Assembly: GCA_946411635.1 (NCBI GenBank)
Contig: CAMKES010000002.1
Location: forward strand, 134,585-198,584
Reading direction: 5' to 3'
From: an uncultured Clostridia bacterium
GTDB lineage: Bacteria > Bacillota > Clostridia > Christensenellales > CAG-138
DNA: 64,000 nt
Shown here: positions 1 through 64,000 of the stretch, one piece after another
Numbering within the stretch: position 1 is the stretch's first letter
Layout: each line of letters begins with the position of its first letter
Made by a program: the position numbers and the translations under genes
The notes under the pieces: generated by a model
The model's input: only the letters and a program-made list of their open reading frames with translations
The model's database searches: none
What the model was told of the DNA's origin: nothing

Positions 1-14
1 GATCACCTCCGAGA

Positions 15-44
15 TAAAAGAAGGGCAGTCTTCGCTGCCCCTCT
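15..44 (-). terminator. Putative rho-independent terminator downstream of pnp
   Basis: The minus strand reads GGGCAG-CGAAGA-CTGCCC followed by TTCTTTTAT, about 40 nt past the pnp stop at 82. Confidence 0.45.
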
Positions 45-81
45 TTATTCTGTTCGTTCGGTTTCCTTCGTATGCCGAAGC

Positions 82-2172
82 TTACGCGTCGGGAAGCAGA
101 TCCTTGCGGGTCAGTCCGATCTTGCCGGTCTTCGGATCGATCTCGAACACGCGCACGAGCACCTGATCGCCGAGATTCAGAACGTCCTCGACCTTGTTCA
201 CGCGCTCCTTCGCGATGCGGGAGATGTGCAGAAGTCCGTCGGTGCCGGGCTTGAGGTTCACGAACGCGCCGAATTCCTTGATGCCGACGACGGTCCCGAG
301 ATAGACCTTGCCGACTTCGATGTCCTCGACGATACCGTCGATGATGCGCTTCGCTTCCTCGGCCGCCGCCTGGTCGGGCGACGCGATGAAGACGCTGCCG
401 TCGTCCTCGATGTCGATCTTGACGCCGGTCTTTGCGATGATGCCGTTGATGGTCTTGCCGCCGCTGCCGATAACGTCGCGGATCTTGTCCGGATTGATCT
501 TGAAGGTCAGGATGCGCGGCGCATAGGGCGAAAGCTCTGCGCGCGGCTCGGCGATCGTCTCCGCCATCTTGTCCAGGATGAACAGACGGCCTTTGCGCGC
601 CTGTTCGAGCGCGCGGGTCAGGATCTCGCGGTCGATGCCCTTGATCTTGATGTCCATCTGGATCGCGGTGATGCCGTCACGCGTACCCGCCACCTTGAAG
701 TCCATGTCGCCGAGGAAGTCCTCGAGACCCTGGATGTCGGTGAGGATCGCGATGTTGCCGGAGTCGACGTCCTTGATGAGACCCATCGCAACGCCCGCAA
801 CGGGCTTTTTGATCGGAACGCCCGCGTCCATCAGCGCCAGCGTGCTCGCGCAGATCGAAGCCTGCGACGTGGAACCGTTCGAGCTGATGACCTCGCTCAC
901 GAGACGCATGCAGTACGGGAACTCCTCCTCGCTCGGAAGCACCGGAAGAAGCGCGCGCTCCGCAAGTGCGCCGTGACCGATCTCGCGGCGGCCGGGGCTG
1001 CGCACGGGACGCGTTTCACCGGTCGAATACGGCGGCATGTTGTACTGATGCATATAGCGCTTGCTGTCTTCGAGGGTGAGCCCGTCGAGGATCTGCGCTT
1101 CGGCGATCGTACCGAGGGTCGCGATCGTCATGACCTGCGTCTGGCCGCGGGTGAACACCGCGCTGCCGTGCGGACGCTCGAGCATATGCACTTCGCTCCA
1201 GATCGGACGGATCTCGTCCTGCGCGCGTCCGTCGGGACGGATCTTCTTGTTGATGATCTTGTCGCGCATGACTTCCTTCTGCATCTGGTACAGGATCGCG
1301 TCGACGTCCTTTTCCATGCCGGGATCGCTCTCCGCAAAGGCGGCCTTGGTCTCTTCCTTGACCTGCTCGGTGCGGACTTCGCGCTCGTGACGGTCGAACG
1401 TATCCATCTGCCAGACGACCTTGTCCATCGCGTACTCGCGCACGCGGCGGTTCAGATCCTCGTCCGGAACGTGGATGTTGACTTCCATCTTGGGCTTGCC
1501 GATCTCTTTCTGGATGCCTTCGATGAATTCGACGATCTTCTTGATCTCTTCATGCGCAAACAGGATCGCGCCGAGCATTTCCTCCTCGGTGACTTCGTTT
1601 GCGCCCGCCTCGACCATCATGACCGCGTCGCGGGTACCGGCGACGGTCAGCGCGAGACGGCTCTTTTCACGCTGCTCGCAGTCGGGGTTCAGAACGTACT
1701 CGCCGTCGACCAGGCCGACCGCCACGGAACCCGTCGGGCCCATGAACGGAGCGTTGGAGATGGACAGCGCGATGGAGGAGCCGATCATGCCCAGCACGTC
1801 GGGCTGGACGTCCTGCTCCACGGAAAGAACGGTCGCGATGACCTGCACGTCGTTGTAGAATCCCTTCGGGAACAACGGACGCAGCGGACGGTCGATCAGG
1901 CGGCTCGTCAGGATCGCCTTCTCGGTGGGACGGCCTTCCCGCTTGATGAAGCCGCCGGGGATCTTGCCGACCGCGTACAGCTTCTCTTCAAATTCAATGG
2001 ACAGCGGCAGAAAATCAACGCCGTCGCGCGGTTCTTTCGCGACCGTTGCGTTGACCATGACCGCCGTTCCGCCGCAGCGCACGAGGCAGTTGCCGCCCGC
2101 TTGCTCGGCGTACTTTCCGGTTTCGACGATCAGCTTGCGATCGCCGATCATGGTTTCGAACACTCTTTGCAT
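82..2172 (-). CDS. pnp: Polyribonucleotide nucleotidyltransferase (PNPase)
   Basis: 696 aa. The N-terminus ([27 protein letters not shown]) and the [28 protein letters not shown] motif match PNPase. Two RNase PH-like halves are followed by KH and S1 regions at the C-terminus. It follows rpsO, as in the canonical operon. Confidence 0.97.
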
Positions 2173-2235
2173 TTTGTCTTTTTTCCTCTTTATGTTTATT
2201 TAATTATTCCCGTTCAAAATGCGAAACGTGCAGCC

Positions 2236-2270
2236 AAAAAGATAGGCGGGAGTAACCCCCGCCCACTTTT
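2236..2270 (-). terminator. rpsO terminator / pnp leader hairpin
   Basis: The minus strand reads GGGCGGG-GGTTACT-CCCGCC followed by TATCTTTTTGG, immediately after the rpsO stop. This is the classical position of the rpsO-pnp intergenic hairpin. Confidence 0.5.
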
Positions 2271-2524
2271 TACTTTCTGAGGTTCAATGCTGCGATGATC
2301 GCTCTGTAGCGCTCGATGTCTTTTTCCTTCAGATAGTTCAGAAGGCCCCGGCGGGTACCGACCATCTTCAGAAGACCGCGACGGGAGTGATGGTCCTTCT
2401 GGTTGACCTTGAGGTGCTCGTTGAGGTGATTGATGCGTTCGGTCAGAAGCGCGATCTGAACCTCGGGAGAACCCGTGTCGCCCTCGTGCAGCGCGTACTT
2501 GGCAATGATTTCCTGTTTCGTCAT
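2270..2524 (-). CDS. rpsO: 30S ribosomal protein S15
   Basis: 84 aa ([39 protein letters not shown]...). The start was moved to the ATG at 2524, which has a GGAGGAA RBS 7 nt upstream. The 21-aa ORF-track extension has no support. Confidence 0.95.
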
Positions 2525-2615
2525 GATTATTTCCTCCTTTTTTTCGTATCCCCGTAGACTGCGTATGGCGTCGGAGAGTCGCATCAACCCAGTTTACGGA
2601 TTAACCTTTGACAGT

Positions 2616-3533
2616 TTAGCACAACGGTTCCGAATTGTAAACACTTTTTTTGCGTGTTTCGCAAACTTTTTTCGCTTCCGTCACGTCCGCGTCGATCTGC
2701 CGGAACAGCAGCTCTTTCGTTTCGAATTTCTTCTCGTCACGCAGACGTTTCAGAAACGCGACGCAGACGCGTTTTCCGTACAGATCGAGACGTTCGCCGA
2801 TGACGTGCGTTTCCGCCGTCCGCGTCCGGCCTCCGACCGTGGGATTCATGCCGACGTTGGTCACCGCGTCGTACCGCGTTCCGTCGAAGAACAGAAACGT
2901 CGCGTAAACGCCGTCCCCCGGAAGGATCTGCGCGCCCGCGTCGAGGTTTGCCGTCGGCCGGTCGAACCGGCGTCCCAGCGCCTTTGCGTGCACGACCGTT
3001 CCGCAGAGCGTGTACGGCCGTTCAAGCATGCGCTCCGCGCGTTCGACGTCGCCTTCGCGGATCGCGCTGCGGATCTCGGTGGACGCGCACGGCTTGCCGT
3101 CGACTTTGACCTCGTCGATCACCTCGAGCCGGATGCCGCGTTTTTCACACAGCGAGCCGAGGAGCGTCACGTCCCCCGCCGCCTTTGCGCCGAAGCGGTA
3201 ATCGAACCCGACGACGATCGCCGCGACCGTGCCGCCGTAACGCGCGTTCAGCCAGTCCGGGAACGCTTCCGGCGCCATCGCCGCAAACGCCGCGTCGAAC
3301 GGAATGCTGTCCACGCGATCGCACCCCGCCGCAAGGATCAGCGCGTCGCGCTGTTCCTTCGTGCAAAGATACGAAAACGCGCCGGAAAACAGTTCTTTCG
3401 GATGGTTGTCGTACGTGAACGCAACGGCGAGATCGCCGTTTTCGTGCGCGAGCGCCGCCGCGCGCTTCAAAAGCGTGCGATGTCCCGTATGCACGCCGTC
3501 AAACATGCCGAGCGCCACAACCGTCCGATTCAT
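2616..3533 (-). CDS. ribF: Bifunctional riboflavin kinase / FMN adenylyltransferase
   Basis: 305 aa starting MNRTVVALGMFDGVHTGHRTLL, with an FAD synthetase N-terminal half and a riboflavin kinase C-terminal half. A GGGAGGA RBS precedes the ATG at 3533. The upstream 138 aa of the ORF-track entry are Arg-rich and overlap truB. Confidence 0.92.
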   Translation of the reverse strand: MNRTVVALGMFDGVHTGHRTLLKRAAALAHENGDLAVAFTYDNHPKELFSGAFSYLCTKEQRDALILAAGCDRVDSIPFDAAFAAMAPEAFPDWLNARYGGTVAAIVVGFDYRFGAKAAGDVTLLGSLCEKRGIRLEVIDEVKVDGKPCASTEIRSAIREGDVERAERMLERPYTLCGTVVHAKALGRRFDRPTANLDAGAQILPGDGVYATFLFFDGTRYDAVTNVGMNPTVGGRTRTAETHVIGERLDLYGKRVCVAFLKRLRDEKKFETKELLFRQIDADVTEAKKVCETRKKSVYNSEPLC

Positions 3534-3601
3534 TTCAAAATCCTCCCTTGTCGGCTTCCCCGTGCAAGGGAAGCTGCCGCCGAACAGCGGCTGAGGGGCC
3601 G

Positions 3602-4471
3602 TTACTCCCCGTATAAATGCACCTTCAGCATCGCATCTCCGTCTTTGACGGCGCCGATGCCGAGAAACCCGCCGCAGTATATGCGGTACGTTCCGTCCGC
3701 GGCGTTCGTCCGCGTCGGAAGCCCGTTCATCGCCGGGCGTCTGCGGTCCGCCCTGAGATCGAGCCGCGGCAGGAACGAAGCCGCCTGCTCGCAGCTTACG
3801 AGCGTTTCCTCCAGACGTCCCGCTTCTTTCATGCGCTGCAGTTCCGCGATCGGGAACGCGCCGTCCAGCGTGAACGGACCGGACGCCGTGCGCAGCAGAA
3901 ACGCCATGTGCGCGGGCACGCCGATCGCCGCGCCGAGATCGCTGCAAAGCGTGCGGATATACGTCCCGCGGGAGCAGCAGACCTCCAGAAGAAACCGGTT
4001 CGGCCCGATCGTTTCCGTCCGTCTGAGCGAGAAGATCTCGACCTCGCGGGACTTGTCGGGGATCTCCGCGCCCGAAAGCGCGAGATCGTAAAGCTTTTTT
4101 CCGTTGAATTTCAGCGCCGAATACATCGGCGGCTTCTGCACGATCGTTCCGGTAAACTGCGGAAGGACCGAGTCGAGCACGTCCTCCGCGACCGTGCGGT
4201 CGCTCGTTTCCGTTACCGTGCCCTGCGCGTCCTGCGTGTCGGTCGCGGCGCCGAAGACGATCTCGGCGAGGTACGTCTTGCGCTTGTCGACCAGGTAATC
4301 GAACAGGCGCACCGCGCGCCCGACGCAGACGGGCAGAACGCCCGCCGCCTCGGGATCCAGCGTTCCGAGATGCCCGACGCGCTTCGTTTCATAGATTTTC
4401 CGCACGTCCACCACGACGTCGCTCGAGGACATCGCCGGAGGTTTCAGCACGGTCACGATCCCTTCGATCAT
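3602..4471 (-). CDS. truB: tRNA pseudouridine(55) synthase
   Basis: 289 aa with the GHLGTLDPEAAGVLPVCVG catalytic-Asp motif. Position between nrnA and ribF is conserved. Confidence 0.93.
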   Translation of the reverse strand: MIEGIVTVLKPPAMSSSDVVVDVRKIYETKRVGHLGTLDPEAAGVLPVCVGRAVRLFDYLVDKRKTYLAEIVFGAATDTQDAQGTVTETSDRTVAEDVLDSVLPQFTGTIVQKPPMYSALKFNGKKLYDLALSGAEIPDKSREVEIFSLRRTETIGPNRFLLEVCCSRGTYIRTLCSDLGAAIGVPAHMAFLLRTASGPFTLDGAFPIAELQRMKEAGRLEETLVSCEQAASFLPRLDLRADRRRPAMNGLPTRTNAADGTYRIYCGGFLGIGAVKDGDAMLKVHLYGE

Positions 4472-5424
4472 GCCAGTGCTTCCGTAAGCGCCTCGCGCAT
4501 TATGCGCGTCGCCTCTTCAAGCGGCAGTTCCAGCGTGCAGCCCGCGGCGCGGACGTGCCCGCCGCCGCCGAAGCGCTTTGCGATCGCCGCCACGTCGCAG
4601 GTCCTTTTGGACCGCATGCTGACACGGACGACGCCGCCCGATTCCCGCAGAACGCACGCCGCCTCGACGGTGTCAACGTCGCGGAGACTGTCGATCAGTC
4701 CCTCGCAGTCCTCTTTGGTCGCGCCGATCGCGTCGAGCACCGACTGCGGGATCGCGACGAGGTTGAGCCGTCCGGAGGCGGACAGTTCCATTTCGGTCAG
4801 AACGTACGCCGTCAGCTTTGCCTTCGGAAGCGTCATTTCGCGGAACAGAATGCGGTTCAGCTCCGGCAGATCGATCCCGTACGACAAAAGCTCCGCCGCG
4901 GCACGCAGCGAATCCGGCGTCGTGTTGGAATACGCGAAGTTGCCGGTATCGGTCGCGATCGCCGTATACAGCGCGACCGCGATCCCGTGCGTGACGGGAA
5001 CGGACAGCGCGTGAAGAAGCCGCAGGATCAGTTCACCCGTCGCCCCGGCCTCCTCGACCCAGTCGCCGTCCTTCGACGCGCGCGGATTCGTGCCGTGATG
5101 GTCGATGCAGAACTGATACGGCGCGGTCTCCAGCACGGACTGCAGCGCGCCCGTGCGCTTATGATCCGCGCAGTCCACGTAGATCACGGCCTCCTTCGGG
5201 AGCGTGATCCCTTCCGTGCCGGTCACGGCCGCCGCGCCCTCCAGAAATCCGAGGTTTGCGGGAACACGGTCGGGACAGACCACTTCGGCTTCCTTGCCGA
5301 GCGCCGTCAGCGCCGTGCGCAAAGCAAGGCAAGAGCCCAGCGTGTCGCCGTCGGGCGACTGGTGGGCTGCCAGATAAAAGGATTGATGCGATTGTATGAA
5401 TGACGCCGCGCGTTCGAGGTTCAT
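4468..5424 (-). CDS. nrnA: DHH/DHHA1 phosphoesterase (NrnA-type oligoribonuclease/pAp phosphatase)
   Basis: 318 aa with the DGDTLGS and CIDHHGTN (DHH) motifs and a C-terminal GGGH motif. Its stop overlaps the truB start by 4 nt. Confidence 0.85.
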   Translation of the reverse strand: MNLERAASFIQSHQSFYLAAHQSPDGDTLGSCLALRTALTALGKEAEVVCPDRVPANLGFLEGAAAVTGTEGITLPKEAVIYVDCADHKRTGALQSVLETAPYQFCIDHHGTNPRASKDGDWVEEAGATGELILRLLHALSVPVTHGIAVALYTAIATDTGNFAYSNTTPDSLRAAAELLSYGIDLPELNRILFREMTLPKAKLTAYVLTEMELSASGRLNLVAIPQSVLDAIGATKEDCEGLIDSLRDVDTVEAACVLRESGGVVRVSMRSKRTCDVAAIAKRFGGGGHVRAAGCTLELPLEEATRIMREALTEALA

Positions 5425-5795
5425 TCGTTCTCCTCCTTTGCGGAAGCGTCGTCCTTGTGCAGCGAGCGGATGACCTCGGAGATGTGCACCGAGTACGCGA
5501 TCGAATCGTCGCCGACGAAGCGGATCGCCGGAACGCGCCGGATCGTCATGCGGCTGCCGACCTCGTGCGCGATGAAGCCCGCCGCGTGGTTCAACGCGTC
5601 GACCGCGCTCGCCGCGGCGTTCGGATCGGTGTCGAACACCGAAACGTGCGCCTTTGCGTATTTGAGGTCGGGCGTAACTTCCATCTCGGTGATCGACGTC
5701 ACCGCGGGGATGCGCGGATCCTTCATGTCGAAGATAATCGCACTGACCGTCTTTTTGAGCTCTTCACGGAGCCGTTCATTTCTGACCTTTGCCAT
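5421..5795 (-). CDS. rbfA: Ribosome-binding factor A
   Basis: 124 aa ([30 protein letters not shown]...). The ATG at 5795 overlaps the infB TGA (ATGA). Confidence 0.92.
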   Translation of the reverse strand: MAKVRNERLREELKKTVSAIIFDMKDPRIPAVTSITEMEVTPDLKYAKAHVSVFDTDPNAAASAVDALNHAAGFIAHEVGSRMTIRRVPAIRFVGDDSIAYSVHISEVIRSLHKDDASAKEENE

Positions 5796-8284
5796 CAGCG
5801 CTTCACTTCCTCCATCGTGTAGCATTCGATCACGTCTTCTTCAAGAATGTCGTTGAAGTTCTCAATCGAGATGCCGCATTCGTAACCGGCAAGGACTTCC
5901 TTCGCGTCGTCCTTGAAGCGCTTCAGCGAGGCGATCTTGCCGTCGTGCAGAACGATGCCGCCGCGAACCACGCGCACCTGCGCGGAACGGGTGACCTTGC
6001 CCTCGTTGACGTACGCGCCCGCGATCGTGCCGACGCCGGAGATGCGGAACGTGCTGCGGACCGTGCAGCGGCCGAGCTCGACTTCCTGGAACACGGGCTT
6101 GAACATGCCCTTCATTGCGTTTTCGACGTCCTCGATCGCGTTGTAAATGACGCGGTACGTCCGTACGTCGACCTTTTCCTTTTCGGACATGGCGCGCGCC
6201 GAGGAATCCGGACGCACGTTGAAGCCGATGACGATCGCGTTCGACGCGGACGCGAACATGATGTCCGATCCGGTGATCGCGCCGACGCCGCTGTGGATGC
6301 AGCGTACGCGGACTTCGTCGTTCGAAAGCTTCTCGAGCGCCTGCTTGACGGCCTCGACGGAGCCCTGCACGTCCGCCTTGATGATCAGGTTCAGGTCTTT
6401 GAGTTCGCCCTCCGCCATCTGGTTGAACAGATCGTCGAGCGAGACCTTCTGGGCCTGCTTGATCTGCGCCGCCTTCAGGCGGTCGCGGCGTTCCTCCGCA
6501 ACCTGACGGTTCAGCTTATCGTCGTCCGCCGCAAAGAGCACGTCGCCCGCTGCGGGAACCTCGTTGAAGCCGAGCACCTCGACCGGCATGGACGGACCCG
6601 CCGCGTTGACCGAGCGGCCCTTGTCGTCCATCATCGCGCGTACGCGGCCGTACGCCGTGCCGGCGACGATCGTGTCGCCCTTATGCAGCGTGCCGTTCTG
6701 CACGAGAACGGTCGCCACCGGGCCGCGCGCCTTGTCGAGCTGCGCTTCGATGATCGTGCCCTTCGCAAGACGGTCGGGATTCGCTTTGAGCTCGAGGACG
6801 TCCGCCTGCAAAAGCACCATTTCCAGGAGCTGATCGAGGTTGATCTGCTTCTTTGCCGAGACCGGCACGCAGATCGTGTCGCCGCCCCACTCCTCGGTGA
6901 CGAGACCGTATTCGGTGAGCTGCTGCTTGACGCGCTCGGGATCCGCGGTATCGCGGTCGATCTTGTTGATCGCGACGACGATCGGAACGCCCGCCGCCTT
7001 CGCGTGGTTGATCGCTTCGATCGTCTGCGGCATGATGCCGTCGTCCGCCGCAACGACCAGGATGACGATGTCCGTGACCTGTGCGCCGCGGGCACGCATG
7101 GCGGTGAACGCCTCGTGGCCCGGCGTATCGATGAAGGTGATCTGACGTCCGTTCAGCGTGACGGTGTACGCGCCGATGTGCTGCGTGATGCCGCCTGCCT
7201 CACCGGCGGTAACGTGCGAATTGCGGATCGCGTCGAGCAGCGACGTCTTGCCGTGGTCGACGTGTCCCATGATCGTAACGACCGGGGGACGCGGTTTCAG
7301 CGTTTCGGGCGCGTCGGCGTCCTCCGCGGCGTCCAGCAGGACGTCCTCAAACGACTTCGCGATCTGCTGCTCGAGCGTGATGTTGAACTCGCCCGCGATC
7401 AGCTCGCAGGTGTCGAAATCCAGCTCCTGATTGATGTTCGCAACGATGCCGAGCATCAGAAGTTTTTTGAGGATCTCGTTCGCGGGCTTGCCGAGCTTTT
7501 CGGAAAGGTCCTTGACCGTGATCGTTTCGGTGGTGATCACCGCGTGATCGATCACGACGGGCGCGGGCTTCGGCTGCTGTACCTCGGCCTCGTGACGCTT
7601 CGCCTTGCGGCGGTTGCCCATCTGTCCGTCATCCTCCCAGCCGCGTGCGGTCGGGCCGGCTTCCTTCATCATCGTCTTCTTGTTCTTTGCCTTCTTATCC
7701 GCCGGTTCAAACGGCTTTTTCTTGTCGTTGTTCCGGTTGTTTTTGCCGGTGTCGGAGGGACTCGGCGGATTGATCATGACGGCGCGGCTTCCGCCGGTTC
7801 CGTCGCGGCGCTGGCCCTTCTGATCCTGCCCGGGACGGCGGTCGCCGGATTCCCTGCCCTGACCGTCGCGCGGACGGTCCTTTCTCTGCATGCCGGGACG
7901 GTCGCCCTCGCCGGTGCGCTGCGGCCGTTCGGTCCGCTCTGCGGGACGCACAGGTCTCTGCTCGTCGGGCTTTTTCGGCTCGACCTGGATCGGCACGATC
8001 TCCGCGACCGGTTCGGACGGCGTTTCTTCCGCTTCGCTGCCGCCGGCATGCGCGGCAAGATCCTGCTCGCTTTCCAGCAGCGCCTTCAGCCGCTCGGCGC
8101 GTTCGCGTTCCTCACGCTCCCGCTTTTCCTGCTCCTCGCGGTCGATCATGCTGCCTTCGGTGCGGCGCGCGGAATCGAGAAGCGTTCCGATCGAACCCTT
8201 CGTCGCATCCAGCGCGTGCAGAAGCGCCTGCATTTCCTCCTTCAGATTTTTAACGGTTTCCATGAAATTCGTAGCCATACTCAT
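5795..8284 (-). CDS. infB: Translation initiation factor IF-2
   Basis: The GTPase core is present ([29 protein letters not shown]), preceded by a low-complexity K/R/E/P-rich N-terminal region. The start was set at the ATG at 8284, which overlaps the ylxQ stop; the ATG at 8278 is an alternative. Confidence 0.93.
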
Positions 8285-8589
8285 CCCCGCTTTCCATCGG
8301 TGCTGCACGTTGCGTGCTCGATCATGGACCGGAAGGACTCGTCCGTGACCGCCATAACGATCCGGGACGTCTTTCCGATCGCGCGTCCGACGGTTTCCGT
8401 CATCAGAAGCGGAACGCCGTGCGACGCACATAATTGTTCATAACGCGCCTTCGTTGCCTCGGACGCCGTTTCTTCCAGGATAACCAGCTTTGCTTTGCCG
8501 GCGCGGATCGTTTTTTCGACCGCGAAGGCGCCGCTTTGCGCCTTGCCCGCCTTCATGCAAAGCCCGATCGCGTTAAACAGCCGATCCAC
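8281..8589 (-). CDS. ylxQ: L7Ae-family RNA-binding protein YlxQ
   Basis: 102 aa ([20 protein letters not shown]...[13 protein letters not shown]). The GTG at 8589 is preceded by a GGGGAGG RBS. Position between ylxR and infB is conserved. Confidence 0.8.
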
Positions 8590-8845
8590 GTGCCTCGACC
8601 TCCCCGGCAAGGACCGCGAACAGCGCTTCGGACGCCGGCGCTTCCAGCGCACGCTCGAGCGCGCGCGTTTTGATCGCCTTCCGGAGGCACGCCTCGTCGC
8701 AGCAGAGATACGCGCCGCGTCCGTTCAGCTTGCCCGTCCGATCGAGTTCAAGCGTTCCCTCGCCCGTGCGCACGATGCGCATCAGATCTTTTTTCGCCCG
8801 CATTTCGCGGCAGGCGACGCACATTCGCATCGGGATCTTCTTCAA
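8573..8845 (-). CDS. ylxR: YlxR/RnpM family (DUF448) RNA-binding protein
   Basis: 90 aa with MRMCVACREMRAKKDLMRIV...GRGAYLC, typical of DUF448. It lies directly downstream of nusA. Confidence 0.88.
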   Translation of the reverse strand: MKKIPMRMCVACREMRAKKDLMRIVRTGEGTLELDRTGKLNGRGAYLCCDEACLRKAIKTRALERALEAPASEALFAVLAGEVEARGSAV

Positions 8846-8849
8846 GCGA

Positions 8850-9926
8850 TCATTCCTCCGTCTGATGCTCCGCAGCCGCGGCTTCGACCGCCGCGTCCGC
8901 CTGCGACTGGCTCTTGATATCGATCTTCCAGCCGGTCAGCTTCGCCGCAAGACGCGCGTTCTGACCCTCCTTGCCGATGGCAAGCGACAGCTGGGAATCC
9001 GGCACGACGACGCGGGCCGCTTTTTCGTCCTCGTTGACGTAGACCATCAGGACCTTCGCGGGGCTCAGCGCCTTTGCGATATAGATCGCGCTGTCGGAAT
9101 CGTACTCGATGATATCGATCTTCTCGTTGTGCAGTTCGTTGACGATGCGCTCTACGCGCGCGCCGCGCGGACCGACGCACGCGCCGACGGCGTCGACCTG
9201 CGGATCGGTCGAGAATACGGAGATCTTGGTGCGGAAGCCCGCTTCACGCGCGATCGATTTGATCTGGACCGTGCCGTTCATGATCTCGGGCACTTCAAGC
9301 TCGAACAGGCGCTTGACAAGGCTCGGATGCGTGCGGCTCACGACGATCTGCGGGCCCTTGTTCTCCTTGCGGACCTCCAGCACGTACACCTTGATGCGCT
9401 CGTTGTTCTCGTATTCCTCGCCGGGGATCATTTCGTTCGGCGTCAGGATGCCGTCCGTCTTGCCCAGCTCGACGTAAACGTTGCCCTTCTCCACGCGCTG
9501 CACGATCGCGGTCAGGATCTCGTTTTCCTTCTCCACGTATTCGTCGTAGATGTTGTTGCGTTCCGCCTCGCGGATGCGCTGGACCATGACCTGCTTCGCA
9601 GTCTGCGCGGCGATGCGGCCGAAGTCCTTCGCGAACGCTTCCTCCTCGAGCACGTCGCCGAGTTCATACAGCGGGTTGACCTTCTTCGCCTGTTCCAGCG
9701 AGATCTCCTGCGACGGATTCTCGACGGTCTCGACGACGGTCTTGCTCGCGTAGATGTGGTAGTCGCCGGTATCGCCGTCGACCTCGGCACGGACGTTGCC
9801 GGTCGAGTTGTAGTTGCGCTTATAGGCGACGATCAGCGCGGATTCAAATGCGGCCAGAAGCACGGACTTCTTGATGCCGCGTTCCTTTTCAAGTGCGTTC
9901 AGTGCTTCGATAAACTCTGCGTTCAT
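8850..9926 (-). CDS. nusA: Transcription termination/antitermination factor NusA
   Basis: 358 aa with N-terminus MNAEFIEALNALEKERGIKKSVLL, followed by S1 and two KH regions (GACVGPRGARVERIVNEL, AIGKEGQNARLAAKLTGWKIDI). Confidence 0.96.
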   Translation of the reverse strand: MNAEFIEALNALEKERGIKKSVLLAAFESALIVAYKRNYNSTGNVRAEVDGDTGDYHIYASKTVVETVENPSQEISLEQAKKVNPLYELGDVLEEEAFAKDFGRIAAQTAKQVMVQRIREAERNNIYDEYVEKENEILTAIVQRVEKGNVYVELGKTDGILTPNEMIPGEEYENNERIKVYVLEVRKENKGPQIVVSRTHPSLVKRLFELEVPEIMNGTVQIKSIAREAGFRTKISVFSTDPQVDAVGACVGPRGARVERIVNELHNEKIDIIEYDSDSAIYIAKALSPAKVLMVYVNEDEKAARVVVPDSQLSLAIGKEGQNARLAAKLTGWKIDIKSQSQADAAVEAAAAEHQTEE

Positions 9927-9946
9927 GATGGTGTTCCTTTCTGAAA

Positions 9947-10402
9947 TTAAAACCTGATGTTCGGACGGACGAGCGCGCAGTCCTTCTTTTTGACGGTCAG
10001 CGCGATCCCCGATTCCGTTTCCACGGTGAAGCCGTCCGCATCAAACGCGGTCAGCGTCCCGATCCATTGCTTTTTCCCGTTTTGCGGGGCGTACAGCTTG
10101 ATCTCAAGCTCCTGCCCCATCGCGCGTTCGAAATCGCGCGGCTTTTTGAGCGGGCGGTCGATCCCGAGCGAGGAGACCGACAGCACGTATTCCTGATCGA
10201 TCGGATCCGCCTCGTCCAGGATCGGCTCGATCGCGCGGCTGACCGCCTCGCAATCATCGATCGTGACGCCCTCGGGCCGGTCGATATAGAACGTCAGCAC
10301 CCAGTCGCCGTATTCGCGCTGATAGTCGACGTCGCACAGTTCGAATCCGAGCGATTCGATCTTCGCCTTGCAGAGATTCTCGCAGATCTCGGTCGTTTTC
10401 AC
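9947..10402 (-). CDS. rimP: Ribosome maturation factor RimP
   Basis: RimP-like sequence (GFELCDVDYQREYGDWVLTFYIDRPEGVTIDDCEAVSR). The start was set at the GTG at 10402, which has an AGGAAGGA RBS. The ORF-track ATG at 10453 would lie upstream of the leader terminator hairpin. Confidence 0.85.
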   Translation of the reverse strand: MKTTEICENLCKAKIESLGFELCDVDYQREYGDWVLTFYIDRPEGVTIDDCEAVSRAIEPILDEADPIDQEYVLSVSSLGIDRPLKKPRDFERAMGQELEIKLYAPQNGKKQWIGTLTAFDADGFTVETESGIALTVKKKDCALVRPNIRF

Positions 10403-10417
10403 GGTTCCTTCCTCTCT

Positions 10418-10504
10418 CAAAACAAAAGAGCGGGATTTCGCCCACTCCTTCAAGTTCTACATTGCCAACGGAGGCATTGTATCACAGTCCTCCGCAAAAT
10501 GCAA
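10418..10504 (-). promoter_or_regulatory. rimP-nusA promoter plus leader terminator (attenuator) hairpin
   Basis: The minus strand shows TTGCAT (10499-10504), a 17-nt spacer and TACAAT (10476-10481). The hairpin GAGTGGG-CGAAAT-CCCGCTC (10428-10447) follows, then TTTTGTTTT, ending about 15 nt before the rimP RBS. Confidence 0.55.
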
Positions 10505-10507
10505 GCA

Positions 10508-11128
10508 TTATTTCGCCAAACGGTCGAACTTCTCGAACAGTCTCTCCTCCTCACCGGTCGGTTCATCCGTGCGCGGTTTCAGCATCTGCGTGCGCGCGTA
10601 ATGCGCGAGCGCAACGTAGGCGAGCGCGACGGCCGCCGCAAGCACGGCGATGTTCCACGGTTCGAGTCCGGGCGCCACGAAGCTCAGAAGCGTCAGCATG
10701 ATGCCGATGCCGAACAGCCCCGTCGCGATCTTGCCGTACCAGTCGGAATACGCGACCTTGCGCTGTTTGAGCATGATCAGTCCGCCGATCATCGCAAGCA
10801 TTTCCTTGACGGCGATCAGGATCACGAGCGCAAGATAGATGCCGAACATGTCTCCCTGCCGTCCCTTTTCGATCAGGATCACGACGAGCGCCGTGACGAC
10901 CATGAGCTTGTCCGCAAACGGGTCGAGAAGCTTCCCGACGGGGGTGATCCAGTTGAACGTGCGCGCCAGGAATCCGTCGAGCACGTCCGTCAGAAACGCG
11001 AGCACATAAACGCCGATCGCCCACCAGTAACGGGTCATATGATCCGGAAACGCCGAAAGAAACAGCCATGCGAACACGCCGACCAGAACGATCCGGAGAG
11101 ACGAAAGAATATTGGGTATGTGTTTCAT
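10508..11128 (-). CDS. pgsA: CDP-diacylglycerol--glycerol-3-phosphate 3-phosphatidyltransferase
   Basis: 206 aa and multi-TM, with the CDP-alcohol phosphatidyltransferase motif DVLDGFLAR...GKLLDPFADK. The ATG overlaps the stop of the upstream carboxyltransferase gene (ATGA). Confidence 0.88.
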   Translation of the reverse strand: MKHIPNILSSLRIVLVGVFAWLFLSAFPDHMTRYWWAIGVYVLAFLTDVLDGFLARTFNWITPVGKLLDPFADKLMVVTALVVILIEKGRQGDMFGIYLALVILIAVKEMLAMIGGLIMLKQRKVAYSDWYGKIATGLFGIGIMLTLLSFVAPGLEPWNIAVLAAAVALAYVALAHYARTQMLKPRTDEPTGEEERLFEKFDRLAK

Positions 11129-12567
11129 CGGATACTGATATCCTCCACGTACAATTCGCGGACCGCGTTCGGATCGACAGGCGCTTTTTCTTCGGGCGCT
11201 TTTTCTTCGGGCGCGTTCGCCTTGCGCTCCTGTTCATCGCGCCAGTCGAAATACTTCATGGCCACCTGCGGCAGCAGCGCGTAGCTCAGAACGTCCTCCT
11301 CGCTTCTTGCGCGGTCGCCGAGCTCGGCTTTGTATTTCTCAAGCTCCGGCTCCAGAAGGTCCGCAGGACGGCAGGTGACGACCGGTTCGTCGCCGATCGC
11401 GAGCTTCCGCACGTCTTCGTTGACGGGGCCCGGAAGCTTGCCGTACTCGCCGCGCAGGACCGCCTTGCTGTTGTTCGGGAAGGTCTTGTAGCGGCCGGTC
11501 AGCACGTTGAACACCGCCTGCGTGCCGACGATCTGGCTCGTGGGCGTGACGAGCGGCGGATAACCGAAGTCCTTGCGGACGACGGGGATCTCCGCGAGCA
11601 CGTCGTAGTATTTGTCCTCCGCGCCGGCGTCGCGCAGCTGCTTGATGAGGTTCGAAAGCATGCCGCCCGGAACCTGATACAGAAGCGTGTTCGTGTCGAC
11701 GTGAAGCGACTTGTCGGAGATCAGTCCGTCCTGACGCAGACGCTCGTACACCGAGCGGAAGTACTTGGCGCACTCCGAAAGCGCGTTCAGGTCGAGACCC
11801 GTATCGCGTTCGCCGCCCCTGAGCGTGGCGACGAGCGACTCGGTCGCGGGCTGCGACGTGCCGTTGGCGAGCGGGGAAAGCGCCGTATCGACGATGTCGA
11901 CGCCCGCCTCCGCGGCCTTCAGAAGCACCATATCGCCCGTACCGGTGGTGTTGTGCGTGTGCAGGTGGATCGGAACGTCCACCTCCGCCTTGAGCTTTTT
12001 CACCAGAGAGTATGCGTCGTACGGGAGCAGAAGATTCGCCATGTCCTTGATGCAGATCGAATCCGCGCCCATCTGCGCAAGCTCCTTGCTGAGCTTGACG
12101 AAATACTCCTCGCTGTGCACCGGCGAGGTCGTATACGAGATCGCCGCTTCGCAGAAGCCGCCGTATTTCTTGGTGTACCGGATTGCGGCTTCGAGGTTTC
12201 TCGGATCGTTCAGCGCGTCGAAGATGCGGATCACGTCGATGCCGTTCTCGATCGCCTTGCGGCAGAACTGCTCGACGACGTCGTCCGCGTAATGCTTGTA
12301 GCCGAGGATGTTCTGTCCGCGGAACAGCATCTGCAGCTTCGTGTTCGGCAGAGCCTTGCGCAGCGTGCGGAGACGCTCCCACGGATCCTCGTTGAGGTAC
12401 CGGAGGCAGGAATCGAACGTCGCGCCGCCCCAGACCTCGAGCGACCAGTAGCCGATCGCGTCGAGCATTTCGCAGGCGGGCAGCATCTCCTTCGTGGTCA
12501 TGCGCGTCGCGGCAAGCGACTGATGCGCGTCACGCAGGATGGTATCGGTAACGTACAGTTTTCCCAT
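11125..12567 (-). CDS. Oxaloacetate decarboxylase alpha-type carboxyltransferase subunit (no biotinyl domain)
   Basis: 480 aa with an N-terminus (YVTDTILRDAHQSLAATRMTT...LEVWGGATFD) typical of OadA / pyruvate carboxylase subunit B. The C-terminus ends in an APEEKAPEEK linker and has no AMKM biotinylation motif. Confidence 0.88.
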   Translation of the reverse strand: MGKLYVTDTILRDAHQSLAATRMTTKEMLPACEMLDAIGYWSLEVWGGATFDSCLRYLNEDPWERLRTLRKALPNTKLQMLFRGQNILGYKHYADDVVEQFCRKAIENGIDVIRIFDALNDPRNLEAAIRYTKKYGGFCEAAISYTTSPVHSEEYFVKLSKELAQMGADSICIKDMANLLLPYDAYSLVKKLKAEVDVPIHLHTHNTTGTGDMVLLKAAEAGVDIVDTALSPLANGTSQPATESLVATLRGGERDTGLDLNALSECAKYFRSVYERLRQDGLISDKSLHVDTNTLLYQVPGGMLSNLIKQLRDAGAEDKYYDVLAEIPVVRKDFGYPPLVTPTSQIVGTQAVFNVLTGRYKTFPNNSKAVLRGEYGKLPGPVNEDVRKLAIGDEPVVTCRPADLLEPELEKYKAELGDRARSEEDVLSYALLPQVAMKYFDWRDEQERKANAPEEKAPEEKAPVDPNAVRELYVEDISIR

Positions 12568-12579
12568 AAACGATCCTCC

Positions 12580-13794
12580 TTACCGTCCGAACAGCGACAG
12601 GAACACGCCCGCCGCGATCGCAGAGCCGATGACGCCGGCCACGTTCGGACCCATCGCGTGCATCAGCAGGAAGTTTTTCGGATTTTCTTTCTGCCCGACG
12701 ACCTGCGATACGCGCGCGGCCATCGGAACGGCGGAAACGCCCGCGGAACCGATCAGCGGGTTGATCTTGTTCTTCAGGAACAGGTTCATGAACTTTGCGA
12801 GCAGGATGCCGCCGGCGGTGCCGCCCATGAACGCGAGCACGCCGAGCACGACGATCGCAAGCGTCGTCCACGTCAGGAACGTCGAGGCCGTCGCGGTCGC
12901 GCCGACGCAGACGCCGAGGAAAATCGTGACGATGTTGCAGAGCTCGTTCTGAACGGTCTTGGACAGACGCTCGGTCACGCCGGATTCCTTGAAGAGATTG
13001 CCGAGCATCAGGCAGCCGACGAGCGGCGCCGCGGAGGGAACGAGCAGCGCGACGAAGATCGTGACCACGATCGGGAACAGGATCTTTTCGGTCTGCGAGA
13101 CCGGACGCAGCTGCGCCATCACGATCTGACGTTCCTTTTTGGTGGTCAGCGCCTTCATGATCGGCGGCTGAATGACCGGCACGAGCGCCATGTACGAATA
13201 CGCGGCGACCGCGATCGGTCCGAGGAACGCGGGCGCGAGCTGCGAGGTCACGAGGATCGCCGTAGGACCGTCCGCGCCGCCGATGATGCCGATGGACGCT
13301 GCGATGTTCTGCACGTTCGTTCCGAGCTTATCCATGAACGGAAGCTGAAACGCAAGGATGGAAAGCGCAAACGCGATATAGATGCCGAGCTGCGCCGCCG
13401 CGCCGAGGATCAGGCTCTTCGGATTTGCAATGAGGGGACCGAAATCCGTCATCGCGCCGACGCCCATGAAGATCAGGCAGGGATAGATGCCGAGCTTGAC
13501 GCCGAGGTACAGATAATCCAAAAGTCCCGCGCCGCCGGTAAGATTCTCCCAGTGCACGTGGCCGCCGGAAAAGTATTCCTCATGGAACAGTCCGGCGCCG
13601 GGCAGGTTCGTGAGAAGCATGCCGAACGCGATCGGAACGAGCAGCAGCGGCTCGAACTTCTTGACGATCGCAAGGTACAGAAGCACGCAGGCGATCGCGA
13701 TCATGATCAGGCATTTCCAGTTATCCCCGGTAAAGAACAGCGCGAAGCCGGAACCGGAGAAAAACTCGGAAACGGTTTTCCAGATGGCTTCCAT
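12580..13794 (-). CDS. Na+-translocating decarboxylase beta subunit (OadB/GcdB/MmdB family)
   Basis: 404 aa polytopic membrane protein. Its [22 protein letters not shown] and GADGPTAI segments are typical of the beta subunit. Confidence 0.9.
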
Positions 13795-13806
13795 AGGCGC
13801 CCCCGA

Positions 13807-14142
13807 TCAGGCGATGGTGCAAAGCAGCGCGCCGCTTTCGACCGAAGAACCCTTGGCCACGCCGATGGCCGCGACTCTGCCCGCGCACGGCGCGAGGATC
13901 TCGTTTTCCATTTTCATGGCTTCGAGGATCATGAGCTGCTGTCCTTCCTTAACGGCGTCCCCGGGCTTGACGTTGACCTGCAGGATGTTGCCGGGCATCG
14001 GCGAACGGACTTCCGTGCCTGCGCCGGCCGGCGCAGCCTTCAAAGGTTCCGGCTTCGCCGCCGCGGCGACCGCGTTCGCGTCGAGTTCTTCGACTTCGAC
14101 TTCATATCTGGTTCCGTTGACGTTCACTGAAAACTTGCGCAT
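13807..14142 (-). CDS. Biotin carboxyl carrier (biotinyl/lipoyl domain) subunit
   Basis: 111 aa with an Ala/Pro linker and the EAMKMENEI biotinylation motif. Confidence 0.9.
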   Translation of the reverse strand: MRKFSVNVNGTRYEVEVEELDANAVAAAAKPEPLKAAPAGAGTEVRSPMPGNILQVNVKPGDAVKEGQQLMILEAMKMENEILAPCAGRVAAIGVAKGSSVESGALLCTIA

Positions 14143-14158
14143 GATAGTTCCCCCTTAT

Positions 14159-14473
14159 TCAATCCACTTTTTTAAACGATACGATCCGGATCCCGCCGAC
14201 GCTTTCGCCGAGCACGGTTGCGATCGCCGCGGAAACGGCGGCGATGATCTCGCCCCGGTCGCCCTCCGGCTCGGGTGCGGCGTTCCGTTCCTGCACGGGC
14301 GGCGTCTGCACGTTCTCCTGTCCCGAACGGTGCATGATCGCGCCCATCACTTTGATGATCAGGATCAGCGCGATCAGTCCGATGAAGACGATCCCGAGTC
14401 CCAGAAGAAACGTGACGAGCGTCGACGACACGGGTTTGTCGATAAAGTTCAGACTCTCTTCCGTCAGCAGCAT
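14159..14473 (-). CDS. OadG-family decarboxylase gamma subunit
   Basis: 104 aa with a single TM segment (VTFLLGLGIVFIGLIALILIIKV) and a C-terminal IIAAVSAAIATVLG segment. The ATG at 14473 has a GGAGG RBS 7 nt upstream. The ORF-track start at 14590 overlaps the promoter. Confidence 0.75.
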   Translation of the reverse strand: MLLTEESLNFIDKPVSSTLVTFLLGLGIVFIGLIALILIIKVMGAIMHRSGQENVQTPPVQERNAAPEPEGDRGEIIAAVSAAIATVLGESVGGIRIVSFKKVD

Positions 14474-14561
14474 AACGAACCTCCGTCCTTTCGGAAAAGC
14501 GTGCTCCGGACCCGCTGTCGGCCGGTTCGGCTCAGCCCTTCCCCAATTTTCTCCATTTAGC

Positions 14562-14590
14562 ATTATATCCTGTTTTGCGGCGAATGTCAA
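14562..14590 (-). promoter_or_regulatory. Consensus sigma-A-type promoter of the decarboxylase operon
   Basis: The minus strand shows TTGACA (14585-14590), 17 nt, then TATAAT (14562-14567), about 85 nt upstream of the oadG-like start. Confidence 0.6.
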
Positions 14591-14628
14591 ATCCGTATGA
14601 ACGCCGAAAAGCGGGATATACTGTGCGT

Positions 14629-15336
14629 ATGCTGACTTTATTCTTACGCGCGGTTTTTCTGGATCTGTTCGTTCTGCTGATCCTCCGTCTCACCGGCAAG
14701 CGGCAGGTCAGCGACCTGCAGCCGTACGATCTTCTGATGACGCTGATCATCGCGGACCTTGCGAGCACGGCGATCGCGGACACCGATATTCCGCTTCTGT
14801 ACAGCGTCGTACCGATCCTCGCCCTGTATCTCGTTCAGCAGGCGATCGCGAAGCTTTGCCTGAAATCCTCCGCCGCACGGCGGCTCATCTGCGGAACGCC
14901 GCAGATCCTCGTGCTGGACGGCGTGCTGCAGGAAAAGGTCATGCGGCGCACAAACTACACGGTGCGCGACATTCTGGACAGTCTCCGGAGCAAGGACGTC
15001 TTCGACGTCGGCGAAGTGGCATACGCGATCCTGGAAACAAACGGAACCGTGAGCGTGCTGGAGAAGGCGGCGTTCCAGCGGCCGAGCCGCCGCGACCTCG
15101 GCCTTCCGGACGGCTCCGCGGCGCTGTCGCATCTGCTGATTCTCGAGGGCCGGATCCAGAAGAGCGGTCTTAAAACCCTGCATCTGAAGGAGAAGGACGT
15201 GGAAACGATCCTGAAACGGAACGGGCTTTCCCTGCGTTCCGTCTTTTTCGCACAGATGAACGGGGATGGCGAGTTGCACGTACAGCTCGACCGCGCGCAT
15301 CAGAGCCGCGTCTGTTCCTGCTCCGCGGACGCATAG
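14629..15336 (+). CDS. DUF421 (YetF-family) membrane protein
   Basis: It has an N-terminal TM region followed by the GKRQVSDLQPYDLLMTLIIADLAS segment characteristic of DUF421. The start at ATG 14629 is uncertain; the GTG at 14623 is also possible. Confidence 0.8.
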   Translation: MLTLFLRAVFLDLFVLLILRLTGKRQVSDLQPYDLLMTLIIADLASTAIADTDIPLLYSVVPILALYLVQQAIAKLCLKSSAARRLICGTPQILVLDGVLQEKVMRRTNYTVRDILDSLRSKDVFDVGEVAYAILETNGTVSVLEKAAFQRPSRRDLGLPDGSAALSHLLILEGRIQKSGLKTLHLKEKDVETILKRNGLSLRSVFFAQMNGDGELHVQLDRAHQSRVCSCSADA

Positions 15337-15344
15337 GAGGTATC

Positions 15345-15737
15345 ATGGGATTTTCCGTCTTCCGTGCCGCGATGACGATCGCGATCTGTCTCTTTCTTCT
15401 GGTGCTGTTTCTGCTTCCGTCAAGCGTTCTGACGCGGTTTTCGGACGAGGCGGAAGCGTGGATCGCCTCCGCGGATGAAGCGCTGACCGCGGGCGATCTT
15501 TCCGCCGCCGCGCCGTGCTGCAAAGCGCTCACGGCGCTCGTGCGCGAGCGTATGCCGGTGTTGGAACGGTTTCTGAACCACGCCGACATCGACGCGCTGG
15601 ACGCCGCCGTCGCCGTCGCGGACCGCGCGATTCGCATCGGCGACGCGGGTGCGGCCGCGGAAGCGCTTGCTGAGGCGGGAACGATCCTGAACCGGATCAA
15701 GGGGATCGAACTGTTTTCCTGGAATTCTTTGCTTTAA
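15345..15737 (+). CDS. DUF4363-family protein
   Basis: 130 aa with an N-terminal TM anchor and an Ala-rich helical domain. Size and adjacency to a DUF421 gene fit the usual DUF421/DUF4363 pairing in Clostridia. The assignment is from recollection of the family only. Confidence 0.55.
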   Translation: MGFSVFRAAMTIAICLFLLVLFLLPSSVLTRFSDEAEAWIASADEALTAGDLSAAAPCCKALTALVRERMPVLERFLNHADIDALDAAVAVADRAIRIGDAGAAAEALAEAGTILNRIKGIELFSWNSLL

Positions 15738-15798
15738 CGATTGCCGTGCGGGGAGAAACGTGGTATACTAAATAAAATATAGGAAATGAGGTATCCAC

Positions 15799-17508
15799 AT
15801 GGCCGCAGTCGATCTCTCCCGGCTGATCCCCCTTGCGCGGAAGGGAAAAGCGCCCTTCGTCATTCGCGACGCGCGCGTGATCAACGTGTTCACGAACGAG
15901 ATCATCGAAACGAACGTGGCGATCGCCGGCGACACGATCATCGGCGTCGGAAACATCTCCGGTGAAACCGAATACAACGCCCACGGCGCGTTCCTTGCGC
16001 CGGGGCTCATCGACGGGCACGTACACATCGAAAGTTCGATGGTCACACCCGCTTCTTTTGCGCAGGTGATCCTGCCGAAGGGCACGACCACGATCATCGC
16101 CGATCCGCACGAGATCGCAAACGTCGCGGGAAAGGACGGGCTTCGGGCGATCCTCTCGCTTTCGCGGGATCTGCCGCTGGATATCCGGTTCATGCTTCCC
16201 TCCTGCGTGCCCGCAACGCCCTTTGAGCACAGCGGCGCGACGCTTTCCGCCGACGATCTGAGCGAGTTTACGGATGATCCCGCGGTGCTCGGGCTCGGCG
16301 AGGTCATGGACTACCCCTCCGTCGTTTCGGGCGCGCCCGACATGCTCAAAAAGCTCGAGCGGTTTTACAATCTGCCGATCGACGGGCATGCGCCGATGCT
16401 GACCGGCCGCGCGCTGAACGCCTACTGTCTCGCGGGACCGCGCACCGATCATGAATGCTCGAACTTCGCCGAGCTCAAGGAGAAGCTCCGCAACGGCATG
16501 GTGATCCTGATCCGCATGGGCTCCGCGGCAAACGGCGTGCGCGAAATGCTCGACGGCATCGTTTCCGAGGGCCTGCCCACCGACCGCATCTGCTTCTGTA
16601 CCGACGACAAGCATCTTGAGAACATCCGCAGCGAGGGGCACATCAACCATATCGTCAACACCGCGATCCTGCGCGGGATCCGCCCGCTCGACGCGCTCAA
16701 AATGGCGACGATCAACACCGCGAACGCGTACGGGCTGCGGCGCGTCGGCGCGATCGCGCCGGGATACCGCGCCAACCTGATCCTGTTCGACGATCTGCAC
16801 ACGATCGAGCCGAAGCTCGTCATTGCGAACGGCGTGCCGGTCGATCCGTCCGTGCGCATCCCCTCTCCTCCCGTGCCGGATTCCGTCAGAAACAGCGTGC
16901 ACGCCGCACCGGTCGGACCGGACGATCTGAAGCTTCGGGCGCAGCCGTTCATGCCGGTCATCGAGACGATCCCGCATCAGCTCGTTACGCGGCTCGTGAC
17001 GCGCACCGTGCCGACCGATGAAAACGGATATTTCGCCGCGCGCGACGGGCTTGATAAGCTCGCGGTCGTCGAGCGGCATCACGCGAGCGGCCGGATCGGT
17101 CTCGGCGTCGTCGAAGGCATGCACGTTTCGGGCGGCGCGATCGCCGCGACGGTCGCGCACGACTCGCACAACATCGTGGTCGTCGGCGACAGCGATGCGG
17201 ACATGTGCAAAGCGATCGAAACGCTGAAAGCGTGCGGCGGCGGGTTTGCCGTCGTTTCGGGCGGCGAGGTCAAGGCGCTTCTGGAGCTGCCGGTCGCCGG
17301 ACTGATGAGCGACGCGCCGGTGGAAACGGTCCTGTCGAAGCAGCGCGCGCTGCTCGACGCGGCGCATGCGCTCGGCGCGGACGACGCCTGCGATCCGCTC
17401 GTGCTCCTGTCGTTCCTTGCGCTGCCCGTCATTCCGGAGGTGCGGCTGACCGACTGCGGTCTGTTCGACGTGCGCACGATGTCCTTCCTGTATCGGAACG
17501 AAAGGTGA
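15799..17508 (+). CDS. ade: Adenine deaminase
   Basis: 569 aa. The metal-binding segment FLAPGLIDGHVHIESSMVTP and the ADPHEIANV segment indicate an amidohydrolase-fold adenine deaminase. An AGGAAATGAGG RBS region lies upstream. Confidence 0.92.
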   Translation: MAAVDLSRLIPLARKGKAPFVIRDARVINVFTNEIIETNVAIAGDTIIGVGNISGETEYNAHGAFLAPGLIDGHVHIESSMVTPASFAQVILPKGTTTIIADPHEIANVAGKDGLRAILSLSRDLPLDIRFMLPSCVPATPFEHSGATLSADDLSEFTDDPAVLGLGEVMDYPSVVSGAPDMLKKLERFYNLPIDGHAPMLTGRALNAYCLAGPRTDHECSNFAELKEKLRNGMVILIRMGSAANGVREMLDGIVSEGLPTDRICFCTDDKHLENIRSEGHINHIVNTAILRGIRPLDALKMATINTANAYGLRRVGAIAPGYRANLILFDDLHTIEPKLVIANGVPVDPSVRIPSPPVPDSVRNSVHAAPVGPDDLKLRAQPFMPVIETIPHQLVTRLVTRTVPTDENGYFAARDGLDKLAVVERHHASGRIGLGVVEGMHVSGGAIAATVAHDSHNIVVVGDSDADMCKAIETLKACGGGFAVVSGGEVKALLELPVAGLMSDAPVETVLSKQRALLDAAHALGADDACDPLVLLSFLALPVIPEVRLTDCGLFDVRTMSFLYRNER

Positions 17509-17513
17509 TCCCC

Positions 17514-18104
17514 ATGTGTTTTTTCCGAAAAAAACAGTCCTTTACGCAGTCCCCGCACGAGGTCTGGCTGTCGCAGTGGCAAAGCCTGTTTCCGCCCGAA
17601 TGCCGCAACGTTCCCGTGACGGTCGACGGCGTGACCTATGAAGCATACGTGCTGGTCGGGCACAATGCGCTCATGCTTCAGGACGGGCTTCTGATGGAGG
17701 CCGCGTTCTTCGACGTCTGCGAGCTGTTTCAGAAGGCCGGGTATCACGTTATCTGGCTGATGCGGTGCACGCAGGACGTCCGGAACGGATACCTCGTCCG
17801 CAGGCGCGTCGAGAACGGCGGCAAGCGCATGCAGTGGCTCTGGAAGCGCCCGACGACGAATTTCGGCCGCTGGAGTTCGGATCAGAAGCACACGTCGATC
17901 CTGCTGCAGATCGAGGAGCTGCCGGAGGAAGGCCCGCACAACTGCGAAAAGAAGGTCCTCCAGCGCGTGATCTGGGCGGAGAGCAGCGACGCGGAAAGCA
18001 TGGTCCCGAAACGCACGACCTTCACCACCGTCAACGTGCCGGATACGCCGCCCGAGCTTGTACGCTGGCTGAACGGCGAATCGCTGAGCAGTTTTCAGAA
18101 CTGA
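17514..18104 (+). CDS. Hypothetical protein (196 aa)
   Basis: The ATG at 17514 lies 6 nt after the ade stop, and the ORF ends 9 nt before a strong terminator. I recognise no family. Confidence 0.6.
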   Translation: MCFFRKKQSFTQSPHEVWLSQWQSLFPPECRNVPVTVDGVTYEAYVLVGHNALMLQDGLLMEAAFFDVCELFQKAGYHVIWLMRCTQDVRNGYLVRRRVENGGKRMQWLWKRPTTNFGRWSSDQKHTSILLQIEELPEEGPHNCEKKVLQRVIWAESSDAESMVPKRTTFTTVNVPDTPPELVRWLNGESLSSFQN

Positions 18105-18112
18105 GATCCGTC

Positions 18113-18148
18113 AAAAAAGGACCGTCCCGAACGGACGGTCCTTTTATT
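18113..18148. terminator. Bidirectional rho-independent terminator
   Basis: AAAAAA-GGACCGTCC-cgaac-GGACGGTCC-TTTTATT, placed between the convergent genes ending at 18104 (+) and 18155 (-). Confidence 0.85.
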
Positions 18149-18154
18149 GTGTTG

Positions 18155-19111
18155 TTACCGCTCTTCGCGGAAGTACGCAAGCCCGAGGCTTTGCGGCGGA
18201 AGGTTCTCGCGTTTTTTGCGAAGCGAGACGAAGATCAGAACGATGAGCGTAACCACGTACGGAATGAGCGTGTACAGCTCCTTGATGCCGATAGGCGGAT
18301 TCAGGTGTTCGCTCAGGATCAGCAGTCCGCCGAACATGATCGACGCAAAGATGCTGATGGCGGGACGCCAGGTCGTAAAGATGACCAATGCGATCGCAAG
18401 CCAGCCGATCTGGTCGATCCTCGGTTCGGACCACGTTCCGTGCGCGCACTCCATAACGAAGCACAGTCCGCCGAGACCCGCGATCATGCTGCCGACGAGC
18501 GTTGCGACGTATTTGTATCGCGTGACGTTGATGCCCGCGGCGTCCGCCGTGGCGGGATTCTCACCGACCGCCCGCAGCTGCATGCCCTTTCGCGTGAAGC
18601 GAAGGAACAGCGCGGTCAGCAGCGCGATCCCGATCCCCGAATAGGCAAGCCAGCCCGGCGTGTTGCCGTCGCTGAAGTATTTGACCGTTTCCGCAATGGT
18701 GATGCTCGCGACGCCCGTTGCCTGCGCGTGCGTGAGCTTGATCAGCGAGCCGCCGAGAAACTGCGCGACGCCCGTGCCGAAGATCGTCAGCGAAAGACCG
18801 GTAACGTTCTGATTCGCGCGAAGCGTAACGGTCAGGAAGCAGTACAGAAGCCCCATCAGGAACGACCCGATCAGGCAGCAGAGCAGCGGGATCAGGATCG
18901 CAAGGACTCCGCTCATGTTCGCCGCGCCGACCGAATGCTCATAGATGAACGCGCCGGATACGCCGGAGATCGCGCCGACAAACATGATGCCCGGAATGCC
19001 GAGGTTCAGGTTGCCGGACTTCTCGGTGAGGATCTCTCCTGTACTGCCGTAAAGCAGCGGCATGCCCTGCAGCACCGCTCTCGGAATGAAAGACGCCAGA
19101 AAACTCCACAT
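18155..19111 (-). CDS. ABC transporter permease (BMP/nucleoside-type system 1)
   Basis: 318 aa polytopic protein. The ATG at 19111 has a GGAGGA RBS and follows the stop of the upstream permease at 19116. It is a paralog of 26309..27250. Confidence 0.88.
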   Translation of the reverse strand: MWSFLASFIPRAVLQGMPLLYGSTGEILTEKSGNLNLGIPGIMFVGAISGVSGAFIYEHSVGAANMSGVLAILIPLLCCLIGSFLMGLLYCFLTVTLRANQNVTGLSLTIFGTGVAQFLGGSLIKLTHAQATGVASITIAETVKYFSDGNTPGWLAYSGIGIALLTALFLRFTRKGMQLRAVGENPATADAAGINVTRYKYVATLVGSMIAGLGGLCFVMECAHGTWSEPRIDQIGWLAIALVIFTTWRPAISIFASIMFGGLLILSEHLNPPIGIKELYTLIPYVVTLIVLIFVSLRKKRENLPPQSLGLAYFREER

Positions 19112-19115
19112 ACCG

Positions 19116-20294
19116 TTATTCCTCCTTCTTCGGGTGCCGGCTGTAATGCAGCTTGTAGTTGATGAAGAATTCACAGCCGATGATGAAGAACAGAATGATG
19201 CTCATGAGCATGTTCGCGAAGTTCTTATCCAGACTGACGCCGTCCGGCATCGCGACTTCCTTTGCACCGAACTGCATGAACACCAGCAGCAGCGACGAGA
19301 AGACCATGCCGATCGGATTGAACTGCGACATCCACGAAACCATGACCGCCGTATAGCCGCGCCCGTCCACAACGTCGTGCGAGATCGTTCCCTCCGCGCC
19401 GACGATCAGAAAACCGATCAGACCGCAGAGCGCGCCGGACAGGATCATGGTCCGCACGATGACGCGGTTGACCTTGATGCCCGCGTAGGACGCCGTTCGC
19501 TCGCTTTCGCCGACGACGGAGATCTCATATCCGTGCTTGCTGAACCGCAGATACAGGAACAGCACGACCGTCAGAAGCCCGACGGCTGCGATCGGGATCA
19601 GATACTGCGTACCGGGTTTGTCCCCGAACTTCGGGAAGGTCCCGATGCCGAAGGACTGGAATCCGGAATTGATGTTGCCGACGGACGTGCCGTTCGCCGA
19701 CCAGAGATACCGCTCCGGAAACCCGCGGAACGCGATCATGAACTTGACGATCTGCAGTGCGATGTAGTTCATCATCAGCGTAAACAGTGTTTCGTTCGTG
19801 TTCCAGCGCGATTTGAAGAATGCCGGAAGGAATCCCCACAGCGCGCCGGCGCCGATCGCGGCGATCAGCATGCACGGGAACAGGACCAGGTTCTTGACCG
19901 TCATCGAGACCGTCGGGTCGTTGAAGAACGGCATTCTGCCGGCGTAGAACATACAGGCCGCCGCGGCAAACGCGCCGATCAGCACCTGACCCTCGGCGCC
20001 GATGTTCCAGAACCGCATTTTGAACGCGGGTGTGACCGCCAGGGAAATGCCGAGCAGGATCGCCACGCGATACAGCGTGATCCATCTCTTCCGCGCGACG
20101 CTGAACGTGCCGTTGAACATGCTCTCGAGCACGGTGACGGGATTCATTTTGGTAATGATGATCGTGATGACCGCGCACAAAAGCAGCGCGATCAGGATCG
20201 CGGCGCCGCGGATCATCCATGCCTTCCAGGTCGGAATGCCCGAGCGCTTCGCGATATGGATCTCGAATGGGAGAAGGTTCCCGATCTTCTTCAT
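19116..20294 (-). CDS. ABC transporter permease (BMP/nucleoside-type system 1)
   Basis: 392 aa starting MKKIGNLLPFEIHIAKRSG. The ATG at 20294 overlaps the ATPase stop (ATGA). Confidence 0.88.
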   Translation of the reverse strand: MKKIGNLLPFEIHIAKRSGIPTWKAWMIRGAAILIALLLCAVITIIITKMNPVTVLESMFNGTFSVARKRWITLYRVAILLGISLAVTPAFKMRFWNIGAEGQVLIGAFAAAACMFYAGRMPFFNDPTVSMTVKNLVLFPCMLIAAIGAGALWGFLPAFFKSRWNTNETLFTLMMNYIALQIVKFMIAFRGFPERYLWSANGTSVGNINSGFQSFGIGTFPKFGDKPGTQYLIPIAAVGLLTVVLFLYLRFSKHGYEISVVGESERTASYAGIKVNRVIVRTMILSGALCGLIGFLIVGAEGTISHDVVDGRGYTAVMVSWMSQFNPIGMVFSSLLLVFMQFGAKEVAMPDGVSLDKNFANMLMSIILFFIIGCEFFINYKLHYSRHPKKEE

Positions 20295-21859
20295 TCCTCC
20301 GTCGCCTCCTTCCCTTCGTCCGTGCCCTTCCGGTGCTGCGTCATCATCAGACCGATCTGCTCCTTGGTAACGGAACGCCCGTCCACGATACCGGAGATTC
20401 TGCCGCCGCAAAGCACCAGGATGCGGTCGCACAGCTCCAGCAGCACGTCGAGGTCCTCGCCGACGTAGATGACGGCGACGCCTTTTAATTTCTGTTCCGT
20501 CAGAAGGTTATAGATCGTATAGGACGTGTTGATATCGAGTCCACGCACCGCATAGGCCGTCATCAGCACCTTCGGATTCTGTTCGATCTCGCGGCCGACC
20601 AGGACCTTCTGCACGTTGCCGCCGGAAAGACGGCGGAGCGGGATCTGGTCCACGTTCGGCGTAACGACCTCGAGGTCGTTGACGATCTTGTTCGCGAGTT
20701 CCTTCGGATATTTGCGGTCCAGGAACGGATTGTGCTTTCCTCTTCGGTAACTGCGGAGCATGACGTTGTCGGCAATGCTCATGCCGCCGACGAGGCCCAT
20801 GCCGAAACGGTCCTCCGGAACGAACGAAAGCAGAACGCCGGAGCGAATGATCTTCAGGGGATCCATGTCGTTCAGGATCTGTTCCTCGCCCGTTTCCGGA
20901 TCGATGTAGGTGATCCTGCTTCCCGGTTCCGGATGCTGCAGTCCCGCGATCGCTTCGAGCAGCTCGCGCTGGCCGCTGCCGGCAATGCCCGCGATGCCGA
21001 GGATCTCGCCGCTGTTTGCCGTGAAGCAGGCGTCGTCGATTCGCTTGACGCCTTCCGCGTCCTTCACCGTCAGATGCTCGACGCGCAGGCGTTCCCGGAT
21101 CTCCTCCGCCCGCGGGCGGTCGATATTCAGACTGACCGCGCGGCCGACCATCATGTCGGTCAGGCTCTGCTGGCTCGCGTCCTTCGTCGGAACGTCGCCG
21201 ACGTACTCGCCTTTCCGGAGGATCGCGACGCGGTCGGAGACATCGAGCACCTCGTGCAGCTTATGCGTGATGATGATCAGCGACTTGCCGTCCTTCTGCA
21301 TGTTCCGCATGACGGAGAACAGCTTATCCGTCTCCTGCGGCGTCAGAACGGCCGTCGGTTCGTCCAGAATCAAAATGTCGGCGCCGCGATACAGGACCTT
21401 GATGATCTCAACGGTCTGTTTCTGCGATACCGACATATTGTAGACCTTCTGGTTCGGGTCGATCTCAAAGCCGTAGCGTTCGCTGATCTCCTTGATCTTC
21501 TTTGCGGCGCACTTCAGATTCAGCATGCCTTCTTCTTTCAGACCGAGGATGATGTTTTCGGTCGCGGTAAACACGTCCACCAGCTTGAAATGCTGATGGA
21601 TCATGCCGATCCCGTTTTCGAACGCGTCCTTCGGCGATTTGATCGTCACCGGTTTGTCATGGATGTAGATCTGCCCCTCGTCCGGGTAATAGATGCCGGA
21701 CAGCATGTTCATCAGCGTCGTCTTTCCGCTGCCGTTTTCGCCGAGCAGCGAAAGGATCTCGCCTTCATGCAGTTCCAGATTGATGTCCCGGTTCGCGACC
21801 ACGCTGCCGAAGTGCTTCGTGATGCCTTCCATCCTGACGGCATTTTTGACTGCTTCCAA
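20291..21859 (-). CDS. ABC transporter ATP-binding protein with duplicated ATPase domains (system 1)
   Basis: Two Walker A / signature sets are present (GENGSGKTTL...; LSGGNVQK). The start is uncertain. The TTG at 21859 has a GAAAGGA RBS 8 nt upstream; ATG 21832 and GTG 21889 are alternatives. The ORF-track start at 21976 lies inside a terminator stem. Confidence 0.85.
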   Translation of the reverse strand: MEAVKNAVRMEGITKHFGSVVANRDINLELHEGEILSLLGENGSGKTTLMNMLSGIYYPDEGQIYIHDKPVTIKSPKDAFENGIGMIHQHFKLVDVFTATENIILGLKEEGMLNLKCAAKKIKEISERYGFEIDPNQKVYNMSVSQKQTVEIIKVLYRGADILILDEPTAVLTPQETDKLFSVMRNMQKDGKSLIIITHKLHEVLDVSDRVAILRKGEYVGDVPTKDASQQSLTDMMVGRAVSLNIDRPRAEEIRERLRVEHLTVKDAEGVKRIDDACFTANSGEILGIAGIAGSGQRELLEAIAGLQHPEPGSRITYIDPETGEEQILNDMDPLKIIRSGVLLSFVPEDRFGMGLVGGMSIADNVMLRSYRRGKHNPFLDRKYPKELANKIVNDLEVVTPNVDQIPLRRLSGGNVQKVLVGREIEQNPKVLMTAYAVRGLDINTSYTIYNLLTEQKLKGVAVIYVGEDLDVLLELCDRILVLCGGRISGIVDGRSVTKEQIGLMMTQHRKGTDEGKEATEE

Positions 21860-21954
21860 GATCTTTGTCCTTTCCGCAGAGGCAAACACCTCTGCCGATG
21901 ATATAACAATATACCATAAATGATCCGCTTTGTAAATGAAAACGGCGGAATCGG

Positions 21955-21989
21955 ACGAAAAAAATCGGGCAGTCATGGGACTGCCCGAT
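21955..21989 (-). terminator. Intra-operon terminator between the binding-protein gene and the ABC genes (system 1)
   Basis: The minus strand reads ATCGGGCAGTC-CCAT-GACTGCCCGAT followed by TTTTTTTCG. Confidence 0.75.
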
Positions 21990-22003
21990 CGGGTTTGTCG
22001 GAA

Positions 22004-23221
22004 TTAACCGAAATTGACGTTCAGGAGCGTGATGCCGTCGATCTGGAGATCGAAGTACGGCGCGCTGCGGAATTCGGACTCATGGAAGTAACCGTCCTTG
22101 ATGACTTCGGTGTCCGGCGTGAACGCGGTGTCGGTATCGACGTCTGCAAGATAGCTCTCAAGCTTTTCGCCGTTCACGGTGAACGTATCGGTGCTGAAGA
22201 CGTGGAGCTCGCCCGCAACCAGCGCGGCCTTTGCCGCATCGATCGCAGCCTGCGTGCCGTCCGCCGCAACATTGGTGTTCAGGTCGGTCAGCTCGACGGA
22301 TCCGGTCGCAATGGTGCCGGTCCAGTCGGTGTCGATCGCTTCGCCTGCCGCCGCAGCCTTGATCGCGTACTCATAGTACGGCTCCCAGTTGATGCGGGAC
22401 GAGATGATGTAGGTGTTCGGGCCGACGCTGATCGTGCTGCCGTTGTAGGAAACGTTCGGAACGCCCGCGCTCTCGCAGGCAGACGGTGCGCCCATGGAGT
22501 CCGCATGCTGGCTGATGAGCACGCAGCCGTTGTTGATCAGCTTGACTGCGCCTTCCTTTTCGGCGACCTCATCGTACCAGGAACCGGTGAAGGTAACTTC
22601 CATCGTTGCGCTCGGGCAGACGGAACGTGCGCCGAGGAAGAAGGAAGTGTAGCCGGAAACGACCTCTGCATAGGTGAACGCGCCGACGTAGCCGATCTTC
22701 GCCTGATCCGCGGTGATCTTGCCGTTCGCGATCATTTCGTTGAGCTTCATGCCCGCAGCAATACCCGCAAGGTAGCGGCCCTCATAGATCGCCGCAAACG
22801 CGTTGTGGTAGTTCGCGAGCTTTTCGGTATGCGCCTTCGTACCGGTGGAGTGGCAGAACTGAACGTCCGGGAACTCCTTTGCAGCCTGGATCATGAAGTC
22901 CTCATGGCCGAAGCTGTCCGCAAAGATGACCTTGCAGCCGGAATCCGCCATATCCGCAGCGGTCTCGTAGCACTCTTTGCCCTCGGGAATGTTGGTCTTG
23001 ATGACGTAATCCGTGATGCCGAGCTTCTCGCATGCAGCCTTTGCCGCGTTGATGAAGTTCAGGTCGTAGGTGGAGTTCTCGTCGTGCAGGCAGATGAAGC
23101 CGACCTTGATGTCCAGTTTCTCGCTCTGCTGTTCGCCCTGATTGTCCGCAGGCTTGGAGCCGCACGCAAACAGAACGGATACCACCAGCAGACAAAGGAT
23201 GATCGCCAGAATCTTTTTCAT
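22004..23221 (-). CDS. BMP-family (PnrA/Med-like) ABC substrate-binding lipoprotein (system 1)
   Basis: 405 aa with the lipoprotein signal MKKILAIILCLLVVSVLFAC|GS. The mature part is BMP-like (KVGFICLHDENSTYDLNF, YEGRYLAGIAAG). Confidence 0.9.
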   Translation of the reverse strand: MKKILAIILCLLVVSVLFACGSKPADNQGEQQSEKLDIKVGFICLHDENSTYDLNFINAAKAACEKLGITDYVIKTNIPEGKECYETAADMADSGCKVIFADSFGHEDFMIQAAKEFPDVQFCHSTGTKAHTEKLANYHNAFAAIYEGRYLAGIAAGMKLNEMIANGKITADQAKIGYVGAFTYAEVVSGYTSFFLGARSVCPSATMEVTFTGSWYDEVAEKEGAVKLINNGCVLISQHADSMGAPSACESAGVPNVSYNGSTISVGPNTYIISSRINWEPYYEYAIKAAAAGEAIDTDWTGTIATGSVELTDLNTNVAADGTQAAIDAAKAALVAGELHVFSTDTFTVNGEKLESYLADVDTDTAFTPDTEVIKDGYFHESEFRSAPYFDLQIDGITLLNVNFG

Positions 23222-23318
23222 GTTTCCCTCCGTGATACTTTTTCGATTTATTGCTGTATTTCAACACATCTCTGTGTATCAGCCGCGCGGGAGTTCAATC
23301 AAATATCTTACCAAATAT

Positions 23319-23347
23319 ATTGTAAACGTTTCGCTCTGTTTCGTCAA
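23319..23347 (-). promoter_or_regulatory. Putative promoter of ABC system 1
   Basis: The minus strand shows TTGACG (23342-23347), 17 nt, then TACAAT (23319-23324), about 100 nt upstream of the binding-protein start. Confidence 0.5.
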
Positions 23348-23391
23348 GGGATATTCCGGCTCCGCGGGGCGGTTTTCAGGTAAAAAGAACG

Positions 23392-23415
23392 TAAAAAATC
23401 GGCCGTTCGGCCGAT
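23392..23415 (-). terminator. rluB terminator
   Basis: The minus strand reads ATCGGCC-GAAC-GGCCGAT followed by TTTTTTAC, 9 nt after the rluB stop. Confidence 0.7.
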
Positions 23416-23423
23416 AAGAAAAC

Positions 23424-24134
23424 TCATTTCCGCACCTGCGAAAGCGCGCGCAGCTCCTCCTCCGTGAGATACCGCCATTCGCCGGGTCTGAGCGTTCCGA
23501 GCTTCAGCGGTCCGTACGCTTCGCGCTTCAGACGAAGCGTGCGGTGTCCGATCGCCTCGAGCATGCGGCGGATCTGGCGGTTGCGTCCTTCGTGGATCGT
23601 GATCGAAAACGCCGTGCCGCCCGTCGAGGCCCGACGGATATCGGAGACCTTCGCCGGCGCGGTCATGCCGTCCTCCAGTTCAACGCCGTTCGTGAGCGTC
23701 GCGATCTCGCCCGCCGAAAGTGTTCCGTCGCAGACCACGCGGTACGTCTTCTGCACGCCGTAGCGCGGATGCATCAGACGGTTCGCAAGCTCGCCGTCGT
23801 TGGTCAGAAGCAGCAGTCCCTCGGAGTTCAGATCGAGCCTTCCGACGTTATAGAGCCGGTACGGCAGATCCTTCACAAACTCCTGCACGGTCCTTCTTCC
23901 CGCCTCGTCGCTTGACGTGGAGACCACGCCGCGCGGCTTGTAAAGCATCAGCACGACGCGCCGGTCCTGCGGCTTCAGCCGCTTTCCGTCGAGCAGGACC
24001 TCGTCCGTTTCCGTTACGGTCGCGCCGATCACGGCCGGTATCCCGTTCACCGTGACACGACCGTCCTGGATCATCTGTTCGCATGCGCGGCGTGAAGCCA
24101 CGCCGCAGTCCGCCATGTATTTTTGCAGCCGCAT
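23424..24134 (-). CDS. rluB: RsuA/RluB-family rRNA pseudouridine synthase
   Basis: 236 aa with an S4 domain (MRLQKYMADCGVASRRACEQMIQDGRVTVNG) and the catalytic motif GRLDLNSEGLLLLTNDG. Confidence 0.88.
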   Translation of the reverse strand: MRLQKYMADCGVASRRACEQMIQDGRVTVNGIPAVIGATVTETDEVLLDGKRLKPQDRRVVLMLYKPRGVVSTSSDEAGRRTVQEFVKDLPYRLYNVGRLDLNSEGLLLLTNDGELANRLMHPRYGVQKTYRVVCDGTLSAGEIATLTNGVELEDGMTAPAKVSDIRRASTGGTAFSITIHEGRNRQIRRMLEAIGHRTLRLKREAYGPLKLGTLRPGEWRYLTEEELRALSQVRK

Positions 24135-24150
24135 ATGCCCCGCCCGCGGT

Positions 24151-25245
24151 TCATCCGATAAAATCGCCGACCGCCTTTTTCAGATAGTAACCGAAACCGG
24201 CCGCTTCGACCGTTTCCGTCGCGACGATCGGTACCGAGCATACCGCCGTCCCGTTCAGAAACAGCGTCGCCGTTCCGATCGGATCGCCCGCCGCGACCGG
24301 CGCAGCAGCCGGTCTGAACGACGTGCGCACGCCGAACGCTTCTTCGCCGCCGATCTCCGTCGGATACAGTATACCGCGGATCGGCGCCGCAGACAACGTT
24401 TTTTTCACGCCGTTTTCGATCGGGACCGCAAAAACCGTTTCTGCGGACAGAAACAGCTTCGTTTCATAGCCGGAAAATCCCGCGTCGAGCATGGCCTTCG
24501 CCGTATTCCACATCGAGGGACAGTTCAGAACCGCGCCGACAAGCTTCATCCCGCCGCGCTCCGCCGCGAACACGAGGCACTTCCCCGCCGCCTTCGTATA
24601 GCCGGTCTTGACGCCGATCCCGCCCTCGTATTCCCACAGAAGGCGATTCTTGTTTTTCAGCGTGTGAACGACCGAACCGTCGGTTTTGCGGTACTTTGCG
24701 GAAACGATCCCACAGAACGTCGGATCCCGCAGCGCGGCCGCGCCGAGCAGCGCAAGGTCGTGCGCCGTCGTGTAATGATCCGGATCGTGCAGGCCGTTCG
24801 GGGTGACGAAATGCGTGTCGCAAAGTCCGAGCTCCGCCGCGCGCGCGTTCATACGCGCCGCAAACGGTTCCGTGCCGCCGTCGAGAAACCACGCGATCGT
24901 GACCGCCGCGTCGTTGCCGCTCGTCAGCATCAGCCCGTACACGAGATCGCGCAGCGTGATCCGCTCGCCCTCCCTGAGATACATCGACGAGCCCTCCGTG
25001 CCGACCGCTTCCCGCGGGACCGTGACCGTTTCGTCGAGCCTGCCCGATTCGATCGCAAGCAGCGCCGTCATGATCTTGGTCGTGCTCGCCATCGGCAGCC
25101 GTTCGTTCTCATTCTGCGCAAACAGCACGCGGCCGGAATTCGCCTCGATCAGATACGCCGCCTGCGCCGGAACGGCGTCCGCCTTTGTGCGCCCCGGAAA
25201 ACCGGAAACGAGCAGGATCAGCGCAAGCAGCGCCGCACGCTTCAC
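24151..25245 (-). CDS. Serine-type D-Ala-D-Ala carboxypeptidase (PBP5/DacB-like)
   Basis: The SxxK (ASTTK), SGN (LTSGND) and KTG (GVKTGYT) motifs are all present. The GTG at 25245 has a GGAGGAGG RBS, gives a signal peptide (KRAALLALILLVSGFPG), and overlaps the ytfJ stop. Confidence 0.88.
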   Translation of the reverse strand: MKRAALLALILLVSGFPGRTKADAVPAQAAYLIEANSGRVLFAQNENERLPMASTTKIMTALLAIESGRLDETVTVPREAVGTEGSSMYLREGERITLRDLVYGLMLTSGNDAAVTIAWFLDGGTEPFAARMNARAAELGLCDTHFVTPNGLHDPDHYTTAHDLALLGAAALRDPTFCGIVSAKYRKTDGSVVHTLKNKNRLLWEYEGGIGVKTGYTKAAGKCLVFAAERGGMKLVGAVLNCPSMWNTAKAMLDAGFSGYETKLFLSAETVFAVPIENGVKKTLSAAPIRGILYPTEIGGEEAFGVRTSFRPAAAPVAAGDPIGTATLFLNGTAVCSVPIVATETVEAAGFGYYLKKAVGDFIG

Positions 25246-25670
25246 GGTTCCTCCTCCGCGTCTTCGCCGCAGTTCTGCGCGCGGATCTCGCGGATCGCGT
25301 CGCGGATCTCGGTCATCGCGGTCGGGATCAGCTGTACGAGACGGTCGAGAGTGCTTTCGCACTCGGCGTGCAGCAGCGTGACCTGCTCGCCCTGCATATG
25401 CAGGAACGCCTTCGGCGTGATGGAGATGCCCGCGACGCTCGCGCCGAGGAAAGGATAGCCGTTCGCCTCGACGTCCGGCTTGGCCGGTCCGTTCAGGGCC
25501 TGCGTCGGGAAATCGCCGCCGCCCGCAAAAAAACCGAGGCTGACCTTGCTGACCGGGATCACGACCGCGCCTTCGTCACCGTAGATCGGGTTCCCCACGA
25601 TCGTGTTTACGTCGACGATGTTCTTGAGCTCGCGCATCGTCGTCTGCAGAATGGTTTCAACAGGATGCAT
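25242..25670 (-). CDS. ytfJ: Sporulation protein YtfJ (GerW family)
   Basis: 142 aa with IVGNPIYGDEGAVVIPVSKVSLGFFAGGGDF, typical of YtfJ/GerW. Confidence 0.85.
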   Translation of the reverse strand: MHPVETILQTTMRELKNIVDVNTIVGNPIYGDEGAVVIPVSKVSLGFFAGGGDFPTQALNGPAKPDVEANGYPFLGASVAGISITPKAFLHMQGEQVTLLHAECESTLDRLVQLIPTAMTEIRDAIREIRAQNCGEDAEEEP

Positions 25671-26229
25671 CGTTCGTCCTCTTTTCGTTGGATTTACGGG
25701 TATTGTTTGCCGATCCGCGCCGCGCTATACGCTTCGGCGCAAGGAAGCCGGAAAGGAGCTTCGGCGGGAACACGATCGCCCGCGCGCGGAGGGAAAGGCG
25801 CAGCATCGGCGATTCGGCGATCGCTGCGCGCGCCGAACCGGTCTCGGCGACGCGCGTCGTGAGCATCGAAAGCAGAACGGCAAGCGTTCCCGCCGAAAGC
25901 ACCGCCTTGTCGGGCTCGTCTGCGATCCCGACCGCGGTCTTCGTGTCCAGCCGCAGAACGCGCACGCCGCGGATCGGGCGGCGCCTGCGCTTTTGCGCGT
26001 GCCGTTTCAGCAGAAACACGCGTTTTTTCCCGAATTGCAGGGTGAAATACGGCCTCGAAAACAGATGCAGCCGAAGCTTCAGCGGGATCGGGATCAGACC
26101 GAGCAGATATACGCGCGCGCGAACGACGGCGCCGCGAAGGCCGAGCCTTGCCCGCGCGTCGACAATCAGCGGCATGGAAAGCAGCAGGAGCAGAAACAAA
26201 AGGATGAACAGCACGACGAGGATCCACAT
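25657..26229 (-). CDS. DUF2953 (YtfI-like) membrane protein
   Basis: 190 aa with an N-terminal TM segment (MWILVVLFILLFLLLLL). Location immediately upstream of ytfJ matches B. subtilis ytfI-ytfJ. The ORF-track start at 26262 abuts a terminator. Confidence 0.6.
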   Translation of the reverse strand: MWILVVLFILLFLLLLLSMPLIVDARARLGLRGAVVRARVYLLGLIPIPLKLRLHLFSRPYFTLQFGKKRVFLLKRHAQKRRRRPIRGVRVLRLDTKTAVGIADEPDKAVLSAGTLAVLLSMLTTRVAETGSARAAIAESPMLRLSLRARAIVFPPKLLSGFLAPKRIARRGSANNTRKSNEKRTNDASC

Positions 26230-26263
26230 GCTTACAGTTTTCCCCCGCCGCTTTTTTCGCATA

Positions 26264-26290
26264 CAAAAAAGGACCGCATTTCTGCGGTCC
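26264..26290 (-). terminator. Terminator of ABC system 2
   Basis: The minus strand reads GGACCGCA-GAAA-TGCGGTCC followed by TTTTTTGTAT, 19 nt after the permease stop. Confidence 0.8.
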
Positions 26291-26308
26291 TTTTCAATCG
26301 TCCGAGTG

Positions 26309-27250
26309 TTAACGCATACCCTTGTCGTACGGAATACCTTCCGCCTTCGGCGCGCGGGAGCGTTTGCTCGAGAGCGCGAGAACGATCAGCGAAACGATAT
26401 ACGGAAGCATGTTGTAAACGCTCTTCGGGATGTTCAGATTGTTGAGGAAATCGAAGCCCGTGTACACGCTGCCGAGTGCGCGGAACAGACCGAACAGCAG
26501 CGCGGCAAGCACGATGCGGACCGGTTTCCACTGACCGAAGATCATGACCGCCAGAGACAGGAAGCCGAAGCCCGCGACGCCGACGTCGAACTGCCACTGC
26601 GAAACGCCCGCCGTGATGTACACGATGCCGCCGAGACCGCCGAGCGCGCCGGAGATCATGACGCCCGCGTAACGCATCTTCACGACGTTGATGCCGACGG
26701 ATGCAGCCGCCTGCGGATGTTCGCCGCACGCCTGCAGGCGCAGACCGAACTTGGTCTTGTACAGCACGATGTACGAAGCGATCAGCAGAATGACCGCGAA
26801 CACGAGGAACCAGCTGTACTCGGTGCCGGGCGCCATCAGAAGCTTATCCTTCACGCCGCTGTAGATGACTTTCGGGGAGTTGTTGGAACCCATCGTTTCC
26901 GCGATATTGATGGACTTGACGGCAACCGTTGCAGCCGCCACGCCGAGCATGTTCATTGCGGTGCCGACCAGCGTCTGGTCTGCCTTGAACGTGATGCTCG
27001 CAACGCCGAGCAGCAGCGAGTAGATGACGCCCGCCGCGATCGCGACGCCGACCGTGGCCAGCACGACCCAGATCGCCGGGGTGGCTGCGCTCATGTACTT
27101 CAGCACCAGCGAGCCGCCCAGCGCGCCGATGACCATGATGCCCTCAAGGCCGATGTTGATGACGCCGGAATGCTCCGAGAAGCATCCGCCGAGTGCGACC
27201 AGCGTCAGAACGGAGGTAAAGACCAGCGTATACTGCAGCAAAAGATCCAT
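26309..27250 (-). CDS. ABC transporter permease (BMP/nucleoside-type system 2)
   Basis: 313 aa polytopic protein. The ATG shares one base with the upstream TAA. Confidence 0.88.
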   Translation of the reverse strand: MDLLLQYTLVFTSVLTLVALGGCFSEHSGVINIGLEGIMVIGALGGSLVLKYMSAATPAIWVVLATVGVAIAAGVIYSLLLGVASITFKADQTLVGTAMNMLGVAAATVAVKSINIAETMGSNNSPKVIYSGVKDKLLMAPGTEYSWFLVFAVILLIASYIVLYKTKFGLRLQACGEHPQAAASVGINVVKMRYAGVMISGALGGLGGIVYITAGVSQWQFDVGVAGFGFLSLAVMIFGQWKPVRIVLAALLFGLFRALGSVYTGFDFLNNLNIPKSVYNMLPYIVSLIVLALSSKRSRAPKAEGIPYDKGMR

Positions 27251-28389
27251 TATTTCTTACCTCCTTCCGTATTTGCTTCGACAGCTTTTTGCTTCTGAAG
27301 CTTGCGCTCATCCGAACGCGCGATCACACGGTTCATCGTCATCTTGAAGAACAGCACGAAGCCGCACAGATAGATGATGATCGCGGAGATCAGATCGGCG
27401 ATCTGCGGCGGATAGCTCTGCGTGTTGAGGTTCAGCGCGCCGCCGTCGGTGATGTGCTGGATGAAGAACGAGGAGAAGATCGCGCCGATCGGGTTCAGAC
27501 CGCCGAGGAACGCGCCCGCGATGCCGTTGAAGCCCATGCCCGGGACGGACGACTGGTTGATGTCCCACTCTTTGAAGCCGGAGAGGAAGTACAGACCCGC
27601 CGCCGCGCCGGCCAGCGCGCCCGCGATCAGCATCGTCAGGATGATGTTGCGCTTTTCCTTCATGCCGCAGTACTTTGCGGCGTTCTTGTTGAGACCGGTC
27701 GCACGGAGCTCGTAACCGAGCTTCGTCTTTTCCAGCAGGATCCAGATCAGAACCGCAACGATGATCGTGATCGGCAGCGCGATCGTGACCTTGGTATTGC
27801 CGTTGAACAGCTTGTCAAGTCCCAGCCGCGGCAGAAGCGCGCCCGGGTTGACCGCCGAGATCTCGATCGTGTCTTTCTTGCCGACCGGCGCGAACGGCGC
27901 CATCAGCGCGTTGACCGCATACAGGCTGATCCAGTTCAGCATGATGCCGGAAATGACCTCGTTGACATTGCAGTATGCCTTCAGGAGGCCGGAGATACCG
28001 GCAAGCAGCGCGCCCGCAAGGATCGCCGCGAGCAGACAAATGTACCACGGCAGCTGAAGCTGAAGCGCGAAGTAGAGGCACGCGCCCGCGCCGATGACGT
28101 ACTGACCGGCGGCGCCGATGTTGAACAGGCCGACCTTATACGCAAACAGGATCGACAAGCTGCACAGAATGAGCGGCATCGTCTTGACGAGCGTATTGCC
28201 GAGCTCTTTCGTACGCAGGCCTGCGCTCTTGCGCGAGAAGAAGTTTTTGAGAACGCCCGTGATCGCCTCGCCCGCGCCCTTCGGCTCGATCAGCAGCAGT
28301 ACGATGTATCCGACGAGCACGCCGACGATGATGCACAGCAGTGCGGCAAGGATCGACTGAACCGCTTTATTCTTCAGGAACTTTTTCAT
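27250..28389 (-). CDS. ABC transporter permease (BMP/nucleoside-type system 2)
   Basis: 379 aa polytopic protein. The ATG at 28389 overlaps the ATPase TGA. Confidence 0.88.
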   Translation of the reverse strand: MKKFLKNKAVQSILAALLCIIVGVLVGYIVLLLIEPKGAGEAITGVLKNFFSRKSAGLRTKELGNTLVKTMPLILCSLSILFAYKVGLFNIGAAGQYVIGAGACLYFALQLQLPWYICLLAAILAGALLAGISGLLKAYCNVNEVISGIMLNWISLYAVNALMAPFAPVGKKDTIEISAVNPGALLPRLGLDKLFNGNTKVTIALPITIIVAVLIWILLEKTKLGYELRATGLNKNAAKYCGMKEKRNIILTMLIAGALAGAAAGLYFLSGFKEWDINQSSVPGMGFNGIAGAFLGGLNPIGAIFSSFFIQHITDGGALNLNTQSYPPQIADLISAIIIYLCGFVLFFKMTMNRVIARSDERKLQKQKAVEANTEGGKK

Positions 28390-29984
28390 TTCACGACCAC
28401 CTCGTCTCTCTTCGCGCCGGCCATGTAGAGACCGAGCTCTTCCTGTGTCGTCTTCTTCGGATCCAGTTCACCGACGATCTCGCCCTCGTACATAACGAGG
28501 ATGCGGTCCGAAACGTCCATGACCTCGTCGAGCTCGAGCGAAACGAGCAGAACGCCGTTGCCTGCATCGCGATGGGCGACGAGCTGCTTGTGAATGAACT
28601 CGATCGCGCCGACGTCCAGACCGCGCGTCGGCTGGACCGCAACGAGCAGTTTCGGATTCTTGTCCATCTCACGCGCGACGATCGCCTTCTGCTGGTTGCC
28701 GCCGGACATGGATCTGGCCGCGGTGATCGCGCCCTGACCGGAACGGATGTCGAACTCTTCGATCAGACGATCGGTGTACTGACGGATGTTCTTTCTTCTG
28801 AGGAAGCCCGCCTTGTTCGTGAATTCCGGCTCGAAATAGCGCTCAAGGACCATGTTGTACTCGAGCGAATAATCGAGAACGAGGCCGTGCTTATGACGGT
28901 CCTCCGGGATATGGCCCATACCGGAAATGTTGCGCTTGCGGATCGGCATCCTGGTGATGTCCTGCCCGAGCATCGTGATCTTGCCGGAAACGAGCGGTTC
29001 AAGACCGGTGAGTCCGTATACGAACTCGGACTGGCCGTTGCCGTCGATGCCCGCGATGCAGACGATCTCGCCCGCGTGCACGTTCAGGCTGACGTTCTTG
29101 ACCGCATTGTTCTTGTGGACCTTGGAGGCGACCGTCATGTTCTCGATGCGAAGGATCTCCTCGCCGATCTCCGGTTCCTTCTTTTCCACGTGGAAGTTGA
29201 CGTTGCGGCCGACCATCATGCGGGAAAGCTCTTCCTTCGTGGTGTCGGCGATGTTGACCGTGCCAATGTACTTGCCCTTGCGAAGGACGGTGCAGCGGTC
29301 CGCGGCCTCCATGATCTCGTTGAGCTTGTGCGAGATGAACAGGATGCTCTTGCCCTCGGCCTTGAGGTTCTTCATGATCTGCATGAGCTCGGTGATCTCC
29401 TGCGGCGTCAGAACGGCCGTCGGTTCGTCGAAGATCAGGATCTCATTGTCGCGGTAAAGCATCTTGAGGATCTCGGTACGCTGCTGCATGCCGACCGTGA
29501 TGTCCTCGATCTTAGCGTCCGGATTGACCTGCAGGCCGTATTTTTCGGACAGCTCCAGAACCTTCTTGCGCGCTTCCTTCTTCTGCAGGAAGCCCATCGT
29601 GTTCGGCTCGACGCCCATGATGATGTTGTCCAGGACGGAGAAGACCTCGACCAGCTTGAAGTGCTGATGCACCATGCCGATGCCCAGCGCGTTCGCGTCG
29701 TTCGGGTCGTTGATCTTTACGACCTTGCCGTCCTTCTTGATGATGCCCTCCTCCGGCTGATACAGACCGAACAGAACGCTCATCAGCGTGGATTTTCCCG
29801 CGCCGTTTTCACCCAAAAGCGCGTGGATCTCACCCTTTTTCAGCTGAAGCGTGATGTTGTCATTTGCGATGATGCCCGGAAAACGCTTGGTGATGTTGAG
29901 CATCTCGATGGTGTACTCGGGCTGCGCTTCGTTCTGAACGGGAACATTCGCATCGGGTTTCGTTTCCAATCTCACTACCTCCAT
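28386..29984 (-). CDS. ABC transporter ATP-binding protein with duplicated ATPase domains (system 2)
   Basis: Walker [11 protein letters not shown] and signature MSGGNQQK are present. The start is uncertain: the ATG at 29984 directly abuts GAGG, while the TTG at 29969 has GGAGG 8 nt upstream. Confidence 0.88.
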
Positions 29985-30111
29985 CCTCGATTTTTATGCA
30001 TTCGTATGCATCTTATCACGTTTATTTTAGCATATCATATATCGTTTTTCAAGAGCGATATTCGGATTTCAGGACACAACCTGCCGATTTTCGTTCGTTC
30101 TTTCCGCGGGG

Positions 30112-30146
30112 CAAAACAAAAAGGGCCCGGTGGAACCGAGCCCTTT
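30112..30146 (-). terminator. Intra-operon terminator between the binding-protein gene and the ABC genes (system 2)
   Basis: The minus strand reads AAGGGCTCGG-TTCCA-CCGGGCCCTT (one mismatch) followed by TTTGTTTTG. Confidence 0.65.
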
Positions 30147-30159
30147 GATCGGGTTAAGA

Positions 30160-31353
30160 TTAGCCCTTGATGTTGCCGTACGGATTGACGGTGATGGTGG
30201 TTGCGGGCATATCGCCGATCGCGTTGGAAACGGTGATTTCGCCTGCAAACATCTTCGCAACAAGCGCCTTATAGTCGTCCTGGGTGAAGGAATCTGCCCA
30301 CTGGGTGGACTCCATCGGGATCTGGACGAAGTTGACCGTGGGATCCTCGCCGGAAACGAGACCGAGGTTTGCAACCTTGCCCGCGTAGTCTGCCCACTTG
30401 CCGTTCAGAACGACGTCGCTGAGCGTCGCCTTAACGGTTGCTGCCAGACCCTTCATAGCAGAGGTAACGGTCATGCCTTCGCCGCCGAGACCTGCGATGA
30501 TCGCAGCCTGGTCGACGTCGACGCCGATGACCTTCGCGCCGTCAACCTTCTTGGCCGCTTCAACCGCGGAGGTGTAGATGCCGCCGCCGCAAGCGAAGAC
30601 GACTTCAACGCCCTTGGTCTGATACCAGGTATCCATGTAAGCGGTGATATCCGGATCGCCGAAGAACTGGTTGCCGTAGACGTACTCAACGGTCACCTGG
30701 TCCGCAATGTTGAGCTCAACAGCCGCCGCATCTGCGCCCTGGACGAAGCCGTAGCCGTAACGGATAACCGCCGGAACCGCCATGCCGCCGAGGAAGCCGA
30801 GGTGCTTATAGCCCAGCTTGACCGCCGCGTAGCCCGCCATGTAGCCGCAAAGCTCTTCCTGGTAGACCGCGCAGTAGGTGTTGCTCACGTCGACGAAGTC
30901 GGCGAGATTCCAGTTGTCGGGATTGTAGTCATACTGCTGACCCGCAGCGGTGACTGCCGCTTCGAGCAGATCGCCGAGGGAAACGTCCAGCGCGATGAAC
31001 TTGACGTCCGGATACTTCGGAGCAACTTCAACAACGGTGCCTGCAAATGCGAAGCCCGGCATAACGATTACGTTGTAGCCTTCGTCGATCGCAGCTTCAA
31101 CCGCGGAAACACGCTCTGCAGTGCTGTCGCCGGACGGCTTCTTGTAGGTGAATTCCACTTTGTTCGCTTCGCAGAATTCCTTGCAGCCTTCGTAGGTCGC
31201 CTGGTTGAAGGACTCGTCGGTGATGTCGCCGTAGTCCGTGACCATTGCAACTTTGTACTCTGCTGCTGCCTGTTCGCCTTCCTTCTTTTCGCCGCATGCG
31301 ACGAGTGCAAGGACCATTACGAGAACCATCAGCATAGCAATGATTTTCTTCAT
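30160..31353 (-). CDS. BMP-family ABC substrate-binding lipoprotein (system 2)
   Basis: 397 aa with the lipoprotein signal MKKIIAMLMVLVMVLALVAC|GE. The ATG at 31353 has a GGAGGAAAGA RBS. Confidence 0.9.
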   Translation of the reverse strand: MKKIIAMLMVLVMVLALVACGEKKEGEQAAAEYKVAMVTDYGDITDESFNQATYEGCKEFCEANKVEFTYKKPSGDSTAERVSAVEAAIDEGYNVIVMPGFAFAGTVVEVAPKYPDVKFIALDVSLGDLLEAAVTAAGQQYDYNPDNWNLADFVDVSNTYCAVYQEELCGYMAGYAAVKLGYKHLGFLGGMAVPAVIRYGYGFVQGADAAAVELNIADQVTVEYVYGNQFFGDPDITAYMDTWYQTKGVEVVFACGGGIYTSAVEAAKKVDGAKVIGVDVDQAAIIAGLGGEGMTVTSAMKGLAATVKATLSDVVLNGKWADYAGKVANLGLVSGEDPTVNFVQIPMESTQWADSFTQDDYKALVAKMFAGEITVSNAIGDMPATTITVNPYGNIKG

Positions 31354-31502
31354 AGTTGTTTCTTTCCTCCTGATTCGTTTTCCTGTTTTGTGCAGGATAA
31401 TAAATTTGCACGCCATACGTACGCACGTATTATAACAGATACAAATCCAGAATGGAAGAGGATTCTTTCATTTTTTTCAAAAAATTTTGTTCTTTGCGGG
31501 TA

Positions 31503-31533
31503 AAACAAAAGCCGGCCGCGGTTGCGGTCGGCT
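31503..31533 (-). terminator. Terminator after the ispH-rpsA fusion gene
   Basis: The minus strand reads AGCCGACCGC-AACC-GCGGCCGGCT (one mismatch) followed by TTTTGTTTTAC. Confidence 0.6.
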
Positions 31534-31560
31534 TTGTTTCCGTGGTTTTCCGGACGAAGA

Positions 31561-33960
31561 TTACTCTTCCTCTTCCGCCTTGAAGTTCGCAAACAGGCTC
31601 GCCAGAGAGGTGGTCGTCTGCGTGACCGGGGGCAGTTCGTAATCGCCGTCCTCGGAGTTGCGGCGGCGGCGATCCGGACGGGATTCGCGGCGTTCGCCGT
31701 TCTCCTGCGTGCGGCGCGCACCGCGCTCCTCACGCTCCTTGTTCTGCTGCTCACGCTGCGCTTCGCGCTGTGCTTTGCGCTCCGCGTTGATGCGCTCGCG
31801 CTCCGCTTTCTCCGCCGCGAGCTGCTCCGCGATCTCGGGGTTCTCCTCGATCAGAGCGTCCTTGCGGGAAAGGCTGATGCGCTTTGCTTCGACGTTGACG
31901 TCGAGCACCTTGCAGCGAACGATGTCGCCGACCTTGATCTCGTCTTCGACCTTCTCGATGCGGTGGATGCCGACCTGAGAGATGTGGATGAGACCGTCGA
32001 TCGTCGGCTCCAGCGCGACGAACGCGCCGAACGGAACGATACGGACGACCTTGCCCTCGACGATGGTGCCGATCGGGTACTTCTCAGCCGCCTTGGTCCA
32101 GGGCTTCGGCTGAAGCTGCTTGTAGCCCAGGGAAATGCGTTCCTTCTCGCGGTCGACGCCGAGGATCAGCACTTCGATCTCCTGGCCGATGGACAGCGCG
32201 TCGCTCGGATGCTTCACTCTGCCCCATGCGCAGTCGGTCACGTGGACGAGACCGTCCAGGCCGCCGATGTCGACGAACGCGCCGAAATCGGTGATGCGGC
32301 GGACGACGCCGTGGACCTTCTCGCCGACGACGAGCGCGTCCCACTTGGCCGCCTTCGCTGCCTTTGCCTCCTCGATGAGGACCTGCTTGATGGAAGCGAC
32401 GATGCGCTTCTTCGCCTTGTCCGCCTCGAGGACCTTGACCTTGATCTGCTTGCCGACGTAGTCGTTGAGATTCTCAACGTATTTCGTGGAAACGTGCGAA
32501 GCGGGAATAAAGGCGCGGACGCCGTTGATGTCGGCGATCAGACCGCCCTTGACGACTTCCCGGACCACTGCCTCAAAGGTCTTGCCTTCGACTTCGTCTG
32601 CGAACATTTCGTCCATCAGCTTCTTGCCTTCGACATTCTTGCGGGAAAGCCGTACGTTGCCTTCGCCGTCGTTGACCATGAGAACTTCTACGTCGATGCT
32701 GTCACCCTCTTTGACAACGTCTTCCGCACGGACTTCGGGATCCGCGGAGAATTCTCCCTTCGGAATCACGCCGTCGGCCTTGTAGCCGATATTGACGAAT
32801 ACTTCGCCGTCCACGATCTGGAGCACGGTGCCCGTGATCAGCTGGCCGGGATGGATCCGCTTGACGGTCTTTTCAAAGGCCTGTTCAAAAGTCTCGGGCT
32901 CGGCTTCCGCCTCCTCCTCGACCGCAACGGGTGCCGCTGCTTCTTCGACTGCTTCCGCGACTGCTTCTTCAACTGCCGCAGGAGCTTCTTCGACGGCCTC
33001 CTTGATCTCTTCGACCGCTTCCGCAACGGGTTCGACTGCCGTCTGCGCTTCTTCCGCAACGGCTTCAGTGGCTTCGGCGACAACCTCAGCGGGAGCTTCC
33101 GCTTCGATGGTTTCAACTGTCGTCTTTTCGAGTTCGCTCATTACTTGTTTAACCTCCCTAATCATCGCTGTTGGCGTCGATGCGCCTGCGATAATCCCTA
33201 TTATATCATCGTGTTTGATTTTTGCAAGAGAAATTTTACCGATATCGTCGATGATTTCGGCCTTTTCGCAAGTTTTTTTGCACAATTCCAGCAGCGCGCA
33301 CGTGTTTGCGCTCGTTTCCGAGCCGAGAACGAAGACTCTCGTACACCGTTTTGCCAGCATTTCCGCCTCGGTCTGCCGAAGACGCGTGGTGTCGCAGATC
33401 GTGCAGTGCGCGTTCAGTTCCGGAATCCTTTGCCCGAGAACGGCAAGCGCGGCGTCCCAGACCTCTTTTTTGGCGGTCGTCTGCGAGACGAACGTAACGG
33501 GACCGTCCGCTTCGATCGCTTCCGCTTCCTTTGCGTCCGAAACCGTGACGGCGTTCTCCCCCGCCCGGCTCCGGATGCCGACGACCTCCGGATGCGTGGG
33601 CTTGCCGAGGATCACGACGCGTTCGCCCGCCGCGCTCGCGCGCCCGACGATCCTGTGGATGCGCTTCACGAACGGACAGGTCGCGTCGATCACGCGAACG
33701 CCCTTTTCCTCACAGGCGCGGAACACGTCCTCCGGCGCGCCGTGCGCCCGGATCACGAGCACGTCGCCCGCCGAAAGCGCGTCGAGCGAGTCGACGGCTT
33801 TGATGCCGCGCGTTTCCAGCTCGTTCACGACGCGTTCGTTGTGGATGATCTTGCCGAAGGTGAACACGCGCGCGTCCGACGACGCCGCCTCGTTGACGAG
33901 TTCGATCGCGCGGGACACGCCGAAGCAGAAGCCGCTGTGTTTTGCGAGCAGGACCTTCAT
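31561..33960 (-). CDS. ispH: Fusion protein: 4-hydroxy-3-methylbut-2-enyl diphosphate reductase (IspH/LytB) + ribosomal protein S1 repeats
   Basis: 799 aa. The N-terminal ~280 aa are IspH-like (MKVLLAKHSGFCFGVSRAIE..., CPFV). An acidic Ala/Glu linker follows, then four S1 motifs (GTVLQIV.., GVVRRITDFGAFVDIGG.., GKVVRIVPFGAFVAL..). The ATG at 33960 has a GGAGG RBS. Confidence 0.9.
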   Translation of the reverse strand: MKVLLAKHSGFCFGVSRAIELVNEAASSDARVFTFGKIIHNERVVNELETRGIKAVDSLDALSAGDVLVIRAHGAPEDVFRACEEKGVRVIDATCPFVKRIHRIVGRASAAGERVVILGKPTHPEVVGIRSRAGENAVTVSDAKEAEAIEADGPVTFVSQTTAKKEVWDAALAVLGQRIPELNAHCTICDTTRLRQTEAEMLAKRCTRVFVLGSETSANTCALLELCKKTCEKAEIIDDIGKISLAKIKHDDIIGIIAGASTPTAMIREVKQVMSELEKTTVETIEAEAPAEVVAEATEAVAEEAQTAVEPVAEAVEEIKEAVEEAPAAVEEAVAEAVEEAAAPVAVEEEAEAEPETFEQAFEKTVKRIHPGQLITGTVLQIVDGEVFVNIGYKADGVIPKGEFSADPEVRAEDVVKEGDSIDVEVLMVNDGEGNVRLSRKNVEGKKLMDEMFADEVEGKTFEAVVREVVKGGLIADINGVRAFIPASHVSTKYVENLNDYVGKQIKVKVLEADKAKKRIVASIKQVLIEEAKAAKAAKWDALVVGEKVHGVVRRITDFGAFVDIGGLDGLVHVTDCAWGRVKHPSDALSIGQEIEVLILGVDREKERISLGYKQLQPKPWTKAAEKYPIGTIVEGKVVRIVPFGAFVALEPTIDGLIHISQVGIHRIEKVEDEIKVGDIVRCKVLDVNVEAKRISLSRKDALIEENPEIAEQLAAEKAERERINAERKAQREAQREQQNKEREERGARRTQENGERRESRPDRRRRNSEDGDYELPPVTQTTTSLASLFANFKAEEEE

Positions 33961-34559
33961 CACATCGCCTCCGCGATCTCTCTGAGCGTCATCATGGAAT
34001 CGGTGATCGCCGCATTGACGGCGTCGACCGGCTTTTTGCCCGGGCACCGCGCTTTGACCTCCGCCGGATAGATCGGGTCGCCGACCGCGACGCGCAGCCG
34101 CTGCCCGAACTTCCGGTCGTGATGCACGATATAAAGCGGAACGATCGGCGCGTCCGCGCGCAAGGCGATGAACGCGCAGCCCTTGTCGAACGCGTCCATG
34201 TCGACCTCCGTCGAACAGCGGTGCCCCTCCGGGAAGATGCCGAACGCCTTGCCCTTTTCCAGCAGCTGGCAGGCGTGGCGGATGGATTTCGTATCGGCGG
34301 TGCGCTGGTTGACGGGGAACGCGAGCGCAAGGCGGTACAGCGTCGCCATGAGCTTCGATGTGAACAGCGTGGACTTTGCCATGAAGTGGACGCAGCGCCA
34401 GACGAGCACGGCGATCCAGACCGGGTCGCTCATCTTGACGTGATTCGACACGTAGATGACCTTGCCCTTGCTCTTCAGCGCGGCGCGGTTATGGATCTTC
34501 GGGCGTCCGTACAGCCAGAGGATCGGCTTCAGGATGGCGCACACGACGACGTACAGCAT
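33960..34559 (-). CDS. plsC: 1-acyl-sn-glycerol-3-phosphate acyltransferase
   Basis: 199 aa with the acyltransferase motifs SNHVKMSDP (NHxxxxD) and IFPEGHR. Confidence 0.85.
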   Translation of the reverse strand: MLYVVVCAILKPILWLYGRPKIHNRAALKSKGKVIYVSNHVKMSDPVWIAVLVWRCVHFMAKSTLFTSKLMATLYRLALAFPVNQRTADTKSIRHACQLLEKGKAFGIFPEGHRCSTEVDMDAFDKGCAFIALRADAPIVPLYIVHHDRKFGQRLRVAVGDPIYPAEVKARCPGKKPVDAVNAAITDSMMTLREIAEAM

Positions 34560-34560
34560 G

Positions 34561-35214
34561 TCAGACCTCCGAAAGGATCGCGTTGACGGCTTCTTCGATC
34601 GTCAGATCGGTGGTGTCGATCTTCTTCGTATCTTCGCCGCAGAAGAGCGGCTTGTACGCGCGCTCGGTGTCCTGTTTGTCGCGGCGGATAATGTCGTGCA
34701 GGATCGTTTCGTAATCGGCGGGCTGTCCGCTTTCGAGCAGCTGCTTCACGCGCCGGTTTGCGCGTTCCTCCGCCGACGCCGTGACGAAAAACTTGTACGG
34801 CGTGTCCGGCAGCACGTTCGTGCAGATGTCGCGCCCGTCCATGACCACGCGCGTTTCATGCGCGACCTCGCGCTGAAGTTCCGTCATCCGGTCGCGCACG
34901 GCAGGCACGCGGCTCACGAGCGACGCGCCCTGGCTGATCTCCTCCGTGCGGAGTTCGCCCGTCACGTCGTCGCCGTCGAGCAGCATGTGCTGCACGCCGT
35001 CTTCATGCCGGACCCGTACGTCGATCATGCCGACAAGGCGCGCGATCGCGTCCTCGTCCGCAAAATCGATGCCGTGCCGCTTCGCCGCAACGGCGACCGT
35101 GCGGTACATGGCCCCCGTATCGAGATACGGAATGTTCAGGATCTGCGCGATGCGCTTTGCGACCGTGCTCTTGCCCGCGCCGGCAGGCCCGTCGATTGCA
35201 ATGCTTTGTTTCAT
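34561..35214 (-). CDS. cmk: Cytidylate kinase
   Basis: 217 aa (IAIDGPAGAGKSTVAKRIA...YLDTGAMYR). Confidence 0.93.
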   Translation of the reverse strand: MKQSIAIDGPAGAGKSTVAKRIAQILNIPYLDTGAMYRTVAVAAKRHGIDFADEDAIARLVGMIDVRVRHEDGVQHMLLDGDDVTGELRTEEISQGASLVSRVPAVRDRMTELQREVAHETRVVMDGRDICTNVLPDTPYKFFVTASAEERANRRVKQLLESGQPADYETILHDIIRRDKQDTERAYKPLFCGEDTKKIDTTDLTIEEAVNAILSEV

Positions 35215-35219
35215 ATTGA

Positions 35220-36446
35220 TTATACCTCCGTAGGAATGCTGCTACCTGCGAGCGCGCCCGTCGACCAGGCGATCTGCAGGTTGAATCCGCCCGTAAAGGC
35301 GTCCGTATCGAGAAGCTCGCCCGCAAAGAACAACCGTTGGACGAGCCGGGATTCCATCGTGGACGGGTTGACCTCCCTGACCGAAACGCCGCCGCGCGTG
35401 ACCACCGCCTCCGCGATCGGACGCGCGCCTCTGACATGAAGCTTCAGCCCCTTCAGCGCCCCGACCAGCGCTCTGCGCTGCGCCTTCGTGCAGTTGCCCG
35501 CCTGCGCCGTGCCGTCGATCCCCGCCGCGTCGAGCACGACCGGCAGAAGCCGCTGCGGCAGAAGTCCGTACAGCGCGCCCGAAAACGTCTTTTTCGCGTT
35601 CGCGGACAGATCGCGCAGGAGCCTTGCGTCAAGCTGCTCTTCGGTGAGTCCCGGCTTCAGGTCGATCGAGAGCACCGTGCCCTCGGGCCGCTCCGCGACG
35701 AGCGCCGAGCACGAGAGCACCAGCGGTCCGGAAACGCCGAAATGCGTGAGCAGCATTTCGCCGAGTTCGGAATAGACCTCCCTGCCGTCCCGGTACGCCG
35801 TCAGCGTAACGTTTTTCAGCGTAAGCCCGGAAAGCTCCGCGCACCAGGTCTCCTCCGTTTCGAGCGGGACAAGCGACGCTTTTGGCGGAACGACGGTATG
35901 ACCGAGCGCCTGCGCGAAGCGGAATCCGTCGCCGGTGCTGCCCGTGGACGGATAGGAAAGCCCGCCCGTCGCAAGGATCACCGCGTCGAACGGTTCGACC
36001 GTCTCGCCGACGCGCACGCCGGAAACGGCGCCGCCGGTCGTCAGGATCTCCGAAACGCGCGTGTTCAGCCGCACGTCGACGCCGTTTGCGCGCACCGTGC
36101 GCTCAAGCGCCTTCAGAATGTCGCTCGAATGATCCGACGCCGGGAACACGCGCTGACCGCGCTCGATCTTCAGCGGCACGCCCGCAGTCTCGATCAGCGA
36201 CATGATCGCGGCGCTGTCGAAGTGCGCGTACGCGCTGTACAGAAAGCGTGGATTCCGCACGACGTGCCGGAAAAACCCCTCCCGGTCCGCGGCGTTGGTG
36301 ACGTTGCAGCGGCCCTTGCCGGTGATGAACAGCTTTTTGCCGAGCTTTTCGTTGCGTTCAAAGATCGTGACGCCGTGCCCGTTTTCCGCCGCCTTGATCG
36401 CGGCGAGCTGTCCCGCCGCGCCGCCGCCGATGACCGCGACTCTCAT
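35220..36446 (-). CDS. HI0933/YhiN(BaiN)-family FAD-dependent oxidoreductase
   Basis: 408 aa with the dinucleotide-binding N-terminus MRVAVIGGGAAGQLAAIKAAE and a TGKGRCNVTN segment. The ATG at 36446 has a GGAGG RBS and overlaps the surE stop. The ORF-track 758-aa version is an artefactual upstream extension. Confidence 0.88.
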   Translation of the reverse strand: MRVAVIGGGAAGQLAAIKAAENGHGVTIFERNEKLGKKLFITGKGRCNVTNAADREGFFRHVVRNPRFLYSAYAHFDSAAIMSLIETAGVPLKIERGQRVFPASDHSSDILKALERTVRANGVDVRLNTRVSEILTTGGAVSGVRVGETVEPFDAVILATGGLSYPSTGSTGDGFRFAQALGHTVVPPKASLVPLETEETWCAELSGLTLKNVTLTAYRDGREVYSELGEMLLTHFGVSGPLVLSCSALVAERPEGTVLSIDLKPGLTEEQLDARLLRDLSANAKKTFSGALYGLLPQRLLPVVLDAAGIDGTAQAGNCTKAQRRALVGALKGLKLHVRGARPIAEAVVTRGGVSVREVNPSTMESRLVQRLFFAGELLDTDAFTGGFNLQIAWSTGALAGSSIPTEV

Positions 36447-37201
36447 GCTTCGCCTCCGAATTCCTCCGAGAGATCGACCGCGCAGAGGTCCTCGCTGTGA
36501 AAGCCCATCGGCGTGACCGTGACGAAACCGCGGCGTACCCACGCGTCGTCGGTATCGTCGTTCGGATCGCAATCGAGCCTGCCGCGCGGCGCCCAGTAAT
36601 AGGGCCGTCCGAGCGGATCCTCGCACCGCACGTACGTCTTGTTGTACCGTACCGTCGCAAGGTTCGCAAGCCGGTAGCCGCGGATCTCCTCCGTCGGCAG
36701 ATCGGGCACGTTGACGTTGTAAAACATGCCGGACGGCAGCGGATGACGCCGGACGATCTCCAGCATCCGCTTCGTGACGGCGACCGCGGTCCCGAAATGC
36801 ACGGGATGCCTGCGGTCGACCGACATCGCGATCGCCTGCACGCCGGAGAGCGCCGCCTCCTGCGCCGCCGCGCACGTGCCGGAATAGAGCGTGTCGGTGC
36901 CGAGGTTCGGTCCGTGATTGATGCCGGAAACGACGATATCCGGCTGCTCGGGCACGAGATTCCCGAGACCGAGCCGCACGCAGTCCACCGGCAGGCCGTC
37001 GACCGCATACGCAAGCGCGACGCCTTCGATCTCGCGCGGAACGGCGCGAAGCGGCAGATTCAGCGTCATGCCTTTGCTGACCGCGCTGCGCTCGCGGTCC
37101 GGCGCGACCGTCCAGACCGTGTGTTTTTCCGAAAGTCCGTGCATCAGCGCGCGGATGCCCGCCGCGTCGATGCCGTCGTCGTTGACCAGAAGGATCTTCA
37201 T
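36443..37201 (-). CDS. surE: 5'/3'-nucleotidase SurE
   Basis: 252 aa (MKILLVNDDGIDAAGIRAL...GINHGPNLG). The ATG at 37201 has a GGGGGAA RBS. Confidence 0.92.
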   Translation of the reverse strand: MKILLVNDDGIDAAGIRALMHGLSEKHTVWTVAPDRERSAVSKGMTLNLPLRAVPREIEGVALAYAVDGLPVDCVRLGLGNLVPEQPDIVVSGINHGPNLGTDTLYSGTCAAAQEAALSGVQAIAMSVDRRHPVHFGTAVAVTKRMLEIVRRHPLPSGMFYNVNVPDLPTEEIRGYRLANLATVRYNKTYVRCEDPLGRPYYWAPRGRLDCDPNDDTDDAWVRRGFVTVTPMGFHSEDLCAVDLSEEFGGEA

Positions 37202-37274
37202 TCCATATTCCCCCATTTTGTTCTGTCTGCATTATACCAAACCCGTCCCCGTTTCGCAAGGACTTCGGCGCATG

Positions 37275-37299
37275 AAAAACGGACGCCCGAAAGCGTCCG
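37275..37299 (-). terminator. Terminator after beta-propeller gene 1
   Basis: The minus strand reads CGGACGC-TTTCGG-GCGTCCG followed by TTTTTCATG, 17 nt after the stop at 37316. Confidence 0.75.
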
Positions 37300-37315
37300 A
37301 ACGGTAAAACCGCGA

Positions 37316-39211
37316 TCAATTCAATTCGAGGCAGAAGATGCGGGTCTGCTCCGTCGTGCCGGTGGTGGCGACGACGACGTAGTTGTTGAAGGCGACCGGC
37401 GTCGCGTCGATGCGGGCGCCGAGCTTCAATGCGGAAAGAGCGTTGTCGCCGGGACGCGCCGCGTCGTACAGACGGACGGCGCCGCTGCGGTCGCACGCGA
37501 TCAGGTACGCATCGCCGCGCTTGTTGTAGACGACGAGCGGCGAAGAAACGTAGTCCGCGCCGTCGGTCTGTTTGATCTCCCAGCGCACCTTTCCGGTGTC
37601 GCGCTCATAGGCGACGATCTTACCGCCGTACCCGTAAACCACGTTGCCTTCCGCGTCGACGGTGTCGACCGTAAGCCCGTAAAACGAGACGATGAGAAGA
37701 TCGCCGATCGTGCCGTGACCGATGTGCGGCGTGGCCTTTGCGCCGCCCTTCATGGCGTTCGCGGTGGTCGGGTCGAGGATCTGTACGATCTGCTTCTGCT
37801 CCCAGAGCATTTTGCCGGTGAGACCGTCGAATTTGCGGACGTAGGCATATCCGTAGCCGTTCGACAGGGTCTCGTCCTGCACGTTCGTCTGCGAGCAGGT
37901 GTACACGTAGATCGTTCCGGCGTCGCCGTCCTCCTCGATGACCGGCGTCGCGTCGGAATCTCCTCCGACATCGGCGACGAACTGAAGCTTCAGCGTGTTC
38001 AGATCGATGCACTGGAGCCTGCCGCCGTTGTCGGTCAGGTACAGATAATTGCGGAACGCGGCGACCGAGGATTCGAAGCCGTAAGAGCGCTTGCCCGGAA
38101 ACTCGGTGCCGGAATAGCCGGTGCCGCTGTAACGGTACTTGATGCGGTCGCCCGGACGGATCGAGAGCGAACCGGTCTCCGCGTCGTAGGACGTGTGCAG
38201 CTCGACGAGATACAGGACGCCGTTCTCGCCCGGCCAGATCAGCGTGTCGTTGATGATGAGCGGGCTCGAGTCGAACGCGCCCCAGTCGGTGCGGCGCGCG
38301 GTGTAGTCCTTGCCGCTGACGACGGTCTCGCGCGTGTTGCTGCAGAGATTGACCGCATAGGTCGCGGATTTGTTGGTGCCGTTTTCGGAAGCGGTGCCCT
38401 GCCCGATATAGAGCATCGGAATGCCGGTGGGATCGAGCGTGGGCGTGCCGAACATCGGCGCGCCGATTGGGATCGTCTCACGCGTGCGGGTTCCCGTTTC
38501 CAGTTCGTAGAAATAGATATTGCCGTCCGACGCGCAGAGGATGACCTCGTGAAGCTCGTCCTTGTTCTTGAATTCGTCGCGCACGCCGAGCGTCTTCAGC
38601 GTCTGCCCTTCCCACGTGACGATCAGCGGCTGACCGGTCCACGACGCGCCGGCAAAGCCGTTTGCGGAACCGATGGCGAACGCCCAGTCCTGCTTCATCG
38701 TCTGCATCGTGACCGTCGCGTATCCGTACGCGAATCCGCTGCGGTAATTGTTGCCCGCAAAGGTCGTGACGCCTTTCACCGCCGAGTATTCGGATCCCGG
38801 ACCGAAGGAAAAATCGTTTTCGTTCGGATTCGAGGAATAGCTCTCGTCGCGGTTGTTCTTGCGGATCTCGTAGGTAAAGCCGAAATTCGAGGGCTTCGAC
38901 TCCTCCGCCGCCTCCGCGCGGTACGTTCTGTCCTTCGGAAGCGCGGGCGGATCCGGGATCACCGACAGTTCGTTCTGTGCGGGGGCCGTGGCGGCGGCGC
39001 CCGGCGCGCTCGTTTCCGTGCCCGGATCGATCTCCTGCGCGAGCGAAAGCGCATCCTCGGCTCCGCCGCAGCGCGACCGGCGGCTGCCGGACGTATTGCT
39101 GCAGAGACCCGCCGCAAAGATCAGCAAAGCGACGGCGATCACCAGGATGAACACCGACGCGCAGAACAGTATGAACTTCGGACTGACCGTCCGTTCGTTT
39201 CTTCTTGCCAT
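37316..39211 (-). CDS. Membrane-anchored PQQ-like/BamB-like beta-propeller repeat protein (paralog 1)
   Basis: 631 aa with an N-terminal TM anchor (FILFCASVFILVIAVALLIFAAGL) and an extracytoplasmic region. That region shares blocks with paralog 2: TF.GNN.R, WTGQPLIV.W, DGNIYF..LETG and P.LY.G.G. The start at 39211 was chosen because a terminator and a promoter occupy 39218-39315. Confidence 0.8.
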   Translation of the reverse strand: MARRNERTVSPKFILFCASVFILVIAVALLIFAAGLCSNTSGSRRSRCGGAEDALSLAQEIDPGTETSAPGAAATAPAQNELSVIPDPPALPKDRTYRAEAAEESKPSNFGFTYEIRKNNRDESYSSNPNENDFSFGPGSEYSAVKGVTTFAGNNYRSGFAYGYATVTMQTMKQDWAFAIGSANGFAGASWTGQPLIVTWEGQTLKTLGVRDEFKNKDELHEVILCASDGNIYFYELETGTRTRETIPIGAPMFGTPTLDPTGIPMLYIGQGTASENGTNKSATYAVNLCSNTRETVVSGKDYTARRTDWGAFDSSPLIINDTLIWPGENGVLYLVELHTSYDAETGSLSIRPGDRIKYRYSGTGYSGTEFPGKRSYGFESSVAAFRNYLYLTDNGGRLQCIDLNTLKLQFVADVGGDSDATPVIEEDGDAGTIYVYTCSQTNVQDETLSNGYGYAYVRKFDGLTGKMLWEQKQIVQILDPTTANAMKGGAKATPHIGHGTIGDLLIVSFYGLTVDTVDAEGNVVYGYGGKIVAYERDTGKVRWEIKQTDGADYVSSPLVVYNKRGDAYLIACDRSGAVRLYDAARPGDNALSALKLGARIDATPVAFNNYVVVATTGTTEQTRIFCLELN

Positions 39212-39217
39212 GAGGGT

Positions 39218-39246
39218 ATTATACCGTATCGCGCGCGGATGCGCAA
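39218..39246 (-). promoter_or_regulatory. Promoter positioned for a leaderless transcript of propeller gene 1
   Basis: The minus strand shows TTGCGC (39241-39246), 17 nt, TATAAT (39218-39223), 6 nt, then the ATG at 39211. There is no SD-like sequence in between. Confidence 0.5.
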
Positions 39247-39277
39247 CGCGTAAATGCAAACTATTTTCGACTTTTCC

Positions 39278-39315
39278 GTAAAAGAAAATCCCCTTCCGCA
39301 AAGCGCGGAAGGGGA
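39278..39315 (-). terminator. Terminator after beta-propeller gene 2
   Basis: The minus strand reads TCCCCTTCCGC-GCTTT-GCGGAAGGGGA followed by TTTTCTTTTAC, 20 nt after the stop at 39335. Confidence 0.8.
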
Positions 39316-39334
39316 TCGGTTTTTTTCGTCGGGA

Positions 39335-41251
39335 TCACGAAAGCCGGATGCCGAAGATCGTCTGATCGCCGCGGCAGCCGACGACGATGATGTTGCCGAA
39401 CACGGCGGGCGACGCCTCAAAGTTGCTGTCGGTGAGCGAACCGATCGTGCGGAGAACGCTGCCGGTCGCGCCGTCGTACAGCGTGATGCGGCCCTTGGAA
39501 TCCGCCTGGATCACGTAGCCCTTGCCGTTCGTGTCGTAGACGACGGCGGGACTGGACCACGAATACGCGTCCATCGTCTGCTCCCAGCGGACCTCGAACG
39601 TGTTCTTGTCCAGCGCGACGAGGATGCCGGCATCCTTGTTCCTGTAGCGGGCAATCGTCACGAACACGAGGTCCGAGATGTTGCTGCCCTGTCTGCCGAT
39701 GCCCGCGGTCGCCTGAATGCCGCCCGATACGCCGGAGACCGTCTTGACCGTCAGCCCGTAGGGGACGTTTTCGATCTTGCCCGTCATGGCGTTGATCTTG
39801 AAGAACGGCGCGCGGCCTTCGCCGTTGACCGCCGTGAAGTGCAGGGACGTTCCGACGTACAGATACGCCTCGTCGTCGGAGATCACGTCGAGCACGGGGC
39901 TCGCGTTCGTATCGTCCTGCGTGTCGGCGATCCAGACGCAGCGCATCGTGTTGAGGTCGATGCACTGGAACATGCCGTCGTTGCTCGAGAGATACAGGAA
40001 ACCGTTCCACGCGGCGGCGCTGCCCTCGTAGCCCTGCCACTTGTGCGCAGAGTCCGCCTTGTCGATCTTGTCGTAAATGTTGCTGCAGTCGTAGCGGAAC
40101 TTGACGATATTCGTCGGGTTGACCGAGATCGAGCGTGTCGAAGGATCGTAGATCGTGTTGAGCTTCATCGTGTAGATGATGCCGTTCTCGCCCGGATAGA
40201 TCAGCGTGTCGGTCTTCGCGTCGATCAGCGGCGCGGAGTCGTACGCGTACCACTCTCTTCTTGCAAAGTTGTCGGTCCCCTGCTTGCCGAATTCATACAA
40301 CACGCGGCCGTCGATCAGCGAGATGATGAACGCGCGCGATTTCTGGCTGTCGTTCTCGTACTGGTCGCCGGAGCCGAGATACAGCAGCGGATAGCCGCGC
40401 GGATCGATGCTGCCGGTCCCCTTGAACGGGACGTTCATGCGGATCGGGTCGCGCGTCTGCTCGCCCGTTTCGAGATCGATGAAGTAGATGTTGCCGTCCT
40501 CGGTCGGATAGATGACCTCAACGAGGCCGTCCTTGTTCTGCGCCCACTCCTTCATGTTCATGATCCGTCGCGTTTCCGCGGGCCACTGCACGATCAGGGG
40601 CTGTCCCGTCCAGCCGCAGCCGGACCAGCTTCCGCTGCCGCCGCCCTTCGTGAGCGAACCGATCTTGACCTCCCAGATCTTGGTGAACTGATACTCGGTC
40701 AGGCTGACGGTTCCGACGCTCGACGTGTTTCTCCAGTTGTTGCCGCGGAAGGTCAGGATGCCCTTGACATTTTCCGCATTGTATTCGTCCGCGCGCGGGA
40801 ACACGATCTCCTCGTCGCGGCGGTAGTTCAGCGCGTCGCTGTCGTCCCTCCGCTCGCCGTTGATCTCCAGATGCGGCACGAACATGTACTGCTTCGGATC
40901 GGATTCGGCGATCATGTACGGAGTCGGAACGGGCGTCGGAACAGGGGTCGGTTCCGGCGTGGGGACCTCGGTCGGCTGCGGCGGGATCGTCGCGCCGTTC
41001 TTGTAGTCCTCCCAGGACGGCACCACGTAATCGACGCCGTCGTATTTGTCCGGATTCTGCGCCTTCGCGGATGCGAAGGATTCCTCCGCCTGCCGTCTTG
41101 CGGCATCGTAGTCGCACTTCTTCATGCTTTCTCTGATCAGCACTGCAAGCAGGACGATCAGCGTCAGGATCAGAACGATGAAGATCGAGACGATCACGTA
41201 AAAGCGCGGCTGCACCTTCCTTCTTCTTTTTTTCTTATGTTGCGTTGTCAT
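39335..41251 (-). CDS. Membrane-anchored PQQ-like/BamB-like beta-propeller repeat protein (paralog 2)
   Basis: 638 aa with a basic N-terminus, a TM anchor (FYVIVSIFIVLILTLIVLLAVLI), a Pro/Thr linker (PTEVPTPEPTPVPTPVPTP) and a propeller region homologous to paralog 1. A GGAGGAATC RBS precedes the ATG at 41251. Confidence 0.85.
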   Translation of the reverse strand: MTTQHKKKRRRKVQPRFYVIVSIFIVLILTLIVLLAVLIRESMKKCDYDAARRQAEESFASAKAQNPDKYDGVDYVVPSWEDYKNGATIPPQPTEVPTPEPTPVPTPVPTPYMIAESDPKQYMFVPHLEINGERRDDSDALNYRRDEEIVFPRADEYNAENVKGILTFRGNNWRNTSSVGTVSLTEYQFTKIWEVKIGSLTKGGGSGSWSGCGWTGQPLIVQWPAETRRIMNMKEWAQNKDGLVEVIYPTEDGNIYFIDLETGEQTRDPIRMNVPFKGTGSIDPRGYPLLYLGSGDQYENDSQKSRAFIISLIDGRVLYEFGKQGTDNFARREWYAYDSAPLIDAKTDTLIYPGENGIIYTMKLNTIYDPSTRSISVNPTNIVKFRYDCSNIYDKIDKADSAHKWQGYEGSAAAWNGFLYLSSNDGMFQCIDLNTMRCVWIADTQDDTNASPVLDVISDDEAYLYVGTSLHFTAVNGEGRAPFFKINAMTGKIENVPYGLTVKTVSGVSGGIQATAGIGRQGSNISDLVFVTIARYRNKDAGILVALDKNTFEVRWEQTMDAYSWSSPAVVYDTNGKGYVIQADSKGRITLYDGATGSVLRTIGSLTDSNFEASPAVFGNIIVVGCRGDQTIFGIRLS

Positions 41252-41649
41252 GATTCCTCCGGATATACTCCCCCGCGTGCAGATTGCCGCGGTCCCGCAA
41301 GCGCGTTCGGAAGCGTGGGTCTCTTTCCGTTCGAAATTTTCCGATCGCGCGGATCAAGTCGTTTTTGTGCGTCGGGGCGCGCATCTTTTGGCAGAAAAAT
41401 TTTACCGCATTTTTTCGCGGCGTTTCGCCCGAAAGACGGAGCCGCCGGTTTTCGGCGCCCTATTTAGGGTCTTCGATGCCGTTTTTTCGCAATATCTTGC
41501 GTCGATCCTGCCGTTATTTCTTTCCGATCGACCATGATATTCTTATCCATCGTATTGATCATAACATTCTCTTTTGAACAAACTGCGATATCTTTGTGAA
41601 CAGTTTTCCCCGAAACTGTTTCGATTTTGTGTCGCCTTTGCGAAACGAA

Positions 41650-41681
41650 CGAAAAAAGGCGTTCCGTGCGGGAACGCCTTT
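41650..41681 (-). terminator. glmM operon terminator
   Basis: The minus strand reads AAAGGCGTTCC-CGCAC-GGAACGCCTTT followed by TTTCGTT (six U in a row counting the stem end). Its 5' arm lies inside copy 1 of the 36-bp repeat. Confidence 0.75.
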
Positions 41682-41767
41682 GAAATACCGATTATCCGGC
41701 CCGAAGTGTTGTTTGAAGGTGGATTTGGACAGTGCGGGAACGCCTTTGAAATACCGATTATCCGGCC
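41666..41767. repeat. Two identical 36-bp direct repeats separated by 30 bp
   Basis: GTGCGGGAACGCCTTTGAAATACCGATTATCCGGCC occurs at 41666-41701 and 41732-41767, verified base by base. The flanks on both sides are unrelated. Confidence 0.95.
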
Positions 41768-41785
41768 GGATGCCGCCCGGCGTTT

Positions 41786-43132
41786 TTACGCCAGATGCCC
41801 CTTCGCCTTGATGACGTCGATCACGGAATCGACGTATTTTTCGCAGATCTCGTCCGTATCCGCCTCGACCATGACGCGGATGACCGGCTCCGTGCCGCTC
41901 TCGCGCACGAGGATGCGGCCGGTGTCGCCGAGCTCGTCGGCGACCCGTTTTACCGCCGCCTGCACGTCCGGATCGTTCTGCGCGTCGGGCTTGGACTTGA
42001 CGCGGACGTTCTTCAGCACCTGCGGATAGAATACGACCGGCGCCGCGAGCTCGCTCATCGGCTTGCCCTTTGCGAGCATGACCTCCATCAGCTTCAGCGA
42101 GGTCAGAATGCCGTCGCCCGTCGTTTCATACTTCAGGAAGATGGTGTGACCGCTCTGCTCGCCGCCGATGCGGTTGCCGGTCTTTACCATGTTTTCGTAG
42201 ACGTACTTGTCGCCGACCTTGGTCTTTTCGTATTCGATGCCGACCTTGTCGAGCGCCTTGTAGAGACCGAAGTTCGACATGACGGTCGTGACGACCTTGT
42301 TGTTCAGGAGCTTGCCGCGCTCCTTCATATACAGGCCGTAGATATAGAGCGTATGATCGCCGGTGACGACGTTGCCCTTTTCGTCCACGCAGAGGCAGCG
42401 GTCTGCGTCGCCGTCGTAGGCGAAGCCCACGTCGAGACCGTTCTCGACGACGAATTTCTGCAGATGCCCGATGTGCGTCGAGCCGCAGTCGGTATTGATG
42501 TTGTAGCCGTCCGGCTGGTCGTTCATGACGTAGACCTTCGCGCCGAGCGCTTCAAATACGCCGCGCGCGATCATCCAGGCCGCGCCGTTCGCGACGTCCA
42601 GTCCGACCTTGACGCCCTTGAAGCTGTACTTGCTCATCGAGATCAAAAAGCCGATGTAGCGGTTTCTGCCCGCAACGTAGTCGACGGTGCGGCCGATCTC
42701 GTGACCCTCGGCGACGGGGACCTCGCACTTGCCGTCGAGATAATCCTCCACCTTCAGGATCGTTTCTTCGTCCATTTTCTCGCCGTGTCCGTTCAGAAGC
42801 TTGATGCCGTTGTCATAGTACGGATTGTGCGAGGCGGAGATCATGATGCCGCAGTCGAAGTCGTCGACGCGCGTGATATACGCGACCGACGGCGTGGTCG
42901 TGACGTGCATGATGTACGCGTCCGCACCGGACGCCATCAGCCCCGTGCAGAGCGCGTACTCGAACATATAGCTCGACCGGCGGGTATCCTTGCCGATCAC
43001 GACCTTGGCCTTCTTGTTCTGCCGCGCGCCGTAATACCAGCCGAGATACCGGCCGATCTGCACGGCGTGCTCAAAGGTCAGGTTCTTGTTCGCCTCGCCG
43101 CGAAAACCGTCCGTTCCGAAATATTTGCCCAT
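41786..43132 (-). CDS. glmM: Phosphoglucosamine mutase
   Basis: 448 aa (MGKYFGTDGFRGEANK...) with the active-site segment ISASHNPYYDNGIKL. The ATG at 43132 has a GGAGGA RBS 6 nt upstream. Confidence 0.95.
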   Translation of the reverse strand: MGKYFGTDGFRGEANKNLTFEHAVQIGRYLGWYYGARQNKKAKVVIGKDTRRSSYMFEYALCTGLMASGADAYIMHVTTTPSVAYITRVDDFDCGIMISASHNPYYDNGIKLLNGHGEKMDEETILKVEDYLDGKCEVPVAEGHEIGRTVDYVAGRNRYIGFLISMSKYSFKGVKVGLDVANGAAWMIARGVFEALGAKVYVMNDQPDGYNINTDCGSTHIGHLQKFVVENGLDVGFAYDGDADRCLCVDEKGNVVTGDHTLYIYGLYMKERGKLLNNKVVTTVMSNFGLYKALDKVGIEYEKTKVGDKYVYENMVKTGNRIGGEQSGHTIFLKYETTGDGILTSLKLMEVMLAKGKPMSELAAPVVFYPQVLKNVRVKSKPDAQNDPDVQAAVKRVADELGDTGRILVRESGTEPVIRVMVEADTDEICEKYVDSVIDVIKAKGHLA

Positions 43133-43794
43133 CACCGTTCCTCCTTTGATGCGACCGTTCCGTTGTCCTTCCAGATGCTGTACGGCGGTACGACCCCGCG
43201 CACGCAGGACGTCGGATAGACGTTGCTGTGCGGCCCGATGACCGTGCCGGGATTGCAGACCGCGTTGCAGCCGACCTCGACGTAATCGCCGAGCATCGCG
43301 CCGAACTTCTTGATGCCGGTCTCGATCTCTTCATCGGCGCCGTGCACCACGACGAGTTTTTTGTCGCTCTTGACGTTCGAGGTGATGCTGCCCGCGCCCA
43401 TGTGGCTGTAATAGCCGAGGATCGAGTCGCCGACATAGTTGTAATGCGGGGTCTGCACGTGATCGAACAGGATCACGTTCTTGAGTTCCACGGAGTTGCC
43501 GACGACGCAGTTCGCGCCGACGAGCGCGCTGCCGCGGATGAACGCACAGTGGCGCACCTCCGTTTCGGGTCCGATGATGCAGGGCGCGCCGAGATACGCC
43601 GACGGGAAGACCTTCGCCGTCTTATGCACCCAGACGTGCTCCGAAACCTCCTCATAGTCCGCGCCGAGTGTCGGCCCGAGCGTGAGGATGAAGTCCTTCA
43701 GGCCCTTCAGCGCCTCCCACGGATAAGTGAACTGCAGGAGATAGTCCTTTGCAAGCGTATGATCGAGATCATACAGGTCTTTGATCGTCATCAT
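43132..43794 (-). CDS. Left-handed beta-helix (hexapeptide-repeat) transferase, GlmU C-terminal-domain-like
   Basis: 220 aa with hexapeptide-repeat segments (GAPCIIGPETEVRHCAFIRGSALVGANCVVGNSVELKNVILFD..., YVGDSILG). The ATG at 43794 has a GAGAGG RBS. It lies between nagB and glmM. The exact acceptor substrate is not determinable from sequence. Confidence 0.7.
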   Translation of the reverse strand: MMTIKDLYDLDHTLAKDYLLQFTYPWEALKGLKDFILTLGPTLGADYEEVSEHVWVHKTAKVFPSAYLGAPCIIGPETEVRHCAFIRGSALVGANCVVGNSVELKNVILFDHVQTPHYNYVGDSILGYYSHMGAGSITSNVKSDKKLVVVHGADEEIETGIKKFGAMLGDYVEVGCNAVCNPGTVIGPHSNVYPTSCVRGVVPPYSIWKDNGTVASKEER

Positions 43795-43796
43795 GC

Positions 43797-44588
43797 TCAA
43801 AGCCTCTCGTTTCTCTCGATGTCGAGGAAATACTTGTACGTATCGACGGTCAGCTCGCCGCACGCCGCCTCGTCGCACGCGATGATCGCGGCGTTGTGCA
43901 GCTGCAGTGCGGAGCAGGTCCACTTATGGCTGACGCCGCCTTCGACGGTCGCCGCAAGCGCGCGCGCCTTGTTGTGTCCGTTGATCAGGATCAGCACTTC
44001 TTTGCTGTCCGTAACGGTGCCGACGCCGACGGAAAGCGCCTGTGCGGGGACCTTTTCCGGATCGTTTCCGAAGAAGCGCGAATTCACGATGCGCGTGTCC
44101 GTGGTGAGGTTCCGCACGCCGGTGCGGGAGTTCAGCGAAGTGTACGGCTCGTTGAACGCGATGTGTCCGTCCACGCCGATGCCGCCCATGAACAGGTCGA
44201 TGCCGCCGTATGAGCGGATCTTCTCCTCATAGCGGGCGCATTCGCCCTCGGGATCATCCGTCATGCCGTTCAGAATGTTGATGTTCTCCGGCTTCATATC
44301 GACCAGATGATCGAAGAAATTCTCGTGCATGAAGTACCAGTAGCTCTGATCGTGCTCGTGCGGCAGGCCGAGGTATTCGTCCATGTTGAAGGTGACGACG
44401 TTTGCAAACGACACCTCGCCCGCGCGGTTCATGCGCGCAAGCTCCCGGTAAACGCCGATGGGGCTCGAGCCCGTCGGAAGACCCAGCACGAAGGGACGGC
44501 TCCCCTGATGCGCGTTGATCTTCGCGGCGATGTAGCGCGCCGCCCAAAGGCTCATTTTTTCGTAATTGTCCTGGATGACAACTCTCAT
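43797..44588 (-). CDS. nagB: Glucosamine-6-phosphate deaminase/isomerase (NagB type)
   Basis: 263 aa ([24 protein letters not shown]...[18 protein letters not shown]...FNMDEYLGL). An AAGGAGAAACGAT RBS precedes the ATG at 44588. Confidence 0.93.
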
Positions 44589-44635
44589 ATCGTTTCTCCT
44601 TATTGCTTGGTTCGTTCGGTCCGCAGTTCATTCTA

Positions 44636-44797
44636 TGCGAAATCCGTCCGATCTTGCCGACGTTCGGGATCGCTCTGTTGCGGTGTTGATTCCGTTTTTT
44701 GTCGTTCCCTTTTCGACCCGTCGCAGGCCGCGGCAGCATCCGCCGAATCGTTCGATAAACTGCCGGTCCTCGTCGCCCCGAAGGGCCTGGCGCTGAC
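44636..44797 (-). ncRNA. glmS (glucosamine-6-phosphate-activated) ribozyme-like leader
   Basis: The minus strand reads GUC-A|GCGCCAG-GCCC-UUCG-GGGC-GACGAGGA-CCGGCAG-UUUAUCGAA-CGA-UUCGGCGGAUG-CUGCCG-...AAAAGGGAACGACAAA.... The conserved core strands and the P1 and P2 helices appear in the canonical order. The predicted cleavage site is between 44794 and 44793. The 3' boundary is approximate. Confidence 0.8.
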
Positions 44798-44858
44798 GGT
44801 CCTCCAACCCTCCTCCATGAAGAAGCCGTTTTACTGCGTTATGCTCCATAACAGAAGT

Positions 44859-44887
44859 ATTATATACGAAATATAGTATCATGTCAA
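44859..44887 (-). promoter_or_regulatory. Consensus promoter of the ribozyme-nagB operon
   Basis: The minus strand shows TTGACA (44882-44887), 17 nt, then TATAAT (44859-44864), about 60 nt upstream of the predicted ribozyme cleavage site. Confidence 0.7.
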
Positions 44888-44918
44888 TCATTACCCGCTA
44901 CCCCTTGTGGTCGCGCGC

Positions 44919-44957
44919 AAAAAAGGAGAGCGCCGATAATCGGCACTCTCCTTTTTA
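44919..44957. terminator. Bidirectional-looking terminator hairpin
   Basis: AAAAAA-GGAGAGCGCCG-ataat-CGGCACTCTCC-TTTTT (one mismatch). It isolates the nagB promoter from the small upstream ORF. Confidence 0.7.
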
Positions 44958-45089
44958 CAGGTCATCCGCATCCTGTACGGGGCGCGAGCCGTTTCCCGGT
45001 ACGCCGGTATAGCTCCCGTTCACGTCCGACGGGATCTCCGCCGGTTCACGCGGCGCGTACAAAGGCTCCCGCGTCTTTCCGCGCCGCAC

Positions 45090-45248
45090 TCAGAACTCCT
45101 CTTCGCCGAACAGATCGTCGTCCGAACGGTTACGCTGGCTGTCTCCGTCGCGATTCGAGTCCGTATAGCGTCTGCGGGCGTCGGCGTCCTTCCTGCGCTC
45201 GCGGTCGCGGTCCTTTTCGCCGCGTTTCGTTTCGTTGAAAAACGTCAT
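45090..45248 (-). CDS. Small, highly charged hypothetical protein (52 aa)
   Basis: Translation by hand gives MTFFNETKRGEKDRDRERRKDADARRRYTDSNRDGDSQRNRSDDDLFGEEEF. The ATG at 45248 has a GGAGGA RBS 7 nt upstream. The ORF is below the ORF-track size cutoff. Confidence 0.5.
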   Translation of the reverse strand: MTFFNETKRGEKDRDRERRKDADARRRYTDSNRDGDSQRNRSDDDLFGEEEF

Positions 45249-45351
45249 TTCTCGTTCCTCCGTTTTCGAATTACCGGTTGACCGGCGTCGTTATCGTGCC
45301 CGGAACGCGTTCGATTATGCAAAGAAAGACGAAAAAAACGAAAATCGCGTC

Positions 45352-45380
45352 TTGTGTACCGCGCGCGTACGCGTTATAAT
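45352..45380 (+). promoter_or_regulatory. Putative glnS promoter
   Basis: TTGTGT (45352-45357), 17 nt, then TATAAT (45375-45380), about 55 nt upstream of the glnS ATG. Confidence 0.5.
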
Positions 45381-45436
45381 AAGATATTATTTCGGAATGC
45401 CCGATCGGAGCGCGTCTCCGGGGAAAGGATAAAAAC

Positions 45437-47077
45437 ATGGAAGAACGCAGCAAAAACTTCATTGAGGAATTCGTCGAAGAGGATCTGAAGACGCTGGGGC
45501 GTCCGGTCAAGACGCGGTTCCCGCCCGAGCCGAACGGCTATCTGCACATCGGCCACGCAAAGGCGCTGACCGTGGACTTCGGCATCGCCGAGGAGTACGG
45601 CGGAACGTGCAACCTGCGCTTTGACGACACGAATCCCACCAAGGAGGACGTCGAATACGTTGAGGCGATCAAGGAAGACATCCGCTGGCTCGGCTTCGAA
45701 TGGGATCAGCTGCGCTTCGGCTCGTCGTATTTCGATCAGTGCTACGAGCTTGCCGTGAAGCTCATCAAGGACGGCAAGGCGTACGTCGACGATCTTTCGA
45801 AGGACGAGATGCGCGAATACCGCGGCACGCTGACCGAGCCCGGCACGAACAGCCCGTGGCGCGACCGCTCCGTCGAGGAGAACCTGGACCTGTTCGAGCG
45901 CATGAAGAACGGCGAGTTCCCCGACGGCTCCAAGACGCTTCGCGCGAAGATCGACATGGCGAGCCCGAACATCAATATGCGCGATCCCGCGATGTACCGC
46001 ATCCTGCACATCGCGCACCATCAGACCGGCGACAAGTGGTGCATCTATCCGATGTACGACTTCGCGCACCCGATCCAGGACGCGATCGAGGGCGTGACGC
46101 ACTCGCTGTGCTCGCTCGAATACGAAGCGCACCGTCCGCTCTACGACTGGGTCGTGAACGCGTGCGGCTTTGAGCAGAAGCCGAGACAGATCGAGTTTGC
46201 GCGGCTGAACCTCACGAACACGATCATGTCGAAGCGCTATCTCCGGCGGCTCGTCGAGGAGCATTTCGTCAGCGGCTGGGACGATCCGAGAATGCCGACG
46301 CTCTGCGCGATGCGCCGCCGCGGCTACCCCGCCGCCGCCGTGCGCGATTTCCTTGCGCGCATCGGCGTTGCGAAGGCGGATTCCGTCGTGGACACCGCGA
46401 TCCTCGAGCACTGCGTGCGCGAGAATCTGAACGCGAACGCGCTCCGGCGCATGGCAATCACCGAGCCTTTGAAGCTCGTCATCGACAACTGGGAGCCCGG
46501 CCGCTTCGAGACCGTCGAGGTTGAGAACAATCCGAACGATCCGGACGCCGGCACGCATCCGTTGCGCTTCGGCAGAGAGCTCTGGATCGAGCAGAGCGAT
46601 TTCATGGCGGAGCCCGTCAAGAAGTTCTTCCGTCTGAAGCCGGACGGCGAGGTACGCCTGAAGGGCGCGTACATCGTCAAGTGCGTATCGTGGAAGACGG
46701 AGCCGGACGGAACGGTTTCCGAGGTGCACGTGACGTACGATCCCGAGACGAAGAGCGGCGAATGCGAGCGCAAGGTCAAGGGCACGCTGCACTGGGTGGC
46801 GGCGGCCGACGCGATTCCCGCGGAGTTCCGGCACTACGGTCCGCTGATGCGCGAAGCGGCGGAAAACGAAGAGGTCGCGGACTTCACCGCGCTTCTGGAT
46901 CCGCACTCGCTCGAGGTCAAGCAGGGCTTCATCGAGCCGGCGCTTGAAGACGCCAAGGTCGGCGATGCGTTCCAGTTCGTACGCATGGGCTACTACGCGA
47001 AGGATCCCGACTCGACGCCGGCGCATCCGGTGTTCAACCGCGTCGTGGGCCTCAAGGATTCGTTCAAGATTCAGTAA
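45437..47077 (+). CDS. glnS: Glutamine--tRNA ligase
   Basis: 546 aa with the class I motifs (FPPEPNGYLHIGHAKA = HIGH; IMSKRY-type KMSKS region) and a GlnRS-type anticodon-binding C-terminus. Confidence 0.93.
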   Translation: MEERSKNFIEEFVEEDLKTLGRPVKTRFPPEPNGYLHIGHAKALTVDFGIAEEYGGTCNLRFDDTNPTKEDVEYVEAIKEDIRWLGFEWDQLRFGSSYFDQCYELAVKLIKDGKAYVDDLSKDEMREYRGTLTEPGTNSPWRDRSVEENLDLFERMKNGEFPDGSKTLRAKIDMASPNINMRDPAMYRILHIAHHQTGDKWCIYPMYDFAHPIQDAIEGVTHSLCSLEYEAHRPLYDWVVNACGFEQKPRQIEFARLNLTNTIMSKRYLRRLVEEHFVSGWDDPRMPTLCAMRRRGYPAAAVRDFLARIGVAKADSVVDTAILEHCVRENLNANALRRMAITEPLKLVIDNWEPGRFETVEVENNPNDPDAGTHPLRFGRELWIEQSDFMAEPVKKFFRLKPDGEVRLKGAYIVKCVSWKTEPDGTVSEVHVTYDPETKSGECERKVKGTLHWVAAADAIPAEFRHYGPLMREAAENEEVADFTALLDPHSLEVKQGFIEPALEDAKVGDAFQFVRMGYYAKDPDSTPAHPVFNRVVGLKDSFKIQ

Positions 47078-47087
47078 GGAGAAACAC

Positions 47088-48530
47088 ATGGAAGTCAGAA
47101 CCAGATTTGCCCCGTCCCCGACGGGATATATGCATCTCGGCAATCTCCGCAGCGCGCTCTATACGTATCTGTACGCCAGAGCGAACGGCGGAAAGTTCAT
47201 CCTGCGCATCGAGGATACCGATCAGAGCCGCTACGTGCCCGGCGCGGTCGACGTGATCTACCGCACGCTGAAAAGCATCGGCATGCAGTGGGACGAGGGT
47301 CCCGATATCGGCGGCGATTACGGTCCGTACGTGCAGAGCGAGCGCAAGAATCTGTATCTGCCCTACGCCGAGCAGCTCGTGAAGGCGGGCAAGGCGTATT
47401 ACTGCTTCTGCACCGAGGAGGAACTGAGCTCCCGCCGCGAGGAAGCGCAGAAGCGCGGCGAGACGTTCAAGTACGACAAGCACTGCCTGCACCTTTCCCC
47501 CGAGGAAGTGCAGCGCCGCATTGCGGCGGGCGAGCCGTACGTCATCCGGCAGAACGTGCCGGAGCACGGCGAAGCGTCGTTCGACGACGTTCTGTACGGG
47601 CACATCGCAGTGGACTGCGCCGATCTGGACGACATGATCCTGATCAAGGCGGACGGCATGCCGACGTACAATTTTGCGAACGTCATCGACGACCACACGA
47701 TGGGCATCACGCACGTCATGCGCGGCAACGAGTACCTTTCGAGCACGCCGAAATACAATCTGCTGTACGACGCGTTCGGCTGGGAGAAGCCGGTCTACAT
47801 CCATATGACGCCGATCATGCGCGACGCGACGCATAAGCTTTCAAAGCGCGACGGCGACGCGTACTTTGAGGACTATCTCAACAAGGGCTACCTCAAGGAA
47901 GCGATCGTGAACTACGTTGCGCTTCTGGGCTGGAATCCCGGTGACGAGCGCGAGTTCTTCACGCTTGACGAGCTGATCGGCGCGTTCTCCGTGGACGGCA
48001 TGAGCAAGTCCCCCGCCATCTTCGACGTGAACAAGCTCACCTGGATGAACGCCGAATACGTGCGCCGTCTCACGCCGGAGCAGTTCACCGAATACGCCCT
48101 GCCCTACTATGAAAAGGCGGGCGTGAGCGCGGAGCACGCGGATCTGCTTGCGCGGATCCTGCAGCAGCGCACCGAGGTCTTCTCGCAGATCCCGGAGATG
48201 CTCGATTTCATCCCGCAGCTCCCGGATTACGACGCCGAGCTGTTCACAAACAAGAAGAGCAAGACGAATCCGGAGATCGCAAAGCACGTGCTTACGATCG
48301 CGATCGACGCGCTTACGGCGCTTCCCGCGTGGGAGGAGCAGCCGATCCACGACGCGCTTTTAGGCCTTGCCGAAAAGGAAGGCATGAAGAACGGCACGAT
48401 GCTCTGGCCGGCGCGCATCGCGCTCGCGGGCAAGCAGGTCACGCCGGGCGGCGCGATCGAGATCGCGATCCTTCTGGGGCGTGAGGAATCCCTGCGCCGT
48501 CTGAAGATCGGATTAGAGAAGCTTTCGTAA
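47088..48530 (+). CDS. gltX: Glutamate--tRNA ligase
   Basis: 480 aa (MEVRTRFAPSPTGYMHLGNLRSALY...) with KLSKRDG as the KMSKS motif. The ATG at 47088 has an AAGGAG RBS. Confidence 0.95.
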   Translation: MEVRTRFAPSPTGYMHLGNLRSALYTYLYARANGGKFILRIEDTDQSRYVPGAVDVIYRTLKSIGMQWDEGPDIGGDYGPYVQSERKNLYLPYAEQLVKAGKAYYCFCTEEELSSRREEAQKRGETFKYDKHCLHLSPEEVQRRIAAGEPYVIRQNVPEHGEASFDDVLYGHIAVDCADLDDMILIKADGMPTYNFANVIDDHTMGITHVMRGNEYLSSTPKYNLLYDAFGWEKPVYIHMTPIMRDATHKLSKRDGDAYFEDYLNKGYLKEAIVNYVALLGWNPGDEREFFTLDELIGAFSVDGMSKSPAIFDVNKLTWMNAEYVRRLTPEQFTEYALPYYEKAGVSAEHADLLARILQQRTEVFSQIPEMLDFIPQLPDYDAELFTNKKSKTNPEIAKHVLTIAIDALTALPAWEEQPIHDALLGLAEKEGMKNGTMLWPARIALAGKQVTPGGAIEIAILLGREESLRRLKIGLEKLS

Positions 48531-48542
48531 GGAGGAACGGAT

Positions 48543-49634
48543 ATGAAGCTGGGTGTCATCGGACTGCCGAACGTCGGCAAGTCCACGCTGTTCAACGCCA
48601 TCACCCGCGCGGGCGCGCAGGCGGCGAACTATCCGTTCTGCACGATCGAGCCGAACGTCGGCGTCGTTTCCGTGCCGGATCACCGGCTGGACGTGCTCGC
48701 GGAGATGCATCATCCCGAGAAATACACGCCTGCGGTCATCGAGTTTGTCGATATCGCGGGACTGGTGCGCGGCGCGTCCCGCGGCGAGGGGCTCGGCAAC
48801 AAGTTCCTGTCGCACATCCGCGAGGTCGACGCCGTGGTGCACGTCGTGCGCTGCTTTGACGACGACAACGTCGTGCACGTGGACGGCAGCGTAAACCCCG
48901 CCCGCGACGCGGAGACGATCAACCTTGAGCTGATCTTCGCGGACATGGAGACCGTCGAAAAGCGCATCGACCGCCAGCAGAAGATGGCGAAGAGCGGCGA
49001 CAAGAAGCTGCTCGTCGAGATCGATCTTCTGAAACGCATCTACGCGCACCTCGAGAGCGGCAAACCGGTCCGCACGCTTGAAGCAGACAAGGACGAGCAG
49101 GAGGCGATCAGGGGGCTGTTCCTTCTCACCTCGAAGCCCGTCATCTACGTGGCGAACGTCAGCGAGGACGACCTCGGCGGCGAGCCGAACGGCTACGTGA
49201 AGACGCTCTACGAGATCGCAAAGAACGAGGGCGCGGAGGCGATGACCGTCTGCGCGAAGCTTGAGGAAGAGGTCGCGGAGCTCGATCCGGACGAAAAGCA
49301 GGCGTTTCTTGAGGAAATGGGCGTGCACGAATCCGGTCTCGATCAGCTCGTCAAGGCGTGCTACCGGCTTCTGGGGCTCATCAGCTTCCTGACCGCGGGA
49401 CCCAAGGAGGTCCGCGCATGGACGATCCAGAAGGGCACCAAGGCGCCGCAGGCCGCCGGCAAGATCCACAGCGATTTCGAGCGCGGCTTCATCCGCGCCG
49501 CCGTCGTGCCGTACGAAACGCTCGTCGAGCACGGCTCGATCGCGGCCTGCAAGGAAAAGGGCCTCGTCCGTTCCGAGGGCAAGGAATACGTCATGCAGGA
49601 CGGCGACGTCGTGGAATTCTTCTTCAACGTATAA
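48543..49634 (+). CDS. ychF: Redox-regulated ATPase YchF (Obg-like)
   Basis: 363 aa (MKLGVIGLPNVGKSTLFNAIT...ANYPFCTIEPNVG) with a TGS-type C-terminus. Confidence 0.95.
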   Translation: MKLGVIGLPNVGKSTLFNAITRAGAQAANYPFCTIEPNVGVVSVPDHRLDVLAEMHHPEKYTPAVIEFVDIAGLVRGASRGEGLGNKFLSHIREVDAVVHVVRCFDDDNVVHVDGSVNPARDAETINLELIFADMETVEKRIDRQQKMAKSGDKKLLVEIDLLKRIYAHLESGKPVRTLEADKDEQEAIRGLFLLTSKPVIYVANVSEDDLGGEPNGYVKTLYEIAKNEGAEAMTVCAKLEEEVAELDPDEKQAFLEEMGVHESGLDQLVKACYRLLGLISFLTAGPKEVRAWTIQKGTKAPQAAGKIHSDFERGFIRAAVVPYETLVEHGSIAACKEKGLVRSEGKEYVMQDGDVVEFFFNV

Positions 49635-49640
49635 CGAACG

Positions 49641-49664
49641 CGGCGGGGATCCCCCGCCGTTTTC
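49641..49664 (+). terminator. Hairpin/terminator after ychF
   Basis: CGGCGGGG-atc-CCCCGCCG followed by TTTTCC, 7 nt after the ychF stop. Confidence 0.55.
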
Positions 49665-49679
49665 CCGGAAAGGAGCCGT

Positions 49680-50264
49680 ATGAAGCATTTTGAAACCGAA
49701 TTGCCCGAAGGATACGAACCGGTTTGCGAGATCGACGCGAAGAATCGAAAGACCGTCGTTCTGATGAACCTCGCCGGACTTCTGATCTTTCTCCTCGTTC
49801 TGTTGCCGTTTGTTCTGGTCATCGGATTCCGCGAACTGTTCATGATCGGACGCGGCAAGCTTCTCCTGTTTTACGCGGTCTTCTTCGGCGGTTTGATCCT
49901 GTACGTCATTCTGCACGAGCTCGTGCACGGCGCTGCATACAAGCTGCTGACGCGCCGCAAGCTGACGTTCGGGATCTCGCTCTCCGTCGCGTACTGCGGC
50001 GTTCCGGGCATTTTCGTCTACCGCAAGACGAGCCTGATCGCGACGCTCGCGCCGTTCGTCGTCTTCACGGCGGTCTTTCTGCCGCTTGCGCTGTTCGTGC
50101 GGACACCCTTCCTGCGGATCGCCTTTATTCTGCTGCTTTGCTCGCATGTATGCGGCTGCATCGGCGACCTGTACGGCGCGTATCTGATGCTGTTCCGCCT
50201 CCGCGATCCGAAGCTTCTGGTTCGCGACACGGGACCGAAACAGACCTATTATCTGCCCGAATAA
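49680..50264 (+). CDS. DUF3267-family putative membrane zinc metallopeptidase
   Basis: 194 aa with several TM segments and an HELVH (HExxH) motif. The family assignment is from recollection. Confidence 0.65.
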   Translation: MKHFETELPEGYEPVCEIDAKNRKTVVLMNLAGLLIFLLVLLPFVLVIGFRELFMIGRGKLLLFYAVFFGGLILYVILHELVHGAAYKLLTRRKLTFGISLSVAYCGVPGIFVYRKTSLIATLAPFVVFTAVFLPLALFVRTPFLRIAFILLLCSHVCGCIGDLYGAYLMLFRLRDPKLLVRDTGPKQTYYLPE

Positions 50265-50271
50265 AGCATAC

Positions 50272-50303
50272 AAAAAAAGACCCGGCTTCCCGGGTCTTTT
50301 TCT
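50272..50303. terminator. Bidirectional terminator
   Basis: AAAAAAA-GACCCGG-cttc-CCGGGTC-TTTTTCTT, placed between the convergent genes ending at 50264 (+) and 50304 (-). Confidence 0.85.
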
Positions 50304-50684
50304 TCACGCTTTTCCTGAGATCGTTTCTTGCATCGAAATCGTGATCGTCACATCGCCGTTTCCGAGCAGCTCTTCCATCTCCGCCGCGGTGCGATCCGTC
50401 ACCTTTCCGAGCCGCGTATACGACCACGCGTTCGATCCGTAAAAGATCACGATCCGATCGCTTGCATACAGTACGATGTCGCCTGCCTGCGTTACGGTCT
50501 CGCGATCGCTGCTCGGCAGGCGTGTGCCGAGCGATCCGACCTGTTCAAATCCGCCGTACATCGATAGTTCGATCGTAAGCGGGCCGGACGAAACCAGTGC
50601 CTTCAACGCATCGACCGATGCATTGTCTTCCCACGCGACCGAAACCACCGTTCCGTCGATGGACAGCTGCAGGTTTTTTTCCAT
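50304..50684 (-). CDS. Cyclophilin-like-fold protein
   Basis: 126 aa (MEKNLQLSIDGTVVSVAWEDNASVDALKALV...GDIVLYASDRIVIFYGSNAWSYTRLGKV), typical of the small cyclophilin-like family. The ATG at 50684 has AGGAGG 10 nt upstream. See the finding on the out-of-frame signal peptide upstream. Confidence 0.7.
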   Translation of the reverse strand: MEKNLQLSIDGTVVSVAWEDNASVDALKALVSSGPLTIELSMYGGFEQVGSLGTRLPSSDRETVTQAGDIVLYASDRIVIFYGSNAWSYTRLGKVTDRTAAEMEELLGNGDVTITISMQETISGKA

Positions 50685-50692
50685 GATAGGCA

Positions 50693-50854
50693 TGCCTCCT
50701 TCCGGACTCTCCGCGTTTGGTTCTGTCGTATTACAGGTTCGCTCGGGCTTGCTATGGGTGTCGGATCCGGGGTGCGCGTTGCCTCCTGTGTACCACAGGA
50801 AACCGCGCTGAAAAGCAGCAGCAATGCGATCGCCTGTGCGATGATCCGTTTCAT
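50693..50854 (-). other. Out-of-frame lipoprotein signal-peptide ORF fragment upstream of the cyclophilin-like domain
   Basis: The ORF at 50603..50854 starts MKRIIAQAIALLLLFSAVSC|GTQEATRTPDPTPIASPSEP with an AAGGAG RBS. It then runs into the cyclophilin-like gene in a different frame and decays into Arg/Cys/Ser-rich sequence. Confidence 0.45.
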
Positions 50855-50911
50855 TTCCCTTCTCCTTTCCCCTTTCCGTCGGTCCGATCCGCTTGAACCT
50901 CTGCAAGTTCA

Positions 50912-50937
50912 GAAACAAAACCGCCCGCATGCGGGCG
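50912..50937 (-). terminator. Terminator after the CBS-domain gene
   Basis: The minus strand reads CGCCCGC-AT-GCGGGCG followed by GTTTTGTTTCT, 11 nt after the stop at 50948. Confidence 0.65.
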
Positions 50938-50947
50938 ATCCTGTTGC

Positions 50948-51352
50948 TTATGCTTGTTTCTGCAACTCCTGCATAAAATGCCGCAAAATTGCTTTTCTGG
51001 TGACGATGCCGATAAACATGCCGCGGTCGTCGACCACCGGAACGAAGTTCTGTTCCATCGCGCGCTGCAGAAGATCCTCGATCGAAGCGAACGCGTTCAC
51101 CGGCGGGTTGAAATCGGGCCGGATCACGTCCATCAGCCTAACGTGCTCCCAATCCTTCTGCGTGTCCTCCTTGAGCACCGCCCGCAGAAGATCGCCCTCG
51201 GACGCCGTTCCGCAGTACCGCCCCTCCGCGTCGATCACGGGGACCGCGCTGCGTCCCGTCGCGTTGAGCTTTTCGACCGCCTGCCGAAGCGTGCAGTCGC
51301 TGTCCAGCACGCACACATCGCATTTCGGCATCAGAAAGAATAACAGGTTCAT
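50948..51352 (-). CDS. CBS-domain pair protein
   Basis: 134 aa with two CBS-like segments (..LRQAVEKLNATGRSAVPVIDAEGRYCG.., ..IEDLLQRAMEQNFVPVVDDRGMFIGIVTRKAIL). The ATG at 51352 has an AAGGAG RBS 7 nt upstream. Confidence 0.82.
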   Translation of the reverse strand: MNLLFFLMPKCDVCVLDSDCTLRQAVEKLNATGRSAVPVIDAEGRYCGTASEGDLLRAVLKEDTQKDWEHVRLMDVIRPDFNPPVNAFASIEDLLQRAMEQNFVPVVDDRGMFIGIVTRKAILRHFMQELQKQA

Positions 51353-51500
51353 ACGAGTCTCCTTTCTTGCTGTATTGATTATACAAAATCCTATGCCCGC
51401 GGTCAATCCGCCGACGCGAAATGTCACGGATTCGTCACAAATGTCGGAACGGACCCTGCGGCATGCGGATGCTATCCGCCCCTACGGAGATATCGACCTG

Positions 51501-51554
51501 TTGACAAATTGGTTTATCCATGATAAACTAAACGCAAGTTTATCGGGAATAAAC
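51501..51554 (+). promoter_or_regulatory. Promoter with two palindromic operator-like sites upstream of the blaI-like gene
   Basis: TTGACA (51501-51506), 17 nt, then TAAACT (51524-51529) with TG at 51521-51522 (one base off canonical extended -10 spacing). The palindrome GTTTATC-cat-GATAAAC (51512-51528) overlaps the -10 element. A second palindrome, GTTTAT-cggga-ATAAAC (51538-51554), lies just before the RBS. Confidence 0.6.
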
Positions 51555-51571
51555 CAAAAGGAGGTTTGCTT

Positions 51572-51937
51572 ATGACCGAACTGGGCGAAGTGCAGGCACG
51601 GTTTGCGGACATCGTCTGGGCAAACGCGCCGATCCCCTCCGGGGAATTGGTGAAACTCTGTGAAAAGGAGCTCAACTGGAAAAAGCCGACGACCTACACG
51701 GTACTGCGGAAACTCTGCGAAAAGGGACTGTTTGAAAACAGCGACGGCTTTGTGAAAGCAAAGATCACGCGCGAACAGTTCTATTCCAGCATGAGCGAGC
51801 AGTTCGTGGAGGAGAGCTTTTCGGGCTCGCTGCCCGCGTTCATCGCGGCGTTCACGGCAAGGAAGCCCCTCTCCGATGCCGAGGCGGACGAGATCATGAA
51901 GATGATCGCATCGTACCGAAAGGAGCGTCAATCATGA
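51572..51937 (+). CDS. BlaI/MecI/CopY-family winged-helix transcriptional repressor
   Basis: 121 aa (MTELGEVQARFADIVWANAPIPSGELVKLCEKELNWKKPTTYTVLRKLCEKGL...). The ATG at 51572 has an AAGGAGG RBS 7 nt upstream. Its stop overlaps the downstream M56 gene start. Confidence 0.88.
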   Translation: MTELGEVQARFADIVWANAPIPSGELVKLCEKELNWKKPTTYTVLRKLCEKGLFENSDGFVKAKITREQFYSSMSEQFVEESFSGSLPAFIAAFTARKPLSDAEADEIMKMIASYRKERQS

Positions 51938-54900
51938 GCAGTCTCTTCTTGCATCTTCTGAACATCAGCATCACTGCGGGCTGGATCGTGCTCGTCGTCG
52001 TGCTGCTGCGCTTTGTGCTGAAAAAGGCGCCGAAATGGATGTGCGTGGTGCTGTGGGGACTGGTAGCGCTGCGGCTCATTCTGCCGGTGTCGATCGAGAG
52101 CGTGACGAGCCTTGTCCCGAGCGCCGAGACGGTCAAGATCGAATCCGTCGCCCGCGTGACGCCGTCCGATCCTTCCTCCGTCCCCGCATCCGCTGCCGGC
52201 GAACGCATCGTCGTCGAAACCGGTATCCCCATCATGAACAGTGCCGTCTCGCCGATCGCGGAACGCACAGCGGAACATACCGATACGGTCGCGACCGTCA
52301 AGACCGTCGCCGGCTGGGTGTGGCTCGCGGGCGCTTGCGCCATGCTTCTGTATGCGCTGATCAGCTTTCTGCGGCTCAAGCACCGCGTCCGCGCATCCGT
52401 TCTGCTTGAAAAGGGTGTGTACGTGTGCGACGAGATCAAGGATCCGTTCATTCTCGGGCTGCTCTTCCCGAAAATCTATCTCCCCTCCGGCATGGACGAA
52501 GCAACCCGCGCCTATGTGCTTGCGCATGAGCGTGCGCACCTCAAACGCTTCGATCACATCTGGAAGCCGCTCGGATTTTTGCTGCTTGCAGTCTACTGGT
52601 TCAACCCGCTTCTGTGGCTTGCCTATATCCTCCTTTGCCGCGACGTGGAGCTTGCATGCGACGAGAAGGTCGTAAAGGAACTCGACGATACGGGCAAGGC
52701 CGCCTATTCCGAAGCGCTTGTAACCGCAAGCGTTTCCCGCCGTTCGATCGCCGCCTGCCCCCTTGCCTTCGGCGAGACCGGCGTGAAAAGCCGCGTCAAG
52801 TCCGTTCTGAACTACAAAAAGCCCGCGTTCTGGATCATCCTTGCCGCGATCCTTTGCTGCATCGCCGTTGCGGTGTGCTTTCTGACCGTGCCGAAGAAGA
52901 AGGAGAACACCTACGTCGGAACGTGGGAGCTGTCCAAGCTGATAACGGAAGGACAGGAATTTGACGCCGCGTTTCTTACCATGTTCGGCATGGATAAGGA
53001 TACGATTGTGCTCGATGCGGACGGCACCGGCAAACGGGTTACAGAAACGAATGGCGAGATCAGCGAATGGACAGCGACCTATACTGTGAACGGGAACGAA
53101 CTGGAAATTGTATTTGTATTATCCGAAACAAGCGGATCAAGCGGATATCGCATCACAAAAGCTGCGGCCTACGATCCGAAAAGCGATACGCTGTCCCTTG
53201 TAAATGAATACGAAACTTACATCTACATACGCGCAGGCGGCGAACAACCGGTGCCCGATGCTTCACTGACCGTCGAGAAGCTGGTCGGCGTCTGGCGAAC
53301 GGACGGCATCAAACTGTCCGACGATGAGCCCGGCATGCTGTCCGGCACGCTGATTTTCCGCAAGGATGGCAGCGCAGGCCTGAATCTTTCGGCAGGCAGC
53401 GGGGCGATGCAGGAGGAATGCACGTTCACGCTGAACGGCAACACGATCGAGCTGACTTCCCGCGGTCAAACTGCGCCGGTCTCCTACGACCCTGCACATG
53501 ACACTCTCTCCCTCCCCATGATGAATATCGGGATCCTGACCTTTAAGCGCACAGATGAACCGTTCCCCGATCTGAACGAAACGATGCTCTGCTCAGTATG
53601 GACGCTTTACGAGCTGGAAGCGCCAGACGGCAGCAACGGGGATCCTCGCGCGCTCGGGATCGAACAGTATCTGGACTTCCGTTCCGACGGAATCGTTCAC
53701 TTCGTTGAACGCAATTTGGAAAACTACAGCGAGGGGACCGCATCGTATTCGTTTGAAAACAACACGGTTATGATCGAAGGCTCCTCGGCCTTAACATACG
53801 ACCCTGATACAGGAGATATGCTGCTCACAGACCCGATTTCCGACGATATCGCCATATGGAGATTCTATCGCACGCCGTATGCGGAGCTTCCTCTGACGGA
53901 GGCAAGATTTGTCGGTGCCTGGACGATCGAATCCATGGATCTCAACGGGACCGACGTTACGGAAGAGGATGCTTACCGCACATACCGGGGTCTTACGGTC
54001 GAGTTGTATCGCTCCGGAAACGTCCTGATCGACGGCCGTTCCGACCACAGATGGGAACCGGGCTTTACGTGGAGCTTCGATGGCAACAATACCGTTATCC
54101 TGAAGAACAATGCGTCGGGCAGTGAATTATCGCTGTCCTGCAGCAACGATCTGCTCATCCTCTCCGCTTCGGATCTGTTCGACGAAGCCGAACCGGATCT
54201 CCGTCTGACGCTGAAACGCGATCCCACGATCCCGCTTCCGTCCGAAACGATCCCGGTCTCGCCGGTCTCCCCTGCGCCGGAGTCTGCCGTCACGGAATGG
54301 CTGGACTATTATGAGAAGAGCAGCGAAATGCCTTGGGGCGATGCGAAGGAAATCGCGATCGACGCCTTCCCGGACGTGACGTTCCGCTGGACGTCCGGCA
54401 GCGTGGAGGCGATCGAAAACGGCAAGACGCGCACACTGTTTTCCGGCATGCCTGTGTGGAGCGTGTACTTTACCGATCTCACCGGCGACGGCAAGCCGGA
54501 GCTTTGCGCTACGGTCAGCTTCGGCTCCGGCATCGTCGACGAGCATATCGTTGTGTACGATTACGCGAACAAACAGAGCTATACGCTTTGGGATCGCGGC
54601 ACGTTCGATTATCATCTGACGACGGCGGACGACGCGCTGCAGGTGAGCAAGCTGCCGTACAACAACAGCACGGCGCCTTTGCTCGATACCGGCGCGCTTC
54701 TGATGCACGACGGCGTCCTCTCCTGCCGCTGGCAAAGCGACGGCTCCTATGCACCGCTACTTCCCGAGCTGCACGAATCGGAACTTTACGGCGAATGGCT
54801 TGTGGAGGAAGAAACAGACAACGACGGCAACGTGCTGTATACCTTCGCACCGGACGATCTCTGGAAAGAATACAGCTTCCGCGAGGACGGCACGGTAGTC

Positions 54901-55113
54901 TATAATGAGACGGTCCCGAGCTCCTCGGATTCCGAAAAGGCGTTCGGGCATCCGGTCGAATACCCCTATGAGGTGCACGACGGTTATGTGTACATTGATG
55001 ACGGACGCTCCACGAGCGGCTACCTCGATCCGCAGACGCGCAAGCTGGAACTGAACTATCAGCACTCGCCCGGGCAGTATGTGTATGCGACGCTGAAGCG
55101 GATGGGCGAATAG
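51934..55113 (+). CDS. BlaR1/MecR1-type M56 peptidase-domain membrane sensor with a ~700-aa repeat-containing C-terminal extension
   Basis: 1059 aa. The N-terminal ~290 aa have TM segments, the zinc motif AHERAHLKRFDH and a FNPLLWL segment typical of M56. After another TM segment come at least five related ~100-aa modules that begin (Y/L/F)VG.W or LYGEW, plus a TDLTGDGKPEL (FG-GAP/VCBS-like) segment. Confidence 0.85.
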   Translation: MSSLFLHLLNISITAGWIVLVVVLLRFVLKKAPKWMCVVLWGLVALRLILPVSIESVTSLVPSAETVKIESVARVTPSDPSSVPASAAGERIVVETGIPIMNSAVSPIAERTAEHTDTVATVKTVAGWVWLAGACAMLLYALISFLRLKHRVRASVLLEKGVYVCDEIKDPFILGLLFPKIYLPSGMDEATRAYVLAHERAHLKRFDHIWKPLGFLLLAVYWFNPLLWLAYILLCRDVELACDEKVVKELDDTGKAAYSEALVTASVSRRSIAACPLAFGETGVKSRVKSVLNYKKPAFWIILAAILCCIAVAVCFLTVPKKKENTYVGTWELSKLITEGQEFDAAFLTMFGMDKDTIVLDADGTGKRVTETNGEISEWTATYTVNGNELEIVFVLSETSGSSGYRITKAAAYDPKSDTLSLVNEYETYIYIRAGGEQPVPDASLTVEKLVGVWRTDGIKLSDDEPGMLSGTLIFRKDGSAGLNLSAGSGAMQEECTFTLNGNTIELTSRGQTAPVSYDPAHDTLSLPMMNIGILTFKRTDEPFPDLNETMLCSVWTLYELEAPDGSNGDPRALGIEQYLDFRSDGIVHFVERNLENYSEGTASYSFENNTVMIEGSSALTYDPDTGDMLLTDPISDDIAIWRFYRTPYAELPLTEARFVGAWTIESMDLNGTDVTEEDAYRTYRGLTVELYRSGNVLIDGRSDHRWEPGFTWSFDGNNTVILKNNASGSELSLSCSNDLLILSASDLFDEAEPDLRLTLKRDPTIPLPSETIPVSPVSPAPESAVTEWLDYYEKSSEMPWGDAKEIAIDAFPDVTFRWTSGSVEAIENGKTRTLFSGMPVWSVYFTDLTGDGKPELCATVSFGSGIVDEHIVVYDYANKQSYTLWDRGTFDYHLTTADDALQVSKLPYNNSTAPLLDTGALLMHDGVLSCRWQSDGSYAPLLPELHESELYGEWLVEEETDNDGNVLYTFAPDDLWKEYSFREDGTVVYNETVPSSSDSEKAFGHPVEYPYEVHDGYVYIDDGRSTSGYLDPQTRKLELNYQHSPGQYVYATLKRMGE

Positions 55114-55127
55114 AACGAATCCCATCG

Positions 55128-55166
55128 AATCCCGCCGTTTGCGTATGGACGGCGGGATTATGTTCA
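55128..55166 (+). terminator. Hairpin after the M56 sensor gene (weak U-tract)
   Basis: AATCCCGCCGT-10 nt loop-ACGGCGGGATT followed by ATGTTC. Confidence 0.4.
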
Positions 55167-55188
55167 TGCTATGGACGAGGTGATGAAT

Positions 55189-55653
55189 ATGAAACTGACA
55201 CAAAAAGAAACGATGCTTCTGAAGGATCTCAAAAACTCCGAGGAGATCTGTATCGAAAAGTACGGCACCTACGCAGAACGCGCCGAGGATCCCGAGCTCA
55301 AACAGCTCTTTGAAACGATCCGTTCTCACGAGCTCAAGCATCTGGAGACCATCGAATCGCTGATGCAGGGCACGGTCCCGATGACGGGCGGCGGACAGCA
55401 GAATCAGCAGCAGAATCAGCAGAGCGGTTCTGCCTGCTGCGGCGAATGCGACCGCAAGATGAGCAAGAACGACGAGTATCTGGTGCGCGACGCGCTGGAC
55501 ACCGAGAAGCACGTCTCGTCCGTGTACGACACCTGTATCTTTGAATTCAACGACGCCGGCGCGCGCGACGCCTTGAACCACATCCAGAAGGAAGAACAGC
55601 AGCACGGCAAACAGCTTTACGATTACATGAGCTGCCACGGCATGTGCGCGTGA
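55189..55653 (+). CDS. CotF/coat-F-domain spore coat-like protein
   Basis: 154 aa with two coat-F-type helical halves (KETMLLKDLKNSEEICIEKYGTYAERAED..LKQLFETIRSHELKHLETI; DEYLVRDALDTEKHVSSVYDTCIFEFND..ARDALNHIQKEEQQHGKQLYDYM) joined by a Gln-rich linker. The start was set at 55189, with GAGG 9 nt upstream. Confidence 0.75.
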   Translation: MKLTQKETMLLKDLKNSEEICIEKYGTYAERAEDPELKQLFETIRSHELKHLETIESLMQGTVPMTGGGQQNQQQNQQSGSACCGECDRKMSKNDEYLVRDALDTEKHVSSVYDTCIFEFNDAGARDALNHIQKEEQQHGKQLYDYMSCHGMCA

Positions 55654-55654
55654 C

Positions 55655-55690
55655 CCAAAACAAAACAGAGCCGCTTTCGCGGCTCTTTTC
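55655..55690. terminator. Bidirectional terminator
   Basis: AGAGCCGC-tttc-GCGGCTCT-TTTC, placed between the convergent genes ending at 55653 (+) and 55691 (-). Confidence 0.75.
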
Positions 55691-56071
55691 TTATGCCTTT
55701 TTGCAGTACGCTTCGATCGCCGTCTTTACGAATTCCGCCGTGCCTTCCCCTCCCGCGGCGTCGATATTCGCCTTGAACCGTTCGTCCGCAACGTACATCT
55801 GTCCAAGGCCGAACAGGATTTCGTCGGTACAGCGATAGTAATGCGCGCTGATGTAATCCTGCAGCTCCTTCACCTTTTCCTGCGCCGCTTCCGCCGTCGG
55901 GTCTCCCCCTTTGAGCGCGCCGAAGTCCGCAAAGATCGCCATGAGCCGCGCCTCCTTGCCGGCCTGCTTCGGTCTGTTCTCGTATTCGCGGTACGCCTGC
56001 GTTTCGCCCCACCGCGCCTTCGCTTCGGCGGCGTACGCCTGCTCCCTGCTCTTATCAAACGTTGGATCCAT
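55691..56071 (-). CDS. Stand-alone TipAS-like antibiotic-recognition domain protein
   Basis: 126 aa (EAKARWGETQAYREYENR...YISAHYYRCTDEILFGLGQMYVADERFKANID), like the C-terminal domain of TipA/MerR-family proteins. No MerR DNA-binding N-terminus is present. Confidence 0.7.
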   Translation of the reverse strand: MDPTFDKSREQAYAAEAKARWGETQAYREYENRPKQAGKEARLMAIFADFGALKGGDPTAEAAQEKVKELQDYISAHYYRCTDEILFGLGQMYVADERFKANIDAAGGEGTAEFVKTAIEAYCKKA

Positions 56072-56157
56072 TTTCTCCCTCCCGTACGCTTATCATAACC
56101 CCAAAGGCGGGGCGCGCGTCAAGTCTTTTTTCGACGTTTTTTCTTTTCGGAAAAGGG

Positions 56158-56186
56158 TTGACAAGGCCATATGACCATGCTATAAT
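56158..56186 (+). promoter_or_regulatory. Consensus promoter of tRNA-fMet
   Basis: TTGACA (56158-56163), 17 nt, then TATAAT (56181-56186), 12 nt upstream of the tRNA 5' end. Confidence 0.75.
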
Positions 56187-56198
56187 TCATTTTACCGT

Positions 56199-56274
56199 CG
56201 CGGGGTGGAGCAGTCGGTAGCTCGTCGGGCTCATAACCCGGAGGCCGCAGGTTCAAGTCCTGCCCCCGCAACCA
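56199..56274 (+). tRNA. Initiator tRNA-Met (anticodon CAU)
   Basis: CGCGGGGTGGAGCAGTCGGTAGCTCGTCGGGCTCATAACCCGGAGGCCGCAGGTTCAAGTCCTGCCCCCGCAACCA folds as a cloverleaf. It has a C1xA72 mismatch, three consecutive G-C pairs in the anticodon stem (GGG/CCC), anticodon CAT and an encoded CCA. Confidence 0.93.
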
Positions 56275-57697
56275 TTTCCACGCAGACAGACTTCAGATTC
56301 GATTCGATTTTGAAGTCTGTTTTGTTATTCTCCCGGGAAACGGTGATTTTCTTGATCAAAAGCTCCACCGCCCGCTGATCCGGCGCCTTTTTGATGGATT
56401 CCAGCCACTCCAGGATCGTTTCCATGGTGTAATCCTTCGGTGCTTCCGCGTTCTCCAACGTTTCGATCTCACCCTTGATCGCCGTCATACGGTCGTTGAT
56501 GTCTTTGATCACTTCCGGCGTGAGCACGCCCGACATCATGTTTTTCATCAGATTGTCGTACGTTGCCTGCTTCTCGGCGATCTGCTTTTTCCGCGCCGCC
56601 TCGAATCCCGACCGCGCGTCCGCCTGGTGGTTCTTGTAATTGCGGAGAAACGCCGCGATCTTCAGCTGCATTTCCGGAGAAAGAAACTCCTCAAGGTAAT
56701 CCGTCGCCGCCTTGTCGACCAGTTCCATCGGGATCGGCTTCATGCCGCAGTCCGCCTTACAGCGATACACATGCTTTTTGCCGTTCTTCACCTTCCATAC
56801 GGTCGCGTGCATCTTTGCGCCGCAGGTACAGTACACGATCCCGCGGCACAGGTAGTCCGAATGCTTTCCCATCTGTTTTCTTCCGTCCATGATTTCCTGA
56901 ACCTCCTTGAATGTCTTTTTACTGATGATCGCCGGAAAGGCGTTATCGATGCGTATGGCGTTCGGCTTGGACCGGCGGTCCATTCTGTCCTCTTCCTCGT
57001 CGACCGTGTATAGATATGTACCCGTGTACTTCTCGTTCCGAAGGATCTCGTAGATCGACGGATAACCCAGGGGTTTCCCCCGCTTGCCCTTGATACCCGC
57101 GCGGCGAAGCTCTTCGATCAGCTTTGTCCGGCTTTCCCGTTTCAGCGCCGATTCGAACATCTTGCGGACATAGTATGCCTCGGTCTCGTTGATTACGTAA
57201 TGCCGGTCGACCACGTCATATCCGAACGGAGGAACGCCGCCGTTGTGCAGGCCCTTCAGTGCCGCCTCTTTGTGCCCTTTCTTGGTTTCCTTGGACAGGT
57301 TCTTGCTGTAATACTCCGACAGGACCCACATCATCTGCTTGGCGAAATCGCCTTCGATGCTGTCGCCGAAATTCTGCGCAACCGCGATGATCGGAATCTT
57401 TTCTTTTTTCGTAAGCGCGGACAGGCGCACATGCTCTTCCAGCGAACGCGCAATGCGGTCGTATTTATGGATCAGGATCATATCGAAGAGATGACGCTTG
57501 GCGTCCGCCAGCAGCTTTTGATACTGCTGGCGGGCGTCGGTCTTCTCCTCGGTTCCGGAAATAGCTTCATCGGAATAGATCTTATATATCTCCATCCCGC
57601 TGTGCTCCGCAAATTCGCGGCAGGCGCGAACCTGCGCGGCTGTGCTCATTTCCGTCTGATTGTTCGAACTGAACCGAGTGTAGATGGCCACTTTCAC
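56231..57697 (-). CDS. Large serine recombinase (resolvase/invertase N-domain + recombinase + zinc-ribbon + coiled-coil)
   Basis: 488 aa. The catalytic N-terminus is MKVAIYTRFSSNNQ. A GGVPPFGY recombinase domain, a Cys-rich zinc ribbon (CRGIVYCTCGAKMH...YRCKADC) and a coiled-coil tail follow. The last ~30 codons are antisense to the tRNA terminator and the tRNA 3' half. Confidence 0.9.
   Translation of the reverse strand: MKVAIYTRFSSNNQTEMSTAAQVRACREFAEHSGMEIYKIYSDEAISGTEEKTDARQQYQKLLADAKRHLFDMILIHKYDRIARSLEEHVRLSALTKKEKIPIIAVAQNFGDSIEGDFAKQMMWVLSEYYSKNLSKETKKGHKEAALKGLHNGGVPPFGYDVVDRHYVINETEAYYVRKMFESALKRESRTKLIEELRRAGIKGKRGKPLGYPSIYEILRNEKYTGTYLYTVDEEEDRMDRRSKPNAIRIDNAFPAIISKKTFKEVQEIMDGRKQMGKHSDYLCRGIVYCTCGAKMHATVWKVKNGKKHVYRCKADCGMKPIPMELVDKAATDYLEEFLSPEMQLKIAAFLRNYKNHQADARSGFEAARKKQIAEKQATYDNLMKNMMSGVLTPEVIKDINDRMTAIKGEIETLENAEAPKDYTMETILEWLESIKKAPDQRAVELLIKKITVSRENNKTDFKIESNLKSVCVEMVAGAGLEPAASGL
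56286..56328 (+). terminator. tRNA terminator hairpin
   Basis: ACAGACTTCA-15 nt loop (GATTCGATTCGATTT)-TGAAGTCTGT followed by TTTGTTATT. Confidence 0.7.
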
Positions 57698-57948
57698 CGG
57701 GCTTGCTCTCCTTTCTCTGCGGCGATGCTCTCAAACATCTCCAAATCAACGCCGAACTTCTGCGTAAGCTGATCGACGATCAGTACCAGCGGGACTTCTT
57801 CATATTCGAATTCCCGCACCGTTTGCCTGTTTTCGCCGAAGACGAAATGCGCAGAAACCGGCACCCTGCACTTATTATCACGATTCGATCGACCGCGGTC
57901 AAATGTACGGGAATTGTGCGAACGCACATTTTTATCGGTCACGGTCAT
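57694..57948 (-). CDS. Hypothetical protein (84 aa) translationally coupled to the recombinase
   Basis: The ATG at 57948 has an AAAGGAG RBS 7 nt upstream. Its stop overlaps the recombinase ATG (ATGA). I recognise no family. Confidence 0.6.
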   Translation of the reverse strand: MTVTDKNVRSHNSRTFDRGRSNRDNKCRVPVSAHFVFGENRQTVREFEYEEVPLVLIVDQLTQKFGVDLEMFESIAAEKGEQAR

Positions 57949-58813
57949 CGCTTCGCTCCTTTCTGCGGCGCTTCACTTCGCGTTCGATCAGCTTCATGAT
58001 GATATCCCGGATCTCCTCCACGGAGCTTTCCGGGAAATACGGAACCAGATCCTCCAGACGGAACGTGACCTTCTCGCGCTGATTCGGCTTTTCCTCGTCG
58101 ATGATCTCATCCAGCCGGTCCGGATCGAACTGTCCCGCTTCGCTGAGCTTCCTGAGCCGGATCGCCTGCGAAAGCGACGGTGTGCAGTCCGCTGCCGTCA
58201 TCACGTCCAGCAGCAATTCCTGGTCATCCTGCGGCAAATAGGACAGTTCGACTGCCGGTCCCATCGCCATGCGCTTTTCATCGACCATGTTCAGCAGAGG
58301 CGTGATCAGATTGGTCAGGCGGATGAAGCGCTGAACGGTTGCCCTGCTTTCTTTTGAAGATTGGGCAATTACTTCGTCACTTCTCAGCTTCGTCTCAAGT
58401 TGAGACGAAGTTGCCTTCCCCTGGTGTTTCAACGCATCCATCTGCATCTTATATGCGAATGCCTTTTCGCTCGGCAGCAGCTGTTCCCGCTGACGAAGAT
58501 TGCTCTCCACCATGGCGAGCGTCGCCGCGTCGTCATCCAGTTCGCGAACCGTTGCCGGGATCGTTTTCAGTCCTGCCCGGCGCGCGGCGTTAACACGGTT
58601 GTGTCCGGAGATGATCTCATATCGCTGTCCGTCCTTTGCCGGGCGAACCAGGATCGGCGTCAATACGCCGTTCTCCTCAACGCTTCTGACCAGTTCCCAA
58701 AGCTGTTCGCCGCTGTAGGGTCGGAACGGATGCTCCGTGAACGGAACCAGCATATCTACCGGCAGTTCCGTGATCGTCGTTTTATTATCGGGTTTGTTTA
58801 TCGTTTCTTTCAT
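57932..58813 (-). CDS. ParB/Srx-fold N-terminal-domain protein
   Basis: 293 aa (LPVDMLVPFTEHPFRPYSGEQLWELVRSVEENGVLTPILVRP...YEIISGHNRVNAARRAGL), the ParB-like nuclease/CTPase fold common on clostridial mobile elements. Confidence 0.82.
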   Translation of the reverse strand: MKETINKPDNKTTITELPVDMLVPFTEHPFRPYSGEQLWELVRSVEENGVLTPILVRPAKDGQRYEIISGHNRVNAARRAGLKTIPATVRELDDDAATLAMVESNLRQREQLLPSEKAFAYKMQMDALKHQGKATSSQLETKLRSDEVIAQSSKESRATVQRFIRLTNLITPLLNMVDEKRMAMGPAVELSYLPQDDQELLLDVMTAADCTPSLSQAIRLRKLSEAGQFDPDRLDEIIDEEKPNQREKVTFRLEDLVPYFPESSVEEIRDIIMKLIEREVKRRRKERSDDRDR

Positions 58814-58839
58814 ACAATTCCTTTCTTTTTTAAATAATT

Positions 58840-58864
58840 GAGCGCCCGTGTTTTTCGGGCGCTC
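58840..58864 (-). terminator. Hairpin after the relaxase gene (weak U-tract)
   Basis: The minus strand reads GAGCGCCCG-AAAAACA-CGGGCGCTC followed by AATTATTT. Confidence 0.45.
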
Positions 58865-58867
58865 TGT

Positions 58868-60154
58868 TTATCGTTCATAGTACCGTTCGCCGCGGTCGCG
58901 CTCGTAAGCGTCTTCCCGCAGCATGCTTTGGATTCGCGGAACGTCCGCGCCGATCTTCCGGCACAGATCCAGTTCCGAGCGAATGCCGCGCAGTTCCTTT
59001 GTCAATCGCGATACATCATCTTTCGGTACGCTCCCCTTTCGTTTTTCTTTGCGCAGCGTCTCGCGCTGCCCGGTCAGTTCCGTCTCCCGTGCTTTCAGCG
59101 CGGCGATGCGATCCGTCAGCTGATCGACGGTATCGATGCCGTGCGTGTCGATGTACGCCTGCTGTTTTTTGTACTGCTCGAATTTCCGAAGTTCCGCATA
59201 CGGCACTCGGTACGTGACCTTCTTTCCCTGCCCCAGGATGCCGAGCACGTACATCCACGAAACGTACAACGCCTTGAATCCGTGCTGTTTCCCGTACGGG
59301 ATTTTCGGACGGACCTCCGCGCGGTGAATGATGACCGATTCCGGATCGGACATCGACGCCTCCAGCAGATCCTCGATATCCGATTCCGTCAGCGATTTTC
59401 CGTCTCGCTTCAGACGCAGCGGACGCTTCGCGCCTTTCGGAAGGAAGCTCGGATACTTGCTCCGAAGCGATACCGTGTACCCTTTCGCTTCCATCAGATC
59501 GTAGAAGTTGTCGACGTCGATCGCCTGCGAGATCGCTTCTTCCATATCCATCCGAAGGATGTCTTTTAAGGTACACTGACCGTTCTGATGCAGTTTCCAC
59601 TCCGCAAAGGATTCCGACCGCCGGGATGGCTTTTCTATCACCGACAGTCCGTGTTCACGGCAGATCGCGTCTGAGATCTCCCGAAGCAGGTAGTGATCGC
59701 GTTGATGGTTTTCATATTTGCGCCCGTCACGGAACGAGACCGAGTTCACCACGAAATGGTTGTGCACGTTATCCGTATTGAGGTGTGTCGTCACCAACAC
59801 CTCAAAGTTTTCGCCCCACATTCTCCTCACCGTTTCCAGTCCGATTGCATGAGCTTCCTCCGGAGTGACCTCGCCGGTGCGGAAGCTTTGATAGCCGTGG
59901 TATGCCACGTTCCCACCCATCTTGCCGAACCGTCTCTTTGTTTCCGTCATCCATTCGTATGTCTGCTGCTTCGGACAGTTCAAAGCCGAAACGTACATCT
60001 GCCGGTCCGTCTTCCGATCCGCGGCGGCATACTGCAAAGCCTGTCGAAGGTCTTCGTCCACATATGCCGGATCCGTGGTTTTATCCGGATTGTCGGCATA
60101 CACCAGCACGTCGCGCAAATGTCCCTTCACAGGCCAGAATCCCGTTGTCGCCAT
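58868..60154 (-). CDS. Relaxase/mobilization nuclease (MobA/VirD2-type)
   Basis: 428 aa with the histidine triad segment HLNTDNVHNHFVVNSV, an N-terminal relaxase region and a coiled-coil C-terminus. Confidence 0.88.
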   Translation of the reverse strand: MATTGFWPVKGHLRDVLVYADNPDKTTDPAYVDEDLRQALQYAAADRKTDRQMYVSALNCPKQQTYEWMTETKRRFGKMGGNVAYHGYQSFRTGEVTPEEAHAIGLETVRRMWGENFEVLVTTHLNTDNVHNHFVVNSVSFRDGRKYENHQRDHYLLREISDAICREHGLSVIEKPSRRSESFAEWKLHQNGQCTLKDILRMDMEEAISQAIDVDNFYDLMEAKGYTVSLRSKYPSFLPKGAKRPLRLKRDGKSLTESDIEDLLEASMSDPESVIIHRAEVRPKIPYGKQHGFKALYVSWMYVLGILGQGKKVTYRVPYAELRKFEQYKKQQAYIDTHGIDTVDQLTDRIAALKARETELTGQRETLRKEKRKGSVPKDDVSRLTKELRGIRSELDLCRKIGADVPRIQSMLREDAYERDRGERYYER

Positions 60155-60155
60155 A

Positions 60156-60425
60156 TCAATCCTTCCCGGAACCGAACAGTTCCTTCCGGATCCGTTCCAA
60201 CAGGCTCAATAGTGCAGCTTCCGTTTCTTTCGACAGATTCCGGTTTGCAATCTCGCACAACCCGACAGTGAGATCGTGCAGTGCATCGTTCGGCGCAGCG
60301 CGCGGTGCGTATCCCAGCGCACGCTTTCGGATGTACTCGCTCTGGCTCAGCCCGCAGGCTTTCGCCTTGGCGCGGATCGCGGCCTTATCGTCTTCGGTCA
60401 GACGGACCTCCAGCCGTTCCTTCAT
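60156..60425 (-). CDS. mobC: MobC-family relaxosome accessory (ribbon-helix-helix) protein
   Basis: 89 aa (ERLEVRLTEDDKAAIRAKAKACGLSQSEYIRKRALG). It lies directly upstream of the relaxase. Confidence 0.85.
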   Translation of the reverse strand: MKERLEVRLTEDDKAAIRAKAKACGLSQSEYIRKRALGYAPRAAPNDALHDLTVGLCEIANRNLSKETEAALLSLLERIRKELFGSGKD

Positions 60426-60877
60426 GCGTCTGCCTCCGGGGTGTTAGGGGTGCCCCCTAAAGAACCCGCCGACCCGTTCGGCGGCATGGAACTTGCCGTA
60501 CAAGTTCCCTGCTCGTTACGGTTTTGGACGGAGTCCGTTTTCTCCTCTGTTCCGGGAAACCAGCCGAAGTCCAGCACATCGACTATCATGCGCTTTTCAT
60601 CGTATGTGGTGAGAAACCACAACTTAGCGCCGGGGAATACATTCATGCATTCCCTCACGTTTCCCCATGCCCACAGACCAACCGGCATCCAGTGACGCTC
60701 TCCGGCCTCTTCCTCAATCAGCAGCCCGTACCGTTTCTTGTGTTCATCATAGAACGCAAGCCGAACCCATCCGACCGAGTTGCCCGTGAACTTTGCAAGG
60801 GCATAGGCATTTCCTTCCCATTCGATCGCGCGTACGGTTTCTCCGTACAGTTTCGTTTTCGTATAGTGCATTTTCAT
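60422..60877 (-). CDS. Hypothetical protein (151 aa), first gene of the mob operon
   Basis: The ATG at 60877 has an AGGAGGAAAAACAAT RBS, and the stop overlaps the mobC start. I recognise no family. It has a Trp-rich N-terminal domain and a disordered Ser/Gly/Pro/Thr tail. Confidence 0.65.
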   Translation of the reverse strand: MKMHYTKTKLYGETVRAIEWEGNAYALAKFTGNSVGWVRLAFYDEHKKRYGLLIEEEAGERHWMPVGLWAWGNVRECMNVFPGAKLWFLTTYDEKRMIVDVLDFGWFPGTEEKTDSVQNRNEQGTCTASSMPPNGSAGSLGGTPNTPEADA

Positions 60878-61200
60878 ATTGTTTTTCCTCCTTGTTTTTC
60901 TGTTGTAAAATGCTGTTCAGATCGTGTTCGTCTGCAATTTTGCAAATCAAACACATGGCTTTTCGGGCGTTCATCCGCCCGGCAACGTTGCTGTTTTTGT
61001 GCTTCATACACATCCTTTCCGCCGCTTTTTGCGGCTTTTTTCTTTCACAATACATCGCTCTCATAAGAAGAAAAGGTACGTTTTGTACCTCCCCTATTTC
61101 TTTACGGAACTTGCTGCAGTCTCCTTCCCGCGGCGCGGTGCGATCCCGGTTTATCCTCCTTTCTTTAAAAGTGGGCACAGTATTCATTTACTGGAATACA

Positions 61201-61240
61201 AAAAGAGCCCGTTCGGTGATTTCCCGAACGAGCTCTCTGC
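61201..61240 (-). terminator. Terminator after the sigma-like regulator gene
   Basis: The minus strand reads GAGCTCGTTCGGG-AAATCA-CCGAACGGGCTC (one mismatch) followed by TTTTTGTATT. Confidence 0.75.
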
Positions 61241-61294
61241 CCCTTCAATAAAAGAGGACGCTTCTCTATATCAAATGTTCCGTCAGTTGAAAAA

Positions 61295-62233
61295 TTACAG
61301 TATCTTTTTTTCGCTGAATCCGAGATCCTCCCCGGAAAAGCGTTCATATGCCTTCCCGATTTTGCGGATTCGCTTCAAAACCGCGCTGTGTGTGGCGAAT
61401 CCAACCATCTTCGCAGTTTCCTCCAGAGTGTATCCCTGATTACGCAAAAGGATGATCTTTCGATCGATCAAAGGCAGTGTCCTGAAAAACTGTTCCCCTT
61501 CTTCCCGATCGATCGCAATCTGTTCCGGACTGAGATCGGAAGTGGAGCTGATTAGCAATTGATAATCAGAAGAGCCCGGACTTCTTATGATTTCATCATA
61601 GAAAGCCGTCGGATGCTTTGTCCTCATATGATACCAGGACCGCCTCCAGTTCGCGCGCCGTTTGTTCTCGAAGCGTCTGAAATCGAAGTCTTCTTCGCAA
61701 GGCATCTCATTTGCGATCTTGATGATCTCTCCGTGATCGCACAGTTTCATCATCGGTTCTTTCGCCATTGCGACGATCTCATATGCTTCTTCGACAGTCG
61801 GAAACGTTATGATCTGATGCAGCAGCGGGTCCCAAAATAGATCGAAATTTGTCCACAAAGCCTTTTCCTTCTGCAATACCTGCATCCATAAATACGTCTC
61901 ATGTACGATAATCCATTGCGGCGCGTATCCGGAATATAGCTCCATCCAGCCTTTCATTCCGATCGTGTGCCACGCCAGATACGCAAACGCATCGCCCATA
62001 TGTTCCCTGAATTTATCGCTCTCCACGAGCGCAAGGCTCTTCGGATCAAGAAGGAGTTCCGCAGGCATGCGCAGCAGTTCATCAAACTGTCTTTCCATTC
62101 GGAATGCGATTTTGTCCGGTATCATAAAATAAACCGGAAGGAGCTCGCTGTTTTTAATGGGTCTCCATTCTCCGCTTTCCGTTTTCAAAATGATCCTCCC
62201 AAGCATCTGCTCGACCATAATTCTGAGTCCCAT
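61295..62233 (-). CDS. Protein with a C-terminal sigma-70 region-4/LuxR-like HTH and an unassigned ~230-aa N-terminal domain
   Basis: 312 aa. The C-terminus (LPLIDRKIILLRNQGYTLEETAKMVGFATHSAVLKRIRKIGKAY) resembles sigma region 4. The ATG at 62233 has an AAGGAGG RBS 7 nt upstream. Confidence 0.7.
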   Translation of the reverse strand: MGLRIMVEQMLGRIILKTESGEWRPIKNSELLPVYFMIPDKIAFRMERQFDELLRMPAELLLDPKSLALVESDKFREHMGDAFAYLAWHTIGMKGWMELYSGYAPQWIIVHETYLWMQVLQKEKALWTNFDLFWDPLLHQIITFPTVEEAYEIVAMAKEPMMKLCDHGEIIKIANEMPCEEDFDFRRFENKRRANWRRSWYHMRTKHPTAFYDEIIRSPGSSDYQLLISSTSDLSPEQIAIDREEGEQFFRTLPLIDRKIILLRNQGYTLEETAKMVGFATHSAVLKRIRKIGKAYERFSGEDLGFSEKKIL

Positions 62234-62330
62234 TGCTGTCCCTCCTTTCACCGGAAATGATGATAAATGCGACTTCTCTCCCTTATCGCAGTATCAGTCT
62301 ATCATACTTCCTGTACGATAAAACGGACAG

Positions 62331-62366
62331 AAAAAAAAGAGCGTGTATCATGATGATACACGCTCT
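62331..62366 (-). terminator. Terminator after the restriction-nuclease gene
   Basis: The minus strand reads AGAGCGTGTATCA-TCA-TGATACACGCTCT followed by TTTTTTTT. Confidence 0.85.
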
Positions 62367-62378
62367 GTCACATAGTAT

Positions 62379-63569
62379 TTATGAAAAGTTTGCTTCAAGC
62401 CATTCGTTCAGAATATCAATGCTATTGATTCCGGCTGAGAACAAAATATCAATGATGTCCTTGCCTGAGATAACGACAATCGGCTGTTGATCCTCAATTA
62501 TTTCTTTATATGCTTGATCTCCTATAAATGACGTTGTTACAAAAATGCCAAACTGGCGATGCTTTATCCGCGAAATAAGTCGCGATGTCTCTTTGACCCC
62601 TACTGAATTATTCACGTTATATCTCTTGGCTTCAAGAGCGAATTCAAGCTCGATTCCTCCTGCCGGTAACCCTACACGATACTTACCGACAGCATCACGT
62701 CCACCATCTCTTGTTTGCCTCGTCTGTTCGATGCTGATTATTCTAGAATCCATCACCTGAACAATTTTACACGCAAACTGCTCAAAGTCAAATGGATTAG
62801 AAAAATACGATATGATTCGATTCAACATCGAATATTCGACCGTGCCTTGTTCCGGCAACTGCTCGTTTGCTTTTCTATATAGAATAGGGTTCTTCTCTGT
62901 TATCAGTGGCTTATAGGTCCCTCTCTCAACCCAATCCTTCCATTCCCTTGGTGCGTACTTGCTATCATAACCATTCCCTTGTTCTAAATCGTCCAACCAT
63001 TTTGAATCAATCCGCGGGATATCTAATACTGTAAAAATGGATTTGTAATTCTGATAGCGCCCTTCATTATTCTGCGCCCATACAGATACTAATGCATCCT
63101 GTGGGTTCACCCTACGATCACCTGGAACCGCAAGCCCGCTGAAAATAACATCCCTACCACAGTACTTTTGAAAAACAAAAACCGGAGCAATCTGCTTTCG
63201 TAATCCAAGTGCTAGCTTTGAAAAAATCTCTTGCAGAAAAGCGTTGCCTCCAAATTTGGTTTTCGTCAAAGGATTCCCTGCTTTTCGATTGTCCCCCCAA
63301 TAGGTAAATCTACCTAGTGTACGATCCAGGTCATCTCTCCATTCAATTTCCTCTCCAGTGGTATAGATGCATACATAAGCGACTTCTTTCGTCTTTTTGC
63401 CATTAAGGACTTTCATGCATTTTCGGAACCCACCGGAATTACCAACATGAAACAGCTTCGAGAGAACCTCGCTGCTCATATTACTCTCGCTACCGCCCTC
63501 ATACACGGCATCGACAATCAGATCAGCGTTTTTCAAATTTTCAAAAGAAATGCGATTAATCAAGCTCAT
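62379..63569 (-). CDS. Mrr/MspJI-like PD-(D/E)XK restriction endonuclease with an unassigned N-terminal recognition domain (putative modification-dependent type IV enzyme)
   Basis: 396 aa. The C-terminal segment RDGGRDAVGKYRVGLPAGGIELEFALEAKRY gives a D-X(~20)-EAK nuclease motif, followed by FGIFVTTSF as in the Mrr catalytic domain. The N-terminal ~250 aa (..AYVCIYTTGEEIEWRDDLD..FTYWGDNRK..) may be SRA/YDG-like. No methyltransferase gene is adjacent. Confidence 0.65.
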   Translation of the reverse strand: MSLINRISFENLKNADLIVDAVYEGGSESNMSSEVLSKLFHVGNSGGFRKCMKVLNGKKTKEVAYVCIYTTGEEIEWRDDLDRTLGRFTYWGDNRKAGNPLTKTKFGGNAFLQEIFSKLALGLRKQIAPVFVFQKYCGRDVIFSGLAVPGDRRVNPQDALVSVWAQNNEGRYQNYKSIFTVLDIPRIDSKWLDDLEQGNGYDSKYAPREWKDWVERGTYKPLITEKNPILYRKANEQLPEQGTVEYSMLNRIISYFSNPFDFEQFACKIVQVMDSRIISIEQTRQTRDGGRDAVGKYRVGLPAGGIELEFALEAKRYNVNNSVGVKETSRLISRIKHRQFGIFVTTSFIGDQAYKEIIEDQQPIVVISGKDIIDILFSAGINSIDILNEWLEANFS

Positions 63570-63621
63570 ACCCCCTCTGTTAAGACCGCGCTCCCATCAT
63601 TCAGTAATGATACCGCAGTAT

Positions 63622-64000
63622 TCACTTAATCTGTGACAATTGTTTTATACGATATGATTGGGCTTCTACTACCCATGCGTCGCCTGCCATAATCTTCGCA
63701 GCAGGATTTATTATTATCTCAGGGTAATAGTCCGGATTAATTGTTTTTGATAATTCCACCAAATATATACAGTATTTTTCTCCTAAAAGCTTTGCGATTT
63801 CATACTCGTTTTTAGACCACAGGAAACCATCTTTTGATACAGCTTTTACTTCAATAAAACGGTCTGGCTCAACTGATTCTTTTGAACAAAAAGAAATAAT
63901 ATCGTAGCCTGCTGCAACGTCAATTTCTGATATTCTCTTTATTCTATCACAAAGTGGCTCGCCAATTCGTTTTTTCTCAAACGATAAAACGAATAATTCG
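63622..64000 (-). CDS. C-terminal part of a DUF3883-type (restriction-endonuclease-fold) domain protein; 5' end outside the window
   Basis: Hand translation of the minus strand gives ...ELFVLSFEKKRIGEPLCDRIKRISEIDVAAGYDIISFCSKESVEPDRFIEVKAVSKDGFLWSKNEYEIAKLLGEKYCIYLVELSK...QLSQIK*, with the TGA at 63622-63624. The GYDI...IEVK...S.NE...Y.IYLV pattern matches DUF3883 as I recall it. The ORF has no start in the window, so it is absent from the ORF track. Confidence 0.55.
   Translation of the reverse strand, partial: ELFVLSFEKKRIGEPLCDRIKRISEIDVAAGYDIISFCSKESVEPDRFIEVKAVSKDGFLWSKNEYEIAKLLGEKYCIYLVELSKTINPDYYPEIIINPAAKIMAGDAWVVEAQSYRIKQLSQIK

Follow-up and report, generated by a model that had tools for sequence, protein, structure and literature searches.

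In the 64,000-nucleotide stretch of DNA analysed here (the window), which belongs to an uncultured rumen Clostridia bacterium (genome G000), we found that nagB, a gene encoding a left-handed beta-helix (LbH) protein and glmM lie behind a single promoter and a glmS ribozyme and form one operon. The arrangement is probably a biosynthetic operon under feedback control that serves the early steps of UDP-GlcNAc synthesis, and it suggests that the bacterium can use ammonia, in addition to the GlmS route, to make amino sugar for its cell wall. We found no published description of the ribozyme–nagB–LbH–glmM order, although the main survey of glmS ribozymes (McCown et al. 2011) may include contexts other than glmS.

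All elements are read from the minus strand. A sigma-70-type promoter (44859–44887), with 12 of 12 consensus matches across TTGACA-17 nt-TATAAT, precedes the ribozyme leader (44656–44805), nagB (43797–44588; a glucosamine-6-phosphate deaminase/isomerase of 263 aa), the LbH gene (43132–43794; a stand-alone putative GlcN-1-P N-acetyltransferase of 220 aa) and glmM (41786–43132; a phosphoglucosamine mutase of 448 aa). One intrinsic terminator at 41655–41681, an 11-bp stem with 6 GC pairs followed by a T-run, closes the unit, as had been predicted. Profile matches confirmed the three tightly packed genes of the original prediction, and the junctions read as it described them, with 2 nt between the nagB TGA and the LbH ATG and a 1-nt overlap (TGATG) of the LbH stop and glmM start codons. 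Contigs from ruminant-gut RNA libraries (Logan, 0–1 mismatches) span the leader/nagB, nagB/LbH and LbH/glmM junctions, recording the presence of these transcripts but neither their levels nor their ends. That the three genes act as one unit is further supported by the many genera in which nagB likewise clusters with glmM and LbH.

The leader, originally described only as ribozyme-like, is a genuine glmS ribozyme. It scored 54.9 bits against RF00234 (gathering score, 37), contains all of the core blocks (AGCGCC, GACGAGG, UCGGCGGAUG and ACAGAG) within 44656–44805, and its core columns are invariant in an alignment with 12 glmS-linked ribozymes. It is the sole copy in the genome and lies upstream of nagB rather than in the 5′ UTR of glmS, which is found on another contig without a ribozyme. 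The canonical glmS ribozyme of Bacillus subtilis and other Firmicutes (RF00234) shares the RNA family, the catalytic core and the 5′-leader position behind a promoter, and relies for post-cleavage decay on RNase J, a gene for which is also present in G000. The same logic would hold here, with GlcN6P repressing its own synthesis. However, the canonical element controls glmS, and reviews present it as a regulator of that gene only (PMC5473149, PMC2258182), whereas the genes downstream here are nagB, the LbH gene and glmM.

Among 150 genomes from the order, all 12 of the other readable ribozymes precede glmS, which itself encodes a GlcN6P-producing enzyme. In 24 of the 80 species with this NagB type, the ribozyme heads a unit that always includes nagB, while LbH and glmM are optional: one unit (L076) consists of nagB alone, three consist of nagB and glmM, and the gene order elsewhere varies between nagB–LbH–glmM, LbH–nagB–glmM and LbH–glmM–nagB. 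Cassette-linked ribozymes differ from glmS-linked ones by a GAATCAA motif in the loop of the 3′ (P4-region) hairpin, within the stretch AGAATCAA, which was present in 8/8 of the former and 0/12 of the aligned glmS-linked sequences. No ribozyme was found upstream of short-type nagB clusters or glmM–LbH clusters, or in L068 and L069. A cultured strain, Ruminococcaceae bacterium P7 (FMUA01), also has the cassette, at locus L083 in the order ribozyme–nagB–LbH–glmM, together with two glmS genes and no nagA.

The NagB protein is a deaminase/isomerase of the long E. coli/Vibrio type. Its match to TIGR00502 was full-length (model positions 1–259; 376 bits; cut-off, 237), and it aligned with the PDB structures 7lqm and 1cd5 at 342 and 326 bits, respectively. 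D70, H142 and E147 are conserved and align with Asp72, His143 and Glu148, the catalytic residues of E. coli NagB. The E. coli enzyme, a GlcNAc6P-activated hexamer encoded in the nagE–nagBACD regulon, belongs to the same subfamily, the full-length match including the C-terminal extension. Its GlcNAc6P allosteric site comprises Tyr121, Asp141, Glu148, Ser151, Arg158, Lys160 and Tyr254 (PMC4281351). By alignment, four of these seven residues (Tyr121, Asp141, Glu148 and Tyr254) are kept, while Ser151 is changed to Thr, Lys160 to Arg and Arg158 to Gly. We rejected the Arg158-to-Gly change as a sign of anabolic function because the whole Firmicutes clade of this NagB shares it, with or without the cassette: irrespective of the neighbouring genes, 78 of 80 related species have the SRTG[VLI]R motif. 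The two systems also differ in their partners and control, as E. coli nagB is accompanied by nagA, nagE and nagC, none of which partners nagB here, and the E. coli regulon is induced by amino-sugar phosphate, whereas the control predicted for this operon, by analogy with known glmS ribozymes, is repression.

GlmM scored 548 bits against TIGR01455 (cut-off, 448), with four PGM/PMM Pfam domains and a SASHNP phosphoserine loop, and no other true copy exists in the genome, the second-best locus reaching 134 bits. The LbH protein matched the C-terminal half only of the GlmU models, at positions 211–393 of TIGR03992 (140 bits; cut-off, 292) and 301–424 of TIGR01173 (48.5 bits; cut-off, 367). It is not a bifunctional GlmU and has no nucleotidyltransferase domain, confirming the predicted lack of a recognisable uridyltransferase N-domain. 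NCBI nevertheless names this 220-aa protein 'UDP-N-acetylglucosamine pyrophosphorylase', despite the absent pyrophosphorylase domain. LbH aligned with residues 230–390 of ST0452 (E = 5.6e-22), shares the acetyltransferase-domain fold of ST0452 and GlmU, and carries their catalytic PH.NYVGDS motif and Asn. Equivalents of the ST0452 residues His308, Tyr311, Asn331 and Lys337 are kept in LbH and invariant in 30 homologues. A fold search with its AlphaFold model (pLDDT 95.9) returned ST0452 as the best match and GlmU next, and LbH resembles the archaeal ST0452 type more closely than it does bacterial GlmU.

LbH and GlmU have complementary distributions. Across 101 genomes of the family, LbH was found in 42 and GlmU in 47, with no co-occurrence; in G000 we found no full-length glmU and no other GlmU-like match, leaving LbH as its only GlmU-like acetyltransferase. 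The LbH gene adjoins glmM, nagB and glmS in many genera. In relatives with GlmU, nagB adjoins nagA, while in those with LbH it adjoins LbH/glmM in 18/42. Natural fusions join LbH to a UDPGP (PF01704) uridyltransferase domain (P0259, 133 members), to GlmM and to NTP_transferase domains. The exclusion of GlmU, the synteny and the fusions point to LbH as a counterpart of the acetyltransferase domain in GlmU and ST0452, a putative GlcN-1-P N-acetyltransferase, in line with its original reading as the acetyltransferase half of GlmU.

Split GlmU fragments working with NagU have been described, and PVC bacteria and some Clostridia have been proposed to use stand-alone C-terminal acetyltransferase halves (bioRxiv 10.64898/2026.06.23.733835). 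NagU is a member of the UDPGP family to which LbH is fused elsewhere. However, tblastn with the N-domains of UDPGP–LbH fusions found no NagU/UDPGP homologue in G000, and we rejected a eukaryote-type UAP/NagU as the partner in this genome; the PF01704 search carries no weight here, its control having matched nothing anywhere. A 3pnn-like nucleotidyltransferase of ~310 aa is encoded at G000:C2:369373-370293. Homologues occur in 91 of the 101 family genomes, GlmU-bearing ones included, and the enzyme was therefore rejected as a specific LbH partner. The two uridyltransferase types are largely exclusive, 7 of 8 genomes of the UDPGP type being without the 3pnn-like enzyme. Because it is so widespread, the 3pnn-like enzyme is no more than a candidate, albeit the best one, for the uridylyltransferase completing UDP-GlcNAc.

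The original prediction envisaged a GlmS-independent entry into the pathway. This was not borne out in G000, where a search for glmU, nagA and glmS found the first two absent (glmU in its full-length form) and glmS intact (G000:C4:4323-6185; 730 bits, Cys1 present). The NagB route is therefore parallel to GlmS and not a replacement for it, and NagB is dispensable for GlcN6P synthesis in this bacterium. True GlmS independence is plausible only in relatives without detectable glmS, namely G009 (98% complete, with a ribozyme cassette), whose genus is represented by one species in the genome collection, G017 (93% complete, with nagB–glmM–LbH and neither nagA nor PtsI) and seven of another 23 genomes with ribozyme cassettes, two of the seven also lacking nagA; gene absences in such metagenome-assembled genomes (MAGs) may reflect assembly gaps. 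Most glmS-less relatives have nagA and could salvage GlcNAc instead.

In the mechanism we propose, a single promoter would give a transcript comprising the ribozyme, nagB, the LbH gene and glmM, which would remain intact while GlcN6P is scarce. NagB, for which we infer the aminating direction, would form GlcN6P from Fru6P and NH4+, GlmM would convert this to GlcN-1-P, LbH, standing in for the acetyltransferase domain of GlmU, would yield GlcNAc-1-P, and a separately encoded nucleotidyltransferase, perhaps the 3pnn-like enzyme, would produce UDP-GlcNAc. Rising GlcN6P would then trigger self-cleavage of the ribozyme and degradation of the 5′-OH transcript by RNase J, lowering the whole pathway. 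The route would run beside the ribozyme-less, glutamine-dependent GlmS and would benefit from the high ammonia of the rumen. A precedent for an anabolic NagB comes from Giardia and Entamoeba, both of which lack GlmS; there, a deaminase of the NagB family has been proposed to catalyse the first step of amino-sugar synthesis, forming GlcN6P from Fru6P and ammonia (PMC4281351). That enzyme is eukaryotic, encystment-induced and of a distinct quaternary type, whereas the NagB studied here is of the bacterial long type, occurs alongside GlmS and is predicted from the sequence to be under ribozyme control. As a separate observation that sits less easily with the biosynthetic model, the ribozyme would also lower glmM and LbH, which consume GlcN6P, and this is not obviously adaptive.

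The preference for a biosynthetic over a catabolic nagB, part of the original prediction, is supported by the GlcN6P-repressed type of ribozyme, the absence of nagA from the genus, the type of PTS EII and the gene clusters. In a branch-point or catabolic operon, NagB would instead deaminate GlcN6P to Fru6P and be grouped with GlmM through their shared GlcN6P, with the ribozyme serving as an ON switch, cleavage removing an inhibitory 5′ leader, or as a mere trim on expression. Characterised bacterial NagB enzymes are catabolic. Akkermansia has no GlmS, yet its NagB (Km of 41 mM for NH4+ and 5.5 mM for Fru6P) does not aminate physiologically and the organism needs GlcNAc (PMC5902328), so that a NagB without GlmS is no proof of amination. 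Moreover, most relatives with nagB–LbH/glmM clusters have nagA somewhere in the genome, as do 6 of the 8 species (among 24 with ribozyme units) that have no detectable glmS, and PTS Enzyme I and HPr are present in G000. Yet nagA was found neither in G000 nor anywhere in its genus (0/4 genomes), and it lies within 4.5 kb of nagB at only 2 of the 80 loci with this NagB type. The only EII in G000 is of the sucrose/beta-glucoside type, with no mannose-type or amino-sugar PTS found, and nagB is linked neither to nagA nor to an amino-sugar transporter, as it would be in a catabolic nag operon. The known action of the ribozyme is repression via RNase J; such repression by GlcN6P fits an aminating NagB, and repression by a substrate is the opposite of catabolic control. 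We know of no ON-acting glmS ribozyme. In several genomes, nagB shares an operon with glmS (L114, in the order ribozyme–glmM–nagB–glmS; L096; G032/G094), an arrangement that would create a futile cycle if NagB deaminated. Lone long-type nagB genes have uninformative housekeeping neighbours, for example acetate kinase and aldehyde dehydrogenase. On balance, we consider a catabolic role unlikely.

The presence of glmS here and in 23 of the 32 genomes with a cassette also raises the possibility, improbable in our view, of a homeostatic module: NagB, close to equilibrium and running either way, would buffer the GlcN6P pool supplied by GlmS, GlmS would account for net synthesis, and the ribozyme would scale all GlcN6P enzymes together. 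The common control of glmM and LbH would fit such a module, as would the GlmR/CofD-family genes inside some cassettes (none was found in G000 by tblastn), given that a B. subtilis member of this family stimulates GlmS. The NagB reaction is, in addition, reversible (PMC5902328). However, a buffer switched off at high GlcN6P cannot clear an excess, the three cassette genomes in which neither glmS nor nagA was found (G017, G251 and G252) need a net source of GlcN6P, and the ribozyme–nagB unit of L076 mirrors the ribozyme–glmS arrangement. Another reading concerns LbH alone, which could acylate a different amino or nucleotide sugar, with GlmU function supplied by an unrecognised enzyme. Its scores are far under the GlmU cut-offs (140 against 292 bits for TIGR03992; 48 against 367 for TIGR01173), LbH acyltransferases are diverse, with LpxD, WlbB and PglD-like enzymes among the fold matches, and ST0452 itself accepts several substrates. 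This reading is nonetheless very unlikely in view of the perfect LbH/GlmU exclusion, the lack of another GlmU-like match in G000, the recurrent neighbours and fusion partners of LbH, and the invariant catalytic His, Tyr and Asn that it shares with ST0452 and GlmU.

Extending the biosynthetic reading beyond this genome, we tentatively propose that NagB, using ammonia, may serve as a physiological GlcN6P synthase across a large group of Firmicutes from the ruminant gut, having taken over the glmS ribozyme for feedback control and, in some species (G017, G251 and G252), replaced GlmS entirely. GlmU would be disassembled in this group into an ST0452-like acetyltransferase and a NagU-type or 3pnn-like uridyltransferase, and lateral transfer seems to have carried the cassette from one family to another. 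The cultured P7 strain makes the idea directly testable.

In the prevailing view, GlmS is the universal, essential entry to the amino sugars of the bacterial cell wall and the glmS ribozyme regulates no gene but glmS; both are pursued as antibiotic targets. If the proposal is true, the database name of the 220-aa LbH protein would be corrected and the operon would provide a case of GlmU divided into separate parts in nature. It would further represent the first re-use of the glmS ribozyme for a non-homologous but isofunctional enzyme, and would give these bacteria a second, glutamine-independent and so ATP-saving entry to the pathway, suited to places where ammonia is plentiful, for example the rumen.

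The three genes lie on the minus strand behind a perfect sigma-70-type promoter (TTGACA-17-TATAAT, 44887-44859, read from the sequence) and a glmS ribozyme at 44805-44656 (RF00234, 54.9 bits; gathering score 37) containing the core blocks AGCGCC (cleavage site), GACGAGG, UCGGCGGAUG and ACAGAG. nagB (263 aa, 44588-43797; TIGR00502, 376 bits) is followed by the gene for a 220-aa hexapeptide-repeat protein, denoted LbH for its left-handed beta-helix (43794-43132), and by glmM (43132-41786; TIGR01455, 548 bits), and an intrinsic terminator at 41681-41655 closes the operon. The original prediction of three packed genes behind a ribozyme-like leader was borne out in every detail (coordinates, gene models, RF00234), including the 2-nt gap at one junction and the 1-nt overlap (TGATG) at the other. 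Directly upstream of the promoter is a short ORF (44955-45248, minus strand) that encodes a highly charged product and has a terminator of its own. Contigs from four ruminant-gut RNA libraries cover the operon, with pieces carrying 0-1 mismatches spanning leader/nagB (44555-44731), nagB/LbH (43701-43851) and LbH/glmM (43004-43404). These contigs, from which starts, cleavage and expression levels are not readable, establish presence in RNA libraries and are compatible with one transcript.

By sequence, LbH corresponds to the C-terminal half of archaeal-type GlmU (TIGR03992 positions 211-393, 140 bits). Among solved structures, Sulfolobus ST0452 is the best match (residues 230-390, E 5.6e-22), with bacterial GlmU structures next. 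Counted along the alignment, ST0452 His308, Tyr311, Asn331 and Lys337, which have a catalytic role, are all kept. The 30 homologues compared, full-length enzymes of ~400 aa included, share the PH.NYVGDS block, the GAG motif and the Asn without exception. The AlphaFold model (pLDDT 95.9) has a helical arm that leads into a left-handed beta-helix; searching with this fold returned ST0452 first (E 3e-12), then GlmU of several bacteria. HMM, alignment and fold search thus agree on the anticipated resemblance to the GlmU acetyltransferase half.

The strongest evidence on the role of LbH is its mutual exclusion with GlmU. Among 101 genomes of the window's family, representing 50 genera, 42 carry an LbH orthologue (57-100% identity), 47 a GlmU-model match (E below 1e-30) and none both; 12 have neither, 9 of which are under 90% complete. 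LbH-type domains also occur in longer proteins, recurrently fused to eukaryote-type UDPGP (PF01704) and also to GlmM or NTP_transferase domains. One UDPGP-LbH fusion, the metagenomic protein P0259 (643 aa, 133 member sequences), is 61% identical to LbH. Together with P0257 and P0274, it represents a natural joining of a UDPGP/NagU-type uridyltransferase to an LbH acetyltransferase, apparently a GlmU-like bifunctional enzyme made from non-homologous parts. S. aureus makes UDP-GlcNAc via the UDPGP enzyme NagU, and many NagU bacteria retain only GlmU fragments (preprint, bioRxiv 10.64898/2026.06.23.733835). Given the motifs, fold, GlmU exclusion, fusions and NagU precedent, LbH is best read as a putative stand-alone GlcN-1-P N-acetyltransferase; its NCBI name, 'UDP-N-acetylglucosamine pyrophosphorylase', is a misnomer. 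Nine family genomes (G020, G062, G088, G034, G050, G065, G071, G089 and G095) contain 220-251-aa ORFs matching bacterial-type GlmU at positions ~230-451 only. As these comprise the acetyltransferase half alone, GlmU seems to have been split a second, independent way in the family.

For the uridylyltransferase step, no UDPGP homologue was found in the source genome, G000, which encodes a ~310-aa nucleotidyltransferase (C2:369373-370293) closest to the uncharacterised PDB entry 3pnn. This 3pnn-like enzyme is present in 91 of the 101 family genomes, those with full-length GlmU among them. UDPGP-type (PF01704, NagU-like) genes occur in 8 (G012, G016, G017, G021, G058, G059, G085 and G098), and 7 of these 8 are without the 3pnn-like enzyme (genera g13, g17, g18 and g22). 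Genus g27 has the 3pnn-like gene immediately ahead of glmS. The distribution suggests that the two types are functional analogues, making the 3pnn-like enzyme the best candidate for the uridylyltransferase of G000, though it co-occurs with full-length GlmU. In G000 the transferase is in frame with a phosphatidylglycerol lysyltransferase C-terminal domain (PF09924, GNAT-like) within a 612-aa ORF outside the window (C2:369370-371223; L013:1078-2913, minus strand), and two other members of the genus encode it as an ORF of its own (313-317 aa); the long ORF may be a real fusion or reflect a lost stop codon.

The G000 assembly (2.06 Mb, 95.7% complete), in which the window spans C2:134585-198584, yielded no full-length glmU, the top match to GlmU models being the LbH gene itself, and no nagA. 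It does retain an intact glmS (C4:4323-6185, 730 bits, N-terminal Cys present), at which no ribozyme or other Rfam element was found, so that the proposed entry into UDP-GlcNAc synthesis is not GlmS-independent in this organism. The operon glmM is the sole true copy (second-best locus, 134 bits). PTS Enzyme I and HPr are encoded, but the only EII belongs to the sucrose/beta-glucoside type, and no mannose-family PTS was found. Lacking nagA and an amino-sugar PTS, NagB is therefore left with no recognisable supplier of amino-sugar phosphate except GlmS. RNase J, which in B. subtilis degrades glmS mRNA once cleaved, is also encoded. The organism occurs in gut metagenomes of cattle and sheep (11 studies), and its close relatives are labelled at NCBI as Clostridia, Oscillospiraceae or Ruminococcus MAGs.

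Most genomes of the family carry a short-type NagB (~245 aa, ≤290 bits, ~40% identity to the window NagB). Its gene usually adjoins nagA in GlmU-type genomes (for example, G036, G073, G090, G079, G045, G049, G040 and G076), while in 18 of the 42 LbH-type genomes it forms nagB-glmM-LbH or nagB-LbH clusters, followed directly by glmS in genus g32; no ribozyme was found at these short-type clusters. The long, E. coli/Vibrio-like type (376-380 bits) occurs in the window, in two genomes of its genus and in G009, from another genus, in cassettes headed by the ribozyme and ordered either nagB-LbH-glmM or LbH-glmM-nagB. Both types stand beside glmM or LbH, indicating that two NagB lineages were recruited to one neighbourhood.

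Across species-representative genomes, we identified 80 loci with a long NagB at ≥70% identity, all from ruminant or other animal guts and labelled Clostridiales, Oscillospiraceae, Lachnospiraceae, Butyrivibrio, Erysipelotrichaceae, Christensenellales, Mogibacterium, Lentihominibacter and others. Scanned with a profile made from 20 ribozymes, 24 of the loci had one at the head of the unit, Rfam agreeing for 10 of 12 re-tested. The order is ribozyme-nagB-LbH-glmM in 15 loci, ribozyme-nagB-glmM in 3, ribozyme-LbH-nagB-glmM in 2, and in 1 each ribozyme-LbH-glmM-nagB, ribozyme-nagB alone before a convergent gene (L076), ribozyme-nagB-GlmR/CofD at a contig end, and a tight ribozyme-glmM-nagB-glmS string (L114:2880-7226); nagB alone is the constant partner. 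A Butyrivibrio MAG has a tight nagB-LbH-glmM-glmS string with no ribozyme (L096:4501-9203). The cultured carrier, Ruminococcaceae bacterium P7 (L083; Rfam, 40.7 bits), has two glmS genes and no nagA. Genes of the CofD/YvcK (GlmR) family, whose B. subtilis member is a UDP-GlcNAc-sensing activator of GlmS, lie in or beside several long-nagB cassettes (L069:4289-5248, L067:1358-2314, L080:2087-3022 and L087:1063-2010), for example as nagB-GlmR-LbH-glmM; no homologue was found in G000. In another cassette MAG, a Clostridiales-1 RNA (RF01699, 96 bits; L104:3674-3857) lies on the opposite strand just downstream of glmM.

In 150 order-wide genomes, 12 of the 13 ribozyme matches beyond G000 and G009 were directly upstream of glmS, and the thirteenth, cut by a contig end, fell under the gathering score. 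The motif GAATCAA occupies the 3' (P4-region) hairpin loop in 8 of 8 aligned cassette-linked ribozymes and 0 of 12 glmS-linked ones, which suggests a single origin of the cassette ribozymes and their later spread. LbH of G000 is 87% identical to that of G009 and only 64% to that of G030, from its own genus, and NagB is 85-94% identical between MAGs assigned to different families, patterns that also suggest lateral spread of the cassette. Such identities among MAGs labelled Lachnospiraceae, Oscillospiraceae, Erysipelotrichaceae, Christensenellales, Mogibacterium and Lentihominibacter (L070-L105) would be explained by lateral transfer within the ruminant gut or by mis-binned contigs.

We found no published account of a glmS ribozyme ahead of nagB (the main 2011 ribozyme survey fell outside our scope), and reviews present this ribozyme solely as a glmS regulator (PMC5473149, PMC2258182). 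Descriptions of a split GlmU are recent (bioRxiv 10.64898/2026.06.23.733835). Contributed here are the LbH/GlmU mutual exclusion, the NagU fusions, the 3pnn-like candidate uridylyltransferase, the ribozyme-less short-type nagB clusters, the cultured carrier P7 and the cross-tabulation of glmS with nagA. In that cross-tabulation, no glmS was detected in G009 (98% complete; top match 27.5 bits), in G017 (93% complete; amidotransferase-domain match only) or in 7 of the 23 other genomes with a ribozyme cassette (MAGs reached via loci, completeness not given); glmS-less genomes make up 8 of 24 with the ribozyme cassette, as against 11 of the 101 sampled family genomes. No nagA turned up in 14 of 32 cassette genomes or anywhere in the window's genus, and neither gene was found in G017, G251 and G252, the first also without PtsI. 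As 6 of the 8 glmS-less ribozyme genomes have nagA, GlcNAc salvage is an alternative for them.

The glmS ribozyme mediates repression by GlcN6P. Acting through it, GlcN6P would repress nagB, which is sensible if NagB produces GlcN6P and would run directly counter to the needs of a catabolic enzyme or overflow valve; we accordingly regard a catabolic or ON-switch operon as unlikely, and likewise doubt that NagB serves to buffer GlcN6P. Moreover, where nagB and glmS share an operon (L114, L096 and g32), glutamine would be wasted in a futile cycle if the two enzymes did not both work in the GlcN6P-forming direction. Anabolic use of NagB has a precedent in Giardia and Entamoeba, which have no GlmS (PMC4281351), but in Akkermansia, also without GlmS, the Km of NagB for NH4+ is 41 mM and the bacterium depends on GlcNAc (PMC5902328). 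Retention of glmS in G000 also counts against the anabolic reading, as does the fact that the same ribozyme would lower glmM and LbH too. Rumen ammonia is typically millimolar to tens-of-millimolar, and amination would thereby be helped. On balance we favour, with some reserve, a feedback-regulated, ammonia-dependent route in which NagB would aminate Fru6P to GlcN6P in parallel to GlmS.

Follow-up and report, generated by a model that had tools for sequence, protein, structure and literature searches.

A glmS ribozyme heads a conserved nagB, LbH acetyltransferase-like and glmM operon in bacteria of the ruminant gut

The glmS ribozyme is the textbook leader of glmS and, in this role, is pursued as an antibacterial target. 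In a 64-kb stretch of DNA from an uncultured Clostridia bacterium, which is referred to as the window, an RNA of this type is located in front of nagB, a gene for a GlcN6P deaminase. This raises the question of whether the RNA is a genuine glmS ribozyme, which genes it controls and in which direction a NagB enzyme behind such a leader would work.

The whole window was scanned with cmscan against Rfam 15. Two matches exceeded the gathering score, one tRNA and one glmS ribozyme (RF00234). The latter, at 44805..44656 on the minus strand, reached 54.9 bits with E = 6.1e-10, compared with a gathering score of 37 bits, and was full-length and untruncated, comprising model positions 1-167 of 167. By alignment to RF00234, the scissile strand was AGCGCC, with the bond 44794/44793 between the A and GCGCC. 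P1 was minimal, consisting of 4 bp and a UUCG loop (GCCC-UUCG-GGGC), and the P2 arms were aligned as CGGCA and UGCCG. The core strands of the alignment were GACGAGGA, UUUAUCGA and UUCGGCGGAUG, and the 3' P4 domain carried the strands AAAA and ACAGAG. The canonical order was kept for AGCGCC, GACGAGGA, UUAUCGA, UCGGCGGAUG, AAAA and ACAGAG. All highly conserved core positions were intact, and a few non-canonical pairs were present in P4. The RNA is a genuine glmS ribozyme: each computational criterion applied places it in RF00234, and it departs from the usual description of the family in its gene context only. An earlier note on this DNA had described a glmS ribozyme-like leader downstream of a perfect promoter and upstream of a 263-aa NagB rather than of glmS. 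All of these points held: the strands listed there were reproduced in full, the promoter matched the consensus at 12/12 positions and the first open reading frame after the element was nagB, with the LbH gene and glmM further downstream.

Homologous ribozymes were aligned to examine structural conservation. Among 17 sequences from different species, the strands AGCGCC and GACGAGG did not vary at all and the other core strands hardly varied. In the RNAalifold consensus, P1, P2, P3 and both P4 helices covaried, with compensatory double changes in 16 of 31 pairs. Covariance models and RNAalifold disregard pseudoknots; the strands expected to form the P2.1/P2.2 pseudoknots were conserved in sequence among the 17 ribozymes. 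The conserved core and the covariation are the expected signature of a functional RNA under selection. The single-sequence minimum free energy fold of the leader was unremarkable (z = -0.54), as expected for a pseudoknotted ribozyme, and no alternative structure sequestering the ribosome-binding site was evident in the leader.

The features of the locus are summarised in Table 1. Perfect TTGACA-17-TATAAT sites occurred three times in the window and not at all in 100 shuffles. From the site upstream of the ribozyme, transcription is predicted to start near 44852. The plus strand image of the upstream terminator stem was contained in the list of terminator-like sites at 44932-44944, and this predicted terminator would insulate the nagB operon from transcription of the upstream unit. 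The 3' end of the ribozyme (44656) and the nagB ATG (44588) were separated by 67 nt, and the scan identified no promoter-like or terminator-like site between them.

Table 1. Features of the ribozyme-nagB locus, in positions of the window.
Feature	Position	Strand	Evidence
Intrinsic terminator of the upstream unit (AAAAAGGAGAGUGCCG-AUUA-UCGGCGCUCUCC-UUUUUU)	44919..44956	-	Read by eye
Sigma-70-type promoter TTGACA-17-TATAAT	44859..44887	-	12/12 match
glmS ribozyme (RF00234)	44656..44805	-	cmscan 54.9 bits; predicted cleavage between A44794 and G44793
Shine-Dalgarno AAGGAGA, 6 nt before nagB ATG	44595..44601	-	Read from sequence
nagB, glucosamine-6-phosphate deaminase/isomerase, 263 aa	43797..44588	-	TIGR00502 376.4 bits
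LbH acetyltransferase-like protein, stand-alone, 220 aa	43132..43794	-	C-terminal parts of TIGR03992/TIGR03991
glmM, phosphoglucosamine mutase, 448/449 aa	41786..43135 (start 43135/43132)	-	TIGR01455 548.3 bits
Intrinsic terminator closing the operon, 11-bp stem and T run	41655..41681	-	Top-ranked minus-strand terminator-like site

The assignment of the first gene was based on scores of 376.4 bits to TIGR00502 (cutoff 236.9) and 75 bits to PF01182 (cutoff 27). The protein was 59% identical to NagB of Escherichia coli, and its best solved relatives, 7lqm and 1cd5, belong to the long, E. coli-like (hexameric) type. The residues D72, D141, H143, E148, R172 and K208 (E. coli numbering), which we take to be catalytic, were identical in the window NagB and in all 80 relatives described below. 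At the positions that presumably bind the allosteric activator GlcNAc6P in hexameric enzymes of the E. coli type (S151, R158, K160 and Y254), the exchanges S151T, R158G and K160R were observed and Y254 was kept. Since these differences occurred in nearly the whole clade, whether linked to a ribozyme or not, they do not discriminate between possible roles of NagB. No sequence signature separated ribozyme-linked from unlinked close NagB proteins at the catalytic and allosteric positions examined.

The second gene starts 2 nt past the nagB stop codon. Its product matched the C-terminal part of TIGR03992 (Arch_glmU, positions 211-393) with 140 bits compared with a cutoff of 292, and also the C-terminal part of TIGR03991 below the full-length cutoff; TIGR01173 gave 48.5 bits compared with a cutoff of 367. 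The best solved relative was the dual sugar-1-phosphate nucleotidylyltransferase of S. tokodaii, residues 230-390 (5z09/2ggo), followed by C-terminal domains of GlmU, and the protein resembled the acetyltransferase domain of S. tokodaii ST0452. An annotation as full bifunctional GlmU was rejected, because the LbH half alone is present and the scores stay below the equivalog cutoffs. The protein is a predicted GlcN-1-P N-acetyltransferase similar to the GlmU C-terminus. The third gene encodes GlmM, with 548.3 bits to TIGR01455 (cutoff 447.55) and four PGM_PMM domains. In the gene calls on identical contigs, its start overlaps the stop codon of the LbH gene, lying 1 nt inside the stop.

With a 2-nt gap, an overlap, one promoter and one terminator, nagB, the LbH gene and glmM form a tight three-gene operon, in which translational coupling joins nagB to the LbH gene and to glmM. 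This arrangement of nagB first, followed by the LbH gene, glmM and a terminator, went unnoticed in the earlier note. As annotated, the operon covers three consecutive steps towards UDP-GlcNAc: the interconversion of Fru6P and GlcN6P, the conversion of GlcN6P to GlcN-1-P and, as a predicted step, the acetylation of GlcN-1-P to GlcNAc-1-P.

The distribution of the arrangement was analysed with the window NagB as query. An identical NagB was present on at least 21 metagenome contigs with unchanged gene order. In a set with one genome per GTDB species, 80 loci encoded a close NagB with 70-94% identity. Most of them originated from ruminant-gut MAGs labelled Clostridia, Oscillospiraceae or Lachnospiraceae, and a cultured carrier was the rumen isolate Ruminococcaceae bacterium P7. 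The cluster was almost confined to ruminant gut MAGs and this isolate, a distribution that the rumen-derived query may bias. Ribozymes in the 80 loci were detected with an nhmmer profile and spot checks with cmscan. A ribozyme preceded the cluster on the same strand in 24 of the 80 species-representative loci, and cmscan confirmed all 11 relatives checked, with RF00234 scores of 40.7-71.4 bits. A regular expression of the core alone recovered 19 species-representative loci (24 matches including five contigs of the same species), while variants such as CGGCGGGUG escaped it. Directly after the ribozyme came nagB in 20 of the 24 loci, lbh in three (L009, L011 and L018) and glmM in one (L050). The three loci with lbh first had the orders ribozyme-lbh-nagB-glmM or ribozyme-lbh-glmM-nagB, and in L012 the ribozyme preceded nagB with neither glmM nor lbh detected downstream. 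The ribozyme thus keeps its position at the head of the cluster despite the shuffled gene order. Ten otherwise similar clusters were without ribozyme and had ordinary short leaders; even with nhmmer at permissive settings (E <= 10, filters off), no degenerate ribozymes were detected upstream of them. NagB proteins at 70-75% identity showed no link to ribozyme, glmM or lbh. The gene nagA was absent from the ribozyme-linked clusters and found only in three ribozyme-less loci, and the context of a net catabolic NagB, with nagA, was not encountered at the ribozyme-linked loci examined. No uptake genes accompanied the ribozyme-linked nagB. The linkage of ribozyme and nagB, mostly with the LbH gene and glmM, is recurrent and conserved in many rumen bacteria.

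Public metagenome contigs were scanned with a ribozyme-core pattern, yielding at least 120 stretches in a non-random sample. Among the 120 matches listed, 98 were ribozymes with glmS as the first gene and eight were located ahead of a nagB/lbh/glmM cluster, starting with nagB in L088, L093, L119 and L127, with lbh in L149, L155 and L163 and with glmM in L185. The cluster type accounted for about 7% (8) of approximately 106 classifiable ribozymes listed, and no third gene context was present among the real, classifiable ribozymes listed. Of the other matches, seven stretches were too short to classify, six were excluded as chance matches in high-GC coding sequence without the AGCGCC strand and L146 was excluded as a degenerate or chimeric locus. 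With a profile HMM of the clade, seven of the eight listed cluster-linked ribozymes scored 110-128 bits, compared with at most 77 bits for glmS-linked ribozymes. The exceptions were the glmS-linked L202 with 101.7 bits and the cluster-linked L155 with 28 bits. With these two exceptions, the ribozymes of nagB clusters form a sequence clade of their own.

A tblastn search with E. coli GlmS (E <= 1e-5) gave no match in the 64-kb window, as the earlier note had stated from the open reading frames, while the same query detected GlmS in four related loci. L020, L032, L048 and L050 each encoded a complete GlmS, with GATase and two SIS domains, within the cluster or adjacent to it. The gene orders were ribozyme-nagB-lbh-glmM-GT2-glmS in L020, with GT2 denoting a glycosyltransferase, nagB-lbh-glmM-glmS without ribozyme in L032, ribozyme-nagB-glmM followed after 2.6 kb by glmS in L048, and ribozyme-glmM-nagB-glmS with a 72-nt gap in L050. 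Each of L020, L048 and L050 had a single ribozyme, at the cluster head. In L202, a ribozyme of the same clade was located directly before glmS, and this glmS was 74% identical to that of L048. The loci suggest an evolutionary series. Starting from a ribozyme-glmS unit as in L202, nagB, lbh and glmM would have entered between the two elements, with L050 as an intermediate, and glmS would then have disappeared from operons such as that of the window.

Since nagB and glmS occur together in four relatives, the two enzymes do not exclude each other in this lineage, and NagB need not be the only source of GlcN6P there. The proposal of the earlier note that NagB takes the place of an absent GlmS was consequently not upheld in that form. 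NagB may act in addition to GlmS and not in its place. For the genome of the window, a replacement is unproven, the absence of glmS applying to the 64-kb window only. The other part of the proposal, that NagB acts as a GlcN6P-forming enzyme, was strengthened by the coupling to glmM and the LbH gene, the linkage in 24 genomes and the lack of nagA.

In the model that we consider probable, GlcN6P triggers cleavage of the leader and thereby switches off an operon in which NagB produces GlcN6P from Fru6P and ammonium. According to this model, a single transcript from the perfect promoter would comprise the ribozyme leader and the coding sequences of NagB, the LbH protein and GlmM. At low GlcN6P, this leader would stay uncut and the three enzymes would be made. 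NagB would work in the aminating direction, converting Fru6P and NH4+ to GlcN6P, GlmM would convert GlcN6P to GlcN-1-P and the LbH protein would acetylate GlcN-1-P en route to UDP-GlcNAc. When GlcN6P is abundant, it would act as cofactor of the ribozyme and the leader would be cut between A44794 and G44793. By analogy to Bacillus, the downstream fragment with its 5'-OH end would then be degraded and the operon switched off. Self-cleavage of the leader is predicted from the conserved core, decay of the mRNA is presumed from the known systems and the direction of NagB in vivo is deduced from its context. An anabolic, feedback-repressed NagB is supported by the operon context, the conservation of the linkage and the absence of nagA; a deaminase repressed by its own substrate and without nagA makes little sense as a catabolic enzyme. 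Ruminal ammonia ranges from millimolar to tens of millimolar concentrations, which would favour amination. The near-exclusive ruminant origin of the carriers fits this, although the query itself biases the sample in that direction. The module appears to open an ammonia-driven route to amino sugars, which would fit the abundant ammonia of the ruminant gut, and would work beside the glutamine-dependent GlmS or, in some lineages, in its place.

An alternative, which is regarded as unlikely, assigns the ribozyme to glmM, the LbH acetyltransferase and sometimes glmS, with GlcN6P being made by a GlmS encoded elsewhere and NagB serving as a catabolic equilibrating enzyme or safety valve. GlmS does occur alongside nagB in the cluster of L020, L032, L048 and L050, a glmS may lie elsewhere in the genome of the window, and the NagB enzymes characterised to date mostly favour deamination (PMC5902328). 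A deaminase that is on at low and off at high GlcN6P would nevertheless be the opposite of a relief valve, and a catabolic NagB acting together with GlmS would create a futile glutaminase cycle. The gene directly after the ribozyme is most often nagB itself, in L012 even without glmM or lbh downstream, and neither nagA nor uptake genes are found alongside.

It is highly improbable that the ribozyme is an ON switch. In that case, cleavage would free the nagB message of an inhibitory 5' leader and make it more stable or more active, and the substrate of a catabolic deaminase would induce the enzyme. This would reconcile a catabolic NagB with GlcN6P sensing, and the fate of a cleaved mRNA depends on the RNases of the host. 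However, the acetyltransferase gene, glmM and, in L050, also glmS are under the same leader, and their induction by GlcN6P would be senseless. In L202, moreover, a ribozyme of this clade is found at the canonical place, immediately upstream of glmS. Neither a structure sequestering the ribosome-binding site nor an unusual fold (z = -0.54) points to such a switch, and to our knowledge no activating glmS ribozyme has been described. The OFF logic is favoured, as no other logic fits a leader that glmS, glmM and the acetyltransferase gene have in common; in L050, where the ribozyme precedes glmM-nagB-glmS, the OFF logic that suits glmS applies equally to nagB. Least probable of all is a relic leader left from a former ribozyme-glmS unit, with nagB effectively constitutive: the window ribozyme scores below several relatives (54.9 compared with up to 71.4 bits), has its few non-canonical P4 pairs and belongs to the clade found before glmS in L202, but its intact core positions, the helices kept by compensatory changes over 17 divergent sequences and the retention of the element in 24 species and eight listed metagenome contigs indicate purifying selection.

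The preferred model of an aminating NagB under feedback by its product was compared with known systems. The canonical glmS ribozymes of Bacillus subtilis, B. anthracis and Thermoanaerobacter tengcongensis belong to the same RF00234 family and share the cleavage-site and core strands, the helices and the promoter-proximal position in the 5' leader, with some 70 nt between ribozyme and first start codon. The window ribozyme differs by its minimal P1 of 4 bp with a UUCG loop and by the separate sequence clade of the nagB-cluster ribozymes. The canonical ribozyme regulates glmS, whereas that of the window would regulate nagB, the LbH acetyltransferase gene and glmM. A bacterial NagB in the aminating role has a laboratory precedent. 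Vogler, Trentmann and Lengeler reportedly found in 1989 that E. coli glmS mutants were rescued by derepressed nagB at high ammonium. There, a NagB of the type found in the window supplied GlcN6P in vivo when the enzyme was abundant and ammonium high; the window presents what appears to be a natural, dedicated and feedback-regulated arrangement. The OFF logic of glmS ribozymes is established, with GlcN6P as cofactor, cleavage and loss of the mRNA (PMC5473149), and the same logic is presumed for the window. In Enterobacteria, control follows the same principle, with GlcN6P repressing the mRNA of the enzyme that makes it (PMC7073468), but the machinery is entirely different, consisting of the small RNAs GlmY and GlmZ and the adaptor protein RapZ, and GlmS is the target.

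Anabolic enzymes of the NagB family are known from Giardia lamblia and Entamoeba, which are reported without GlcN6P synthase, and show Km values for NH4Cl of 19-23 mM (PMC4281351). As is proposed here for the NagB of the window, these aminating enzymes (GlmNagB/Gnp1) catalyse the first committed step of amino-sugar synthesis in gut dwellers, and their expression is tied to product demand (PMC4281351). They differ in being eukaryotic, transcriptionally induced at encystment and without riboswitch, whereas the window contains a bacterial ribozyme leader. They are monomers, dimers or tetramers, whereas the window NagB resembles the hexameric E. coli type, and the lack of GlcN6P synthase reported for them is unproven for the organism of the window. 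The main caution comes from Akkermansia muciniphila, likewise a gut bacterium, in which NagB is the sole candidate for the interconversion of Fru6P and GlcN6P (PMC5902328). In this glmS-less species, NagB had Km values of 41 mM for NH4+ and 5.5 mM for Fru6P and was judged non-aminating under physiological conditions, and external GlcNAc is required (PMC5902328). Reversal of NagB is therefore not automatic. The nagB of Akkermansia has neither a ribozyme nor a linkage to glmM, whereas the operon context and the putative feedback in the window point to synthesis. An anabolic role of bacterial NagB has been debated since the E. coli suppressor studies, and the answer was negative for Akkermansia.

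In the literature on the glmS ribozyme or riboswitch together with nagB, deaminase or rumen, no title or abstract describing the linkage was found, a passing earlier mention being possible. The locus places a known ribozyme in a new and conserved gene context. The ribozyme may be viewed as a transferable GlcN6P sensor, which in the course of evolution can be joined to another enzyme making the same metabolite, and the linkage provides regulatory evidence for the anabolic action of a 'catabolic' NagB in bacteria. A more far-reaching version, which is put forward tentatively and with more doubt than the model itself, is that the ribozyme has passed from GlmS to an ammonium-dependent route in a clade of ruminant-gut Clostridia. 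NagB would be the main or only GlcN6P synthase in those that have lost glmS, combined with the stand-alone acetyltransferase and GlmM in a horizontally spreading, ribozyme-controlled and ammonia-driven UDP-GlcNAc module. If true, it would be the first bacterial counterpart of the anabolic deaminase of Giardia and Entamoeba, and the ribozyme would be the first of the glmS type shown to regulate an enzyme other than GlmS. The cultured carrier Ruminococcaceae bacterium P7 makes the hypothesis directly testable. The finding also has consequences for the annotation of genomes and for metabolic models, in which GlmS is added by gap-filling and NagB is treated as purely catabolic. For the rumen Firmicutes, it suggests that glutamine and ATP may be saved by drawing cell-wall nitrogen straight from abundant ammonia.

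The window operon is a module of three genes, nagB, lbh (encoding a stand-alone left-handed beta-helix acetyltransferase-like protein, LbH) and glmM. Compared with the window operon (41786-44588), NagB, the LbH protein and GlmM held approximately 76-93% identity across most MAGs with close NagB relatives (loci L006-L050). Flanking genes varied among these MAGs and synteny with the window was found in L006 only. GC content varied between 0.41 and 0.65 among the module loci, where the GC of the cluster followed that of the flanks. The high identity of the three proteins despite differing flanks suggests either an old horizontal spread of the module, including the housekeeping gene glmM, among rumen Firmicutes or an unusually strong constraint. 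L006 also kept the paralogous genes adjoining the window operon, with 67-70% identity. Their products were N-terminally anchored beta-propeller proteins (PQQ_2 / Beta-prop_ACSF4 matches on identical contigs). Of two further perfect promoters in the window, that at 56158 was located just 5' of a tRNA (56199-56271; anticodon CAU by alignment).

Further features of the window
Feature	Position	Strand	Remark
Perfect TTGACA-17-TATAAT promoter	14562-14590	-	None expected in shuffles
Perfect TTGACA-17-TATAAT promoter	56158-56186	+	None expected in shuffles
Two paralogous genes, about 640-660 aa each	37316-41251	-	Directly 3' of operon

Further loci with a glmS ribozyme came from the metagenome contigs of the ribozyme-centred scan. 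L167 had a ribozyme-glmS unit with an LbH gene 3' of it, whose product shared 45% identity with the window LbH protein; the order on L155 was ribozyme-lbh-glmM, with 60% identity. Regulons of the glmS ribozyme outside the nagB clade therefore also include the stand-alone acetyltransferase of GlmU-C-terminal-like type. On L202 (1413-3569, oriented), glmS was immediately preceded, as in the canonical arrangement, by a ribozyme of the nagB-cluster sequence clade (clade HMM, 101.7 bits). The GlmS of L202 was 74% identical to that of L048, and Rnf-like genes were located downstream. The ribozyme-glmS arrangement of L202 is possibly the ancestral state of the nagB-cluster arrangement.

Other RNAs, one of them putative, were observed near clusters devoid of the ribozyme. 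The leader 5' of the nagB-glmM pair in L027 (~9800-10000) resembled a small SRP RNA, by eye only, and comprised GUCAGGGCCGGAAGGCAGCAGC and then a terminator. In L033, a raiA RNA (RF03072, 136 bits; 3958-4120) was located about 6 kb upstream of a nagB-glmM-lbh cluster, to which it is probably unrelated.

Alignment of the window NagB to E. coli numbering showed S151T, R158G and K160R, changes shared by almost all members of the NagB clade irrespective of ribozyme linkage. We take positions 151, 158 and 160 of E. coli NagB to be ligands of the allosteric GlcNAc6P site. Judged from sequence, the enzymes of this clade may not be activated by GlcNAc6P. Locus L021 (6006-13945), from a MAG labelled Erysipelotrichaceae, held nagA and, without a ribozyme, lbh-nagB-glmM with a NagB of 263 aa; another nagB, of the short Bacillus type (246 aa), was located 1 kb beyond. 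The adjoining of two NagB subtypes in this locus hints at separate anabolic and catabolic roles.
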